Positions 1 to 45,437 of a DNA stretch of 45,437 nucleotides are shown here, piece by piece; the first letter of the stretch is position 1; each line of letters starts with the position of its first letter. The DNA comes from Patescibacteria group bacterium (GTDB lineage Bacteria; Patescibacteriota; Minisyncoccia; Phycocordibacterales; Phycocordibacteraceae). The stretch is taken from positions 1-45,437 of the forward strand of contig JAIELV010000003.1 of assembly GCA_019752595.1 (NCBI GenBank), in the 5' to 3' direction. The notes under the pieces are model-generated. The model searched no databases, had not been told where the DNA came from, and saw only the letters and a program-made list of their open reading frames with translations. Both the position numbers and the translations under genes were made by a program.

Positions 1-983
1 GTGATACTGCCTCCTGTGATTTCAACATTCGCGAGTTTATCAATGTTGTTCAAGAGTGCGATGGTGTTTGCGATACCACCGAAGGAAGGTGCAGGATAGT
101 ACGGCGTTGGGTTGCCAACCACCTGGGTGATGCCCGAGAGAGTTGAAGAGAAAGAGGTGCGGAGTTTGTTTTCAAGATTCGTGAGTGCGTTCGCAAGTTC
201 AGTTTGCGAGACTCCTGAGAGAATCACGCTTCTCGTGATGTTTTCGATGACAGTGGTTGGTGCTGGTTGTTGCACAACACGCACTGGTTCACGAACAACA
301 ACAGTGGTGGTGGTTGCAACAGGAGTGACAACCACTGGTTGCACCTTCACTGGTGGTGTGACCACCACAACCGCATCACGAACAAACAGTGACGTGATGA
401 AGCGCCATGCGCGTTCGTACCAGGGGATGCCTTGAGAGAAGTTGGTGGTGGTGTTTCTCACAGAAGTCGAAAGTGAGTCTGTGGCGTTCAAAGCAGTTGC
501 GGTGCGAGTTTCTGATGTAAATATTTTTTGTGCTGAAGAAAAAAGTTCAGCAGTGGGTACATACGTACTTGCAAAACTAAAGGCAGAAACCATAAGAAAC
601 AAGGCGACCGCAAACGGCGCAAGAACAGGCATCGAGAATTTTCTGTTCGAATGCGCGGTGACCGACTCGAAAGTCGGCATATCTGTGGGAGGAACAATCG
701 GCAACGGAAGCGGTTTTTGTGAGAGTGCGGTCTGGTAATCCTTCTTGCGCTGGTCGCTGATTTTCTGAGCCAATTCACGCTTCTTTTCGGCAAGTCGGAC
801 AAGGTAGTCGGAAAGAGATTCCTTCTCAACAAACCACTCCCTGCCGACTCGGATACAGACAATCTCACCCCCCCTACAAATACGGCCTATATGTGTCTGA
901 CTGACGGAAGCAAGGCGAGCTGCGTCGCTTGTAGTGATAAATTCTTTCCCAGGATGTTCCTCAAAAAGTCGTGGCTCACTCAT
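1..983 (-). CDS. Partial gene (runs off left edge): HTH_17/excisionase-like N-terminal domain + transmembrane helix + Thr/Val-rich extracellular region
   Basis: Hand translation shows an open frame from ATG at 983 to the edge: MSEPRLFEEHPGKEFITTSDAARLASVSQTHIGRICRGGEIVCIRVGREWFVEKESLSDYL..., hydrophobic PVLAPFAVALFLMVSAFSFA, ending ...NNIDKLANVEITGGSIT. Not in the ORF track because there is no stop inside the window. Confidence 0.85.
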   Translation of the reverse strand, partial: MSEPRLFEEHPGKEFITTSDAARLASVSQTHIGRICRGGEIVCIRVGREWFVEKESLSDYLVRLAEKKRELAQKISDQRKKDYQTALSQKPLPLPIVPPTDMPTFESVTAHSNRKFSMPVLAPFAVALFLMVSAFSFASTYVPTAELFSSAQKIFTSETRTATALNATDSLSTSVRNTTTNFSQGIPWYERAWRFITSLFVRDAVVVVTPPVKVQPVVVTPVATTTTVVVREPVRVVQQPAPTTVIENITRSVILSGVSQTELANALTNLENKLRTSFSSTLSGITQVVGNPTPYYPAPSFGGIANTIALLNNIDKLANVEITGGSI

Positions 984-1176
984 AGGCAGATTCCGAACAT
1001 AGCTATATTTTACAAAGCGATGTTGAAACTCACCCTACCTTTAAAAAGTCGAACTGTGTATGAAATGTATACGCGCGCGCTCAACTAAAAAATTAAAAAC
1101 TGAAACTACCCTTAACTCTAAAGATGATTCTTAGTTCACAAAATGATTAGAGGCCGTTTGGTCTCACTGACTTATC

Positions 1177-1204
1177 AAAAAAAGAATCTCGGATAAACGA
1201 GATT
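1177..1204 (-). terminator. Putative intrinsic terminator after the secA-holin unit
   Basis: Stem AATCTCG(1185-1191)/CGAGATT(1198-1204) followed on the minus strand by a T run. Confidence 0.55.
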
Positions 1205-1241
1205 GAAAAATAAGGCTTTTATAGCTAGCTATGTCGGTGAG

Positions 1242-1577
1242 CTATTTTACAATTCTATCGACAACCCAACCAACAATTGCAATAACTAATCCGCCGAGGA
1301 GCGCAGGGACAAAACCAGAGACATCAAAACCTTCGACAAAAGAAGCGATACCGAGTATCAAGCCTGCATTTATGACAAAAGTGAAAAGACCTAGCGTGAT
1401 GATATTCAAGGGCAATGTCAAGAGCACGAGAATCGGTTTGAGTGTGATGTTTAGAACGCCGAGTAAAAGCGCAACGATTGAGGCAGTATAAAAACTTTCT
1501 ACAGTGAAACCAGGAATGAGATACGCTGAGAGAAAAAGAGCTCCTACGGTCGCTAAGAATTTAAGAATGAGATTCAT
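1242..1577 (-). CDS. Phage holin family (4-TM, YvlD-like) membrane protein
   Basis: 111 aa hydrophobic; signature LNxxLKPILxLLTLPLNIITLGLFTFVINA. Confidence 0.85.
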   Translation of the reverse strand: MNLILKFLATVGALFLSAYLIPGFTVESFYTASIVALLLGVLNITLKPILVLLTLPLNIITLGLFTFVINAGLILGIASFVEGFDVSGFVPALLGGLVIAIVGWVVDRIVK

Positions 1578-1599
1578 ACGTACTCATTCATGGTAACAC

Positions 1600-4065
1600 T
1601 TATTTGCTTTCAACTATCTTCCACCCCTGCGTCAAAAGGGGTTCTGCTTTTTTGTATTTCATCTCTTTAGTTTCTTTACCGTTCGTTATGGTTACATGAT
1701 CATTGCGACCAATCTTATCTTTTCCAGGCTCAAGTGCAGAAACAACAATACGCGGAACCGATTGTGCGGAAACTTGAGGGGCGCCAAGCTTTTCAATTTG
1801 CTCAGCAATGGTAGCTGAAAGACCATTTTCAAGATCTCGGAACAGCCGTAACCCTTCTCTTCTGTATTCAATGAATGGATCTCTGCCGCCGTATGAGCGC
1901 AAGTTTACACTGCCACGCAAATGCTCCATCGTTTCCAAGTGCTCTATCCAAAACATGTCATATGTCTGAAGTAGCGTATTTCGAAGGACATGGATAAATG
2001 AATCTCCAAGCTCCACTTTCTTTGCTTGATATGCCTCTTCCTCCTTCCCTGCTGTTCTAAGGTGCTCACGTGCAAGCGTTTCAATTTCTTCTGGAGTGCC
2101 TACTAAAATCGCTCGTCGTTTTCCGTAGATGAGTGTTCGCTGATGGTTTAAGACATCGTCGAATCCGAGCACGTGTTTTCTTGAGTCGAAGTTTACTCCT
2201 TCTATTTTTTCCTGGGCGGATTCTAATGTGCGCGTTACTATCCCCGACTGTATGGGTTCATCTTCAGGAATTCCTAAACTCCCCATCATGTTCTTTACAG
2301 TGTCAGACGCAAAGATGCGCATCAGTTTATCTTCAAGTGAAACGAAAAATTGAGTCTCGCCAGGATCTCCTTGTCGCCCTGCTCTTCCCCGTAACTGATT
2401 GTCTATTCTTCGTGCATCGTGCCTTTCGGTTCCGATAACATACAAACCACCAAGCGCTTTTACTTCTTCATACGCTTCAAGTGTTGAGGGATTACCGCCG
2501 AGCTTAATGTCGACACCGCGGCCAGCCATGTTGGTAGCAACAGTCACCCCACCCTTAATGCCTGCTTGTGCGATGATTTCTCCTTCTCGCTCATGATTCT
2601 TTGCATTCAACATTTGATGTGGTATTCCCGCAGAACGAAGCGCAGATGCCAAACGTTCGTTCACCTCAATTGAGGTTGTACCAATAAGTACGGGCTGTTT
2701 CTTCTCGTGACGCTCCTTTACTGCCTTTACAATCGCCTTAAACTTCCCTGCTTCAGATTGGAATATGAGGTCATGTGAGTCCTTTCGAGCTATTGCGCGG
2801 TGCGTCGGGATGACCACCACATCTAAGTCGTACACCGAGCGAAACTCCTCCGCGCTTGTAGCCCCCGTACCAGTCATTCCAGCTACTTTCTCGTACATAC
2901 GGAAGTAGTTTTGGAACGTTACCGACGCATACGTTTGGCTCTCCTTTTGCACAGAAACACCTTCTTTTGCCTCAATTGCCTGATGCAATCCTTCAGACCA
3001 ACGTCTTCCTGGCTGTAAGCGACCCGTGAACTCGTCGACAATAACAATATTCCCGTCTTTTACGACGTAATCCTTATCCTTTATATAGATTGCTTGCGCT
3101 TTCACCGCCGATTCCAAGTGGTGGGCGTACTTTGTTCCGCCTTCAGCGTACAAGTTATCAAGCCCCAGCGCTTTCTCGGCTTTCTCAACCCCTGAATCGC
3201 TAATAATGACTGCGCGTAATTTTTCATCAACGGTATAATCGTCCCCTGCTTTCAAGGAGCGAGCAATAATAGCAAACGTTTTATACAACTCGCCTGCGTC
3301 GCGCGCGGGACCTGAAATAATCAACGGGGTACGCGCTTCGTCGATAAGAATAGAGTCTACTTCGTCGACAATAGCAAAATAATGATTCCGCTGGCGAATA
3401 TTAGCGGGGTCATACTCAAGGTTATCTCTCAAATAATCGAATCCATACTCGTTGTTCGTGCCGTAGGTTATGTCGGTCGCATACGCTTCTTTTCTTGAAA
3501 CGGGACGAAGAAATTCATATACAACCTTGAAAGAGCCGACCTCATCACGCTCTGCATCCTTCTCGCTGTGTGACGGGTCATATATATATGAAGAGTCGTG
3601 ATTGATGACGCCAACGGTGAGACCTAAAGCGGAATACACCTGCCCCATCCATGCAGCGTCACGACGAGCAAGGTAATCGTTCACGGTCACCACGTGCACA
3701 CCTTTACCCGTGAGTGCGTTCAAATACGCAGGCAATGTGGCAACCAAGGTCTTCCCCTCCCCTGTGCGCATTTCCGCAATTGAATGGTTATGGAGCACAT
3801 ACCCGCCGATAAGCTGTACGTCGTAATGACGCTCATTCAAAGTTCTCCTGGAGGCTTCGCGAGTAGCAGCAAACGCATCTGGCAGAAGCTGTTCGAGCGT
3901 TTCCCCTTCTGTTAGGCGTACACGCAAGGCTTCAGTGACTGCCCGAAGCTCTTCATCGCTCTTCGCTTGGTAGGCACTCTCCAGAGCGTTAATTTTGGGA
4001 ACGATGTTTTGAGCCTCTTTTAAGAGCGGGCTTTGGCCTTGAAAAATTTTATTGAGATCGAACAT
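1600..4065 (-). CDS. secA: Preprotein translocase ATPase SecA
   Basis: AEMRTGEGKT (Walker A), VTVNDYLARRD, IVDEVDSILIDEARTPLIISG, ATNMAGRGVDIKLGG, RRIDNQLRGRAGRQGDPG. ATG at 4065 preferred over the track's 4086. Confidence 0.98.
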   Translation of the reverse strand: MFDLNKIFQGQSPLLKEAQNIVPKINALESAYQAKSDEELRAVTEALRVRLTEGETLEQLLPDAFAATREASRRTLNERHYDVQLIGGYVLHNHSIAEMRTGEGKTLVATLPAYLNALTGKGVHVVTVNDYLARRDAAWMGQVYSALGLTVGVINHDSSYIYDPSHSEKDAERDEVGSFKVVYEFLRPVSRKEAYATDITYGTNNEYGFDYLRDNLEYDPANIRQRNHYFAIVDEVDSILIDEARTPLIISGPARDAGELYKTFAIIARSLKAGDDYTVDEKLRAVIISDSGVEKAEKALGLDNLYAEGGTKYAHHLESAVKAQAIYIKDKDYVVKDGNIVIVDEFTGRLQPGRRWSEGLHQAIEAKEGVSVQKESQTYASVTFQNYFRMYEKVAGMTGTGATSAEEFRSVYDLDVVVIPTHRAIARKDSHDLIFQSEAGKFKAIVKAVKERHEKKQPVLIGTTSIEVNERLASALRSAGIPHQMLNAKNHEREGEIIAQAGIKGGVTVATNMAGRGVDIKLGGNPSTLEAYEEVKALGGLYVIGTERHDARRIDNQLRGRAGRQGDPGETQFFVSLEDKLMRIFASDTVKNMMGSLGIPEDEPIQSGIVTRTLESAQEKIEGVNFDSRKHVLGFDDVLNHQRTLIYGKRRAILVGTPEEIETLAREHLRTAGKEEEAYQAKKVELGDSFIHVLRNTLLQTYDMFWIEHLETMEHLRGSVNLRSYGGRDPFIEYRREGLRLFRDLENGLSATIAEQIEKLGAPQVSAQSVPRIVVSALEPGKDKIGRNDHVTITNGKETKEMKYKKAEPLLTQGWKIVESK

Positions 4066-4099
4066 GGTGGTCGATAATCGTACCACGGAACAAATAACG

Positions 4100-4127
4100 A
4101 AAAAACGCCCTCTTGTTAGGGCGTTTT
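4100..4127 (-). terminator. Terminator-like hairpin upstream of secA
   Basis: AAAACGCCCT(4102-4111)/AGGGCGTTTT(4118-4127) flanked by A/T runs. Confidence 0.55.
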
Positions 4128-4133
4128 AAGGAA

Positions 4134-4163
4134 TTAAAAACCCGAGTTTCCTCGGGTTTTTAA
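4134..4163. terminator. Bidirectional terminator-like hairpin
   Basis: TTAAAAACCCGAG-tttc-CTCGGGTTTTTAA, a perfect 13-bp stem. Confidence 0.6.
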
Positions 4164-4228
4164 ATTACCGACAAGCGAGTGAGGGAAATAGAAAGTGTAC
4201 TTTCATATTTCCGAACGAGCGATGTCGG

Positions 4229-4256
4229 AAAGAAAAACCCCGGCTTACCGGGGTTT
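4229..4256 (-). terminator. Intrinsic terminator right after the small basic ORF
   Basis: AAACCCCGG(4235-4243)-ctta-CCGGGGTTT(4248-4256); T-rich tail on the minus strand, 4 nt after the stop codon. Confidence 0.7.
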
Positions 4257-4260
4257 CTTC

Positions 4261-4317
4261 TTATTTTCGGCGCTTTGCGCTTTTCTTTGCTTTCTTTGCC
4301 GCTTTTTTCTTTGCCAT
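4261..4317 (-). CDS. 18-aa Lys/Ala-rich basic peptide MAKKKAAKKAKKSAKRRK
   Basis: ATG at 4317 to TAA at 4263-4261; A-rich start context; own terminator and an upstream -10 box (TATACT 4424-4419). Confidence 0.6.
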   Translation of the reverse strand: MAKKKAAKKAKKSAKRRK

Positions 4318-4338
4318 AATAGTTTTTGAGATTTGCGA

Positions 4339-4409
4339 CTTGTATCTCTTGTTCGACGCCCGACCGAAGTAATGCGTTGTGCAAACATTACTCCGCGTCT
4401 CAATACAAG
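4339..4409 (-). promoter_or_regulatory. Structured 5' leader (long interrupted hairpin) of the small basic ORF
   Basis: Nested pairings: 4339-4345/4403-4409, 4355-4359/4395-4399, 4366-4374/4386-4394 (one G-U pair on the minus strand). Confidence 0.5.
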
Positions 4410-4462
4410 CTTATATTCAGTATATAGAGCTTTGTTTGTATTCAAGAATAAAAATCAATGCC

Positions 4463-4471
4463 TGTGGATAA
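4463..4471 (-). promoter_or_regulatory. Single consensus DnaA box
   Basis: TGTGGATAA is the reverse complement of TTATCCACA, in an AT-rich intergenic stretch. Confidence 0.45.
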
Positions 4472-4505
4472 CAAATGAATGTAAAAATATTTTAAAAATA
4501 AAAAA

Positions 4506-5543
4506 TTAGGAAAATTTTTCTTTATCTTTTCCAAACACACGAACTTCGGGAGAAATTTTAATTCCCGTCTCTGCAAAAAAATCTTTTACAATTCCTTCTG
4601 CTAAGACGAGTACATCACGTGTCGTAGCGTTTTTCTCTCCTGCAATAACCAAAGGTTGTTTCTCCCAAATAAACGCCCCCCCTTCTCGACGTCCCTTTGC
4701 GTGAAGAATTTGATCAAAAATCCACGCGAGGGGAACTTTCACACCTCCTTCAGGTAATTCATACACGGGCATCATGGGATATTTCTCACGTATCGCTTTC
4801 ACGCTCGTCGCTGTGAAAATAGGATTAAGGAAGAACGAGCCTGCGGTTCCGTATGTATCAAGCGGCGGGAATTTTGATGTGCGTATTTCCGCGACTGCAT
4901 CACGCACACGCACGAGGGTGGGTTCAATTGGTTTTTTTTCAAAATAAACGGTGAGGTCGCGATACTGCAAATTCGGCATACCTTTCGAGGAGAGTGCGAG
5001 CATGACGGAAACAATAACGTACCGATCGGCATTAGTTTTAAAAATACTTGTTCGATACCCGAATTCGCATTCCTCGCGCGAGAATGTGCGAAATTTTTCT
5101 TCATGCGTATCGAATACCTCAACTGAATGAAGCGTGTCACCGATAACCGCACCGTAGGCGCCAATATTTTGTACAACTGCAGCGCCTGTCGTTCCAGGAA
5201 TTGACGCAAGGTTTTCTATTCCCCACAAACCGCGCGAGACTGCATATGACACGAGCGCGTCCCACACTGCACCTGCCTCAGCGATAACGAATGTCTTTCC
5301 GTCTTTTTCCGTTTCGGAAATTGAGTTCGGAAGATATTTCAAGAGCGCCACGGGAAGACCGTCATCTGGCGGAAGCATGTTTGAACCATGACCAATCGGC
5401 ACGAGCGGAAGATTCTGCTCTCGCGAAAATGCGACAGCCTGTGGTAATTCTTCTTTTTTTTCAACACTAATCAAAAACCGCGCGGGGCCACCCGTGCGGA
5501 ATGTAGTCAAAGAGCTTAATGGTACGTTTTCTTCTATTTTCAT
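4506..5543 (-). CDS. murB: UDP-N-acetylenolpyruvoylglucosamine reductase
   Basis: TTFRTGGPA, IGHGSNML, GIENLASIPGTTGAAVVQNIGAYG, FGYRTSIFK, GTAGSFFLNP, PEVR. ATG at 5543 preferred. Confidence 0.96.
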   Translation of the reverse strand: MKIEENVPLSSLTTFRTGGPARFLISVEKKEELPQAVAFSREQNLPLVPIGHGSNMLPPDDGLPVALLKYLPNSISETEKDGKTFVIAEAGAVWDALVSYAVSRGLWGIENLASIPGTTGAAVVQNIGAYGAVIGDTLHSVEVFDTHEEKFRTFSREECEFGYRTSIFKTNADRYVIVSVMLALSSKGMPNLQYRDLTVYFEKKPIEPTLVRVRDAVAEIRTSKFPPLDTYGTAGSFFLNPIFTATSVKAIREKYPMMPVYELPEGGVKVPLAWIFDQILHAKGRREGGAFIWEKQPLVIAGEKNATTRDVLVLAEGIVKDFFAETGIKISPEVRVFGKDKEKFS

Positions 5544-5549
5544 ACGGAG

Positions 5550-5848
5550 CCCGCACACTAACTTTCGTCTTTGAGACTTCGCGAAATTCTCGTCATAAGG
5601 TGCTTTCGCGCTTGTCCTCGTAGCTTAAGCGCATCTTCACGATGGCGTGCGTCATCGTGGCTACGATACGCTTCATAGTAACAAAGTATAAACGGCGCGC
5701 GAGGACTGGTTGAACGTGACTTTTTTTCCTGATGCTCGCGAAGTCTCCGACGCAAATCACTGGTAACGCCTACATATAAATCACCATCTCGAACACTTTT
5801 CAGCACATACACATAAAACATGTAGGCAGACGAAAGTTAGTGTGCGGG
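5550..5848. mobile_element. Candidate GIY-YIG mini-element bounded by perfect 21-bp inverted repeats
   Basis: CCCGCACACTAACTTTCGTCT (5550-5570) and AGACGAAAGTTAGTGTGCGGG (5828-5848) enclose only the nuclease ORF. The repeat is certain; mobility is inferred. Confidence 0.6.
5558..5821 (-). CDS. Small stand-alone GIY-YIG nuclease
   Basis: 87 aa; YVYVL...LYVGVT.DLRRRLREH...YYEAY...ARHRE..LK, with the conserved Tyr/Arg/His/Glu positions present. Confidence 0.92.
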   Translation of the reverse strand: MFYVYVLKSVRDGDLYVGVTSDLRRRLREHQEKKSRSTSPRAPFILCYYEAYRSHDDARHREDALKLRGQARKHLMTRISRSLKDES

Positions 5849-5858
5849 GGAAGAGGGG

Positions 5859-6066
5859 GTTACCTGCGCCATGCGACCGACGGGTGCGAGCTCCAAGCAA
5901 AAATCTTTGTGAGTGCAGTCGTCGGCCGCATGGCGCAGACAACTCTACTACTGTACGCCTATCTACGGTTTCGAACAACTTTTTTAGCTGTAAAAATTAT
6001 ATAGTGCGAGGCGTGGAAAAACGACTCTTCAAACCGTAGGTGCTTCTACGGTGTAGAAGAGTCGTT
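5859..6066 (-). other. Structured non-coding region (two long hairpins)
   Basis: 24-bp stem 5859-5882/5920-5943 with three G-U pairs on the minus strand; second stem 6020-6030/6056-6066 plus 6033-6039/6046-6052. Confidence 0.55.
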
Positions 6067-6104
6067 CGGAACCGCAACGAAGCAATGGGTAATTTTAACG
6101 CTAA

Positions 6105-6178
6105 GAAACGCAAAACCCCGCCGAGGCGGGGGCTTACGCAGATTTTTGTCGAGCTAACACTTTTAGTTAGCACTCACC
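6105..6178 (-). ncRNA. Candidate ~70-nt small RNA or attenuated leader
   Basis: Lies between a consensus promoter and a GC-rich terminator (CCCCGCC-TC-GGCGGGG-TTTT); 5' hairpin CTAAC/GTTAG; no credible ORF. Confidence 0.4.
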
Positions 6179-6183
6179 TCCAT

Positions 6184-6211
6184 ATTATAGCAAAAACGGC
6201 TGGTTTTGCAA
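6184..6211 (-). promoter_or_regulatory. Sigma70-type promoter
   Basis: TTGCAA (6211-6206), 16 nt spacer, TATAAT (6189-6184) with an extended TGn. Confidence 0.65.
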
Positions 6212-6225
6212 GTCTTGCGGGGCGT

Positions 6226-8394
6226 CTAAGGGTTTCTACCTGCGGTAATCTCCTGTATATAGAATTCGCCCTGTTCCCTGAACGTGGCATCCAAAGAAAT
6301 TGCGGTACGGATAGAGTTTATCGCCGCCTCTCTGTTTCCAGCAGTTAGGTACGCCGCCGCGAGCTGTACATGAAGCTGGGCATTTTGGGGGTTCGCGTCA
6401 ACACGATTCTTTACTATAACTACCACTCTTTCAAAATTTTTCACTTCAAGATACGCCTGAAGAATGTACTCATTGTTAGGAGTTAGCGTCTCCCACTTCT
6501 CCATCATCAGCTTTTCAGCGAGGGCATTCTCACCCGCACGTATAGCAGTGGATGCGTAGTACGCAACTGCATCTTCATATGACGGATATATATCGTACGC
6601 TTTCTTAAACCATTCAAGAGAACCTGCAGCGTTTCCACGATTGAATTCAAGAACCGCGAGTTCAAATATGATTTGCTGTTTATTTGGCGAGAGTTCGTGC
6701 GCCTTCAAGAGTGATGCCAGTGCGCCTTCGTAATTACCCATCTGTCTCCAGAACGAACCGAGAAACATATGGAGCCGCGCATCATTCGGCGCTTTTAGGA
6801 GTTCTTTCTCCATTTCGGAAACAGCGTAGAGCGCCGCTTCTTGCTGAAACGCTGCATCCCCCGCGTTCAGACTTTTAACCTGCACCGCAAACTGAATCAA
6901 CTGCTCTGCACTTTCCTGACTTCCCAAACCTCCTGCGGCGCGAGCTTTTTTGAAATACTCCAAATTTTCATTGATAGTCGCGTGCGGTGAGATACCCTGA
7001 ATGATGTTTGAAGCCGTTGCCATCCCAGGCACGTTGACGAAATAGAATACGGCGCACATGACAAGAATAATCGCGGGTGCGATAACCATGTTGAGATTCC
7101 CCGAGACTGGACTGCCAGAAACTGGCGCATCGTCCGCATACGATCGGTAATAGATATAGGCGAGCGTAGACATAAAGAAGACGTAGCTCAAAAGATGATC
7201 AAACACGAAGAGGTTGTGGAATGCGTACGCGGCAAGAAGTCCGGTAAATATACTTCGCTCAAAATTCGTCAGCGCTGAGCCAGGCCTCCAAATTGCCCAC
7301 ATGGTAGCGACGTACAGCGACACATAGAGAATGAGTCCGACAATACCTCCCGCAACGAGCCAGTCTACGAATGCGTTATGGGCTCGATCAAACCACGGCT
7401 CCTGTGAGTGTAATGATGGTTTAAAGTAGGTATTAAAGATGTAGTTGTATCCTTCCTGACCCCATCCGAAAATCGGCCGCTCGGCAACCCCCTGAAGGGC
7501 CATGTCCCAAATCGCAAAACGTGTTTCTCCTTGCGCAATGTTGATGGAAGCAAGTCGAGTAAGGATGCCATCGTTTTGGACAAACTGAGTATCTTTTATC
7601 GCAAAGAAGCCTCCGACTACGACTGCAGTCGCAACAAGTGCCACAGCTCCCCATTTTTTCATCTCAGCATTTCCTTTCCCAAGGAACAGAAGCAAAATAC
7701 CAGTGAGAAGCGTGCCCCCGATGAGTGCAAGCGTGGTGCCACGAGTGGCGGAAAAGAAAATCATTGTCACCTGAAGCGCAATAGCGAACAGGTAAAAATA
7801 ACGCATCAGAAATGTCTTCGCCCACGTTTTTACCAAGTAGTACACAGAGACAAATGCGTGGAAAAGCATATAGACCGCCATATAGGTCGCGTTCCCGAAT
7901 GTCCCGTCAACACGCAATCCGCCCTGATTGATCGTGAGCGTACCAGAAAGTTGCAAGAGACCATAGAGGCTCATCAAGACCGAGACGACAATGGACGTGT
8001 TCCAAAACCACTTCCACGCTTTCTCTGTCTGCATCACGGACCACAACAGGAAGAAATACGCGGTTGAGTGCGCGAGGCCAATCCAACCTTCCATACGTTC
8101 AAAGTTAGACCAAAATGCTTTCTCAGGATTTACTGCGAAAAGTACGGAAATACCGGCCGATGCAAGGAATGCGAGCATGAGAACCGGAAGCGCTTTGAAG
8201 CGCGGGCGTGCCGAAACATCTTTCAGCATCAGTATCAGCCATAGCGCAAATGCAATCTCTACAATAATCCGAAACGCAAAGTTCTTACCCGTAATGAACG
8301 GAAAAAAGAATGAGTTCGCTACGATAAACGGGATCAAAGTCGCGAGGCACAGGAGGACGATAACGGCGTTCCGCAGGAAAGAATCAGAATTCAT
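6226..8394 (-). CDS. O-antigen ligase/Wzy_C family membrane protein with C-terminal TPR repeats
   Basis: Multi-TM; RVDGTFGNATY, SATRG, RFAIW...RPIFGWGQEGY, FDRAHNAFVDWLV.GG; helical TPR-like tail. Confidence 0.88.
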   Translation of the reverse strand: MNSDSFLRNAVIVLLCLATLIPFIVANSFFFPFITGKNFAFRIIVEIAFALWLILMLKDVSARPRFKALPVLMLAFLASAGISVLFAVNPEKAFWSNFERMEGWIGLAHSTAYFFLLWSVMQTEKAWKWFWNTSIVVSVLMSLYGLLQLSGTLTINQGGLRVDGTFGNATYMAVYMLFHAFVSVYYLVKTWAKTFLMRYFYLFAIALQVTMIFFSATRGTTLALIGGTLLTGILLLFLGKGNAEMKKWGAVALVATAVVVGGFFAIKDTQFVQNDGILTRLASINIAQGETRFAIWDMALQGVAERPIFGWGQEGYNYIFNTYFKPSLHSQEPWFDRAHNAFVDWLVAGGIVGLILYVSLYVATMWAIWRPGSALTNFERSIFTGLLAAYAFHNLFVFDHLLSYVFFMSTLAYIYYRSYADDAPVSGSPVSGNLNMVIAPAIILVMCAVFYFVNVPGMATASNIIQGISPHATINENLEYFKKARAAGGLGSQESAEQLIQFAVQVKSLNAGDAAFQQEAALYAVSEMEKELLKAPNDARLHMFLGSFWRQMGNYEGALASLLKAHELSPNKQQIIFELAVLEFNRGNAAGSLEWFKKAYDIYPSYEDAVAYYASTAIRAGENALAEKLMMEKWETLTPNNEYILQAYLEVKNFERVVVIVKNRVDANPQNAQLHVQLAAAYLTAGNREAAINSIRTAISLDATFREQGEFYIQEITAGRNP

Positions 8395-8441
8395 TGTGCA
8401 TCTATAGTACCACCAGTACTCGGCTGCTTATGCCCCCGCTT

Positions 8442-9233
8442 CTATTTTCTTCCGAAATCATCTGCAAAACGAATAATATCCTCTTCGTGCACGTTCGTTC
8501 CGTGAGCCACCTCAACAATCGCGCCGCCGTTTGCAGAAGAAAGCCTGTGCCTTACCCCTTTTTTAAACGTCACAAAGTCCCCTGGTTTCAATACCTTCTT
8601 TCTCTTTCCTATTTCGGCAATGACCGTACCTTCAATGCACACCCAGAACTCGTCCCGATGCGCGTGCTTTTGAAGCGAGAGGCGCCTGCCCGGAGAAACA
8701 TTAATCGTCTTTATCCAAAAATGCTTATCCTTCTTGTAGGTGTGCATGTACCCCCACGGGCGAACATCCAAAATACCGTTTGCCGCAATGTTGTTGGTAA
8801 GCCAGGATGAAGATTGCACCTTTCCGCCCGAGCCGACACCGAATAACATTTTGATTCCGTATTTTTTACACACGGTTGTTTCAGGGATGTCCACTTCGCT
8901 TTTCCGGTCGCCGCCGTTTGCAAAAATATCTGGTTTCACTTTCGCGAGTACTTTAGAGACACTTCTATCAGGATCGTTGGTTTTGTGTCCGGTAACGACG
9001 ACGCGATCAACAGCCTTAATCCCCATCAACACTTCAATGCGCTCAGATTCGGGCATGAAGACAAAGCCTTTTTTTTTCTTCAGCCAGTTGTCGTTATTCA
9101 AAATAACTACAAGCTCCGTCCCCAGTTTTTTTGCTTCTGTCAGGTACCGCACGTGGCCGATGTGGATGGGATCAAAACCGCCTGAAACCGCGACCACAAC
9201 CCGTTTCTTTTTCCCTTTCGCGTCTTTCTTCAT
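8442..9233 (-). CDS. HIGH-type adenylyl/cytidylyltransferase fused to a mannose-6-phosphate-isomerase-type cupin
   Basis: SGGFDPIHIGH...KPDIFANGGDR...KVQSSSW followed by RPWG...LSLQKHAHRDEFW...HRL...EDIIRFADDFGR. Start 9233 or 9242. Confidence 0.85.
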   Translation of the reverse strand: MKKDAKGKKKRVVVAVSGGFDPIHIGHVRYLTEAKKLGTELVVILNNDNWLKKKKGFVFMPESERIEVLMGIKAVDRVVVTGHKTNDPDRSVSKVLAKVKPDIFANGGDRKSEVDIPETTVCKKYGIKMLFGVGSGGKVQSSSWLTNNIAANGILDVRPWGYMHTYKKDKHFWIKTINVSPGRRLSLQKHAHRDEFWVCIEGTVIAEIGKRKKVLKPGDFVTFKKGVRHRLSSANGGAIVEVAHGTNVHEEDIIRFADDFGRK

Positions 9234-9280
9234 CTGGGGCATTCTAATGCCTATCTAACCGAACGCAAACCAGGAAAGTT

Positions 9281-10921
9281 TCAGGGGCGAGGGACCTCCA
9301 GAGCAGAAGGACAGAGAGCCGTATCATAGACGTAAATGTTTTTGCCAAGTTGACTCAGTTTATAGTACGACGGCATCAGCAAGCGGCCGAGGTTGATATC
9401 AATATCAAACACTTCATCGTCCGGGATGTCATTACCAAATCTTGCGAGTGGCGTGCAATCCGCGATAGCGCGCTCCGTAATCACCAGGTCGGGGGGAGGC
9501 AGTGTGGTCAATACCGCACTGTCCGTTTCATTCGTTACCACGAGCGGACGAAATGGGATATCTGTTTTAAGTGTCCGTAGGTTCCGGCACGTGGAACCGC
9601 AGTGCGCATCCGCAAAAAACGTATACGATGCCTTGTTCATGGGGAGCGTGAATTCAAAAATATTCTCATCAATACGGATTTCTTTGTCTCCATATTTTGA
9701 AACAATAAAATCAGAGGCCGCATTGTATGTTGTTGGGATGGAGAGCAGTACCGCAGTGTAGATATAGAGCGCTAGCCCGACTGACGCAAAAATAATCGCT
9801 ACTCGCTTCCCTGGTGGAGGATACGCTGCGATAAGAAACATGAGGAAAAAGCCAATTGGAAAGATATGCCGAACGTTTAGCGCAAGGCCGTGGTCTATTC
9901 TGAAAACAACAGAAACAGCCACGATGTACACCACGATGTAGGTAAGTGCAAGGATGGCGAGCGTCTTGTCGCGCACTCGTGCCCTAAGCACCGGAATGAG
10001 CGCCAAAAGAAGGAGTGGGAATGCTTCAATGGCCTGTCGTGCATTCACGATAAACGATTCAAGCGGTGTGAGTGTGGGTTGAATATTTGAAATAGCCTGA
10101 AGAGATGCATTAAAAAATTGATTCACAAAAGTCCATACGAGGTCAACCGTGTTTTGCAAGTTGAGTGCAAAAATCCCGAAAAAAACCGCGAACCCCCCGC
10201 TCACAATAAGAAAAAGTCGCTGTAGCGATTTCGCGGTGCGTGAGAAGAAAAGAAAGATAATCGGGATGTTAATCAAAAAGACAGCCGCAAATGGGAAATT
10301 CGCTGTTGCCAGGAACGCGGTAACAACCGAAATGAGTGATAGTCGCCCAGGGACTCCCCGTTCCCGCTCCTCTCTGAGCGCGCGATACAGATAGATGAAT
10401 GACACAATGCAGAGAGCAGTTGAAAGCATCCACATCTTGCCCGAACGCGTCAAAAGAATAGCGAGCACGTTTCCGAAGGTCAGCACAAGAAGCGCAAAAC
10501 GCCACCACGCGGATGATACGTGAGTCTTTAAAAATCGATACACCACAAAAAGAAGCGCGACGGCCGCGAGCACGGACGCGATGCGGGGTACGAGTAAGCT
10601 GTATGACGGGTTGAGGATAAGAAATAACTTCAGTGCCTCAATATCTAATCCATTGAACAGAAACCCAACGGCGAGTGCAACGGCCATGAGTATATAGCTC
10701 TGATAGAATGAAATCGTGCCGTAATTGACATCACTTCCTGGGAGAAGTGTGTGGGCTTCCATAGCACGCAGTACTCCTCCTCCAAACGCCCATACATCGC
10801 TTATGGTATTTACCATCGGAAACGCGTACCAAACACCAATAAAGAAAGTGACTCCAAATAGGGCCACGACCACATCTTCCTTTGCGACGGTTCGCGACCA
10901 CTCTTTGAGCTTCCTCAGCAT
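9281..10921 (-). CDS. Integral membrane protein, probable GT-C glycosyltransferase
   Basis: 546 aa, many TM segments then a soluble tail; divergent from GtrA/GT-C genes. Confidence 0.6.
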   Translation of the reverse strand: MLRKLKEWSRTVAKEDVVVALFGVTFFIGVWYAFPMVNTISDVWAFGGGVLRAMEAHTLLPGSDVNYGTISFYQSYILMAVALAVGFLFNGLDIEALKLFLILNPSYSLLVPRIASVLAAVALLFVVYRFLKTHVSSAWWRFALLVLTFGNVLAILLTRSGKMWMLSTALCIVSFIYLYRALREERERGVPGRLSLISVVTAFLATANFPFAAVFLINIPIIFLFFSRTAKSLQRLFLIVSGGFAVFFGIFALNLQNTVDLVWTFVNQFFNASLQAISNIQPTLTPLESFIVNARQAIEAFPLLLLALIPVLRARVRDKTLAILALTYIVVYIVAVSVVFRIDHGLALNVRHIFPIGFFLMFLIAAYPPPGKRVAIIFASVGLALYIYTAVLLSIPTTYNAASDFIVSKYGDKEIRIDENIFEFTLPMNKASYTFFADAHCGSTCRNLRTLKTDIPFRPLVVTNETDSAVLTTLPPPDLVITERAIADCTPLARFGNDIPDDEVFDIDINLGRLLMPSYYKLSQLGKNIYVYDTALCPSALEVPRP

Positions 10922-10928
10922 ACGGATT

Positions 10929-10936
10929 AGTATACT
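10929..10936. promoter_or_regulatory. Palindromic AGTATACT giving a TATACT -10 box on both strands
   Basis: 20-bp divergent gap; the hexamer is 5 nt before ATG 10942 (+) and 7 nt before ATG 10921 (-). Confidence 0.6.
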
Positions 10937-10941
10937 GCTAC

Positions 10942-11388
10942 ATGAATACCCTTAAGACACTGTATCAATGGTTAGAGGCGCGCGTCGGAGTACGCATGTT
11001 TCGGCTGATGCGTTACGTGTTCTCCGGCGGCACAGCTGCCGCATGCAACGTCATCGCACTTTTTCTCTTAGTGGAATTTGCGAATGTGCACTACCTATAC
11101 GCATCTATACTCTCATTCATTTTTTCTCTAGCAATATCATTTACACTACATAAATTTCTGACATTTCGTAACCAACAAACAGACGGCATTCATAAACAAA
11201 TCGGCCGCTACCTTGCCGTTATTCTTGGAAACCTCGCACTTAATACCACCCTCGTGTATGCATTGGTAGAGTTGCTGGGCGTATGGTACCTCTTTGCGCA
11301 AATAATTGGTGCGGCTTTGGTTGCGGTGACCGGCTATATTGGCTACAAGTATTTCGTCTTTCGTGAGCCACGTTCGCATTCCGTATGA
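10942..11388 (+). CDS. GtrA family protein
   Basis: RYVFSGGTAA..N, SFTLHKFLTF, YKYFVF; four TM segments. Confidence 0.9.
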   Translation: MNTLKTLYQWLEARVGVRMFRLMRYVFSGGTAAACNVIALFLLVEFANVHYLYASILSFIFSLAISFTLHKFLTFRNQQTDGIHKQIGRYLAVILGNLALNTTLVYALVELLGVWYLFAQIIGAALVAVTGYIGYKYFVFREPRSHSV

Positions 11389-12686
11389 GTTTCATACGCA
11401 CGCACACAATAGAGATCTTTCTCGTACTGCTCTCATTGATAGTTCACCTTGCCAGTTTTGCCGCTGTTACACAAGAGAATGGCAGTGTACTTCAAGCGGT
11501 GCGGGCCGACGACGGGTATTACGAACTTGCCCAAAACATCATTGCAGGGAATGGTTTTTCCTGGAGCGCAGAAGCTCCGTATGCACCAAATCCCTTGCGG
11601 ACCCCTGGTTACAGTTACACTCTTGCAGGACTAATGGCAACGGTGGGGGTGTTGGGCGCGGCACTCATACAACTTGTTGCTGCTTCCGCAATTCCTATTT
11701 TCGGAATGATGATTGCGCGCACCATCACTGATTCGCGCACTATTGGAATAGCGACAGGAACTATACTTGCGGTCGACCCAACACTTGCCCTCCTCTCTTT
11801 TCAGTTCTATACAGACACTTTGTTCTTACTTCTCTTCTTGCCATGGCTCATACTCACTCTGCGCTACATAAAACAACCGAACATAAAAACACTTGCTTTG
11901 AGCGCAGTTTTACTGGGCGCAGCAATTCTGGTACGGCCTGTGGCGCAATTTCTTCCACTTATTATCCTGCCTCTCATACTTTGGCACTTTCGTAAAACCG
12001 AACGACGACAAGGACTGGCGCATGCAGGGATATATATACTTCTTATCGGCGCGATGCTTACGCCGTGGGTATTGAGGAACATGCACGAGTTCGGTGTTCC
12101 CTCTTTGAGCGCACAAACACCATTTGTGTTGTACACCAACCTCGTCCCTGCCGTACTGAGTGTCGCAAACGGAAGCGACTTTTTATCTGAACGAGATTCA
12201 TTCTTAACTCCCGAAGAATACAAAGGCAACGCTATAACGCCTGCAAACGGTAGTGCGTACACGAAAGAAGCCCTAACTATCGCACTTGCACATCCTACAG
12301 CTTCAGCGTTCGTCGTCGCTAAATCACTCTTCACATTCTTTACCAATGATGGTTTCTACTCGTTCCTTGTACAAATAGGGCACAATCCCGATACATTTAT
12401 GCCACTTCTTGTAGTCGCACGCCTCGTATGGATTGCCATAACGCTCCTTGCGCTCATAGGCGCGGGTATATATCTCTTCACCAAAAGAACACCCCAAACA
12501 CTGCTCATTGTGTTTTTGGTTGCGTATTTTGCACTCACAAGCACCATCGCTGCTTTTGGCACGAACCCACGCTACCGGCTTCCCGTAGACCCCATTATCA
12601 TTGCGCTTGCAGGGGTCGGCGTCACCGAAATTATCACGCGCGGACAACGACTTCTCTCGCGTAATCAGAAAAAAGACGCCCTATAA
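11385..12686 (+). CDS. GT-C (family 39/ArnT-like) glycosyltransferase
   Basis: DDGYYELAQNI..G.GF, RTPGY, TDTLF, LVRP, PWVLRN, RYRLPVDP; multi-TM. Confidence 0.85.
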   Translation: MSFIRTHTIEIFLVLLSLIVHLASFAAVTQENGSVLQAVRADDGYYELAQNIIAGNGFSWSAEAPYAPNPLRTPGYSYTLAGLMATVGVLGAALIQLVAASAIPIFGMMIARTITDSRTIGIATGTILAVDPTLALLSFQFYTDTLFLLLFLPWLILTLRYIKQPNIKTLALSAVLLGAAILVRPVAQFLPLIILPLILWHFRKTERRQGLAHAGIYILLIGAMLTPWVLRNMHEFGVPSLSAQTPFVLYTNLVPAVLSVANGSDFLSERDSFLTPEEYKGNAITPANGSAYTKEALTIALAHPTASAFVVAKSLFTFFTNDGFYSFLVQIGHNPDTFMPLLVVARLVWIAITLLALIGAGIYLFTKRTPQTLLIVFLVAYFALTSTIAAFGTNPRYRLPVDPIIIALAGVGVTEIITRGQRLLSRNQKKDAL

Positions 12687-12693
12687 TGGCATT

Positions 12694-12990
12694 ATGCAAA
12701 GCGTCTCAGACTGGCAAAAGACCCTGAAAAAAGCGGCTGATAGTAAATACCCGAATAATGCGTTGGGTGGATTTGACCGTATTCAATCAGTACAAGAACA
12801 ACTTGATGATGTGAAGGCTGCGCTCAAGGTAGAGCAAGGAGCGCTACAGAGCAACGACCATGCGCATCAGGACCCCAATCACCGCATCGGGGCCTTACTC
12901 GCCGATATTCTTATTCTCGCCGAAGAGCGTGGAATTAATACTGAAAGTGAACTTGAGAAAATCCTCGCGTGGTTTGAGGGTCGCAAGTAA
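12694..12990 (+). CDS. Small helical protein, MazG/NTP-pyrophosphohydrolase-like
   Basis: 98 aa from ATG 12694 (TATAAT 6 nt upstream); VQEQLDDV...IGALLADILILAEERGIN resembles the MazG helices. Confidence 0.55.
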   Translation: MQSVSDWQKTLKKAADSKYPNNALGGFDRIQSVQEQLDDVKAALKVEQGALQSNDHAHQDPNHRIGALLADILILAEERGINTESELEKILAWFEGRK

Positions 12991-12998
12991 CGCGCACT

Positions 12999-13994
12999 CT
13001 ATAACACTACCCGCCTTCCCTCTCGCGCAGATACACGCATAGCCTCAAGTACCTTTGCCTGACGAAGAATGCGATCGTACATATCTTCAAATTTTTCTTT
13101 GTTACCCTCGGCAACTGTTGTGCAAAAGAAATCAAAACTCTTCGTGAATTGATTTGTCGCGGGAATATCAACACTCTGGTGTATATCTTTCGTGCCATCG
13201 TTCGTGATAATTTCGATGGTCGGCGCAAACGTTGGTGGTATGGCGAACGCGCGATTGGCCTTCACCATTCCGCTTGAGCCCCAGACCGAGTAGGTATTCT
13301 GATAGAAATGATCAAAACCGAACGACATGTGTGCCGTTCCATTTTCAAACTCAAACAACGCTGAGCCTGCGATATCTACCTCATTCCCATTCTTGGAGAG
13401 TGAGCAAGTGACGGCAACCGGCTCTTGCCTCATGATTTTCCTCGCCATGAAGGTGGTATAACAACCACAGTCATTGAGCGCTCCTTCCTTCAAATCTGCC
13501 CGGTAGCGAATATTTTGTTGAGGAAAGGGTGGAAAACCGTATGCGCCAACCCATACGCGAGGGATGCCTATCCCCCCTGCCTCGATAAGCGAAAGGATCT
13601 CGGCGTGTTGCGGGTGGAATTCGGGAACGAAATTTTCATACAAAGCAACACCGCTCTCTTTGCACGCGGCTATCATGCGCTGTGCAGATTCAAGGCTATA
13701 CGTGATGGATTTCTCGCATATCACATGCTTCCCCCCTTTTGCTGCCTTCACGGCCCACTCTTCTTGAAGTCCGACAGGAAGCGGACTGTAGATCGCGTCA
13801 ATATCGTCACGCTGAATCAATGAATCATAATTTTCGGGTTCAAGACTGTGCCGTGCGGCAAATTCTTTTGCTTTATCACTATTCCTACTTGCTATCGCCA
13901 CCAGTTCAACATTCTGGAGAGATTGAAACGCTGGAATAGCATACCGCCCAGCGATTTCTGCAACACCCAAAATACCGACGCGAATTTTTTTCAT
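12999..13994 (-). CDS. Gfo/Idh/MocA oxidoreductase, probable NDP-hexose 3-ketoreductase
   Basis: IRVGILGVAEIA, DIDAIYSPLP, GKHVICEKS, GALNDCGCY; next to the 2,3-dehydratase. Confidence 0.85.
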   Translation of the reverse strand: MKKIRVGILGVAEIAGRYAIPAFQSLQNVELVAIASRNSDKAKEFAARHSLEPENYDSLIQRDDIDAIYSPLPVGLQEEWAVKAAKGGKHVICEKSITYSLESAQRMIAACKESGVALYENFVPEFHPQHAEILSLIEAGGIGIPRVWVGAYGFPPFPQQNIRYRADLKEGALNDCGCYTTFMARKIMRQEPVAVTCSLSKNGNEVDIAGSALFEFENGTAHMSFGFDHFYQNTYSVWGSSGMVKANRAFAIPPTFAPTIEIITNDGTKDIHQSVDIPATNQFTKSFDFFCTTVAEGNKEKFEDMYDRILRQAKVLEAMRVSAREGRRVVL

Positions 13995-14001
13995 GGTTTC
14001 G

Positions 14002-14640
14002 TTAGAGAAGAGCACACACGTTTCTGGCGAGAGAATTCACCACTTTATCGACCCGAAGAAGCTTTTTAATCTCGGGCAACGTAAGCCAGATGTAGTCCTC
14101 GGTGACAGGGACTTCTTCAGATTCGGGAATCTCAACAAGCATAGAGCGATTTAGTTTGTGGTAAAAGCGCCCACCGTCCTCAACTCCCAAAACAGACGCC
14201 ACTAGTGTCCCCTTGGTGCCATCAAAATATTCCGCAAGTCGCGGGCGTTTGCCTTTATGTGCGAGCGAAAGGTTGCCCTCAGACGCTTGGAGCGCAGGCG
14301 AAATCTGCACCGTATCTACATTGCCTGGCTCAAACTTCGCATAAAAAAGATAGCGCGTCGCTCCGTTTTTCTTTTGCATCAAAACTCCAGAAATACCAAT
14401 TTCCTCTTGTTTCAACATCGGCTGGTCCCACGAAGGTATTTCACGGTCAGCTGCCCCCGTCACTTTGACCCCGATAATTGAGAAGAACTTCCCTGATTCA
14501 TGGGTAATATTCCCTGTTGCAGGGTCTGTATGCCAACCCTTAGCCTCGTTCACCCCTACCTCTGTTACGGTCACTGGGTACGATTTCTGCCGTTCTTTAA
14601 GCCAGGCGAGAATGGGCACAATATCTACGTCGTCGTTCAT
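14002..14640 (-). CDS. NDP-hexose 2,3-dehydratase family protein (single domain)
   Basis: HESGKFFSIIGV, WDQPML, AKFEPGN...QISPALQA, EDGGRFY.K.NRSMLV, VNSLAR. Confidence 0.9.
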   Translation of the reverse strand: MNDDVDIVPILAWLKERQKSYPVTVTEVGVNEAKGWHTDPATGNITHESGKFFSIIGVKVTGAADREIPSWDQPMLKQEEIGISGVLMQKKNGATRYLFYAKFEPGNVDTVQISPALQASEGNLSLAHKGKRPRLAEYFDGTKGTLVASVLGVEDGGRFYHKLNRSMLVEIPESEEVPVTEDYIWLTLPEIKKLLRVDKVVNSLARNVCALL

Positions 14641-14650
14641 GTAATTTCAA

Positions 14651-15880
14651 TTATACAATTTCAACTTTAGGTATAGGAATAATGAACTTCGCACCACGTG
14701 AGCGTAACTCACGTTCTTTCTCAAGTATAAAGTCACGATAGTTCCACGCCAGGAGGAGAATATAGTCTGGCGTCTCGGTTTTAAGAATTTCTGGGGAAAC
14801 AACAGGTATATGACTGCCTGGCGTAAGTAAACCAATCTTGTACGGCGTGGTGTCGGTTACATACTTGATATCATCCGCGGTAAAACCACAGAAATTAAGA
14901 AGGGTATTCCCCTTGGCAGGTGCGCCATATGCGGTCACGGTCTTCCCTTCTCCACGTATACCGCGCACGAGTGAAACGAGCTTTTCTTTGACGGTCTCTG
15001 CCTCTTTCTGAAAATCACTGAACCGCTTCAGACTATGAAGCCCTGCCTTTTCTTCGGTCAGAAGTAATTCCTCTACACGCGCATGAACGGGCATTCTTGT
15101 TTTTTTTCGAGCGTAGACACGAATTGAACCGCCGTGCACATTCACACGTCGCACATCAAACACTTCCATATCAAACCGTTCAAACAAGTGCATCAAGGGC
15201 TTCACGCTGTAGTAGCACAAGTGCTCGTGATACACCGTATCAAACTCCGTGTGTTCAATGAGGTCTAAGAGGTAGTGAGATTCTGTGACAAACACACCGT
15301 CATCCGTGAGCAACTCGTTCACGGCACGAACAATCTCGTCTATATCGTCAATGTGCGCAAAGACGTTGTTTGCTGAAATGACCTTTGCCTTTCCGTGTGT
15401 CTCTACAATTTTCTTCGCCATCTCTACGGAAAAGAATCCGTCAATTGTTTCCACGCCCTTTTTTCGAGCTTCTTCTGCCACGTTTGCTGAAGGTTCAATG
15501 CCGAGCACGCGATATCCCTCAACGAAATTCTGAAGAAGAATGCCATCGTTACTGCCAATATCAACAATCAGATCACCTGCGACAAGTTGTTCTTTTTTAA
15601 GATCCTCAGCATACGAGCGAAAATGGTCCACGAGAGGCTTGGATGCTGAAGAGAAATACGCATAATTTCCGTGAAAGAGTTCATCCTCTGCAACCACATC
15701 CAAGAGTTGTACCAAGCTACACGTGTTGCAGAAATACACATCAAGCGGGTAGCGCTTCTCATCTTTTATACGTTCCGCGTCGGTAAAATTATCAACCGGG
15801 GGATGCTCGCCAAGAGAGAGAATTAACGTCAAATCATTTCCCTTGCAGACGCGACAGGTGTCCTTATGAAAGTAGCTCAT
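14651..15880 (-). CDS. NDP-sugar C-methyltransferase (TcaB9/TylC3-like)
   Basis: Zn motif CRVC...CNTC, DIGSNDG, ANNVFAH, DTVYHEH, HGGSIR, YGAPAKGNTLLN, LLAWNY, FIIPIP. Confidence 0.92.
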   Translation of the reverse strand: MSYFHKDTCRVCKGNDLTLILSLGEHPPVDNFTDAERIKDEKRYPLDVYFCNTCSLVQLLDVVAEDELFHGNYAYFSSASKPLVDHFRSYAEDLKKEQLVAGDLIVDIGSNDGILLQNFVEGYRVLGIEPSANVAEEARKKGVETIDGFFSVEMAKKIVETHGKAKVISANNVFAHIDDIDEIVRAVNELLTDDGVFVTESHYLLDLIEHTEFDTVYHEHLCYYSVKPLMHLFERFDMEVFDVRRVNVHGGSIRVYARKKTRMPVHARVEELLLTEEKAGLHSLKRFSDFQKEAETVKEKLVSLVRGIRGEGKTVTAYGAPAKGNTLLNFCGFTADDIKYVTDTTPYKIGLLTPGSHIPVVSPEILKTETPDYILLLAWNYRDFILEKERELRSRGAKFIIPIPKVEIV

Positions 15881-15919
15881 CTGGCTATTGTAGGTGTCTG
15901 ATACAGTACGCGCAATGTT

Positions 15920-16717
15920 CTACACGTTCTCGTCACCAAGTATGGTCGTTGGTGGTCTATTTTGTGGCTGACCGTACGTTCCTGCTCGTATCTGCTCGGC
16001 GGCATTGTCCTGTCTCGCTTTCGACATTCTATAGAGCTCTGTTTCCCTCACCTCTTGCATAAGTCTTGCGTACCGTTCATCCATACGCTCGAGCGCGTCT
16101 TCTGCTGCAACAATACTTATCTTCACTTCACCTTTCTTCCGCTTTTCAAGGAATGATGCGAGCACCTTCTGAATCTCAGGCCGTTCGCGAAACTTAAGGG
16201 GATCGAAGACTGTGTCTATTTTTTCCAAGGCCGCCCTTGCCCGCTCCACTTGTGCCCCATTGGTGAATATGACGAGATGCTTCCAGTTGCGCTCTTCAAC
16301 CAGACGAATGTTTTCAAGTAATTCAGTGACCGTTGAGACCGAATCCTGTTGCACGATGATATCCTCCTCGGATATACCCGCGGATCTGAATTCAGCAGCC
16401 GCAACTTCCGCATGACGCTCTTCGGGCCAATCCTTTGTCGCTGTATTGAAACTATTGGCAATCACTTTTGCCTCGGTGAAATATTCAGTCTTCAGTCTCC
16501 GTATCGCAATCTCGCCTCCATGAGATCCATTGATATCTCCGCGCGCGCCAACGTCACTATACCCGCCCGTCTTCCAACGTCCCACCGTACCAACTTTCTT
16601 GACTCCGTTTGCGAGCAAAGAAAACGCGTCTGGCACGCCACCACCCCATAAAGATTCATATAGTTTCCTACTCTCCCCTCTGGACACTCGCCCGTTTGAT
16701 GATTCTGTAAATCTCAT
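15920..16717 (-). CDS. YdcF/ElyC (DUF218)-like protein
   Basis: AE...GISEEDIIVQQDSVSTVTEL...LVIFTNGAQVERA matches the DUF218 pattern loosely. Confidence 0.6.
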   Translation of the reverse strand: MRFTESSNGRVSRGESRKLYESLWGGGVPDAFSLLANGVKKVGTVGRWKTGGYSDVGARGDINGSHGGEIAIRRLKTEYFTEAKVIANSFNTATKDWPEERHAEVAAAEFRSAGISEEDIIVQQDSVSTVTELLENIRLVEERNWKHLVIFTNGAQVERARAALEKIDTVFDPLKFRERPEIQKVLASFLEKRKKGEVKISIVAAEDALERMDERYARLMQEVRETELYRMSKARQDNAAEQIRAGTYGQPQNRPPTTILGDENV

Positions 16718-16738
16718 AAAAATAATTGTGTCGCAACA

Positions 16739-17566
16739 CTAGCACTCCTCGTTAAGATATTCAACAAGTGCCTCCTGCCACGGCCGCAGAGTGATATGTT
16801 TTGATGCAATAGATTCATTCGTCGGCAAGGGGGAGCCTGTGGGGAAGAAACTCCGACCAACCGCACGTACCACAGCATCAGGTTTTATCTGCAGTGCCAT
16901 CGCACTAGCAAGGTCGTAGCGCGTAGCAATACCTAAATTCGCGACATGAAATGTGCCGAAATTGCCTTCGCTCATCAGAGTCTTAATTGCGGCAATGTAG
17001 TCTTTTCCGTACGTCGGGGAGCCGTGAACGTCATTAAGACCGACGATTTCTGATTGCCCCGATTGTAACTGCTGAAAAACTTTTCCGTAAAACTTGGTGT
17101 CATTTTGAATCTTGCCACCAAACACCCACGAAGTGCGCGCAATAATATGTTTCGGAACGAGGGTTGCAGTGATAATTTCCCCAATGTGTTTCGTGCGACC
17201 GTAGTGCGTCTCGGGTTCTGGAAGATCGTCTTCCGTATATGGATCTGGTTTATTTCCTTTGAACACACGTGAAGTCGACGCATAGACCATTACTGCACCA
17301 TGTGAGCGAGCGGCTCGTGCGACGTTGTAGGTGCCACGTACGTTCAACTCATATGCATATGCGGGTTCCGCTTCGGTGCGAGTCATATCAGTTGCGCCCG
17401 CAAGGAGAATAATCGCACTTGGCTTATAGCGTGCAACAACCTCTTCTACCGCATCTGCATCTGTAATGTCGCATTCTGCGTGCGTAGGGCGCGAGCCGAA
17501 ATCAATATAAGAGCCGATCGTGCCACTCGCACCAAACGTAAGTACCTTCTCAAAATCAAAGCTCAT
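16739..17566 (-). CDS. rmlD: dTDP-4-dehydrorhamnose reductase family SDR
   Basis: GASGTIG, DITD, AYELNV.GT.NVA, YGRTK, RTSWVFG, GSPTY. Confidence 0.85.
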   Translation of the reverse strand: MSFDFEKVLTFGASGTIGSYIDFGSRPTHAECDITDADAVEEVVARYKPSAIILLAGATDMTRTEAEPAYAYELNVRGTYNVARAARSHGAVMVYASTSRVFKGNKPDPYTEDDLPEPETHYGRTKHIGEIITATLVPKHIIARTSWVFGGKIQNDTKFYGKVFQQLQSGQSEIVGLNDVHGSPTYGKDYIAAIKTLMSEGNFGTFHVANLGIATRYDLASAMALQIKPDAVVRAVGRSFFPTGSPLPTNESIASKHITLRPWQEALVEYLNEEC

Positions 17567-18279
17567 GCTGCGCGTTTCGCCATCTCGTTTGTAACCCTCA
17601 GGAGCGACTCAAACGTCCCTGCGTCTGACCACAGGCCCTTAATGATGCCGTAGGAAAGCTTCCCATACTTTAAATATGCGTTGTTCGCGTCTGTAATTTC
17701 TAACTCACCTCGCCCAGAGGGTTTCAGTGTTTTGATGATTGGGAACACATGGTGGTCATACATATAGAAACCTGTCTGTGCGAACTGTGACTTTGGTTTT
17801 TTCGGCTTCTCTTCTATCTTCAGTATTTTTTTACCTGTTCTATCGAAAACGGGTACGCCGAACCGTGAAGGATTTTTTACCGCCTTGAAAAAAACTTTTG
17901 CTCCCTCTTTAAAGGCAGCGACGTCTTTTTTGAAATTTTGTTCAAAGATATTGTCTCCAAGGATAATGGCAATCGGGCCCTCATCGGCAAAATCTTCGGC
18001 ATAGGAAAGCGCATCGGCAATACCTCCGTTGTCTTTGTCTTGAAGTGCGTACGAAAGTTTAACTCCCCATTCTTTTCCAGAACCCAAGAAGCGCATAAAG
18101 TGCCCCGCGTGCTCGCGACCTGTGACAATCATGATGTCGGTAATCCCAGAGTTTTTCAGCGTCTCCAAGGGATACAAAATCATCGGTTTGTTGTATACAG
18201 GCAAAAGGTGCTTGTTGGTTATGCGTGTTATGGGGTGTAGCCGTGTGCCTAACCCCCCAGCCAAAATGACGCCTTTCAT
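17563..18279 (-). CDS. rmlA: Glucose-1-phosphate thymidylyltransferase (short form)
   Basis: MKGVILAGGLGTRLHPIT...NKHLLPVYNKPMI, LGDNIF, EEKP, PSGRGELEITD, WSDAGT; ATGA overlap with the rmlB stop. Confidence 0.93.
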   Translation of the reverse strand: MKGVILAGGLGTRLHPITRITNKHLLPVYNKPMILYPLETLKNSGITDIMIVTGREHAGHFMRFLGSGKEWGVKLSYALQDKDNGGIADALSYAEDFADEGPIAIILGDNIFEQNFKKDVAAFKEGAKVFFKAVKNPSRFGVPVFDRTGKKILKIEEKPKKPKSQFAQTGFYMYDHHVFPIIKTLKPSGRGELEITDANNAYLKYGKLSYGIIKGLWSDAGTFESLLRVTNEMAKRAA

Positions 18280-19376
18280 TTTTTTCGTTTGCTTGTGACT
18301 GCGTGACCTCGCCATAAATCAATATGCGGGTTGAAAACACCAGTCTTCTTGCGCACCTTTTCTATCCATTTTCCATTTTGAGTATACCACCGCACCGTTT
18401 CGGCAAACGCCTCATCAAAATCATACTCGGGCTTCCAGTCTAATTCGTTCATAATGCGGGACGCGTCTATGGCGTAACGGCGATCGTGCCCTGGTCTTTC
18501 GGCGACAAACTCAATCATGTCCTTCCCCTTGCCGAAATACTTGAGGATACGGTCTGCGATTTCCCGATTATTCATTTCATTATCTGCGCCGATGTTGTAT
18601 ACCGCGCCTGACTTACCGCGCAACAAACACAGCTCAAGCGCCCGTGCGTGGTCTATGACGTAAATCCAATCACGTACGTGATTTCCATCGCCATACAGAG
18701 GGAGTGTTTTCCCTTCAAGCATACGGAGGACGAAAAACGGAATGAGTTTTTCTGGATACTGCTGTGGGCCATAGTTGTTAGAGCAGTGCGTCACGATTGC
18801 AGGCACACCCCAGGTGTTGTGATACGCACGGCACAACATATCGCCCCCAGCTTTCGTAGCCGCATACGGAACGTTCGGTGCAAACGCTGTGTCTTCAGAG
18901 AATTTCTCCTTCGACGTAAGACTCAAGGACCCATACACCTCGTCAGTTGAAACCTGAACGAATGACGTGACGGCGCCAGACGCCTTTACGGCTTCAAGAA
19001 TGTTGAACACCCCAACGACGTTCGTGTTAATGAATTCAAGTGCACCGACGTGAATACTTCTATCAACATGGGTCTCGGCGGCGAAATTGATAACGTAGTC
19101 TGGTCTGTATTTTTTAAACGTTGCATTTACCTTCTTCTGGTCGGCAATGTCACCGCGTACGAACGTATACCGCGGGTCTTTTGCCACTTCGCGTAAGTTA
19201 TCCAAATTGCCCGAATACGTAAGTTTATCTAAATTGATTATCTTTGCTTTCGGATATTTCTTCAGGATGTAGTGAATGAAATTGGAGCCAATAAAACCCG
19301 CTCCACCGCAGACGAGTAATTTTTTCCCGTTGAACGTAGAAGAGGAGATTTTTTTCGGTCGCGCCTTTCCAGTCAT
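18276..19376 (-). CDS. rmlB: dTDP-glucose 4,6-dehydratase
   Basis: GGAGFIGSNF, DKLTYSGN, AAETHVDRSI, STDEVYG, CSNNYGP.QYPEKLIP, RPGHDRRYA. Confidence 0.96.
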   Translation of the reverse strand: MTGKARPKKISSSTFNGKKLLVCGGAGFIGSNFIHYILKKYPKAKIINLDKLTYSGNLDNLREVAKDPRYTFVRGDIADQKKVNATFKKYRPDYVINFAAETHVDRSIHVGALEFINTNVVGVFNILEAVKASGAVTSFVQVSTDEVYGSLSLTSKEKFSEDTAFAPNVPYAATKAGGDMLCRAYHNTWGVPAIVTHCSNNYGPQQYPEKLIPFFVLRMLEGKTLPLYGDGNHVRDWIYVIDHARALELCLLRGKSGAVYNIGADNEMNNREIADRILKYFGKGKDMIEFVAERPGHDRRYAIDASRIMNELDWKPEYDFDEAFAETVRWYTQNGKWIEKVRKKTGVFNPHIDLWRGHAVTSKRKK

Positions 19377-19388
19377 GAGTGTCGCATT

Positions 19389-20321
19389 TTATACTTCCTC
19401 CTCAACGAAGTAAATCGGTCGTTTTTTTACTTCTTCAAATGTTTTTCCAAGATAAAGCGCAATAAGTCCAAGAATTGTTGAAATCATTCCGAAGATGAGC
19501 CAGAGCGAGCCCACGAGTATCTCAAACTGCCCGATGACGCTATTTCCCAACAAGCCCTGCAAGAGAACGAATGTTAGATAAACGACGGCGAGAAACGTTA
19601 CCACCAAGCCGAATTTGATAATGAGCCTCAGTGGCTTGTCCGAGTACGCAAGAATAATGTCTGCCGCAAGGCTCAATAATTTCCGAAGCGAATAGCCAGA
19701 CTTGCCACCCTTCCTTGCGCCGTGCTCCACTGGCACGCTCGCCGTCTTGAACCCCACCCAGCGCCTCATTACTGAGAAATAACGCATGTGTTCAGGAAGC
19801 GCCAAAATGGCATCAATAACTTTTCGATGATAGATACCAAAATTTGCTTCCGTACGATCCTGATGTCTTCCCGTAAGGTAACTCAAGGTTGCATAAAACA
19901 CTCGCGATACAAATGAGCGTATGAAACTATCGTGACGCTTTTGCCGTGAACCGACAACGACAAAAAATCCTTCCTGCGCTTTCTGATACATCTTTTCAAT
20001 CTCTTCTGGCTGGTCCTGAAGGTCGCAGTCCATAACCACAACCCACTCACCCTTGCTTTTAGCAAGGCCAGCGGTAATTGCAGGATACTGACCAAAATTT
20101 CGAGAGAGGTTTATGCCACGAACACACTTGTCTTGCCCTGCCAATTTTTTTATGACCTGCCACGCGTTATCAGGGCTCGCGTCATTCACGAAGATAATTT
20201 CAAAGGCAGGAGTAATTTTTTTTAGTATGAGAGCGACGCGCCTATGAAGCTCGGGCAACACATCATCGGACCCATACACGGGTATGACCACTGAAATATC
20301 TGGCTTACCCTTTTCTTCCAT
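19389..20321 (-). CDS. GT2 polyprenol-phosphate glycosyltransferase (GtrB/ArnC-like)
   Basis: SVVIPVY, FVNDASPD, LSRNFGQ, MDCDLQDQP, two C-terminal TM helices, RPIY. Confidence 0.9.
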   Translation of the reverse strand: MEEKGKPDISVVIPVYGSDDVLPELHRRVALILKKITPAFEIIFVNDASPDNAWQVIKKLAGQDKCVRGINLSRNFGQYPAITAGLAKSKGEWVVVMDCDLQDQPEEIEKMYQKAQEGFFVVVGSRQKRHDSFIRSFVSRVFYATLSYLTGRHQDRTEANFGIYHRKVIDAILALPEHMRYFSVMRRWVGFKTASVPVEHGARKGGKSGYSLRKLLSLAADIILAYSDKPLRLIIKFGLVVTFLAVVYLTFVLLQGLLGNSVIGQFEILVGSLWLIFGMISTILGLIALYLGKTFEEVKKRPIYFVEEEV

Positions 20322-20461
20322 ACAGGTCCTATAGTACTAGGTTTCCACACCCTCCGCGAGACCGCTATTAGCAAAGGAACTAATCCCGGTTGACGTAGAA
20401 ATAACCACATTCAGAGCCATGTAAACTGTATGTATTAGCATTTTGATTAACTAAATACAGT

Positions 20462-21979
20462 ATGAAGACAACGACCATAGCGAGAACATCTTTTGCCCTC
20501 GCAACAATTGCGGCACTCTTGGCCGCTTTTTTTATTAATCCATTCAATGTCAAAGCAGCAAATACTTTCTCAGCTCAACTAGACGAAACATCGGGTCAGT
20601 ATTTTTCCGTAAATGATTCCCCTTCACTCTCTATTACCGGTGACATATCCGTTGAGGCTTGGGTTAAACCTGAATCCCTCGTTGACGGAACAACCTACTA
20701 CATTGCCGCGAAAGGAACGACAAACGCGTTCAACGCGTGGCGTTTTATGGTGCATTGGAGAAATGACGTACAAAAGCATAGTCTTGCTTTCACCGTCGAC
20801 GAAGATGGGACAAATAACACTGTTGCATATTCATACGCTGACGTAGACATGGCAACTTACGTTGGGACGTGGGTACATGTAGCCGCAACGTGGGACGCAA
20901 CAACAGGGACTTCAACACCTAGAGTCTACATCAACGGCTCAGAAGTTGCCTCATATATACCTCCTCATAGTAACGATCTAAACACAAATGCGATTGTTGA
21001 TACTAATAGCCCGACATACATTGGAAATTCACCCAATGAAACATTCAATTGGGATGGAAAGATTGACGACGTACGTATATGGAACACGGAACGAAGCCCC
21101 GCTCAAATCTCTTCAAACTATAATATTGAGCTGACTGGTTCCGAGTCTGGTCTGGTAGCTTACTGGAAATTCAATAATGATGCAGGAGAGGATAGCACCG
21201 CGAACGGAAATAATCTGTCAGACATTAATGGTCCGACCTACAGTAACGACCCGGCATTCATTGTAGATGGGGCATTGCCAGTTGTGACTGTAACATACCC
21301 GACTGCATCTCAGACTGCCTCTGGCACGATTGTACTCACCGCAAGCTCAACCGACAACGTAGCCGTCGCTGGAGTACAGTTCAAAGTTGATGGAAACAAC
21401 TTCGGCGCAGAAGACACTTCCGCCCCGTACTCAATCAATCTTGACACCACCACTCTCGTAAACGGAGCACATACGGTGTCTGCTGTCGCCCGAGACACAT
21501 CAGACAACACCGCCTCATCATCGGTAATAAACTTCACCGTCAATAATGTGGCTCCGTATGTACCGACACTAAAAGTAAGGAAGGCGACGAATCAGCAACG
21601 AGTAAGCACAACGACCGTTCAGACTGATACGGACCTTACATTAGGGCTCGAAGGCGGAAAAACATACATTATCGACGGGGTGATTTTTGCTTCAGCAGTC
21701 AATGGCACACCAGACATTAAAATCAACTTCGGCGGAACAGGGATTACAACAGCAACCATCGGATACACAAACGACGGAAGCCAGGGGATGCTTGCTAACA
21801 ATGCGACAAGCCCCGTCATCCAACTGACTGCAACCCCCGAAGGAATACACATCCACGGGACTGTGGTTACGAATGCAAATGGGGATTTCGAACTGAAGTG
21901 GGCGCAAAACACGTCAAACGTAAACGCTACATCTGTGTTACTCGGAAGCTACCTGCGAGCAGAAGAGATTAATAACTAA
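20462..21979 (+). CDS. Secreted LamG/concanavalin-like + bacterial Ig-like protein
   Basis: Signal peptide; ISVEAWVK, WVHVAATWD, GKIDDVRIWN, GLVAYWKFN; Ig repeat DNVAVAGVQFKVDG...APYS...NGAHTVSAVARD. Confidence 0.88.
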   Translation: MKTTTIARTSFALATIAALLAAFFINPFNVKAANTFSAQLDETSGQYFSVNDSPSLSITGDISVEAWVKPESLVDGTTYYIAAKGTTNAFNAWRFMVHWRNDVQKHSLAFTVDEDGTNNTVAYSYADVDMATYVGTWVHVAATWDATTGTSTPRVYINGSEVASYIPPHSNDLNTNAIVDTNSPTYIGNSPNETFNWDGKIDDVRIWNTERSPAQISSNYNIELTGSESGLVAYWKFNNDAGEDSTANGNNLSDINGPTYSNDPAFIVDGALPVVTVTYPTASQTASGTIVLTASSTDNVAVAGVQFKVDGNNFGAEDTSAPYSINLDTTTLVNGAHTVSAVARDTSDNTASSSVINFTVNNVAPYVPTLKVRKATNQQRVSTTTVQTDTDLTLGLEGGKTYIIDGVIFASAVNGTPDIKINFGGTGITTATIGYTNDGSQGMLANNATSPVIQLTATPEGIHIHGTVVTNANGDFELKWAQNTSNVNATSVLLGSYLRAEEINN

Positions 21980-21982
21980 CCG

Positions 21983-22024
21983 AAACGCCCGACGCTACGA
22001 TTAGCTGTAGCGTCGGGCGTTTTT
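21983..22024 (+). terminator. Intrinsic terminator between convergent genes
   Basis: AAACGCCCGACGCTAC/GTAGCGTCGGGCGTTT 16-bp stem plus T tail. Confidence 0.85.
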
Positions 22025-22081
22025 ATGTGCAAAATGAATCTGCCGACATACGTCTGTCTGATCGATACTTTGAGTGCGATG

Positions 22082-23557
22082 TTAAATTCTCCGGGCAATT
22101 ACGAGATACCCAAGAGGAAACTTTTCCTTTGAAAACAGGCGCGGACGGACAAGGTGCAATAAAACATCCAAGAGGCATACGGAGGGAACCGTGACAATAC
22201 GCAAAAAACGCGGTACCAGAGAGTCAATTTGATAATACCCTGCAAGAAATGGACCGGTGCCAAAAGGTAGAATCGTGTCGCAGGTAAAACCCGCACGCTC
22301 AAATTCTTTTTGGAGTCCCTGACGAGTCATGCGTCTGAAGTCGGCAGGAGTGGGGTGCACATTTACCAGAAAAGGCACGACAGCGTATGCAATCCCGTCT
22401 TTTGCGAGAATGCGATGAGTCTCTCTCAGAGTCACACCGACATCGGAAACATGCTCAAGGACGTTCATCAGAAAAACGGTATTGGCATAACCATCAACAA
22501 GGGGGAGCTTCTCGGTAGCAATATCAGCTACAATATCCGGTTGTTCCTTTGGATCGATGTCTACCGTAACAACACGATGCCAACGACGAAATGTAAGGTA
22601 ACGGTAATGACTCCCGCGTTTTTTACCACCTCCGATGTCGATGATACGCCCGTATGCTTCGTGATTCAAAAGAGTACGGTTTGAGAAAAAACGATAACTA
22701 TCCTTGCCACGCAGGCATTCAACGAGAAAATCAACCGGGAGCGAACGAGAAAATGCCTTCCAGAAAGCTCCTACAAAAATGGAGACGTGGTACCAAAGCC
22801 ACGCAAATTCAATCCGTAACGGCATCGTTCCTTCCCGACCCCATTTTACATATGCGCGCACTACTGACAGTGCATATCCAAGAAAAGCCTTGATTCGGAA
22901 GAAAACCGCCCAACGAAAATATGAACTGAGTGTAGGAAAAGAGTCTGAGTATACCTCCCACTCTGCGTAACGCTTAAGAAATGAACCGAAGTTTTTAAAC
23001 CGCTCTGTGTCCCAGTGAAATTCATATGCACTGCGCGCCGTTCCTATCGGAAACTTCGTGCCATCAAAGACCAAGCGTTCGTGGACGTGTCCTTTAAATC
23101 GCGCGCCAACACTTTTATGCACAAGTCTGACTTGGTACCCCGGTTCAGACGCCGCGTGGTGAAAACGTTGTCCATCGTCTACTACCACGTAGGTGGGAAA
23201 ACGATATCCCAAATACGGCGGATGCGAGTCAGTGACAATACGCCGGATTTCTTCAATCCCTCCCTCAGAAAAAGTGTCATCAGAGTCCAAAAAAAGTCGC
23301 CAATCGTACGTACTTGCATCAAATGCTCTTTGGCGTACGGCTGCCTTATCCATCACACAACGAGTGTTTGGTTCATCAGTGTCATACTGTGACATAACTT
23401 TTGCCCCTGCGGCACGTGCCACGTCCCTCGTTGTGTCGGTACTGTTTCCGTCGGAAACAATAACTTCGGCAAAATGCTTTACTAATTCAAGCGCTCGGGG
23501 GAGGTCTCGGTCAGAATTGAGGGTGATAATACTCACCGAACACGGGATCTTTTGCAT
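22082..23557 (-). CDS. GT2 glycosyltransferase fused to a class I SAM methyltransferase
   Basis: SVSIITLNS, DGNSTD.T, FLDSDD, VHE; C-terminal IIDIGGG, NVLEHV, VPFL..VH..P.DFRRMT. ATG at 23557 preferred. Confidence 0.85.
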   Translation of the reverse strand: MQKIPCSVSIITLNSDRDLPRALELVKHFAEVIVSDGNSTDTTRDVARAAGAKVMSQYDTDEPNTRCVMDKAAVRQRAFDASTYDWRLFLDSDDTFSEGGIEEIRRIVTDSHPPYLGYRFPTYVVVDDGQRFHHAASEPGYQVRLVHKSVGARFKGHVHERLVFDGTKFPIGTARSAYEFHWDTERFKNFGSFLKRYAEWEVYSDSFPTLSSYFRWAVFFRIKAFLGYALSVVRAYVKWGREGTMPLRIEFAWLWYHVSIFVGAFWKAFSRSLPVDFLVECLRGKDSYRFFSNRTLLNHEAYGRIIDIGGGKKRGSHYRYLTFRRWHRVVTVDIDPKEQPDIVADIATEKLPLVDGYANTVFLMNVLEHVSDVGVTLRETHRILAKDGIAYAVVPFLVNVHPTPADFRRMTRQGLQKEFERAGFTCDTILPFGTGPFLAGYYQIDSLVPRFLRIVTVPSVCLLDVLLHLVRPRLFSKEKFPLGYLVIARRI

Positions 23558-23625
23558 GTTCTCGGCATTGTACACTTTTAGCTTGCTCCTACGCAAAGAA
23601 TCCTGATACCATTCCATTCTCTGCC

Positions 23626-24323
23626 ATGCACACACTAAAAGAATTTTTGAAGAGCATCTTGAAACTACCCCTCGGGCGAGGCGTGAGAAAGTCATACAGT
23701 CAGTTTGGAGAGGATGCGTTCATTCAGTGGCTTGTTGAAAAAATACGAAAAAAACGTACGTGGATGTAGGAGCATATCATCCCGTCTTGTATTCAAATAC
23801 GTATGCACTGTACACGCATGGTTGGAGTGGTTTAGTTATTGACCCAAACAACACCCTCTCGCCGCTTTACCACCTACTCCGACCTCGTGATCTATTTGTT
23901 TCGGCGGCTATTGGGAGTGCAGGAGTGGGTGTCTATTACTCTTTTTCTGATGGTGCCTATAACACGCTTGATCCTGAAGTGGCTGAAAAAAGAATCGCCC
24001 TTCCGTGGCTTCAACTTAAAAAGAAAATAGAAATTCCGCTAAAACCACTTTCACAACTGCTCGAAGAGAATTCCATTACAGAGATCGGGCTACTCACGAT
24101 TGATGTAGAAGGAAGAGATTTGGAGGTCTTAGAATCGCACAATTGGACTATCCGACCAGACGTCATCGCGGTAGAAGACGAACATTTTAACCCCGATGAA
24201 CCGCACGCAAGCGCTATCTATGCATACCTAAAAAATAAAAATTACACACTAGCGGGTCTTTGCGGACTAACCCTGCTTTTTAAGAACCGAACGACCAACA
24301 CAACTAGGTCCAATGCCCTGTAG
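23626..24323 (+). pseudogene. FkbM-family methyltransferase interrupted by a frameshift in an A tract
   Basis: Frame from ATG 23626 gives ...SYSQFGEDAF...IRKK and stops at 23767-23769; TYVDVGAYHP...SNT...IDVEG continues in the -1 frame; A7 at 23748-23754. Confidence 0.8.
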
Positions 24324-24427
24324 TGGAGTCGCGAGACATTGGACCCTACAAAGAGGCGCTCGCTACCGTAAGATAGTTGGATGCGAGAGGTTGCAACACT
24401 TAGAAACCGACCCTTTCTTGGGGTAGT

Positions 24428-25708
24428 ATGACCGAGATGGAGACACTCCGCGCTCACGCTTACCGCTTTCTTCGTTGGAGTGAAAAATATACCAAAACTG
24501 ACATGGTCTACGCCGCCTCCGGTGGTGTTTGGCTCATGGTAGGACAGAGCATGTCAAGCCTCTCAGTATTCCTGCTGTCTCTTGCTTTCGCCAATCTGGT
24601 ACCACCAGAGACCTACGGTGTGTATAAATATGTGCTTTCGATAGCGGCACTTTTCGCCCTCTTCACACTTCCAGGCATGCACACTGCAATCGGACGAGCA
24701 GTGGCACGAGGCAACACCGGGGCTATACCCGAAGCAATGCGCGCTCGGATACTTTGGAGCCTTTTTGGGATGCTTGTAGCATTCTTGGGTGGTGCATACT
24801 ACTTTATAAAAGGAAACAACGAATTAACCTTCGCATTTCTCCTGATTGGCGTTATCTTGCCTGTATTTGATACCTACACCCTGTATAACGCCTACCTCAC
24901 GGGCACACGCAACTTTAAAACACAGACCATAGTCCATGGTGCCGTGCAGCTCGTAAGCACCGCAAGTCTCGTGCTGACTCTTTTTTTTACCACAAACCTT
25001 TTGTATATACTTGTGGCGTATTTTTTACCGCTTGCCATGGCACGCTTCATCGCATATCGATTCATTTTAGGAGACATTCCACACGAATCCCCGGATCCTG
25101 CAGTCATTCGATACGGAAAACAACTAAGCGTTATAGGAATTTTGAGTACGGTTGCGAGTAACGTTGACAAAATACTTCTTTGGAAATTCTTAGGTCCCGC
25201 ACAACTTGCTGTATACGCATTTTCAATCGCCATACCTGAACAACTGAAAGGCCCTCTTCGGGGAGTTGGTGAACTCGCCTTTCCCAAATTTGCCGCGCAA
25301 ACTCCCGAACAAATAAGCAACTCTTTACCACTCCTGTGGAGAAAGCTCATCTTGTATGGAGTGGTACTGGTTACCATTTCTGTGATCTATATCCTGCTTG
25401 CCCCCTATATTTTCGCGTTTTTCTTCCCGCAGTATATGGAAAGCGTGCTGTACTCACAAATCTTTGCCACATCATTGGTTGCAGGAATAAGCGTTATTCC
25501 TGTTGCGGCACTCGAGGCTCAGAAGAAAATTGTTGCACAATACTTTTTAAACACTATTCAACCCATTACCAGTATTGTACTCATGCTTATGCTCATACCC
25601 ATATTCGGAGTGATGGGCGCAATAAGTGGATTAGTAATCGGACGATTGATGTCGACCTTATATATTATTGGCACTACTATCTTTATCTTCAGAAATCGAC
25701 AAACCTAA
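24428..25708 (+). CDS. Oligosaccharide flippase (Wzx/MOP family)
   Basis: About 12 TM segments; LAFANL.PPETYGVYKYVLS, DKILL..FLGPAQLAVYAFS, LIP.FGVMGA. Start could be 24437. Confidence 0.88.
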   Translation: MTEMETLRAHAYRFLRWSEKYTKTDMVYAASGGVWLMVGQSMSSLSVFLLSLAFANLVPPETYGVYKYVLSIAALFALFTLPGMHTAIGRAVARGNTGAIPEAMRARILWSLFGMLVAFLGGAYYFIKGNNELTFAFLLIGVILPVFDTYTLYNAYLTGTRNFKTQTIVHGAVQLVSTASLVLTLFFTTNLLYILVAYFLPLAMARFIAYRFILGDIPHESPDPAVIRYGKQLSVIGILSTVASNVDKILLWKFLGPAQLAVYAFSIAIPEQLKGPLRGVGELAFPKFAAQTPEQISNSLPLLWRKLILYGVVLVTISVIYILLAPYIFAFFFPQYMESVLYSQIFATSLVAGISVIPVAALEAQKKIVAQYFLNTIQPITSIVLMLMLIPIFGVMGAISGLVIGRLMSTLYIIGTTIFIFRNRQT

Positions 25709-26379
25709 CGACGGGTGACTTTTGCGAATTGAATCTCCAAAGCACCGAAGTCCTTGTGTGTAAACTTATCTATAATCGGGAGGATTTCAACAATATATTT
25801 ATTTGTATCAATCGCATCAACAACGGGCTTAGCACCCGCATTAAAGTTATGCGGCCAATAATCGTCGAAAATAACCACTGTGGTTTCGTGCATTAACTGT
25901 GAAGTGCAATTCCAATCGTTTTGTATTGTTTCAATGCTATGCCCTCCGTCAATAAACACAAAGTCCACCTTTGGGAGTGCGCGTAATGCTGCGGGTAAGG
26001 TTTCTTTAGTGTCGCCCTTGTAGAGCTGTAACGCAACACCTGTAGCGTTGAGCTTCCGTTTAACCTCATCAACTGAGGGTGGCCATTTTGAAATCTCCGA
26101 TTTAAATTGAGCGTCATTTAAAGATTCAAAAAGATCGAAGCCGTAGTACTCGACTTCCGAGGGTGGGGTGTAATGTAATGCTGTACGAATCATGCTCAGC
26201 GCACGATCCCCTCTCCATGTACCCACTTCAAGTATTCTTCGCGCCCGTACCCTCTTGATTTCTTTGTAAAGATACCGATAACGACGCGCGCCTCTCAAAA
26301 GATCGTGTAGCTGGTTGTACAGTGGCGCATAGAAAGGACGAGCGACACGTTTGATAAAGTGGAGCGCCGTGAAGTTCAT
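25705..26379 (-). CDS. Class I SAM-dependent methyltransferase (Methyltransf_24-like)
   Basis: ILEVGTWRG, YYGFDLF, DFVFIDGGHS, VIFDDY. Confidence 0.85.
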   Translation of the reverse strand: MNFTALHFIKRVARPFYAPLYNQLHDLLRGARRYRYLYKEIKRVRARRILEVGTWRGDRALSMIRTALHYTPPSEVEYYGFDLFESLNDAQFKSEISKWPPSVDEVKRKLNATGVALQLYKGDTKETLPAALRALPKVDFVFIDGGHSIETIQNDWNCTSQLMHETTVVIFDDYWPHNFNAGAKPVVDAIDTNKYIVEILPIIDKFTHKDFGALEIQFAKVTRR

Positions 26380-27463
26380 TGTAACATTTTAGAGAAGTGG
26401 TTTACGTGCAGATCCGCTATTCGTTCCCATGCAAAGGTCCGCGCACGAGCTTCTGCTGCCGCGCCCATATGTTGCGATAATTTTTCATCAGTAAGTAATC
26501 TACGTAATGCTTGTGCAATAGCAGCAGGGTTTGGCTCCACAAGGAACCCGGTTTCCCCATCAATAATTGCCGCTTCGGCCCCACTGTTTCGTGTACCCAC
26601 AGACGGAATTCCACATGACCCGGCTTCGAGATATACCATACCGAATCCTTCAATTGCATCCTGAGTAGAGACCGGGGTAAGAAGAAAAAGTCGTGCATTG
26701 TTGTACGCACGCACTAATTCAACATCAGATATCCCAGACAAAAAGGTAATGCGTTCAGTGAGCTTAAGCTCTTGAATCCTCTTTTTCAAGTTACTGCAAT
26801 ACTCACTATCGTCCAACATACCCACAATGGTATAGCGTAAACCCGGAAAATCTTGAGCTACGAGCGCGAACGCCTCAACAGAAAGAGATACCCTTTTCGC
26901 GACTTGACTGCACCCACACTTATTATAGTCGTTGACTGTTCTGGAGAAACGGGATGGCGTGCAAACACTGACACATCAACACCAACAGGAATGATTGTAT
27001 AGTTAGAAAATCGATATCCTGCTAACTCAATTTGACGTCGGACAAAATCACTCACTATAAAAATAGAATCGGCTGAGAAATACACCCAACGGATTAAGAG
27101 ATTTCGAAACTTGTTTTTAGTAAAAAGTGAGTACGTGCCGAGACAATGAATAATCCTTTTTATGGGGAGTCCAATTGATGCAAGGGTAACTATTATGCCA
27201 TACGGGTTGGCGTCATAACACAACACTATGTCATAGTGCGCAATAAACAATCGCAACCTGTGTAAAGTAGAAAACAAGGTCAACGGTGCATACAACGACA
27301 GACCGCGTAATGGTAGATTCAAAACGCTCTCACCGGAACTCCCCGAACCCGAAACATAACCAACTTTGTGACCACGCTCGACAAGTCCCTGACCCACTTG
27401 AGTCGCGAGACGTCCCCACCCAGCCTTTGGGGCAAGGCTGTCCACCACAATACAGATCTTCAT
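26376..27463 (-). pseudogene. GT4 glycosyltransferase split by a single-base frameshift
   Basis: N-half ends ...SVGAVKSRKGYLF; the -1 frame continues SVEAFALVAQDFPGLRYTIVGML...EGFGMVYLEA; junction near 26882-26884. Confidence 0.8.
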
Positions 27464-27858
27464 ACATTTGTAATTCTGACAGTATCCTGCTCGTACCCAT
27501 CATCAGTGCGACTGAGAGTGGTCATGTCAAGTATCTTTGAATCCTCAAGCGCTTCGTACCTGTGTACATATAAGGGCGGGATCCTACTAAAACTACCAGG
27601 GACAAGGATTGTCTCTTCTTTTTGTGAACCATCAACCGCATAAGTGGTAAGTCGGATCTTCCCTTCAAGTACATACGAGTACTGTGTAGATTCCCGATGA
27701 TAATGATTTGCGCGTACAGCTCCTTTTGTGAAAGTGATCATACCTACGTGTCCGACTTTTTCCTCGAGGAGGTCAAAAATGTCACCACGTGCATCACTAA
27801 ACGCAGGCGTCAATGTCTTGTGCTCTACTGCCAAGCCGTTATGAATTGGTTTCGCCAT
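27460..27858 (-). CDS. Cupin (RmlC/FdtA-like sugar epimerase or isomerase fold)
   Basis: FSDARGDI, GAVRANHYH...QYSYVLEG, IPP..VH; ATG at 27858 preferred. Confidence 0.75.
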   Translation of the reverse strand: MAKPIHNGLAVEHKTLTPAFSDARGDIFDLLEEKVGHVGMITFTKGAVRANHYHRESTQYSYVLEGKIRLTTYAVDGSQKEETILVPGSFSRIPPLYVHRYEALEDSKILDMTTLSRTDDGYEQDTVRITNV

Positions 27859-29110
27859 AAATTCGTGGATACGGTATCGGAATAATAAAACGACCACCTT
27901 TCTCGCGATATGTAGTCATGTTTTTCATTATCTCATCAGCAAAATTCCATGCAAGCAACAAACAGAAATCAGGAACGTCCTCAATAATCTTTTCATCCGG
28001 ATATATAGGTAAGTGTACCCCGGGAGTATATCTCCCTACCTTGAGAGGGTTCTTTTCTGTCGCATAGTTCAAAAAAGATGCGTCAAGGTGGCAATAATTT
28101 AGAAGGGTGTTGCCCTTAGCCGGCGCAGAGAGGGCCACGATACTTTTACCTTGCTTCTTGAGCGACAACACGAGACTAAGAAGTGCTTCTTTTTGTCCAC
28201 GCACCCGGTCGGCAAACTGAGCAAGCTTTTCAACTGAGTACAAACCCGCGAGCTCTTCTTCGTTAATGAGGGAATCAACAGTACTCGAAAGTTCATGCCG
28301 ACCGGGGTGTCCCACAAAAAAGCGAAGACTGCCTCCATGAATAAGGTTCTTTTCGACATCAAACAATTCAAGTCCCATAGACTCGAAATAAGATCTCATA
28401 GGTTTCACTGATAGGTAGGAGATATGCTGGTGGTAAATAGTATCGTACTCAACGTTTTCAATAAGCGGCAGTGCATGTGGAGCCTCTATAACGATAACCC
28501 CCTCGTCTGCCAAGAGTTCCTTCATTCCAAGAACGCTGTCGTCAATCTCGTGAAGGTGTGCAAAAACGTTAGTCGCAGTAATAACTTGTGCTTTCCCGTG
28601 CGAAACAGTGATAGCTTTTGCTAATGCGCTTCCAAAAAAATCAACGATAGTGTCGATACCCCCTGCAATAGATTTCTCCGCAATATTTTGAGCAGGGTCT
28701 ACGCCAAGTACCCGCATCCCCACCTCTTTAAATCCAGCAAGCAAGACACCCACATTACTCCCTATGTCCACCACTAGTGACCCTGGTGGTATCGAAAAAC
28801 GTCGAACGATACTTTCAGCCATAGTGGCATAATGCGCGCGACCAGTCGCTGTGGTTGACGACTGATAAAGATAGTCAGTTTGATAAAGGATTTCAGGATC
28901 TACAAAATAATCTATTTGCAAAAGCCCACACCGCCCGCAGGACATTAAGCGCAAAGGAAAAGTGATTTCTGCATTGTAGAGCTGTGCCTCAGTCGGGAAA
29001 AAATCTGAATGCGGGTGCATCCCAAGGTCAATCACCAAAAAGAGAGACTCCTGTTTGCACATATGGCAACGATTCGAAGCATGCCCGAACTGTGTATTTT
29101 TTTGACTCAT
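27839..29110 (-). CDS. Second NDP-sugar C-methyltransferase
   Basis: CHMC...CGRC, DIGSNVG, ATNVFAH, DTIYHQH, HGGSLR, APAKGNTLLN, LLAWNF. Confidence 0.9.
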   Translation of the reverse strand: MSQKNTQFGHASNRCHMCKQESLFLVIDLGMHPHSDFFPTEAQLYNAEITFPLRLMSCGRCGLLQIDYFVDPEILYQTDYLYQSSTTATGRAHYATMAESIVRRFSIPPGSLVVDIGSNVGVLLAGFKEVGMRVLGVDPAQNIAEKSIAGGIDTIVDFFGSALAKAITVSHGKAQVITATNVFAHLHEIDDSVLGMKELLADEGVIVIEAPHALPLIENVEYDTIYHQHISYLSVKPMRSYFESMGLELFDVEKNLIHGGSLRFFVGHPGRHELSSTVDSLINEEELAGLYSVEKLAQFADRVRGQKEALLSLVLSLKKQGKSIVALSAPAKGNTLLNYCHLDASFLNYATEKNPLKVGRYTPGVHLPIYPDEKIIEDVPDFCLLLAWNFADEIMKNMTTYREKGGRFIIPIPYPRIYGETNS

Positions 29111-29142
29111 AATCCGAGATATAGATATATTGAGGACTGAAT

Positions 29143-30198
29143 TTATGTAGCAACTGGATTAAGACCTTGCAAAAGTTCAATATCAGACCTTACCATAGAT
29201 GTGACGAGGGTATGGAATGTGGTTTTCGGCACCCACCCAAGCTTTTCTCTTGCTTTCGTAATGTCGGCTAACAGATAATTTACTTCGCGCGGACGATAAA
29301 ATTTCTCATCAACCATAACCCGCACAACACCGTTTTGGTCTCTCCCTATCTCCTTCACACCTTCCCCCTCCCAGGTGATGTTCAAACCGACAGCGTCTGC
29401 AACAACTTCAACGAGTTCGCGAACAGAGTGTGACTCTCCTGTGCCGATAACGTAATCATCCGGCGTGTCTTGTTGTAGCATTAACCACATCATTTCTACG
29501 TAATCGCCCGCAAAGCCCCAGTCTCGTTTTGCATCAAGGTTACCGAGAGTGATCGTTTCGCGTTGACCTAGAGAAATCTTTGCGAACGAAAGTGACGTTT
29601 TTCTGGTAACAAAATGTTCGCCACGGCGAGGGCTTTCATGATTGAAGAGGAAACCTGAACAAATAAAAAGTCCGTGCTTCTGCCGGTACCCGACAACGTA
29701 ATCTTCGTGCGCCTTCAGTTTCGCCTCGCCGTACGGAGAAACCGGATTCATGGGCGATGTTTCCGCTTGTGGCGGATTAGTCGAGCCAAACATTTCTGAT
29801 GTGGATGCTTGATATATGCGCACCTTCGGATTGTGTCGCATAGCCACATGGACCAAATGGCCCATGCCCTTGTAGTTGATTTCATAGGTTTCTTCCGGGC
29901 ACTCAAACGAGATACCGACATGAGATTGTGCTCCTAGGTTGTACACCTCATCAGGGTTTGCTTTTAGTATGACACGCTCCAAAAGAGCGATATCACGCAA
30001 ATCGCCATAGTGAATATGAATACGATTTTTGACATTTACGAGACGTCCGAATACGTCGTGGCTCGAACGCCGAACAAGACCATGTACTTCGTACCCTTTG
30101 GAAAGTAAAAATTCAGCGAGATACGAACCGTCTTGGCCGGTAATCCCCGTAACGAGGGCGCGTTTTACGCCACCTGAAGTAGTGAGAGATGTGTCCAT
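29143..30198 (-). CDS. gmd: GDP-mannose 4,6-dehydratase
   Basis: ALVTGITGQDGSYLAE, YNLGAQSHV, YQASTSEMFG, FNHESPRRG..FVTRK, LGNLDAKRDWG. ATG at 30198 preferred. Confidence 0.96.
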   Translation of the reverse strand: MDTSLTTSGGVKRALVTGITGQDGSYLAEFLLSKGYEVHGLVRRSSHDVFGRLVNVKNRIHIHYGDLRDIALLERVILKANPDEVYNLGAQSHVGISFECPEETYEINYKGMGHLVHVAMRHNPKVRIYQASTSEMFGSTNPPQAETSPMNPVSPYGEAKLKAHEDYVVGYRQKHGLFICSGFLFNHESPRRGEHFVTRKTSLSFAKISLGQRETITLGNLDAKRDWGFAGDYVEMMWLMLQQDTPDDYVIGTGESHSVRELVEVVADAVGLNITWEGEGVKEIGRDQNGVVRVMVDEKFYRPREVNYLLADITKAREKLGWVPKTTFHTLVTSMVRSDIELLQGLNPVAT

Positions 30199-30321
30199 AG
30201 TGAAGGATACGGCGTATTCTCTCACAATTCAGAAATACTGAAAAGTGTCACTCATAGGTTTAATCATGAAGCAAATTGGATCAACTTCCTTCGCGGGCAT
30301 AAACCTAAAATAAGTTCATAG

Positions 30322-30636
30322 GAGGGTTATTCTATTGCCTTTGCCGTTCCTTGGGCTCTTCCCGAACTCAGGAATATTTTGGATGTCGCGATTGAAAACA
30401 TGCCGCCGAATGTCTCTGCAGAAATTGACAGAGGTTGGATCACAGACCCTGCACACTGCAGTTTGCTTTCCGGAAGTTCGCAATTCATTTTGGGACAGAA
30501 CGTAAATTCTGAAGGAGTAATAGTTATCATATTGAGTGCCTTCCTCATGCTATCCCTGGGCTTTATTCTCCACTACCTTTATGTTCACATTACACCAAAG
30601 AAAGACGCGGAGAGGCACGAGCAATACACGCCGTAG
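30322..30636 (+). pseudogene. Possible remnant: C-terminus of a solute-binding (SBP family 3-like) domain plus a TM helix
   Basis: After an in-frame TAG (30319-30321) the frame reads EGYSIAFAVPWALPELRNILDVAIENMPPNVSAEIDRGWI, then a hydrophobic helix. Confidence 0.35.
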
Positions 30637-30663
30637 CGAGCGGGCTGCGCATCAGAAGATTAT

Positions 30664-32040
30664 TTAGTGTTTTTTCTTTTTGCCGTCCCCGAACTTCTTT
30701 AACTTTTCAAGCACTCCAGATAGCGTATTTTTCTCTGAAGTTTTTTTCTCTTCTTTGAGGTCTTGTTCAATCTCTTTCAATTCCTGTTTTGCTTCTTCTC
30801 TTCTCACTAGTTGAAGTGCGCGAATCATATTTTCAAAGACGTGATGTCCGAAGATGTACCGTCCTCCAAAGAAAAGAACGACAAGCGTGAGTACAAGAAG
30901 AAGAATCCACACAAGGTAACTTTCAAGGAACTGTGCAATCGCGTTTGGAGGTCGAACATCAATTGATTCATCGCGTACGTTCCCTGCTTTGTCGACAGCG
31001 CGCACAATGACAGTTACTCCTGACACCGAAGCGGACGGCACCTGGAACGGGCTTTCCGCGTCAACAAAAACTGGAGATGCGGTCGGTGCAGATGATGTAT
31101 CGATAACACCTACCTCGTAGTGATCAATACCTGAAAGATTGTCAGTGGTAAAGAACGAGACTAGCGTGCGATTTACTAAGACCACAGCGGCAACAACGTA
31201 GTTCACTTCGGGTTTAAACCGCGCTGGTGGTGTGGTGTCTATACGGATTAAAAAATGCGTCGTACCGCCCCACACACCGTTTTTGTAGGCTTTTATGTGA
31301 AAGTACCATAGTCCGTCAGCAAGATTTTCAAAACCTTTTGTTGTTCCAGTATCCGTAACAGCATTCCCTGGAATAGTGTTCGGTTTGTTGTCTAACACAT
31401 AACTGAAGCCTGTGACTCCCTGTTCAACCTCCCACGCAAGTACGGGACTATTATTGTTATACCAAGTACTCTGCGACGGATGGGTTTCGGAATACACTGA
31501 TGCACCTCCTGGTGCTTTTGCGATAATCACATACTCTGCTCTCCCCTTCTCCAAAGTCGCAGGACTTCCCAAGCCGTCATTTAAAAGAATATTTGAATCT
31601 GAACGGACGGAGAGGACAGCGCCCCCAGTAGATTTTGCACGAAATGTAATAGTGCCGATGACGCCTGAATCGGTCACGATGCCGTTTGGTATAACCCCAA
31701 CGTAACTCGCAGTACCTCGAGCATTGTCATACGTCGGTGGCTCTACCCACACACCGACGATTGATTGGCCTGTTGATGCTTGGACTATGGAAAGTCGGTC
31801 AGCATCAAAATTTAACCGCACCTCAATGCCGTTAATAGACGTGCCATTCGTATCCAAGACAATAGGCACCTGAAACGTGGAGCCTTCCTCGAAAGAACCG
31901 CTTCGCGGAGAAAATGACACAGCAACGTTCGGCACCAATGTGGACGCATCCACCGTGACAGACGCAGCAAAAAGCACTCCTGGGATTAAAAGGACCAAAA
32001 CAAGAAGTGCAAGATATACGAAAGAGAACCTACGCGTCAT
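30664..32040 (-). CDS. Cohesin-domain membrane-anchored protein
   Basis: Signal peptide; FQVPIVLDT.G.SINGIEVRLNFD...IGTITFRAK...ILLNDG.G; Ig-like domains; C-terminal TM plus charged tail. Confidence 0.82.
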   Translation of the reverse strand: MTRRFSFVYLALLVLVLLIPGVLFAASVTVDASTLVPNVAVSFSPRSGSFEEGSTFQVPIVLDTNGTSINGIEVRLNFDADRLSIVQASTGQSIVGVWVEPPTYDNARGTASYVGVIPNGIVTDSGVIGTITFRAKSTGGAVLSVRSDSNILLNDGLGSPATLEKGRAEYVIIAKAPGGASVYSETHPSQSTWYNNNSPVLAWEVEQGVTGFSYVLDNKPNTIPGNAVTDTGTTKGFENLADGLWYFHIKAYKNGVWGGTTHFLIRIDTTPPARFKPEVNYVVAAVVLVNRTLVSFFTTDNLSGIDHYEVGVIDTSSAPTASPVFVDAESPFQVPSASVSGVTVIVRAVDKAGNVRDESIDVRPPNAIAQFLESYLVWILLLVLTLVVLFFGGRYIFGHHVFENMIRALQLVRREEAKQELKEIEQDLKEEKKTSEKNTLSGVLEKLKKFGDGKKKKH

Positions 32041-32078
32041 ATGCGCTTGTCTTCATTGTACGCCACGAAACACGCGCC

Positions 32079-33248
32079 TTAACGGTTTTTGCCCGATGAT
32101 GCGGAATCTATGTCGTGAATTTCCTTCTCAATGACTTTCTCGGCGTCATCCAAATCTTTTCTAATAGAAAGTATGTCGGTTTTCTCGCCTTCAGGGCTTT
32201 TGCGCGACGAACCTTTTGCGTGCTCAGAAAGATCTTGGCGCAAAAGTGTGAACGAACGATGCACTACGTCTTCCGCCTCTTTTACTTCGCGCTTGATTGC
32301 TGTAAAGGGGCGCGCGGGTTTTCCGAAATATCCGCGCTTAAGAAAATAGCCTATGAGGAACAGCAGGCCAAGAATAACGGCGAGCGCAACATAGACTGCG
32401 TATTCCCAACTCAGAAAACCTGCAATCCCACCAACTTGAAGCGTGAGCGGGTCGGAGGTCTCTGACTGGCGTCCATCCTCAAGAATCATCGTCGCGGTCA
32501 CCGCATACGGACCATTTCGTAGTATCGAAGGGACCAGAAGCTCAAAACTTCCTTCAGCATCCGCCGTGCCTGTTATGTAGACCTTCGATCCCGACACTGC
32601 GACAAATGAAAGTACGACGTCAGCCCTGCTGTGGTCTGACTTTCCTAAAATTGCATCATTCCCGTCGAGTAGGCCGAAACGGATTGTCGGCGCATCAAGA
32701 ATAGTAGCAACAGGCTTCGGTGCTTCTACAATAGGCTCTGGTTCAGGTTCAGGCTCTGGGGTCGGCTGAGGAGACGGCGCTGCGCCTACCGCAAGCGTAT
32801 AGGTCGCGGTCCGTAACCCTGTGGTGATGTCAGTCCCCTGGCCATCATTTGCCAATATTTGTCCCGATTCAAATGCGATAGTTGCCTGACCTGCTTTTTT
32901 CGCCCGAAGCGCCATCGTTAACACTGAACCGTTTGAACCCTGAAATCCTGAGAGCGAAACTCCTTCAAATGTCACTCTTCCTGATGCGTTTGAATACGAA
33001 GGCTCGGTAACCCAAAAGTTCAATACTGATCCTTTATTTACGTATTCAACTGAAAATAAATCCGTCGGGAAAGAAACAACACCTGAAGCGGCGTTCATTG
33101 CAACGTCACTCGTCACCGTGACGTTGACGATAACGCGCTGCCCTACCGTGTAGCTACCGCTTGCAGGGCTAAGCGACATTGTTGCCGCGTCTACCCCCGA
33201 CGGAATGAGCGCTATAAGAAACAAAGCGAGTGTGAGCAATTTCTTCAT
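32079..33248 (-). CDS. Cohesin-domain membrane-anchored protein
   Basis: AATMSLSPASGSY.VG, MNAASGVVSFP, FWVTEP, ILANDGQGT; PE-rich linker; C-terminal TM. Confidence 0.85.
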   Translation of the reverse strand: MKKLLTLALFLIALIPSGVDAATMSLSPASGSYTVGQRVIVNVTVTSDVAMNAASGVVSFPTDLFSVEYVNKGSVLNFWVTEPSYSNASGRVTFEGVSLSGFQGSNGSVLTMALRAKKAGQATIAFESGQILANDGQGTDITTGLRTATYTLAVGAAPSPQPTPEPEPEPEPIVEAPKPVATILDAPTIRFGLLDGNDAILGKSDHSRADVVLSFVAVSGSKVYITGTADAEGSFELLVPSILRNGPYAVTATMILEDGRQSETSDPLTLQVGGIAGFLSWEYAVYVALAVILGLLFLIGYFLKRGYFGKPARPFTAIKREVKEAEDVVHRSFTLLRQDLSEHAKGSSRKSPEGEKTDILSIRKDLDDAEKVIEKEIHDIDSASSGKNR

Positions 33249-33250
33249 AC

Positions 33251-34150
33251 TTACTTCAAGGATACCCTACGTCTAGCAGTAAAAATTGCAAAAAAGAGAA
33301 ATCCTACAAAGAGCAAGAGCGCCACAGGCAAGCCCCAGGTCAAAAGGAATGAAGTAAGCCCAGGCTCTGTAGGCGCCAGGGTTGCAATACGAACATTCCC
33401 TTGGCTGTCGATTGCCCTAACAAACACGTACTGCCCAAGAACTTCTGTGCTGATTTGGTGCGGTGATTCAGCAGACACCCACGATACAAGAAACTCGGGC
33501 AGGAATCCTATATATGAAAAACCAATGTCATACGCGCGGATACCTGAATCTTTATCTTGTGTAGCAAATACCACAACGTCACCCTCGAGCCCGTACGGGG
33601 CTCCCGAAACTACAGCGGGCGTAAACGCTTCGGGTGCATATGTATCGGCTCCAAGACCTGCCGTCACTGGAGCGTCAGAAGCAACAACTGAAAATTCGGC
33701 AGAACTTTTCGAAAGAGAAATAGATGTTCCCTCGCCATCATTTAAATACGCTTTCGGCGCATCATTGAATGCAAACCTTCCAATTCCCTCACTGTTTGCC
33801 GTCAGGATAAGTGTAAACAAATTCCCGCTACCCGTACGCTCAGGACTCGCCTGATACCCGCCTGGCACCACACCTTCGAAATCGATAACTCCACTCGTGC
33901 GCTCGGCTGGTGGTGAAAGCCACAACGACACGACAGAGCCACGATACCGGACTTCAGAAACAGAAACGTTTTTAGGAAGTAACACTGAGCCCTCAATTGC
34001 GTTTATATTTTTCCCCTCAGTATCGAGAAATACCTCTACTGCGAATTGCCCGCCTAGATTCACAGCTTCCGGCGCCACAATACGAATCGTTGCGGCATTC
34101 GCGCTATGCGGAATAAGAACCAAGAGTAGTGTGAGTATAAAGTAGCGCAT
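33251..34150 (-). CDS. Cohesin-domain membrane-anchored protein
   Basis: FAVEVFLDT.GKNINAIEG, SLW..PP, GVVPGG, YLNDGEGT, FATQDKDSGI; C-terminal TM. ATG at 34150 preferred. Confidence 0.82.
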   Translation of the reverse strand: MRYFILTLLLVLIPHSANAATIRIVAPEAVNLGGQFAVEVFLDTEGKNINAIEGSVLLPKNVSVSEVRYRGSVVSLWLSPPAERTSGVIDFEGVVPGGYQASPERTGSGNLFTLILTANSEGIGRFAFNDAPKAYLNDGEGTSISLSKSSAEFSVVASDAPVTAGLGADTYAPEAFTPAVVSGAPYGLEGDVVVFATQDKDSGIRAYDIGFSYIGFLPEFLVSWVSAESPHQISTEVLGQYVFVRAIDSQGNVRIATLAPTEPGLTSFLLTWGLPVALLLFVGFLFFAIFTARRRVSLK

Positions 34151-34152
34151 AA

Positions 34153-35478
34153 TTACCCGGTCCAATTAGACGCCATAATTGAGAAATTGATAAGTGAAAT
34201 CTGTTTGTCGTTATTTAAATCGTACGCGACAGGGAATCCTTTCTTTTTATACCAAAACGCCTGAATCGAGAAGTCGACCAAGTTCACCCTGCCGTCGCAG
34301 TTTAAGTCACCACGGCGACCGCAAGAGTTCGTCGGTTTTTTACTTTTCAAAATATCCTGAAGACCAACCTTAAATGCTACTGAGGTGCTGGTCTTAGACA
34401 CTTGCCCAGACTTTGAGGTGAGAGAGCGTGTACTGTGCTGACCCATTTCAAGAGGGGATGTTACAAAGCTGTACGCATACACACCGTCAGCATCTGAAGC
34501 TGTCTCAAAAAAAAGTTCATTCTCCGAATTCACCATAATTGATACGGTGGACGTAGGTGATGTGTGACCGAATACGCGAATCGGACTTCCCTGACGAACC
34601 TCTTCTTTATCAACATCGATTGTCGGCGCGAGATAAATACCAGTCACTGTTACGGTGACGCCAGGAGCAAGTGTGACAGGAACTGGAGTTGAGGCGGATT
34701 GGTATCCGCTCTTATCTGTTGCATAGAGATTAAACAAGTACGTTCCCGCAGCAAGGTTATTTACTGTTATGGAGAATGCGGCAGTTTCTCCCACTGGCTG
34801 CCGCGCAAGCAACACTGAGTCTCGCAGTGTCGTAATCGTACTGTCTGGATACGCGCGTCCCATAAGAATAACGGTTGCATCGCCACCGCTCGGAATCGGC
34901 GCCCCGCCTCCTCCGCCACCTCCGCCGCCGCCACCTCCTCCGCCACCGGGCGGAGTAACAGGCGCCGAAGGAGTTGCTGAAACCTGTGTTGAAGTTGCTA
35001 TCGGATTTCCAAGAGCATCATGGGTGCGCACGACGAAATAGTATGTGGTGCCGTTCGTAAGTCCTGAGCGTAGAGAAGAAGTCACATTACCTACATTGGT
35101 AAACGTATACGGACCGCCGTTTGTGGTTGACTGGCCAATACGATACGAACCGACGTTGTATCCCAGTCCTGCACCAGACGCCGTCCAAGAAACAGTCGCT
35201 TCACCGTTACCCGCACTTGCCGAAACGGCCGAAGCGGCGGTCACAAACGGAAAATACAAAAACCCGAATCTTCCGATAAAACTTGCTGCAGTCGAACTTC
35301 CAATAATGGGGTCGCCAGCAGTGAACATTCTAAAACTTGCCGAAGTTCCGAAGCTACCTCCACTGTTTAAGATCGGCGCACGGATAATGAAGCTGGAACT
35401 TGTCATGTCTTCCGCGCGTGCAAAAAAAGGCGCGACAACCGCGAATGTAAGAAAAATTGCAACGAGTATGCCCCGCAT
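34153..35478 (-). CDS. Secreted FN3 + poly-Gly + Ig-like protein with C-terminal dockerin-like EF-hand pair
   Basis: GLTNGTTYYFVVR (FN3); Gly15 linker; GDLNCDGRVNLVDFSI...DLNNDKQISLINFSIM. Confidence 0.85.
   Translation of the reverse strand: MRGILVAIFLTFAVVAPFFARAEDMTSSSFIIRAPILNSGGSFGTSASFRMFTAGDPIIGSSTAASFIGRFGFLYFPFVTAASAVSASAGNGEATVSWTASGAGLGYNVGSYRIGQSTTNGGPYTFTNVGNVTSSLRSGLTNGTTYYFVVRTHDALGNPIATSTQVSATPSAPVTPPGGGGGGGGGGGGGGGAPIPSGGDATVILMGRAYPDSTITTLRDSVLLARQPVGETAAFSITVNNLAAGTYLFNLYATDKSGYQSASTPVPVTLAPGVTVTVTGIYLAPTIDVDKEEVRQGSPIRVFGHTSPTSTVSIMVNSENELFFETASDADGVYAYSFVTSPLEMGQHSTRSLTSKSGQVSKTSTSVAFKVGLQDILKSKKPTNSCGRRGDLNCDGRVNLVDFSIQAFWYKKKGFPVAYDLNNDKQISLINFSIMASNWTG
34903..34947 (-). 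repeat. Poly-glycine (15 GGN codons) linker
   Basis: Mixed GGT/GGC/GGA/GGG codons counted by hand. Confidence 0.9.
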
Positions 35479-35536
35479 TTCCCTTCTATAGTACCTCAGG
35501 AAAATATTGAATATTGGTCGCGAAAACGAATAAGCT

Positions 35537-35556
35537 TGATATGATATATCATATCA
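35537..35556. promoter_or_regulatory. Perfect 20-bp palindrome, candidate operator
   Basis: TGATATGATATATCATATCA, about 60 bp upstream of the dockerin-cohesin genes. Confidence 0.5.
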
Positions 35557-35622
35557 GAGCAACAGCGCGGTAATGCAGCTACTGCACTGAAACGAGCGCG
35601 CTATGGCGCTCATGAGCGCTCA

Positions 35623-36027
35623 CTATTGACCGAGGTTAAGCGTGGCAACCTCGACGATAATGTCTTTCTTTGGATCGTAGAGAAACGCTTTCTGCGCATT
35701 TGGATATAAAAGAACTTGGAAGCCTATCTCGGCTTTTGCAAAGAACGGTTGATCTTTTAATTGCGCAGGGTCAGTGACCGTTGCCAAAGTCGGAGTTTCT
35801 CCTTCAGGAAGTGCAATCAAACGACCAATTTTCTCTACGGCTTTTGCAGTTTCTTCCGCCGCCTGCACCTCGGGAGTTAGATTTTGTGAGTTCGTATACA
35901 CCAGATAGCCTGCAACGATAACTCCCACAACAAGAAGCGCGACACCGACTTTTACCAAAACGCCTTTCGATAGCTTTGGCTTTTCTGAGTTCGTCTCGTT
36001 TTTTATTTCGGCAAATTGTTCAGTCAT
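35623..36027 (-). CDS. Uncharacterised single-TM protein, paralog 1
   Basis: Shared motif LPEGETPT.A.V.D...LKDQ.FF..A..G..VL.Y....A.L..P....I.EVA. ATG at 36027 preferred. Confidence 0.85.
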   Translation of the reverse strand: MTEQFAEIKNETNSEKPKLSKGVLVKVGVALLVVGVIVAGYLVYTNSQNLTPEVQAAEETAKAVEKIGRLIALPEGETPTLATVTDPAQLKDQPFFAKAEIGFQVLLYPNAQKAFLYDPKKDIIVEVATLNLGQ

Positions 36028-36034
36028 ACGATTC

Positions 36035-36388
36035 TTATTCGGTCTCACCGAATGTTACGGGCGCAACTTCAAGAATTTTATTCGCTTTCGGGTCAAAAAG
36101 GTATGCCCGACCTGCTTGCGCATAAATAAGTACTTGATCCCCCACCTTTGCTTTTGCAAAGAACGCTTGGTCTTTGAGTGCATCTGTGTCTGTCACTTCT
36201 GCAACTGTTGGTGTTTCTCCTTCAGGAAGTGCGATTAATTTTGAAACCGCGGTCACCACAGAGGCTGACTGAGAACCTACGTCAGTATTTTGCGCTAAAG
36301 AATTACCTTGCTGACTTAAAAAAACTCCCGCGCCCCCAAACAGAACGACAGCAACAAGGAGCAATGGTCCCGCAATGTTTTTATTCAT
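36035..36388 (-). CDS. Uncharacterised single-TM protein, paralog 2
   Basis: LPEGETPTVAEVTDTDALKDQAFFAKAKVGDQVLIY. Confidence 0.85.
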   Translation of the reverse strand: MNKNIAGPLLLVAVVLFGGAGVFLSQQGNSLAQNTDVGSQSASVVTAVSKLIALPEGETPTVAEVTDTDALKDQAFFAKAKVGDQVLIYAQAGRAYLFDPKANKILEVAPVTFGETE

Positions 36389-36488
36389 ATTTTTTCCATT
36401 ATAACTCCCACTGTTGGGTCAGCAAGTGCTCATTGGCGTACCTGTCCCCTGGCTATTGAAATTAATGGCATACTAAACGCGGAGACGT

Positions 36489-37466
36489 ATGAATAAAAAG
36501 CTTATCGCGGGGGGTATTGGTCTTTTCGCTTTCGGGGCTTTGCTCGGCTTTTCGTTTTTTCCACTTTTTCTCATGCCAAAAACAGGATGTGTGTCGGAAT
36601 ACAAACATATCAACCCAGAACCAGATTGCGAAATCTACGACGAACGATCAGAAAAACTGGAAACACTCCAGGCAAACCTGGAATCGAAAGTTCGAGAACT
36701 AGAACTGCGCGCCGATATTGATCACGTTGCCGTCTTTACGCGCGACCTCACGTCGCGTCGGTTTGCCGCAGTCAACGACGATCGCGTGTTTGTACTTGCC
36801 TCACTTTTGAAAGTCCCTATTCTTATCGCCTACTACAAATTTGCCGAGGTAGAACCAGCAATACTTTCCGATGAAGTGGTGTACGCGGGCGGACAAAACG
36901 CATACGACATTCAGTCAGAGATACCACCCGAACAACAACTCATTGCAGGTCAGCGATACAGCATCGATGAACTTCTTTCACAAATGATTATCTATTCGGA
37001 TAACGCCGCTGCCGACATACTACTTCCCCGCATGACTGACACCTTCATGGTGAAAACGTTGTCATCCCTAGGAATACAAGTTGAAAAAAAACCTGGGGAA
37101 AAAGAAGCATTAGTCACGGCGCGTACATACGCAAACGTCTTTCGCGGTCTCTACAATGCCTCGTTTCTCTCACGCGAGTATTCCGAGAAAGCGCTCAGTG
37201 TTTTGACACAAACCACATTCCCCCGCGGCACACGTGGCGCATTACCGAGTGGTGTTGAGGTGGCCGAAAAATTTGGAGAACGGACAAATACGGACGCGCA
37301 AGGAAACGTGCTCTCACGTCAACTACACGACTGTGGCATTGTGTATGCAAACAACGGAAAAACACCGTACACGTTCTGCATTATGACTGAAGGAGCAGAG
37401 TACGGCGCACTCGAAGATGCCGTACAAACACTAGCAAAAGAAATCTACAAGACGTTAGGAGATTGA
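36489..37466 (+). CDS. Class A beta-lactamase-like serine hydrolase, paralog 1
   Basis: N-terminal TM; ASLLK (SxxK), SDN, KFG, HDCGIVY. Confidence 0.88.
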   Translation: MNKKLIAGGIGLFAFGALLGFSFFPLFLMPKTGCVSEYKHINPEPDCEIYDERSEKLETLQANLESKVRELELRADIDHVAVFTRDLTSRRFAAVNDDRVFVLASLLKVPILIAYYKFAEVEPAILSDEVVYAGGQNAYDIQSEIPPEQQLIAGQRYSIDELLSQMIIYSDNAAADILLPRMTDTFMVKTLSSLGIQVEKKPGEKEALVTARTYANVFRGLYNASFLSREYSEKALSVLTQTTFPRGTRGALPSGVEVAEKFGERTNTDAQGNVLSRQLHDCGIVYANNGKTPYTFCIMTEGAEYGALEDAVQTLAKEIYKTLGD

Positions 37467-37467
37467 A

Positions 37468-37854
37468 TTACGGAGCGCCAGTACCAAGATTGACTGGCGC
37501 AACTTCAACAATTTTATTCAATGAAGGGCTGTAGAGAATGGCCTTCTGTGAGGTCGCGTAAATGAGAACCTTATCTCCCGTCTTTGCGTTCGTAAAGAAT
37601 TTTTGGTCTTTCAATTTTTCAGGGTCGGCTACAGTAGCCAAGGTTGGTGTTTCCCCTTCAGGCAAGACCATTAACTTTCCTACTTTTGCGACCACGTCCT
37701 TTAGTTCATTTTCCGCCACCGCTTTGGAGTTTGGGCCGCCAAGCATGTAGTATCCGAGCCCGCCGCCAGTCAAAACAAGAAGCACCACTAGGGCAATAAT
37801 AATATTTCGTGTTGAAAAAAGGCTTTTTTTCACCATTGCTACTGTTTCGTTCAT
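37468..37854 (-). CDS. Uncharacterised single-TM protein, paralog 3
   Basis: LPEGETPTLATVADPEKLKDQKFFTNAKTGDKVLIY. ATG at 37854 preferred. Confidence 0.85.
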   Translation of the reverse strand: MNETVAMVKKSLFSTRNIIIALVVLLVLTGGGLGYYMLGGPNSKAVAENELKDVVAKVGKLMVLPEGETPTLATVADPEKLKDQKFFTNAKTGDKVLIYATSQKAILYSPSLNKIVEVAPVNLGTGAP

Positions 37855-37952
37855 ATTGTCTAATGATACCAGTAATGCTCTCGACGCCAAAGGGATATCA
37901 ACCTGAACACCGCATGCTGACGTAGAAAGAGCTACTATATAGACTGACTTCT

Positions 37953-38945
37953 ATGAAACTTCCAAAATCAACCATCTGGGGTATCGGTGGTATTGCGATA
38001 GGTATCGTATTAGGTTGTACGGCTACGGAAATTTTAGACAATACTGAACACTTACTTCAAGGCGAGGACGAACAGGTGCGACTGGGGGTTGGAAAGTTTA
38101 CCAACCCTCTTCTTGAGTGCGAGGTTGCGCAAGGAGCTATTAACTCTCCGAAGATAAACTTTGAGCCACAATTAAAACAGTTTTTACAATCGCTTGAATC
38201 AAAAGCGGGTATTGAAAGAATTGGCGTCTATTATCGCGACCTCAACAATGGCCCTACGTTAGGCATAAACCAAAACGAAGGTTTTGTTCCCGCCTCACTC
38301 TTGAAAGTGCCAATTATGATTGCACTCTTGAAAGCTGCAGACGACAAACCAGAAATTCTGAATCAGAAAATAACGTTCAATACTCCACAATCAACGGACT
38401 ACTTTAATCAGCAGATAGACCCTGAATCCATTCTCGAGTCTGGCACTAGCTACACCGTGCTTGAACTCATGAACAGAATGATTGTCTATTCTGACAATGA
38501 AGCGGCGGTACTGCTTGCGGGCGCGGTTGGTCTTGAAAACCAAGGCGAACTTTTTAGGCTCCTCGGTGTTGACCCAGGCTCCATTACTGACCCACGCGCA
38601 ACACTTACCGTACGCCAGTATGCTGCTTTTTTCCGTATACTTTTTAACGCCTCATTCGTCTCGCAAAAAAATTCAGAGCTTGGGCTTGAAATTTTGTCTC
38701 GAACAAAGTTTGACCAGGGTTTACGTAAAGGAATCCCCACGGATGTCTCTTCGGCACACAAATTCGGTGAGCGAAAGCTTGAAAACGGTATGCAACATTT
38801 CCACGATTGCGGCATCGTCTACTACCCAAAACACCCCTACCTCATCTGCGTCATGACGCAAGGTGAAGACCCTGCAATGCTCGAAAACGCAATCGCTGAA
38901 ATTTCACAATTCGTGTACAAACAAGTTGAAGCTCAGTACAAATAA
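37953..38945 (+). CDS. Class A beta-lactamase-like serine hydrolase, paralog 2
   Basis: N-terminal TM; PASLLK, SDN, HKFG, HDCGIVY. Confidence 0.88.
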   Translation: MKLPKSTIWGIGGIAIGIVLGCTATEILDNTEHLLQGEDEQVRLGVGKFTNPLLECEVAQGAINSPKINFEPQLKQFLQSLESKAGIERIGVYYRDLNNGPTLGINQNEGFVPASLLKVPIMIALLKAADDKPEILNQKITFNTPQSTDYFNQQIDPESILESGTSYTVLELMNRMIVYSDNEAAVLLAGAVGLENQGELFRLLGVDPGSITDPRATLTVRQYAAFFRILFNASFVSQKNSELGLEILSRTKFDQGLRKGIPTDVSSAHKFGERKLENGMQHFHDCGIVYYPKHPYLICVMTQGEDPAMLENAIAEISQFVYKQVEAQYK

Positions 38946-38970
38946 AAAATACTAGCTAAAGAAGCAGGCA

Positions 38971-41900
38971 CTAGGCTTGCTCGGGAGTTGGTTCTTCAAC
39001 AACCTCAACAGGTTGAGTATCTGAAGACGCTCCTGGAGAAACTTCTTCAGCGGGTGGACTCTCTTCAATCACTGCTTCTTCTTCGGGAATAGGCGCAATA
39101 TCGGGAGTTGTGGTGGACACATCTCCCCCGCCACTTGGTGTGGTGGTGCTGGTATCTTCAGGAATTAAATCAGGAAGAGTGATTATCGGCTCCGACTCAA
39201 CAGTGCGTGAGGTAAATTCTTTTGAATCCTTAACGGCGAGCGCTATCCAGGTAAAGGTCATATCTTCAGGCGCCGCTTTGCTGAGTCTGATTGTAAAGCC
39301 TGTTGTGTGACGCTTCGTTACCGCATAATTCACTCCTTCTGAGAGTATTGTTTCAATAATCGCATCATCAGTTGTGGTGCCGAAGGCAAGGGACGCGGAC
39401 ACAATCGGAGTTTCTACGTATTCCCTCCCAAACGTTACATCCACATCGCGCGCGCCTTTTTTCACGACCGCCGTACCGCCTGTATCCGACGTAAAGTATG
39501 GGGTGCCAAAGAAGAGCGCATCACCCATGACCGCAAGCGTGGTAGACGCATTTCCTGTTGTGCCGACTGAAAGTCCGCCTTCAAACGTTGCGGGGCCCGA
39601 AACCGCAAGCGCGCCAGTTGAAATACTTTTCGCTATCAAATCCCCTGCAAAGAATGCATTGCCCTCCGTATCAAACGACACCACAACTTCAATTTCAGGT
39701 TCAGGAAGAGTGACTACAGATGATTCAGTGGACGACGCGATCTCAGTAGTCGTTGAAGCAGAATCAAGTGCAAGAAGTGCAGCAGCTGCCTGCTCCGTAG
39801 ATGATGCAGAAGTTTCTGAAACCGCCGATGCCGCACGCTTACCACGAATGACCAGTGTTCCTCCTTCTATGCTCATTTCAAGCGAGCCGAGCGTCGTTCC
39901 TGAAATTTTGTTTGTCGTCAGCGCGTTTGCGCGTACGTTGTTTGCAATCAACTCTGGCGTAATCACTTCGACGACCGCGCTCAAAGAATCGGTAAATATT
40001 TCTGATACTGCGCCATACGGATTATCCGCACGTTGCGCTTTGAGTTGCGTCAGGAAGTCCAAAATCTCTGCTTCGCGTGTTTCAAACACCACCCCGCCCA
40101 CCTCGACATCAGTTTCAGGAATCGGAGTCCCTGCTTCAATAAGTGCGCTTTCTTCCTGAGCCTTCGCAATTTTCCACTCAAGAAGAGCGCTATCAACTGA
40201 TTGGCCGTTGAAATCCACGAGATTCACAAACATCATAATGGAACCGCACTTCGTATCTGCAAGCATGCCAAGCGCTTCTGCAGGACATGCCACCGCATCC
40301 ACCTCATTAAAGTCTTCAAGAGCTCTACCCAACACACGACCACTGACGGTCGCACGCATTGCATATCCTGCAATTGATGCTGATGTCAGAGGATCACCAG
40401 ATTTTATAGAACCGTTTTCAGTCGATATTTTTACTGGCACTCGCCCCACAAGCCCTATCGGGAACGAATCCTCTGTGTACGAGCCCGCCACAAAGCCTGG
40501 CTCTGTTGAAACAACACCGAGTATCGTGGGGTTGTACTGCCCACGCGAACGCAAGACGCCGAGCGGGTTCCCAGGATCATTCATCACCACTTCTCCAGGC
40601 TCTAATTTCTGGGTGGACGTATAATTTTCTGCAAGGTCGGCACCACCTGAGAAGAAGCCTCCGACCGCTGAGGAGTACACATTACCGTTTGCGGTGACGC
40701 GAAGCATTGATATTCCTTCGTTCTGCAAATCCAAAAGGTCTGAACCGCTACCGAGTTTGAACTCATATACTGTCGGCACGGGTACGTTCCTGTACGCATA
40801 TGCGCGCCCTGCTGCACCCATGACCCCTGACACCGAACCGTTAATTGCGCCGTTCAAAACGCCGTCAAATGTCGGGAAGTCACGACGGAAGTTGACTGTT
40901 ATCTGAGCCCACGTTTCACCGCCTGCGTTATTAATACTTGCCCCTGGTTTTCCAATAGTTCTAAAACTTGAAGTGGCGAGGTTTGCTTGGGATGTTGCGG
41001 TGCGGATCTCAAAAGAGACAAAGTTATCTGGGCCTTTCTTCCAATCAAGCGTGGTATTCGCTGGGAGCGCGGGAACCTGAATTTGCTCAGATAGGTATTG
41101 CCCGTCCGCATACCAACCTGCGTCATAGAACTGCGTACCAGTACTGCCTCCGCCGTTTATAATCACAAATTTTCCGTCCGGACGCTGAAACGCTGTTGCT
41201 CCGCCTGCAAGCGGTGCGGCAAATGTAGGTCCTGCCACAACTGACCCAGGAAGACCTCCCGCCACAGGTACACCTCCCCAAGGAAATACAATTGTCGATG
41301 GGATTGAAGAGCTTGCTTGCGGAACCACAAATGTGCCGTCAGGGCGCGGAATCATGATTCCGCCTCCGGCCCCAATCGCATTAGTGACTGCTGTGGCGAC
41401 ACCTGTTACACCGTTATCAGGGTTAATAATACTACTCAATGCTGAAGCGACACCGTTTGTGCCTCCCCCCGCTGCAAAGCTTCTCCAGTAACCGTCAGCT
41501 TGCTGAACAACGAACGAGCCGCACCCATGGGCTCCCGAAAGAACCGGGGCGGTAGCACTGAATATCTTTGCGCGAGGATCATAGTTCATGTTCGCCGTAG
41601 ACCCTGCAGCACCGACTGCGGCACCCTGGAACACTTTATACATTCCGTTTCTTAGTGGTATCGCCCAGGAACCGCAGTTTGCAGCAGATGTGAGGGTCGG
41701 TCCTGCTGGCAGGGTACCTGAAGTTTGGCGCACCGGGTCGTAGAGTGATGACGTGGTAAGAGCGTTACCGTGGACTATGGTCGCTGTACCATCACTGTTA
41801 GTTATTGCGAGTGCACCCAATCCTGCGTTGCCCGAAAGTGCAGGGCCAGCGGTAAATGTGTTTGTTTCTGGATCATAAATGTTTGTTGTTGCTGTGTTGT

Positions 41901-44900
41901 TGCCAAGTACAACCAAGTATCTGCCATCAGGGCGTTTGTATGCAAACCCACCAAGACCGTTTGCGGCGGTTGGGATGTTAGAGCCGGCCTGCGCACTAAA
42001 CTGTTGAGTATTTGGATCGTAGAGTGCCGCATTCGCGACCGGTGTTGGATTTGCCGCAATAATTACAAAGGTTTTATTTGGACGCGCAATAACGATCGTC
42101 GAAGTTCCTGCCGCCGTCGGAAGTACTGGATGGGCACCCGACGTCGTGCCGATATAGAATCCTGTCGTTCCCGCTTGTGTAGTCGGAGTAAGACGCCCGA
42201 ACGGAAGATACAATCGATCAGAAAGGGATTCAACGCGTGTCAACACTGGCCCCGAAGCTTCCGTCACGGGCGAAGTAGAAGCGGCGTTTGGAAATACGAA
42301 GTCAAAATTATTCCTTCTGACAAAAGATGAATTGTCTACATAGATGTCAAACAACGTAGGTCCCTGATAATCCAAGCGGGTGACCGTTGAATTATTTCCG
42401 CGGAATACGCCTCGGTCATCAATAATTTTCTCGGGGAACGGGCGTGTCATTTTTACCGTGACGCGAATACAGTTGTGTGTCGGATCGGGCTTTATCAAAT
42501 CTCCTGAAAATGCAACTTCTCTATCAACTGCACTGTTCAAAGGCGTGGTACAACCACTTGAATTGACTGCGGTCCTTACCAAGAACTGCAGTGTTGAAGT
42601 CGCATTTCTTCCTGGTGACTGTTGAGCCTGGCGGTCTGCAGTCCATCGCAAAATAGAACCCATGTTGAGTGCTGTTGTTGATATGTCGTCGGAGGTCCAC
42701 TGTGTGGCGGCGCCACTCATCGGAAGACCAGTGTCGAGATTGTTTGACGTGGTGCTACCGCCAACCAATATTTGCCATGTGCCGTCATGCCTCAGTATCG
42801 AATGTGCACCTGTAGTAACCGCAGTTAGGTTGGTACCGTGCGAAGTAAAGGTATCTGAGTTCGGATTGTAAATATATGAAGCCTGTGAAGTTCCACCGAC
42901 AATAACGAGGAACGTGCCATTCTGAAGCGGAATCGCATGTGCACCATCACCAAGCGCAACCCCTGGACCGTTTGAAGTTCTGCAAGTAAACGTATTCAAC
43001 ACGGGGTCGTAAATCGTTGAAGCGTTTATCTTTGAGAGCACAACGTACTTCCCGTCCGCACGACGAAGTGCAACAGAACCCGCACCGTTAATTTCGCAAC
43101 CAGTACCCATTGTTGGCCCTGCAACGAAGACACCTGTGTTTGCCGCACCGGCACCGACTGATGACTCACGGTACAACTGCGTGTTTCCCGTCGCACCACC
43201 AACCACAAGAAGATATGTAGAAGTTGCTGTCTTTAACATCAATGCGCCGGCACCTGTAGTACCTGTAGTCAAAGATGGACCTGTGGCAAACGTATCTGCA
43301 ACAGGGTTATATACCTGTGAAGTCGCCGCGCCTCCGTTCGTCATAATGTATTGTCCATTAGAACGCAGTGCTGCAACGGTCCCGGCGTTTGATGCGTTAA
43401 CTGCAGACCCCGCGTATGCGGCAAAGTTACCTTGCGGGTCAACAACGGTTGTTGTGGTCAGACCGCCTCCATGAACAATACGGTATTGACCTGAAGGGCG
43501 AGGGAGCGCAACGGCCCCTGCGCCAGCGGCGGCAGTTAACACCTGCGCGGAGTTTGTAAATGTTCCTGCAACGGAATCATATACATCCATACCCGTACCG
43601 CCACCGCGAATCACTAAGTACTTACCGTCGGCGCGCAGAATGGACATCGCACCCGCACCTATCGTGCCTGATGTTGCGGGCTGACCTGCTGTCGTTATTG
43701 TGCCTTTTTCGCTATTCGGTATGGTTCCTTCAGACATTTCCAACTGCCCGTTCGTATTATTTAATCCTGATCCAACCGTACCAAGAGCAAAATCCTCGCT
43801 CGTCGTGCGTGACACTGAATTGCTGTCAGTATTGATAGTAAGCCCGCCTGCGTTTGCAACCGTGAACCGATCTACACCCGATTGTTGCAGAGTAAGCAAG
43901 CCTCCCGAACCGCGCTGATCAAGAACCGCGAGCGGAAGCGCCGTTGTTGAAGATGCGGCAATCGTTACCCACGGCGTTGATGTGCCAATACCGAGACGAT
44001 TTGTGGAACTCAGCCACACCAAATCCGCATCGCCACCAAAACTGCCACCTGAATAGAATTGCACTGCGCCTTCAGGACCTGTTGGTGTACCGCCCGATCC
44101 GCCGTCGTCCGAACCGCAGATAACGTTGCCACTTGCGTCAGTCTGAAGAAGCTGTGCGCCCGATGAGCAGTTAAGTGCGGTGATTGCCAAATTTGTCGTT
44201 GTTGCATTGCCGAGCACTTTCAAATTTCCTGTCGTTGTTGCGCCACCGGAAATGGTAAGACCGCCTGCTTGTGTGCCGTCTCCTATAGTAGAAGAAGCCG
44301 TTGCAGAAATACCTTGGAAGGCTGAGAGAAGGCCGGACGGACCATCCACTGAAACGAAGCGTGTTGAGGCCGTTGAGGAGCCGACTTCAAACAAAGGATT
44401 CTGCTGACCAGAAGTACCCGCGATTGCAAGCTTGCCCCACGGGGTTGTAGTGCCGAGACCAAAGTTCCCTGTCGTACCGACCGTGAGTTCCGCAGTAGTT
44501 GATGTAGCAAAACCTCCTGGCGTCGCGAGACCTATGTAAAGGTTTCCGTTGATGCTTCTAAATGTCCAGTGGTTAGAGGTATTTGAGCCATCGGAAAGCG
44601 CGAGCTGAGGCCTAGTAGACGTTGCAAGTTGCACCAACCACCGTGGCGTCGTAGTACCAAAACCGGTAAATCCAAGCGATGTCATGCGGGCAACTTCATT
44701 CGCGCCGTTGTTACCTAAACCAAAGATAATTGAATCAGCTCCTATGCCTGTGCCTGACGTTGAACGAAGCGTGAGGTTAGAACCTGCAGCAGTGCCACCA
44801 ATAAGAAGAGGTACTGTGAGCGAGGTTCCAAGTGTTGGTGACGCGGAGAACGTTGGTGCTGCGTTGTTGCCCACCAAGAGCGTGTTTGCTGTCGTGTTTG

Positions 44901-45437
44901 TGTTACATACGAAGCGCGTACCGTCGTAGTACCAGATGCCGTTGGTGTTTGCACATGCCGTCGCATTCGTACCCCCTCCTGCTATACCAAGGTTCAGTGT
45001 TGAGGTTGCGGTGTACAGAATCGCCGTTCCCGCACCGTTCACATACGGAATGGTGTTTGCAGAGAAGTTTGCGGTGTTAAGTGCGCCAGTACCGCCTGAG
45101 GTGTAGACAAGACCGTTTCCTGTAAGATTCGACAACGTCGTGATGTTCTGTGATGCATTGACGTTGAATGCCGTACCTGTGTACGTCAGTCCCGTGCCTG
45201 CAGTGGTGGTCGCCGCACCAAACCATCCCGTGACGCCACCCTGTGTACCGTATGCCAACACTTGTCCAGGAGTGCCCGTGAAGAGATTGTTCGTGGTGGT
45301 TGCGATGGAGAGAGCTGAAGGAGTGGTGCCTAAGATAACCACAGGGTTTGAGAGTGCGAGTGCACCTGATGCAGTGAGTGTGGTGGTTGATACAGAACCC
45401 AAGGTCGTTCTGCCTGTGGTCTGCGTATAGTATGCAA
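38971..45437 (-). CDS. Giant Gly/Thr-rich surface fibre protein (5'-truncated) with two Kelch-like repeat blocks and a peptidase G2-like autoproteolytic chaperone domain
   Basis: The frame stays open past the track's start (45402) to the edge (AYYTQTTGRTTLGS...); G(I/L/F)GT(T/S)TP repeats; GADLAENY...GLVGRVPVKIS.ENG.IK.GD.LTS; acidic Pro/Glu tail. Confidence 0.9.
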   Translation of the reverse strand, partial: AYYTQTTGRTTLGSVSTTTLTASGALALSNPVVILGTTPSALSIATTTNNLFTGTPGQVLAYGTQGGVTGWFGAATTTAGTGLTYTGTAFNVNASQNITTLSNLTGNGLVYTSGGTGALNTANFSANTIPYVNGAGTAILYTATSTLNLGIAGGGTNATACANTNGIWYYDGTRFVCNTNTTANTLLVGNNAAPTFSASPTLGTSLTVPLLIGGTAAGSNLTLRSTSGTGIGADSIIFGLGNNGANEVARMTSLGFTGFGTTTPRWLVQLATSTRPQLALSDGSNTSNHWTFRSINGNLYIGLATPGGFATSTTAELTVGTTGNFGLGTTTPWGKLAIAGTSGQQNPLFEVGSSTASTRFVSVDGPSGLLSAFQGISATASSTIGDGTQAGGLTISGGATTTGNLKVLGNATTTNLAITALNCSSGAQLLQTDASGNVICGSDDGGSGGTPTGPEGAVQFYSGGSFGGDADLVWLSSTNRLGIGTSTPWVTIAASSTTALPLAVLDQRGSGGLLTLQQSGVDRFTVANAGGLTINTDSNSVSRTTSEDFALGTVGSGLNNTNGQLEMSEGTIPNSEKGTITTAGQPATSGTIGAGAMSILRADGKYLVIRGGGTGMDVYDSVAGTFTNSAQVLTAAAGAGAVALPRPSGQYRIVHGGGLTTTTVVDPQGNFAAYAGSAVNASNAGTVAALRSNGQYIMTNGGAATSQVYNPVADTFATGPSLTTGTTGAGALMLKTATSTYLLVVGGATGNTQLYRESSVGAGAANTGVFVAGPTMGTGCEINGAGSVALRRADGKYVVLSKINASTIYDPVLNTFTCRTSNGPGVALGDGAHAIPLQNGTFLVIVGGTSQASYIYNPNSDTFTSHGTNLTAVTTGAHSILRHDGTWQILVGGSTTSNNLDTGLPMSGAATQWTSDDISTTALNMGSILRWTADRQAQQSPGRNATSTLQFLVRTAVNSSGCTTPLNSAVDREVAFSGDLIKPDPTHNCIRVTVKMTRPFPEKIIDDRGVFRGNNSTVTRLDYQGPTLFDIYVDNSSFVRRNNFDFVFPNAASTSPVTEASGPVLTRVESLSDRLYLPFGRLTPTTQAGTTGFYIGTTSGAHPVLPTAAGTSTIVIARPNKTFVIIAANPTPVANAALYDPNTQQFSAQAGSNIPTAANGLGGFAYKRPDGRYLVVLGNNTATTNIYDPETNTFTAGPALSGNAGLGALAITNSDGTATIVHGNALTTSSLYDPVRQTSGTLPAGPTLTSAANCGSWAIPLRNGMYKVFQGAAVGAAGSTANMNYDPRAKIFSATAPVLSGAHGCGSFVVQQADGYWRSFAAGGGTNGVASALSSIINPDNGVTGVATAVTNAIGAGGGIMIPRPDGTFVVPQASSSIPSTIVFPWGGVPVAGGLPGSVVAGPTFAAPLAGGATAFQRPDGKFVIINGGGSTGTQFYDAGWYADGQYLSEQIQVPALPANTTLDWKKGPDNFVSFEIRTATSQANLATSSFRTIGKPGASINNAGGETWAQITVNFRRDFPTFDGVLNGAINGSVSGVMGAAGRAYAYRNVPVPTVYEFKLGSGSDLLDLQNEGISMLRVTANGNVYSSAVGGFFSGGADLAENYTSTQKLEPGEVVMNDPGNPLGVLRSRGQYNPTILGVVSTEPGFVAGSYTEDSFPIGLVGRVPVKISTENGSIKSGDPLTSASIAGYAMRATVSGRVLGRALEDFNEVDAVACPAEALGMLADTKCGSIMMFVNLVDFNGQSVDSALLEWKIAKAQEESALIEAGTPIPETDVEVGGVVFETREAEILDFLTQLKAQRADNPYGAVSEIFTDSLSAVVEVITPELIANNVRANALTTNKISGTTLGSLEMSIEGGTLVIRGKRAASAVSETSASSTEQAAAALLALDSASTTTEIASSTESSVVTLPEPEIEVVVSFDTEGNAFFAGDLIAKSISTGALAVSGPATFEGGLSVGTTGNASTTLAVMGDALFFGTPYFTSDTGGTAVVKKGARDVDVTFGREYVETPIVSASLAFGTTTDDAIIETILSEGVNYAVTKRHTTGFTIRLSKAAPEDMTFTWIALAVKDSKEFTSRTVESEPIITLPDLIPEDTSTTTPSGGGDVSTTTPDIAPIPEEEAVIEESPPAEEVSPGASSDTQPVEVVEEPTPEQA

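Follow-up and report, generated by a model that had tools for sequence, protein, structure and literature searches.

Pairs of DDE insertion sequences (IS) and MITEs are recognizable by terminal inverted repeats (TIRs), short target-site duplications, and many cargo-less derivatives that share only their ends with a rare coding copy. In REPIN-RAYT systems, a single small nuclease-type gene, encoding the Y1 HUH enzyme RAYT, lies between inverted palindromic repeats that are multi-copy elsewhere. Correia, RPE, and ERIC elements are 100–150 bp hairpin-forming elements with inverted ends that occupy intergenic and even genic positions and fold as RNA; we know of no transposase for any of them. Inserts with open reading frames (ORFs) also occur in structured RNA genes. 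Bacterial rRNA intervening sequences with ORFs (23S_rRNA_IVP) are described as being cut out by RNase III (PMC11270868), GIY-YIG ORFs are reported from CPR rRNA genes, where they lie in insertions that are not introns (Tsurumaki et al., 2024; PMC11270868), and prokaryotic Slx1-like proteins have been regarded as vertically inherited (Dunin-Horkawicz et al., 2006; PMC1564403).

We analyzed a 45,437-nucleotide stretch of patescibacterial DNA, hereafter the window, that contains a 299-bp unit combining features of these systems. This unit is probably an autonomous copy of a CPR (Patescibacteria) family of miniature mobile elements, i.e., elements with TIRs, a GIY-YIG ORF, 4–5 bp duplications, and MITE-like derivatives, for which the nuclease is the most likely mobilizer. 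Members share a common layout: the TIRs are about 12–25 nt long, usually starting with CCC and ending with GGG, and an ORF of 74–95 residues fills the interior, starting a few nucleotides inside one repeat and stopping in or next to the other. Literature searches covering few subscription journals returned nothing that links bacterial GIY-YIG nucleases to inverted repeats, MITEs, or REPs, and nothing on ORFs in the RNase P RNA of CPR bacteria. The evidence points to a previously undescribed family of GIY-YIG-encoding TIR elements with MITE-like derivatives.

The element occupies positions 5550–5848 on the reverse strand. Its two 21-nt arms (5550–5570 and 5828–5848), separated by 257 nt, are 100% complementary. 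The arm on the 5′ side of the ORF (5828–5848) reads CCCGCACACTAACTTTCGTCT on the ORF strand and stops 6 nt short of the ATG (5819–5821); the arm on the 3′ side (5550–5570) codes for the final residues (..DES) of the nuclease and includes its TAG stop codon (5558–5560). These findings confirm a preliminary description of this DNA, made from its letters alone, which had reported a GIY-YIG gene bracketed by 21-bp perfect inverted repeats. Allowing up to three mismatches, the arm sequence matched both arm positions and nowhere else in the window, and none of 100 dinucleotide shuffles gave any arm match. A search of the whole window for inverted repeats (14 nt or longer, within 400 nt) found only four, of which the 21-nt pair is the longest perfect one. 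We also found a perfect 12-nt inverted repeat, absent from the preliminary description, with arms at 5573–5584 and 5736–5747; in the RNA fold, it lies immediately inward of the terminal stem, which encloses it. The four nucleotides immediately outside the arms are TTCC beside the 5′ arm (5849–5852) and CTCC beside the 3′ arm (5546–5549) on the ORF strand, and form an imperfect duplication alike at three of four positions.

Directly downstream of the element, and co-oriented with it, lies the host gene murB (4506–5543, reverse strand), identified by its FAD_binding_4 and MurB_C domains. Its start codon (5541–5543, MKIEENV) is 6 nt past the unit, exactly as the preliminary description had it. 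Just upstream of the insertion point is a conserved, structured murB leader RNA motif (5855–5950, reverse strand), a host sequence found in 20 genomes with compensatory changes in 10 of 28 pairs, which marks the empty site. Wzy-murB adjacency is kept in 18 of the 25 relatives that have a murB match, and a GIY-YIG match at the murB locus was seen in none of these 25. In G022 and G010, the conserved leader hairpin runs directly into murB without an element; a contig from a G010-like relative likewise joins across the empty site, and in G019 a different cargo-less element lies within the murB start codon. Empty murB-upstream alleles, which the preliminary description had suggested looking for, therefore exist in relatives, and the gene is not fixed and syntenic among them, given that Wzy-murB is kept without it. 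These comparisons indicate that the insertion, located between the start codon of murB and its conserved leader hairpin, is lineage-specific. The Rfam search of the whole window at the gathering threshold gave no match, including to group I or II intron families, and the interval between the repeats is taken up by the ORF. A permissive Rfam scan of 5400–6350 gave weak matches far under the cut-off (RsmY with 21 bits against 57, and others), which we treated as chance, and a tRNA/tmRNA scan of the window found none.

The window copy carries no sign of recent movement. With its nuclease ORF, it is present once in its genome, it occupies the same murB site in contigs from the runs of two studies, and its flanking duplication is imperfect. 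Among the contigs searched, none from the element-bearing strain skipped the element. In a 99%-identical strain, four codons of the ORF differ, three changing the protein (V10T, Y52C, and D63G) and one silent.

The ORF (5558–5821, reverse strand) encodes a minimal 87-residue GIY-YIG nuclease of Slx1/UPF0213-like type, as judged by Pfam, alignment, PDB profiles, an AF2 model, and Foldseek. It matched the Pfam family PF01541 (GIY-YIG) with an E-value of 4.1e-15 and 56.3 bits (cut-off 22.6) over profile positions 1–74 of 78. Residues Y5, Y16, R26, H30, E62, and K66 are invariant in an alignment of the 34-member clade that contains this nuclease; we take the first five to perform the catalytic roles of the active-site Tyr, Tyr, Arg, His, and Glu. 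The PDB profile matches were 1zg2 (E = 3.1e-18), 1ywl (1.2e-12), and SLX1 7cq2 (2.1e-4), and I-TevI (1mk0) was matched weakly (profile E = 1.3e-3; Foldseek probability 0.35–0.72). The AF2 model (pLDDT 91.2) contains three strands and helices. Its top Foldseek matches were all GIY-YIG domains (UPF0213, HIGLE, Slx1) with a probability of 1.00 and TMq of 0.56–0.67, none with E ≤ 0.001, and this ranking was used solely to back the sequence-profile result. Together, these comparisons place the nuclease in the stand-alone Slx1/UPF0213 branch, closer than to UvrC or I-TevI. The protein consists of the single catalytic domain, with no auxiliary, recognizable DNA-binding, or strand-transfer module. In the five pairs with unsaturated dS, dN/dS ranged from 0.06 to 0.51, indicating that the gene is under purifying selection. 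From its invariant catalytic-type residues, these ratios, and its nearest structures, the nuclease looks functional and structure-specific.

Inverted repeats also flank homologous nucleases, a point on which the preliminary description had depended. Of 81 small GIY-YIG genes found in 41 related CPR genomes, 21 had flanking brackets scoring no lower than the 99th percentile of a null built from 6480 mismatched-flank pairs. In an independent set of metagenome contigs, the bracketing score was 11 or higher for 40 of 72 genes and 13 or higher, 13 being the 99th percentile of that set, for 35 of 72. All 23 bracketed genes fell within one clade of 34 (support 98/94) and none within its sister clade of 47; no label shuffle out of 500 was as clustered. 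Within this clade, nuclease sub-clades coincide with repeat families. The gene is patchily distributed, with 0–7 copies per genome among the 41 related genomes, paralogues with unrelated flanks exist, and the context of each homologue differs (e.g., aaRS/PrsW, FtsK/RecA, ThyA/dCTP deaminase, and DnaB/RecR). The preliminary description had proposed spread by nicking or homing; homing is not supported by these diverse sites with target-site duplications, which are not one conserved allele. The downstream neighbor was co-oriented for 21 of 21 bracketed genes, which is weak evidence because unbracketed GIY-YIG genes, too, were mostly co-oriented (42 of 50).

One homologous locus (L009, in genome G024) shares the window repeat and encodes a protein 67% identical to the window nuclease, and its flanks diverge from those of the window element exactly at the outer repeat ends. 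Although silent sites between the two are saturated (pS 0.78), each 21-nt arm matches its counterpart perfectly over its first 18 nt; the repeats are thus more conserved than silent sites. The outer 15–18 nt of the window repeat recur in L009, L114, L119, and 26 cargo-less elements. Separately, REP-like hairpins in inverted orientation lie on both sides of GIY-YIG genes encoding 95–105 residues in other metagenome contigs, from other phyla. By this indication, many 'housekeeping' UPF0213 nucleases may be partners of palindromic repeats in general.

The same terminal repeats recur without the gene as hairpin elements of 36–196 bp in many copies. With up to one mismatch, ATCCCGTTAGAG occurred in forward and reverse orientation 8+8, 7+7, 15+15, 27+22, and 12+12 times in five genomes, mostly as pairs about 105–185 nt apart; its reversed control occurred 0–2 times. 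The repeat AACCCYGTTAAAT occurred 10+11 and 6+8 times. For the repeat family of the window, inverted pairs were present in 28 of 80 retrieved loci, nearly all from CPR MAGs: two enclosed a GIY-YIG ORF (297 and 302 bp) and 26, of 36–183 bp, had no ORF. A third GIY-YIG-bearing locus of this family (L112) is cut by a contig end. Cargo-less and gene-bearing copies of the window's family share only about 17 nt per end. The genome containing the window itself holds cargo-less copies of 137, 73, and 27 bp, as well as a second GIY-YIG element (C1:169834-170080) with seven cargo-less hairpins that keep its start/stop asymmetry. Genome-wide, the two arms were the sole matches to the full 21-mer with up to three mismatches; we nevertheless rejected the initial idea that the repeat is unique in the genome, since a 13-mer of its outer end found the cargo-less relatives. 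Copies with and without cargo, for which the preliminary description had proposed a search, thus occur in this genome and in many other CPR genomes.

Insertion of these elements is marked by target-site duplications. Among cargo-less elements, flanking duplications of at least 4 bp were present in 18 of 28 in one set and 16 of 18 in another; among gene-bearing elements, two sets gave 10 of 24 and 10 of 35. Shifted-flank controls gave zero in all four sets. A clean duplication is therefore found in under half of the gene-bearing copies. The absence of a convincing duplication, stated in the preliminary description, holds for the window copy but not for related copies, in which duplications are clear and 4–5 bp long. 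An earlier reading of the ATCCCGTTAGAG duplications as 2–3 bp with a 2-nt stagger was dropped after placing the border one base further in gave 4–5 bp, matching the other family. The GIY-YIG gene is the sole ORF of the window element, which contains no recognized transposase (DDE, HUH, serine, or tyrosine). The families DDE_Tnp_1 (PF01609) and IS1380 (NF033539), searched for in five repeat-rich genomes, matched in G038 alone and were absent from the other four. In the genomes examined, these repeats enclosed no coding gene other than that for the GIY-YIG nuclease. The notion of a minimal selfish element lacking a classical transposase gains support from the copies with and without cargo, the empty sites, and the bracketed homologues.

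It is unlikely, although worth weighing, that the nuclease is a passenger, i.e., that MITE- or REP-like hairpins are moved by another enzyme and carry with them a free-standing selfish GIY-YIG gene that took up residence in their loops, for instance by cutting the tips of hairpins. Genomes lacking the cognate GIY-YIG sub-clade (G002, G004, G008, G017, G024, and G033) also contain cargo-less ATCCCGTTAGAG copies, and G029 has 3+3 copies and no GIY-YIG match at all. The link between nuclease and repeat is therefore not obligatory, and such copies may be fossils, cross-mobilized, or moved by something else. A passenger would also suit the CCCGCACAC family, where cargo-less and gene-bearing copies have little in common beyond about 17 nt per end, and a nuclease reduced to its catalytic domain. 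However, a gene that hopped between hairpin families would not be expected to form sub-clades that track them, and a ratio of about one gene-bearing to 7–25 cargo-less copies per genome is evidence against empty hairpins being homed into efficiently. In G000, the 47-bp second-family hairpins preserve the start/stop asymmetry of the gene-bearing copy, as deletion derivatives would. That these repeats enclose no other coding gene in the genomes examined, and that the two transposase families are missing from four of the five repeat-rich genomes, further weakens the case for another enzyme.

Other alternatives assign the repeats an RNA-level or host role. Several homologues reside in structured RNAs: in L011, a 285-nt insert takes the place of a 6-nt loop in a 16S rRNA helix and contains no intron ribozyme, and in L016, L286, L283, and L268 the element occupies the P3 site of the RNase P RNA. 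Related elements are also found in mRNA leaders, in operon spacers, and beside tRNA genes. The window copy sits in an mRNA leader, not an rRNA helix; its 21-bp stem closes the minimum free energy fold (z = -4.9), and an RNase III gene is encoded. Given these insertions, this fold, and RNase III, it is plausible that the element is tolerated in RNA. The preliminary description had considered that the stem might loop the ORF out of the mRNA as an intervening sequence; the same evidence makes this a likely consequence of the palindromic ends, but on its own it does not explain the duplications and the multi-copy cargo-less relatives. It is highly improbable that the stem serves only RNase III cutting or mRNA stability, with the cassette spreading only by horizontal transfer and recombination and the nuclease uninvolved. 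This idea draws on the 16S and P3 homologues, on the dominance of the stem in the predicted fold together with RNase III, and on the non-intron nature of CPR rRNA insertions with GIY-YIG ORFs, as reported in PMC11270868. Against it, 4–5 bp duplications and dozens of cargo-less copies at unrelated intergenic sites are signatures of DNA insertion, and purifying selection on the nuclease would need a reason. Stem mismatches on the sense strand gave no signal of selection on RNA, with no excess of G.U over A.C (9 versus 14). We give equally little credence to a domesticated pair, akin to RAYT and REP, in which the host retains nuclease and hairpins, the repeats act as terminators, mRNA stabilizers, or leaders, and the nuclease maintains them. 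The patchy distribution of the gene, the different location of every homologue, and the relatives lacking it at the syntenic site all speak against retention, and insertions within essential RNA genes look parasitic rather than useful. This stands despite one or two genes per genome serving many hairpins, fixation of the gene in the species across two studies, a terminator-like T-run after one second-family hairpin, and the REP-like inverted hairpins around 95–105-residue GIY-YIG genes in other metagenome contigs.

We therefore return to a mobile element whose nuclease is most likely its own mobilizing enzyme. We propose that this structure-specific nuclease would recognize the hairpin or branched DNA formed by the palindromic ends and cut both element ends and targets in a staggered fashion, after which repair and ligation by the host would complete the move. 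Joining is assigned to host functions because a hydrolytic nuclease cannot carry out strand transfer. Expression of the ORF would depend on host read-through transcription, since there is no room for a promoter between repeat and ATG. In the transcript, the two repeats would pair and loop the ORF out, which would explain why operon spacers, start codons, a 16S helix, and the RNase P P3 loop can all tolerate insertions. On a bolder and tentative reading, to which we give slightly less than an even chance, these elements constitute a new class of prokaryotic transposable element in which a minimal Slx1-like GIY-YIG nuclease acts as the 'transposase' on its own hairpin or cruciform ends and host repair finishes the reaction. 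Such a class, if real, would account for the GIY-YIG insertions of CPR rRNA genes that are not introns, for the coding inserts found in the RNase P RNA P3 loop, and for orphan MITE-like hairpins.

Should the nuclease drive these elements, it would represent a fifth enzymatic route to prokaryotic DNA transposition, besides the DDE, HUH, serine, and tyrosine enzymes, and the elements, at about 300 bp, would be the smallest autonomous ones known. It would also supply a mechanism for the published CPR rRNA GIY-YIG ORFs, which are neither introns nor obviously homing, and a candidate type of partner for orphan palindromic repeats. More broadly, essential structured RNAs of reduced genomes (16S rRNA and RNase P RNA) can host coding inserts in helix loops. 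The question is directly testable with one 87-residue protein and 299 bp of DNA, and a structure-guided nuclease that uses a hairpin to specify its own substrate may be of interest as a tool.

Compared with known systems, the family resembles IS/MITE pairs in its TIRs, short duplications, and cargo-less derivatives, but it has no DDE, HUH, serine, or tyrosine recombinase and its sole gene encodes a nuclease domain of 74–95 residues. To our knowledge, an autonomous element of about 250–320 bp is below the size of any IS. The arrangement of a small nuclease-type gene between inverted repeat copies that are multi-copy elsewhere is shared with REPIN-RAYT; in contrast to RAYT, the enzyme is of the GIY-YIG type, the flanks are halves of one long palindrome, and insertions carry duplications. 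Correia, RPE, and ERIC elements are from other bacteria and have other sequences, whereas the present family has a visible coding partner. I-TevI-type homing endonucleases are alike in catalytic fold and selfish lifestyle, but the match to I-TevI is weak, and the present family lacks a DNA-binding domain, an intron, and a single conserved target allele. In both sequence and fold, the nuclease best matches the Slx1/UPF0213 (YhbQ-like) proteins (1zg2, 1ywl, 7cq2, and 7wme), likewise minimal domains without auxiliary modules. While PMC1564403 treats prokaryotic Slx1-like proteins as vertically inherited, one clade here behaves as mobile-element cargo. The rRNA intervening sequences, as PMC11270868 describes them, are similar in being coding inserts in the loop of an extended helix, with complementary arms and without self-splicing; they differ in their ORF family, and the present family has a window copy in an mRNA leader, duplications, and dispersed cargo-less copies. 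The CPR rRNA insertions of that paper contain an ORF of the same type and come from the same bacteria, and L011 is exactly such a case. The term 'inverted repeats' has no occurrences in its text, and neither duplications nor cargo-less copies are reported in it, unlike for the present family. Here, the cassette is also found outside rRNA, i.e., in mRNA leaders, operon spacers, and RNase P RNA, and beside tRNA genes.

The two 21-nt arms at 5550-5570 and 5828-5848 are perfectly complementary, are spaced 257 nt apart and enclose an 87-aa ORF (5558..5821, minus strand) whose stop codon falls within one arm and whose ATG is separated from the other by 6 nt. The product matches the Pfam GIY-YIG model with an E-value of 4.1e-15. 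Six nucleotides past the element, murB (FAD_binding_4 and MurB_C domains) starts at 5543; the gene upstream encodes a Wzy_C/TPR membrane protein. The preliminary description of a bracketed ORF before murB was confirmed in its coordinates, its perfect arms and its ORF ends, and the finding proved both real and broader than the sequence alone had made visible: the unit belongs to a family of ~300-bp TIR elements that carry no gene other than one for a minimal GIY-YIG nuclease. The family comes with MITE-like derivatives, shows target-site duplications and has members inserted in essential RNA genes. Allowing up to three mismatches, the arm has no other match in the window and had none in 100 shuffles, and across the full 45-kb window just four inverted repeats reach 14 nt with arms no more than 400 nt apart. 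The window also contains a hairpin of two perfect 16-nt arms around an 8-nt loop (21983-22022) and a 16-nt inverted pair, 88% complementary and 376 nt apart (12439-12846).

Bracketing by inverted repeats extends to many small GIY-YIG genes. The genome to which the window belongs (903 kb, three contigs) has four such genes, one of which (C1:169834-170080, 74 aa) is flanked by another, 13-nt repeat, ACCCCGCCCTCTA, with arms overlapping the ATG and stop. A protein search of this genome and 40 relatives was positive for 36 of the 41, individual genomes having 0-7 matches. From 85 called ORFs, 81 were kept (70-110 aa, no stops) and scored for the best complementarity between start region and stop region; the null comprised 6480 mismatched pairs (start region of one gene, stop region of another), with its 99th percentile at a score of 11. 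Twenty-one of the 81 genes reached this percentile, their 5' arm ending ~0-20 nt ahead of the ATG and their 3' arm lying over or past the stop. For tree labels, we removed L050 (3' arm 49-67 nt past the stop) and added L020, L040 and L046 (score 9, stems the same as in sister copies). All 23 genes so labelled fall within one clade of 34 (support 98/94) and none within the sister clade of 47; equal clustering was obtained in 0 of 500 label shuffles. L052, a member of the 34-gene clade, is flanked too, as judged by repeat positions. Nuclease sub-clades match repeat families, namely CCCGCACAC.. (window and locus L009), ACCCCGCCCTCTA, ACCCYGTTAAAT, ATCCCGTTAGAG and TCCCGT(T/A)GTAGA. Searching metagenomes with the window's protein gave a second, independent set of 80 contigs with 72 usable loci and additional repeat families; 40 of these loci scored at least 11 and 35 at least 13, the set's own 99th percentile. 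Homologous nucleases without flanking repeats had been named as evidence against a mobile unit; both sets instead contain bracketed genes. An unbracketed paralogue in the same genome (L005, C1:706701-706898), from a sub-clade without the YYEA glutamate, lies directly 3' of a tRNA gene, with a terminator-like hairpin after it.

The elements behave as discrete units that have moved. Bracketed genes have different neighbours in every case, for example class I aaRS/PrsW, hexose dehydratase/oxidoreductase, FtsK/RecA, MraW/PBP, HisRS/RNase H-like, ThyA/dCTP deaminase and DnaB/RecR. The L009 element shares 67% protein identity with that of the window and the first 18 nt of the 21-nt repeat in both arms, and its flanks are unrelated to the window's from the first base beyond the arms. 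Since synonymous sites between these two ORFs are saturated (pS 0.78), the repeat has been kept by selection and not by recency alone. Flanks are also unrelated between paralogues and near-identical copies: identity is 82% across the element vs 55-62% in the flanks for L043/L044, and 92% vs 53-69% for L020/L046. At murB itself, the Wzy gene adjoins murB in 18 of the 25 relatives with a murB match, and a GIY-YIG match was found at none of these 25 murB loci, so the gene is not fixed and syntenic among relatives. The empty alleles sought upstream of murB were also recovered: in relatives G022 and G010 the conserved leader hairpin runs directly into the murB ATG, and in metagenome run X4 the leader adjoins murB, with the 299 bp missing, on a contig of a G010-like organism. 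In the closest relative, G019 (murB 75% identical), a ~165-bp cargo-less element of another repeat family lies within the murB start codon, with the element end restoring the ATG (L230).

The copies with and without cargo that the preliminary description proposed to look for were found both in the window's genome and in many CPR MAGs. With at most one mismatch, ATCCCGTTAGAG occurs 8+8, 7+7, 15+15, 27+22 and 12+12 times (forward + reverse) in five genomes, vs 0-2 matches for its reversed control, mostly as inverted pairs 105-185 nt apart; AACCCYGTTAAAT occurs 10+11, 6+8 and 2+1 times, often at a spacing of 45 nt. A 15-mer of the window's arm, scanned in one genome per species, hit at least 121 stretches, most single matches being expected by chance. 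Among the matches listed, 28 of 80 loci with DNA contain an inverted pair of the window's repeat family, all except one (a MAG labelled Nitrospira) from CPR MAGs; labels on the named public MAGs sharing the repeat include Kaiserbacteria, Parcubacteria, Saccharibacteria and the like, which identifies the window's host as a CPR bacterium. The 28 distinct elements among the matches listed comprise two (297 and 302 bp) with a GIY-YIG ORF resembling the window's and 26 (36-183 bp) without an ORF; a third gene-bearing locus outside the 28, L112, ends at a contig edge. The window's genome itself has cargo-less relatives of the repeat at C1:435031-435167 (137 bp), C1:567006-567078 (73 bp) and C1:762810-762836 (27 bp). 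Its seven 27-84-bp hairpins of the second family, ACCCCGCCCTCTA (C1:33192, 73136, 516411, 539190, 540380, 568417 and 587993), retain an ATG/TAG asymmetry matching the gene-bearing copy, the pattern expected of internal deletion derivatives. Several of these hairpins have a TTAGAAA motif ahead, and one hairpin is followed by a T-run, resembling a terminator.

Target-site duplications accompany these copies. Perfect direct repeats of at least 4 bp adjoin 18 of the 28 elements of the window's repeat family among the matches listed (TTTA, TATA, TAAA, CTTG, TATG, CATA and others) and 16 of the 18 cargo-less TCCCGTTAGAG-family elements retrieved (TGAA, TTCA, TCCA, TACA, TAGCA, TATCA and others), the first and last duplication base in the latter being partly fixed by the choice of element border. 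Shifting the right flank by 7 nt left no duplications in either set. Gene-bearing copies show duplications in 10/24 and 10/35 cases, with none in controls. In the ATCCC family, many insertions fall in the host start codon (..ATGA, element, GAA..), so the element end restores the host ATG; in L042-L044 the nuclease ORF begins at the host ATG itself.

Some elements interrupt structured RNA genes. The Rfam bacterial SSU model aligns across the element at L011 (E 2.8e-68), where a 285-nt insert replaces a 6-nt loop, the helix lying at model positions ~66-100 and the element arms aligning to its strands. At L016 (~1460-1790, minus strand) an ORF between the strands of a 13-bp stem is followed at once by a conserved ..AGGAAAGTCC.. 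segment, with P1 pairing supplied by flanking sequence; the downstream part matches Rfam RNase P class A with E 1.3e-14, below the gathering score and with a visibly forced 5' end. L286, L283 and L268 repeat this arrangement (E 1.1e-15, 8.9e-15 and 2.8e-13, each below the gathering score). All four are RNase P RNA genes with a GIY-YIG ORF at the P3 stem-loop position, and represent two repeat families; the insert is probably what keeps the RF00010 matches below the gathering score. In L257 and L262 a tRNA gene starts within the final bases of the 3' repeat, and in L257 the first ~9-10 nt of the tRNA are duplicated on the element's other side.

The preliminary description had also offered an mRNA intervening sequence, looped out by the arms. 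In the predicted fold of the sense transcript the 21-bp stem closes off the ORF, with a 12-nt inner repeat nested within it (MFE -115.6 kcal/mol, z -4.9), and the genome encodes RNase III. There is no room for a promoter between arm and ATG. All 21 callable bracketed genes are co-oriented with the downstream ORF (24/29 in the metagenome set); this is weak evidence, since unbracketed GIY-YIG genes are co-oriented in 42 of 50 cases. Across 24 stems with 412 Watson-Crick pairs, G.U mismatches (9) do not exceed A.C mismatches (14; other 19), and the stems thus show no signature of sense RNA. We read the repeats as DNA-level element ends, whose pairing in RNA would render insertions harmless; in the window it would return the murB leader hairpin to the murB start. 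This leader motif (5855-5950, minus strand), a long hairpin with an invariant ..CACTCACATAGATTTTTGCTTGGAGCTCGCACCC.. loop, precedes murB at 21 loci within the genus, shows compensatory changes in 10 of 28 predicted pairs (20-sequence alignment) and has no match in Rfam; it may act as a cis-regulatory leader or resemble a riboswitch. A small RNA-like unit (~6105-6189, minus strand) lies between this leader and the Wzy gene. It comprises a TATAAT-like box (6184-6189), a stem-loop and a hairpin with a T-run that resembles an intrinsic terminator; by visual comparison the unit is conserved in G019, G022 and G010, and its Rfam overlaps are weak and sub-threshold (RsmY, 21 bits).

The nuclease retains invariant Y5, Y16, R26, H30, E62 and K66 in the clade alignment, and dN/dS is 0.06-0.51 in the five pairs with unsaturated synonymous distance. 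A profile search of PDB sequences ranked UPF0213 first (1zg2 3.1e-18, 1ywl 1.2e-12), followed by SLX1 (2.1e-4) and I-TevI (1.3e-3). The AF2 model (pLDDT 91.2) best matched UPF0213, At-HIGLE and Slx1-Slx4 (prob 1.00, TMq 0.56-0.67), with UvrC and I-TevI ranking lower, and no Foldseek E-value was at 0.001 or better. This is thus a minimal and apparently functional nuclease from a branch whose characterised members cut branched DNA; the element's enzyme may have a similar substrate choice. That the nuclease mobilises the element is the most economical reading, and one we consider fairly probable. At least seven ATCCCGTTAGAG pairs occur in all five of the 41 genomes with the cognate sub-clade, and a transposase search with PF01609 and NF033539 alone was negative in four of five repeat-rich genomes. 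Counting against this role are ATCCCGTTAGAG copies in genomes without the cognate nuclease: G017, G024 and G033 have at least seven pairs together with bracketed nucleases of other kinds; G002, G004 and G008, which lack a bracketed nuclease, have 4-10 arms on each strand; and G029 has 3+3 and zero GIY-YIG matches. The window's own copy may be inactive: it is single in its genome and occupies the same site in runs from two studies, and a strain with 99% identity has four changed codons in the ORF (V10T, Y52C, D63G and a silent one) and no change in the arms.

Literature searches on GIY-YIG with inverted repeats, MITEs, palindromes, duplications or Patescibacteria, on RNase P RNA with CPR, and on COG2827 by itself, covering openly accessible main texts, returned no such element. 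Tsurumaki et al. (2024, PMC11270868) place all GIY-YIG proteins of CPR rRNA insertions in inserts that resemble neither class of intron and seem to fall outside a homing context; the term 'inverted repeat' is absent from that text. Dunin-Horkawicz et al. (2006, PMC1564403) regard the stand-alone Slx1-like proteins of prokaryotes as vertically inherited and raise the question of molecular parasitism for other GIY-YIG members; PMC12455944 has a GIY-YIG gene only as an item in its list of transferred genes. More distant GIY-YIG genes (95-105 aa) from metagenome contigs (L332, L329, L318, L331, L321, L323, L325 and L315) have inverted REP-like hairpins of the GTCATTCCCGCGAAAGCGGGAATCCAG type on their flanks. 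This arrangement recalls RAYT/REP, and may extend the association of GIY-YIG genes with inverted repeats beyond CPR.
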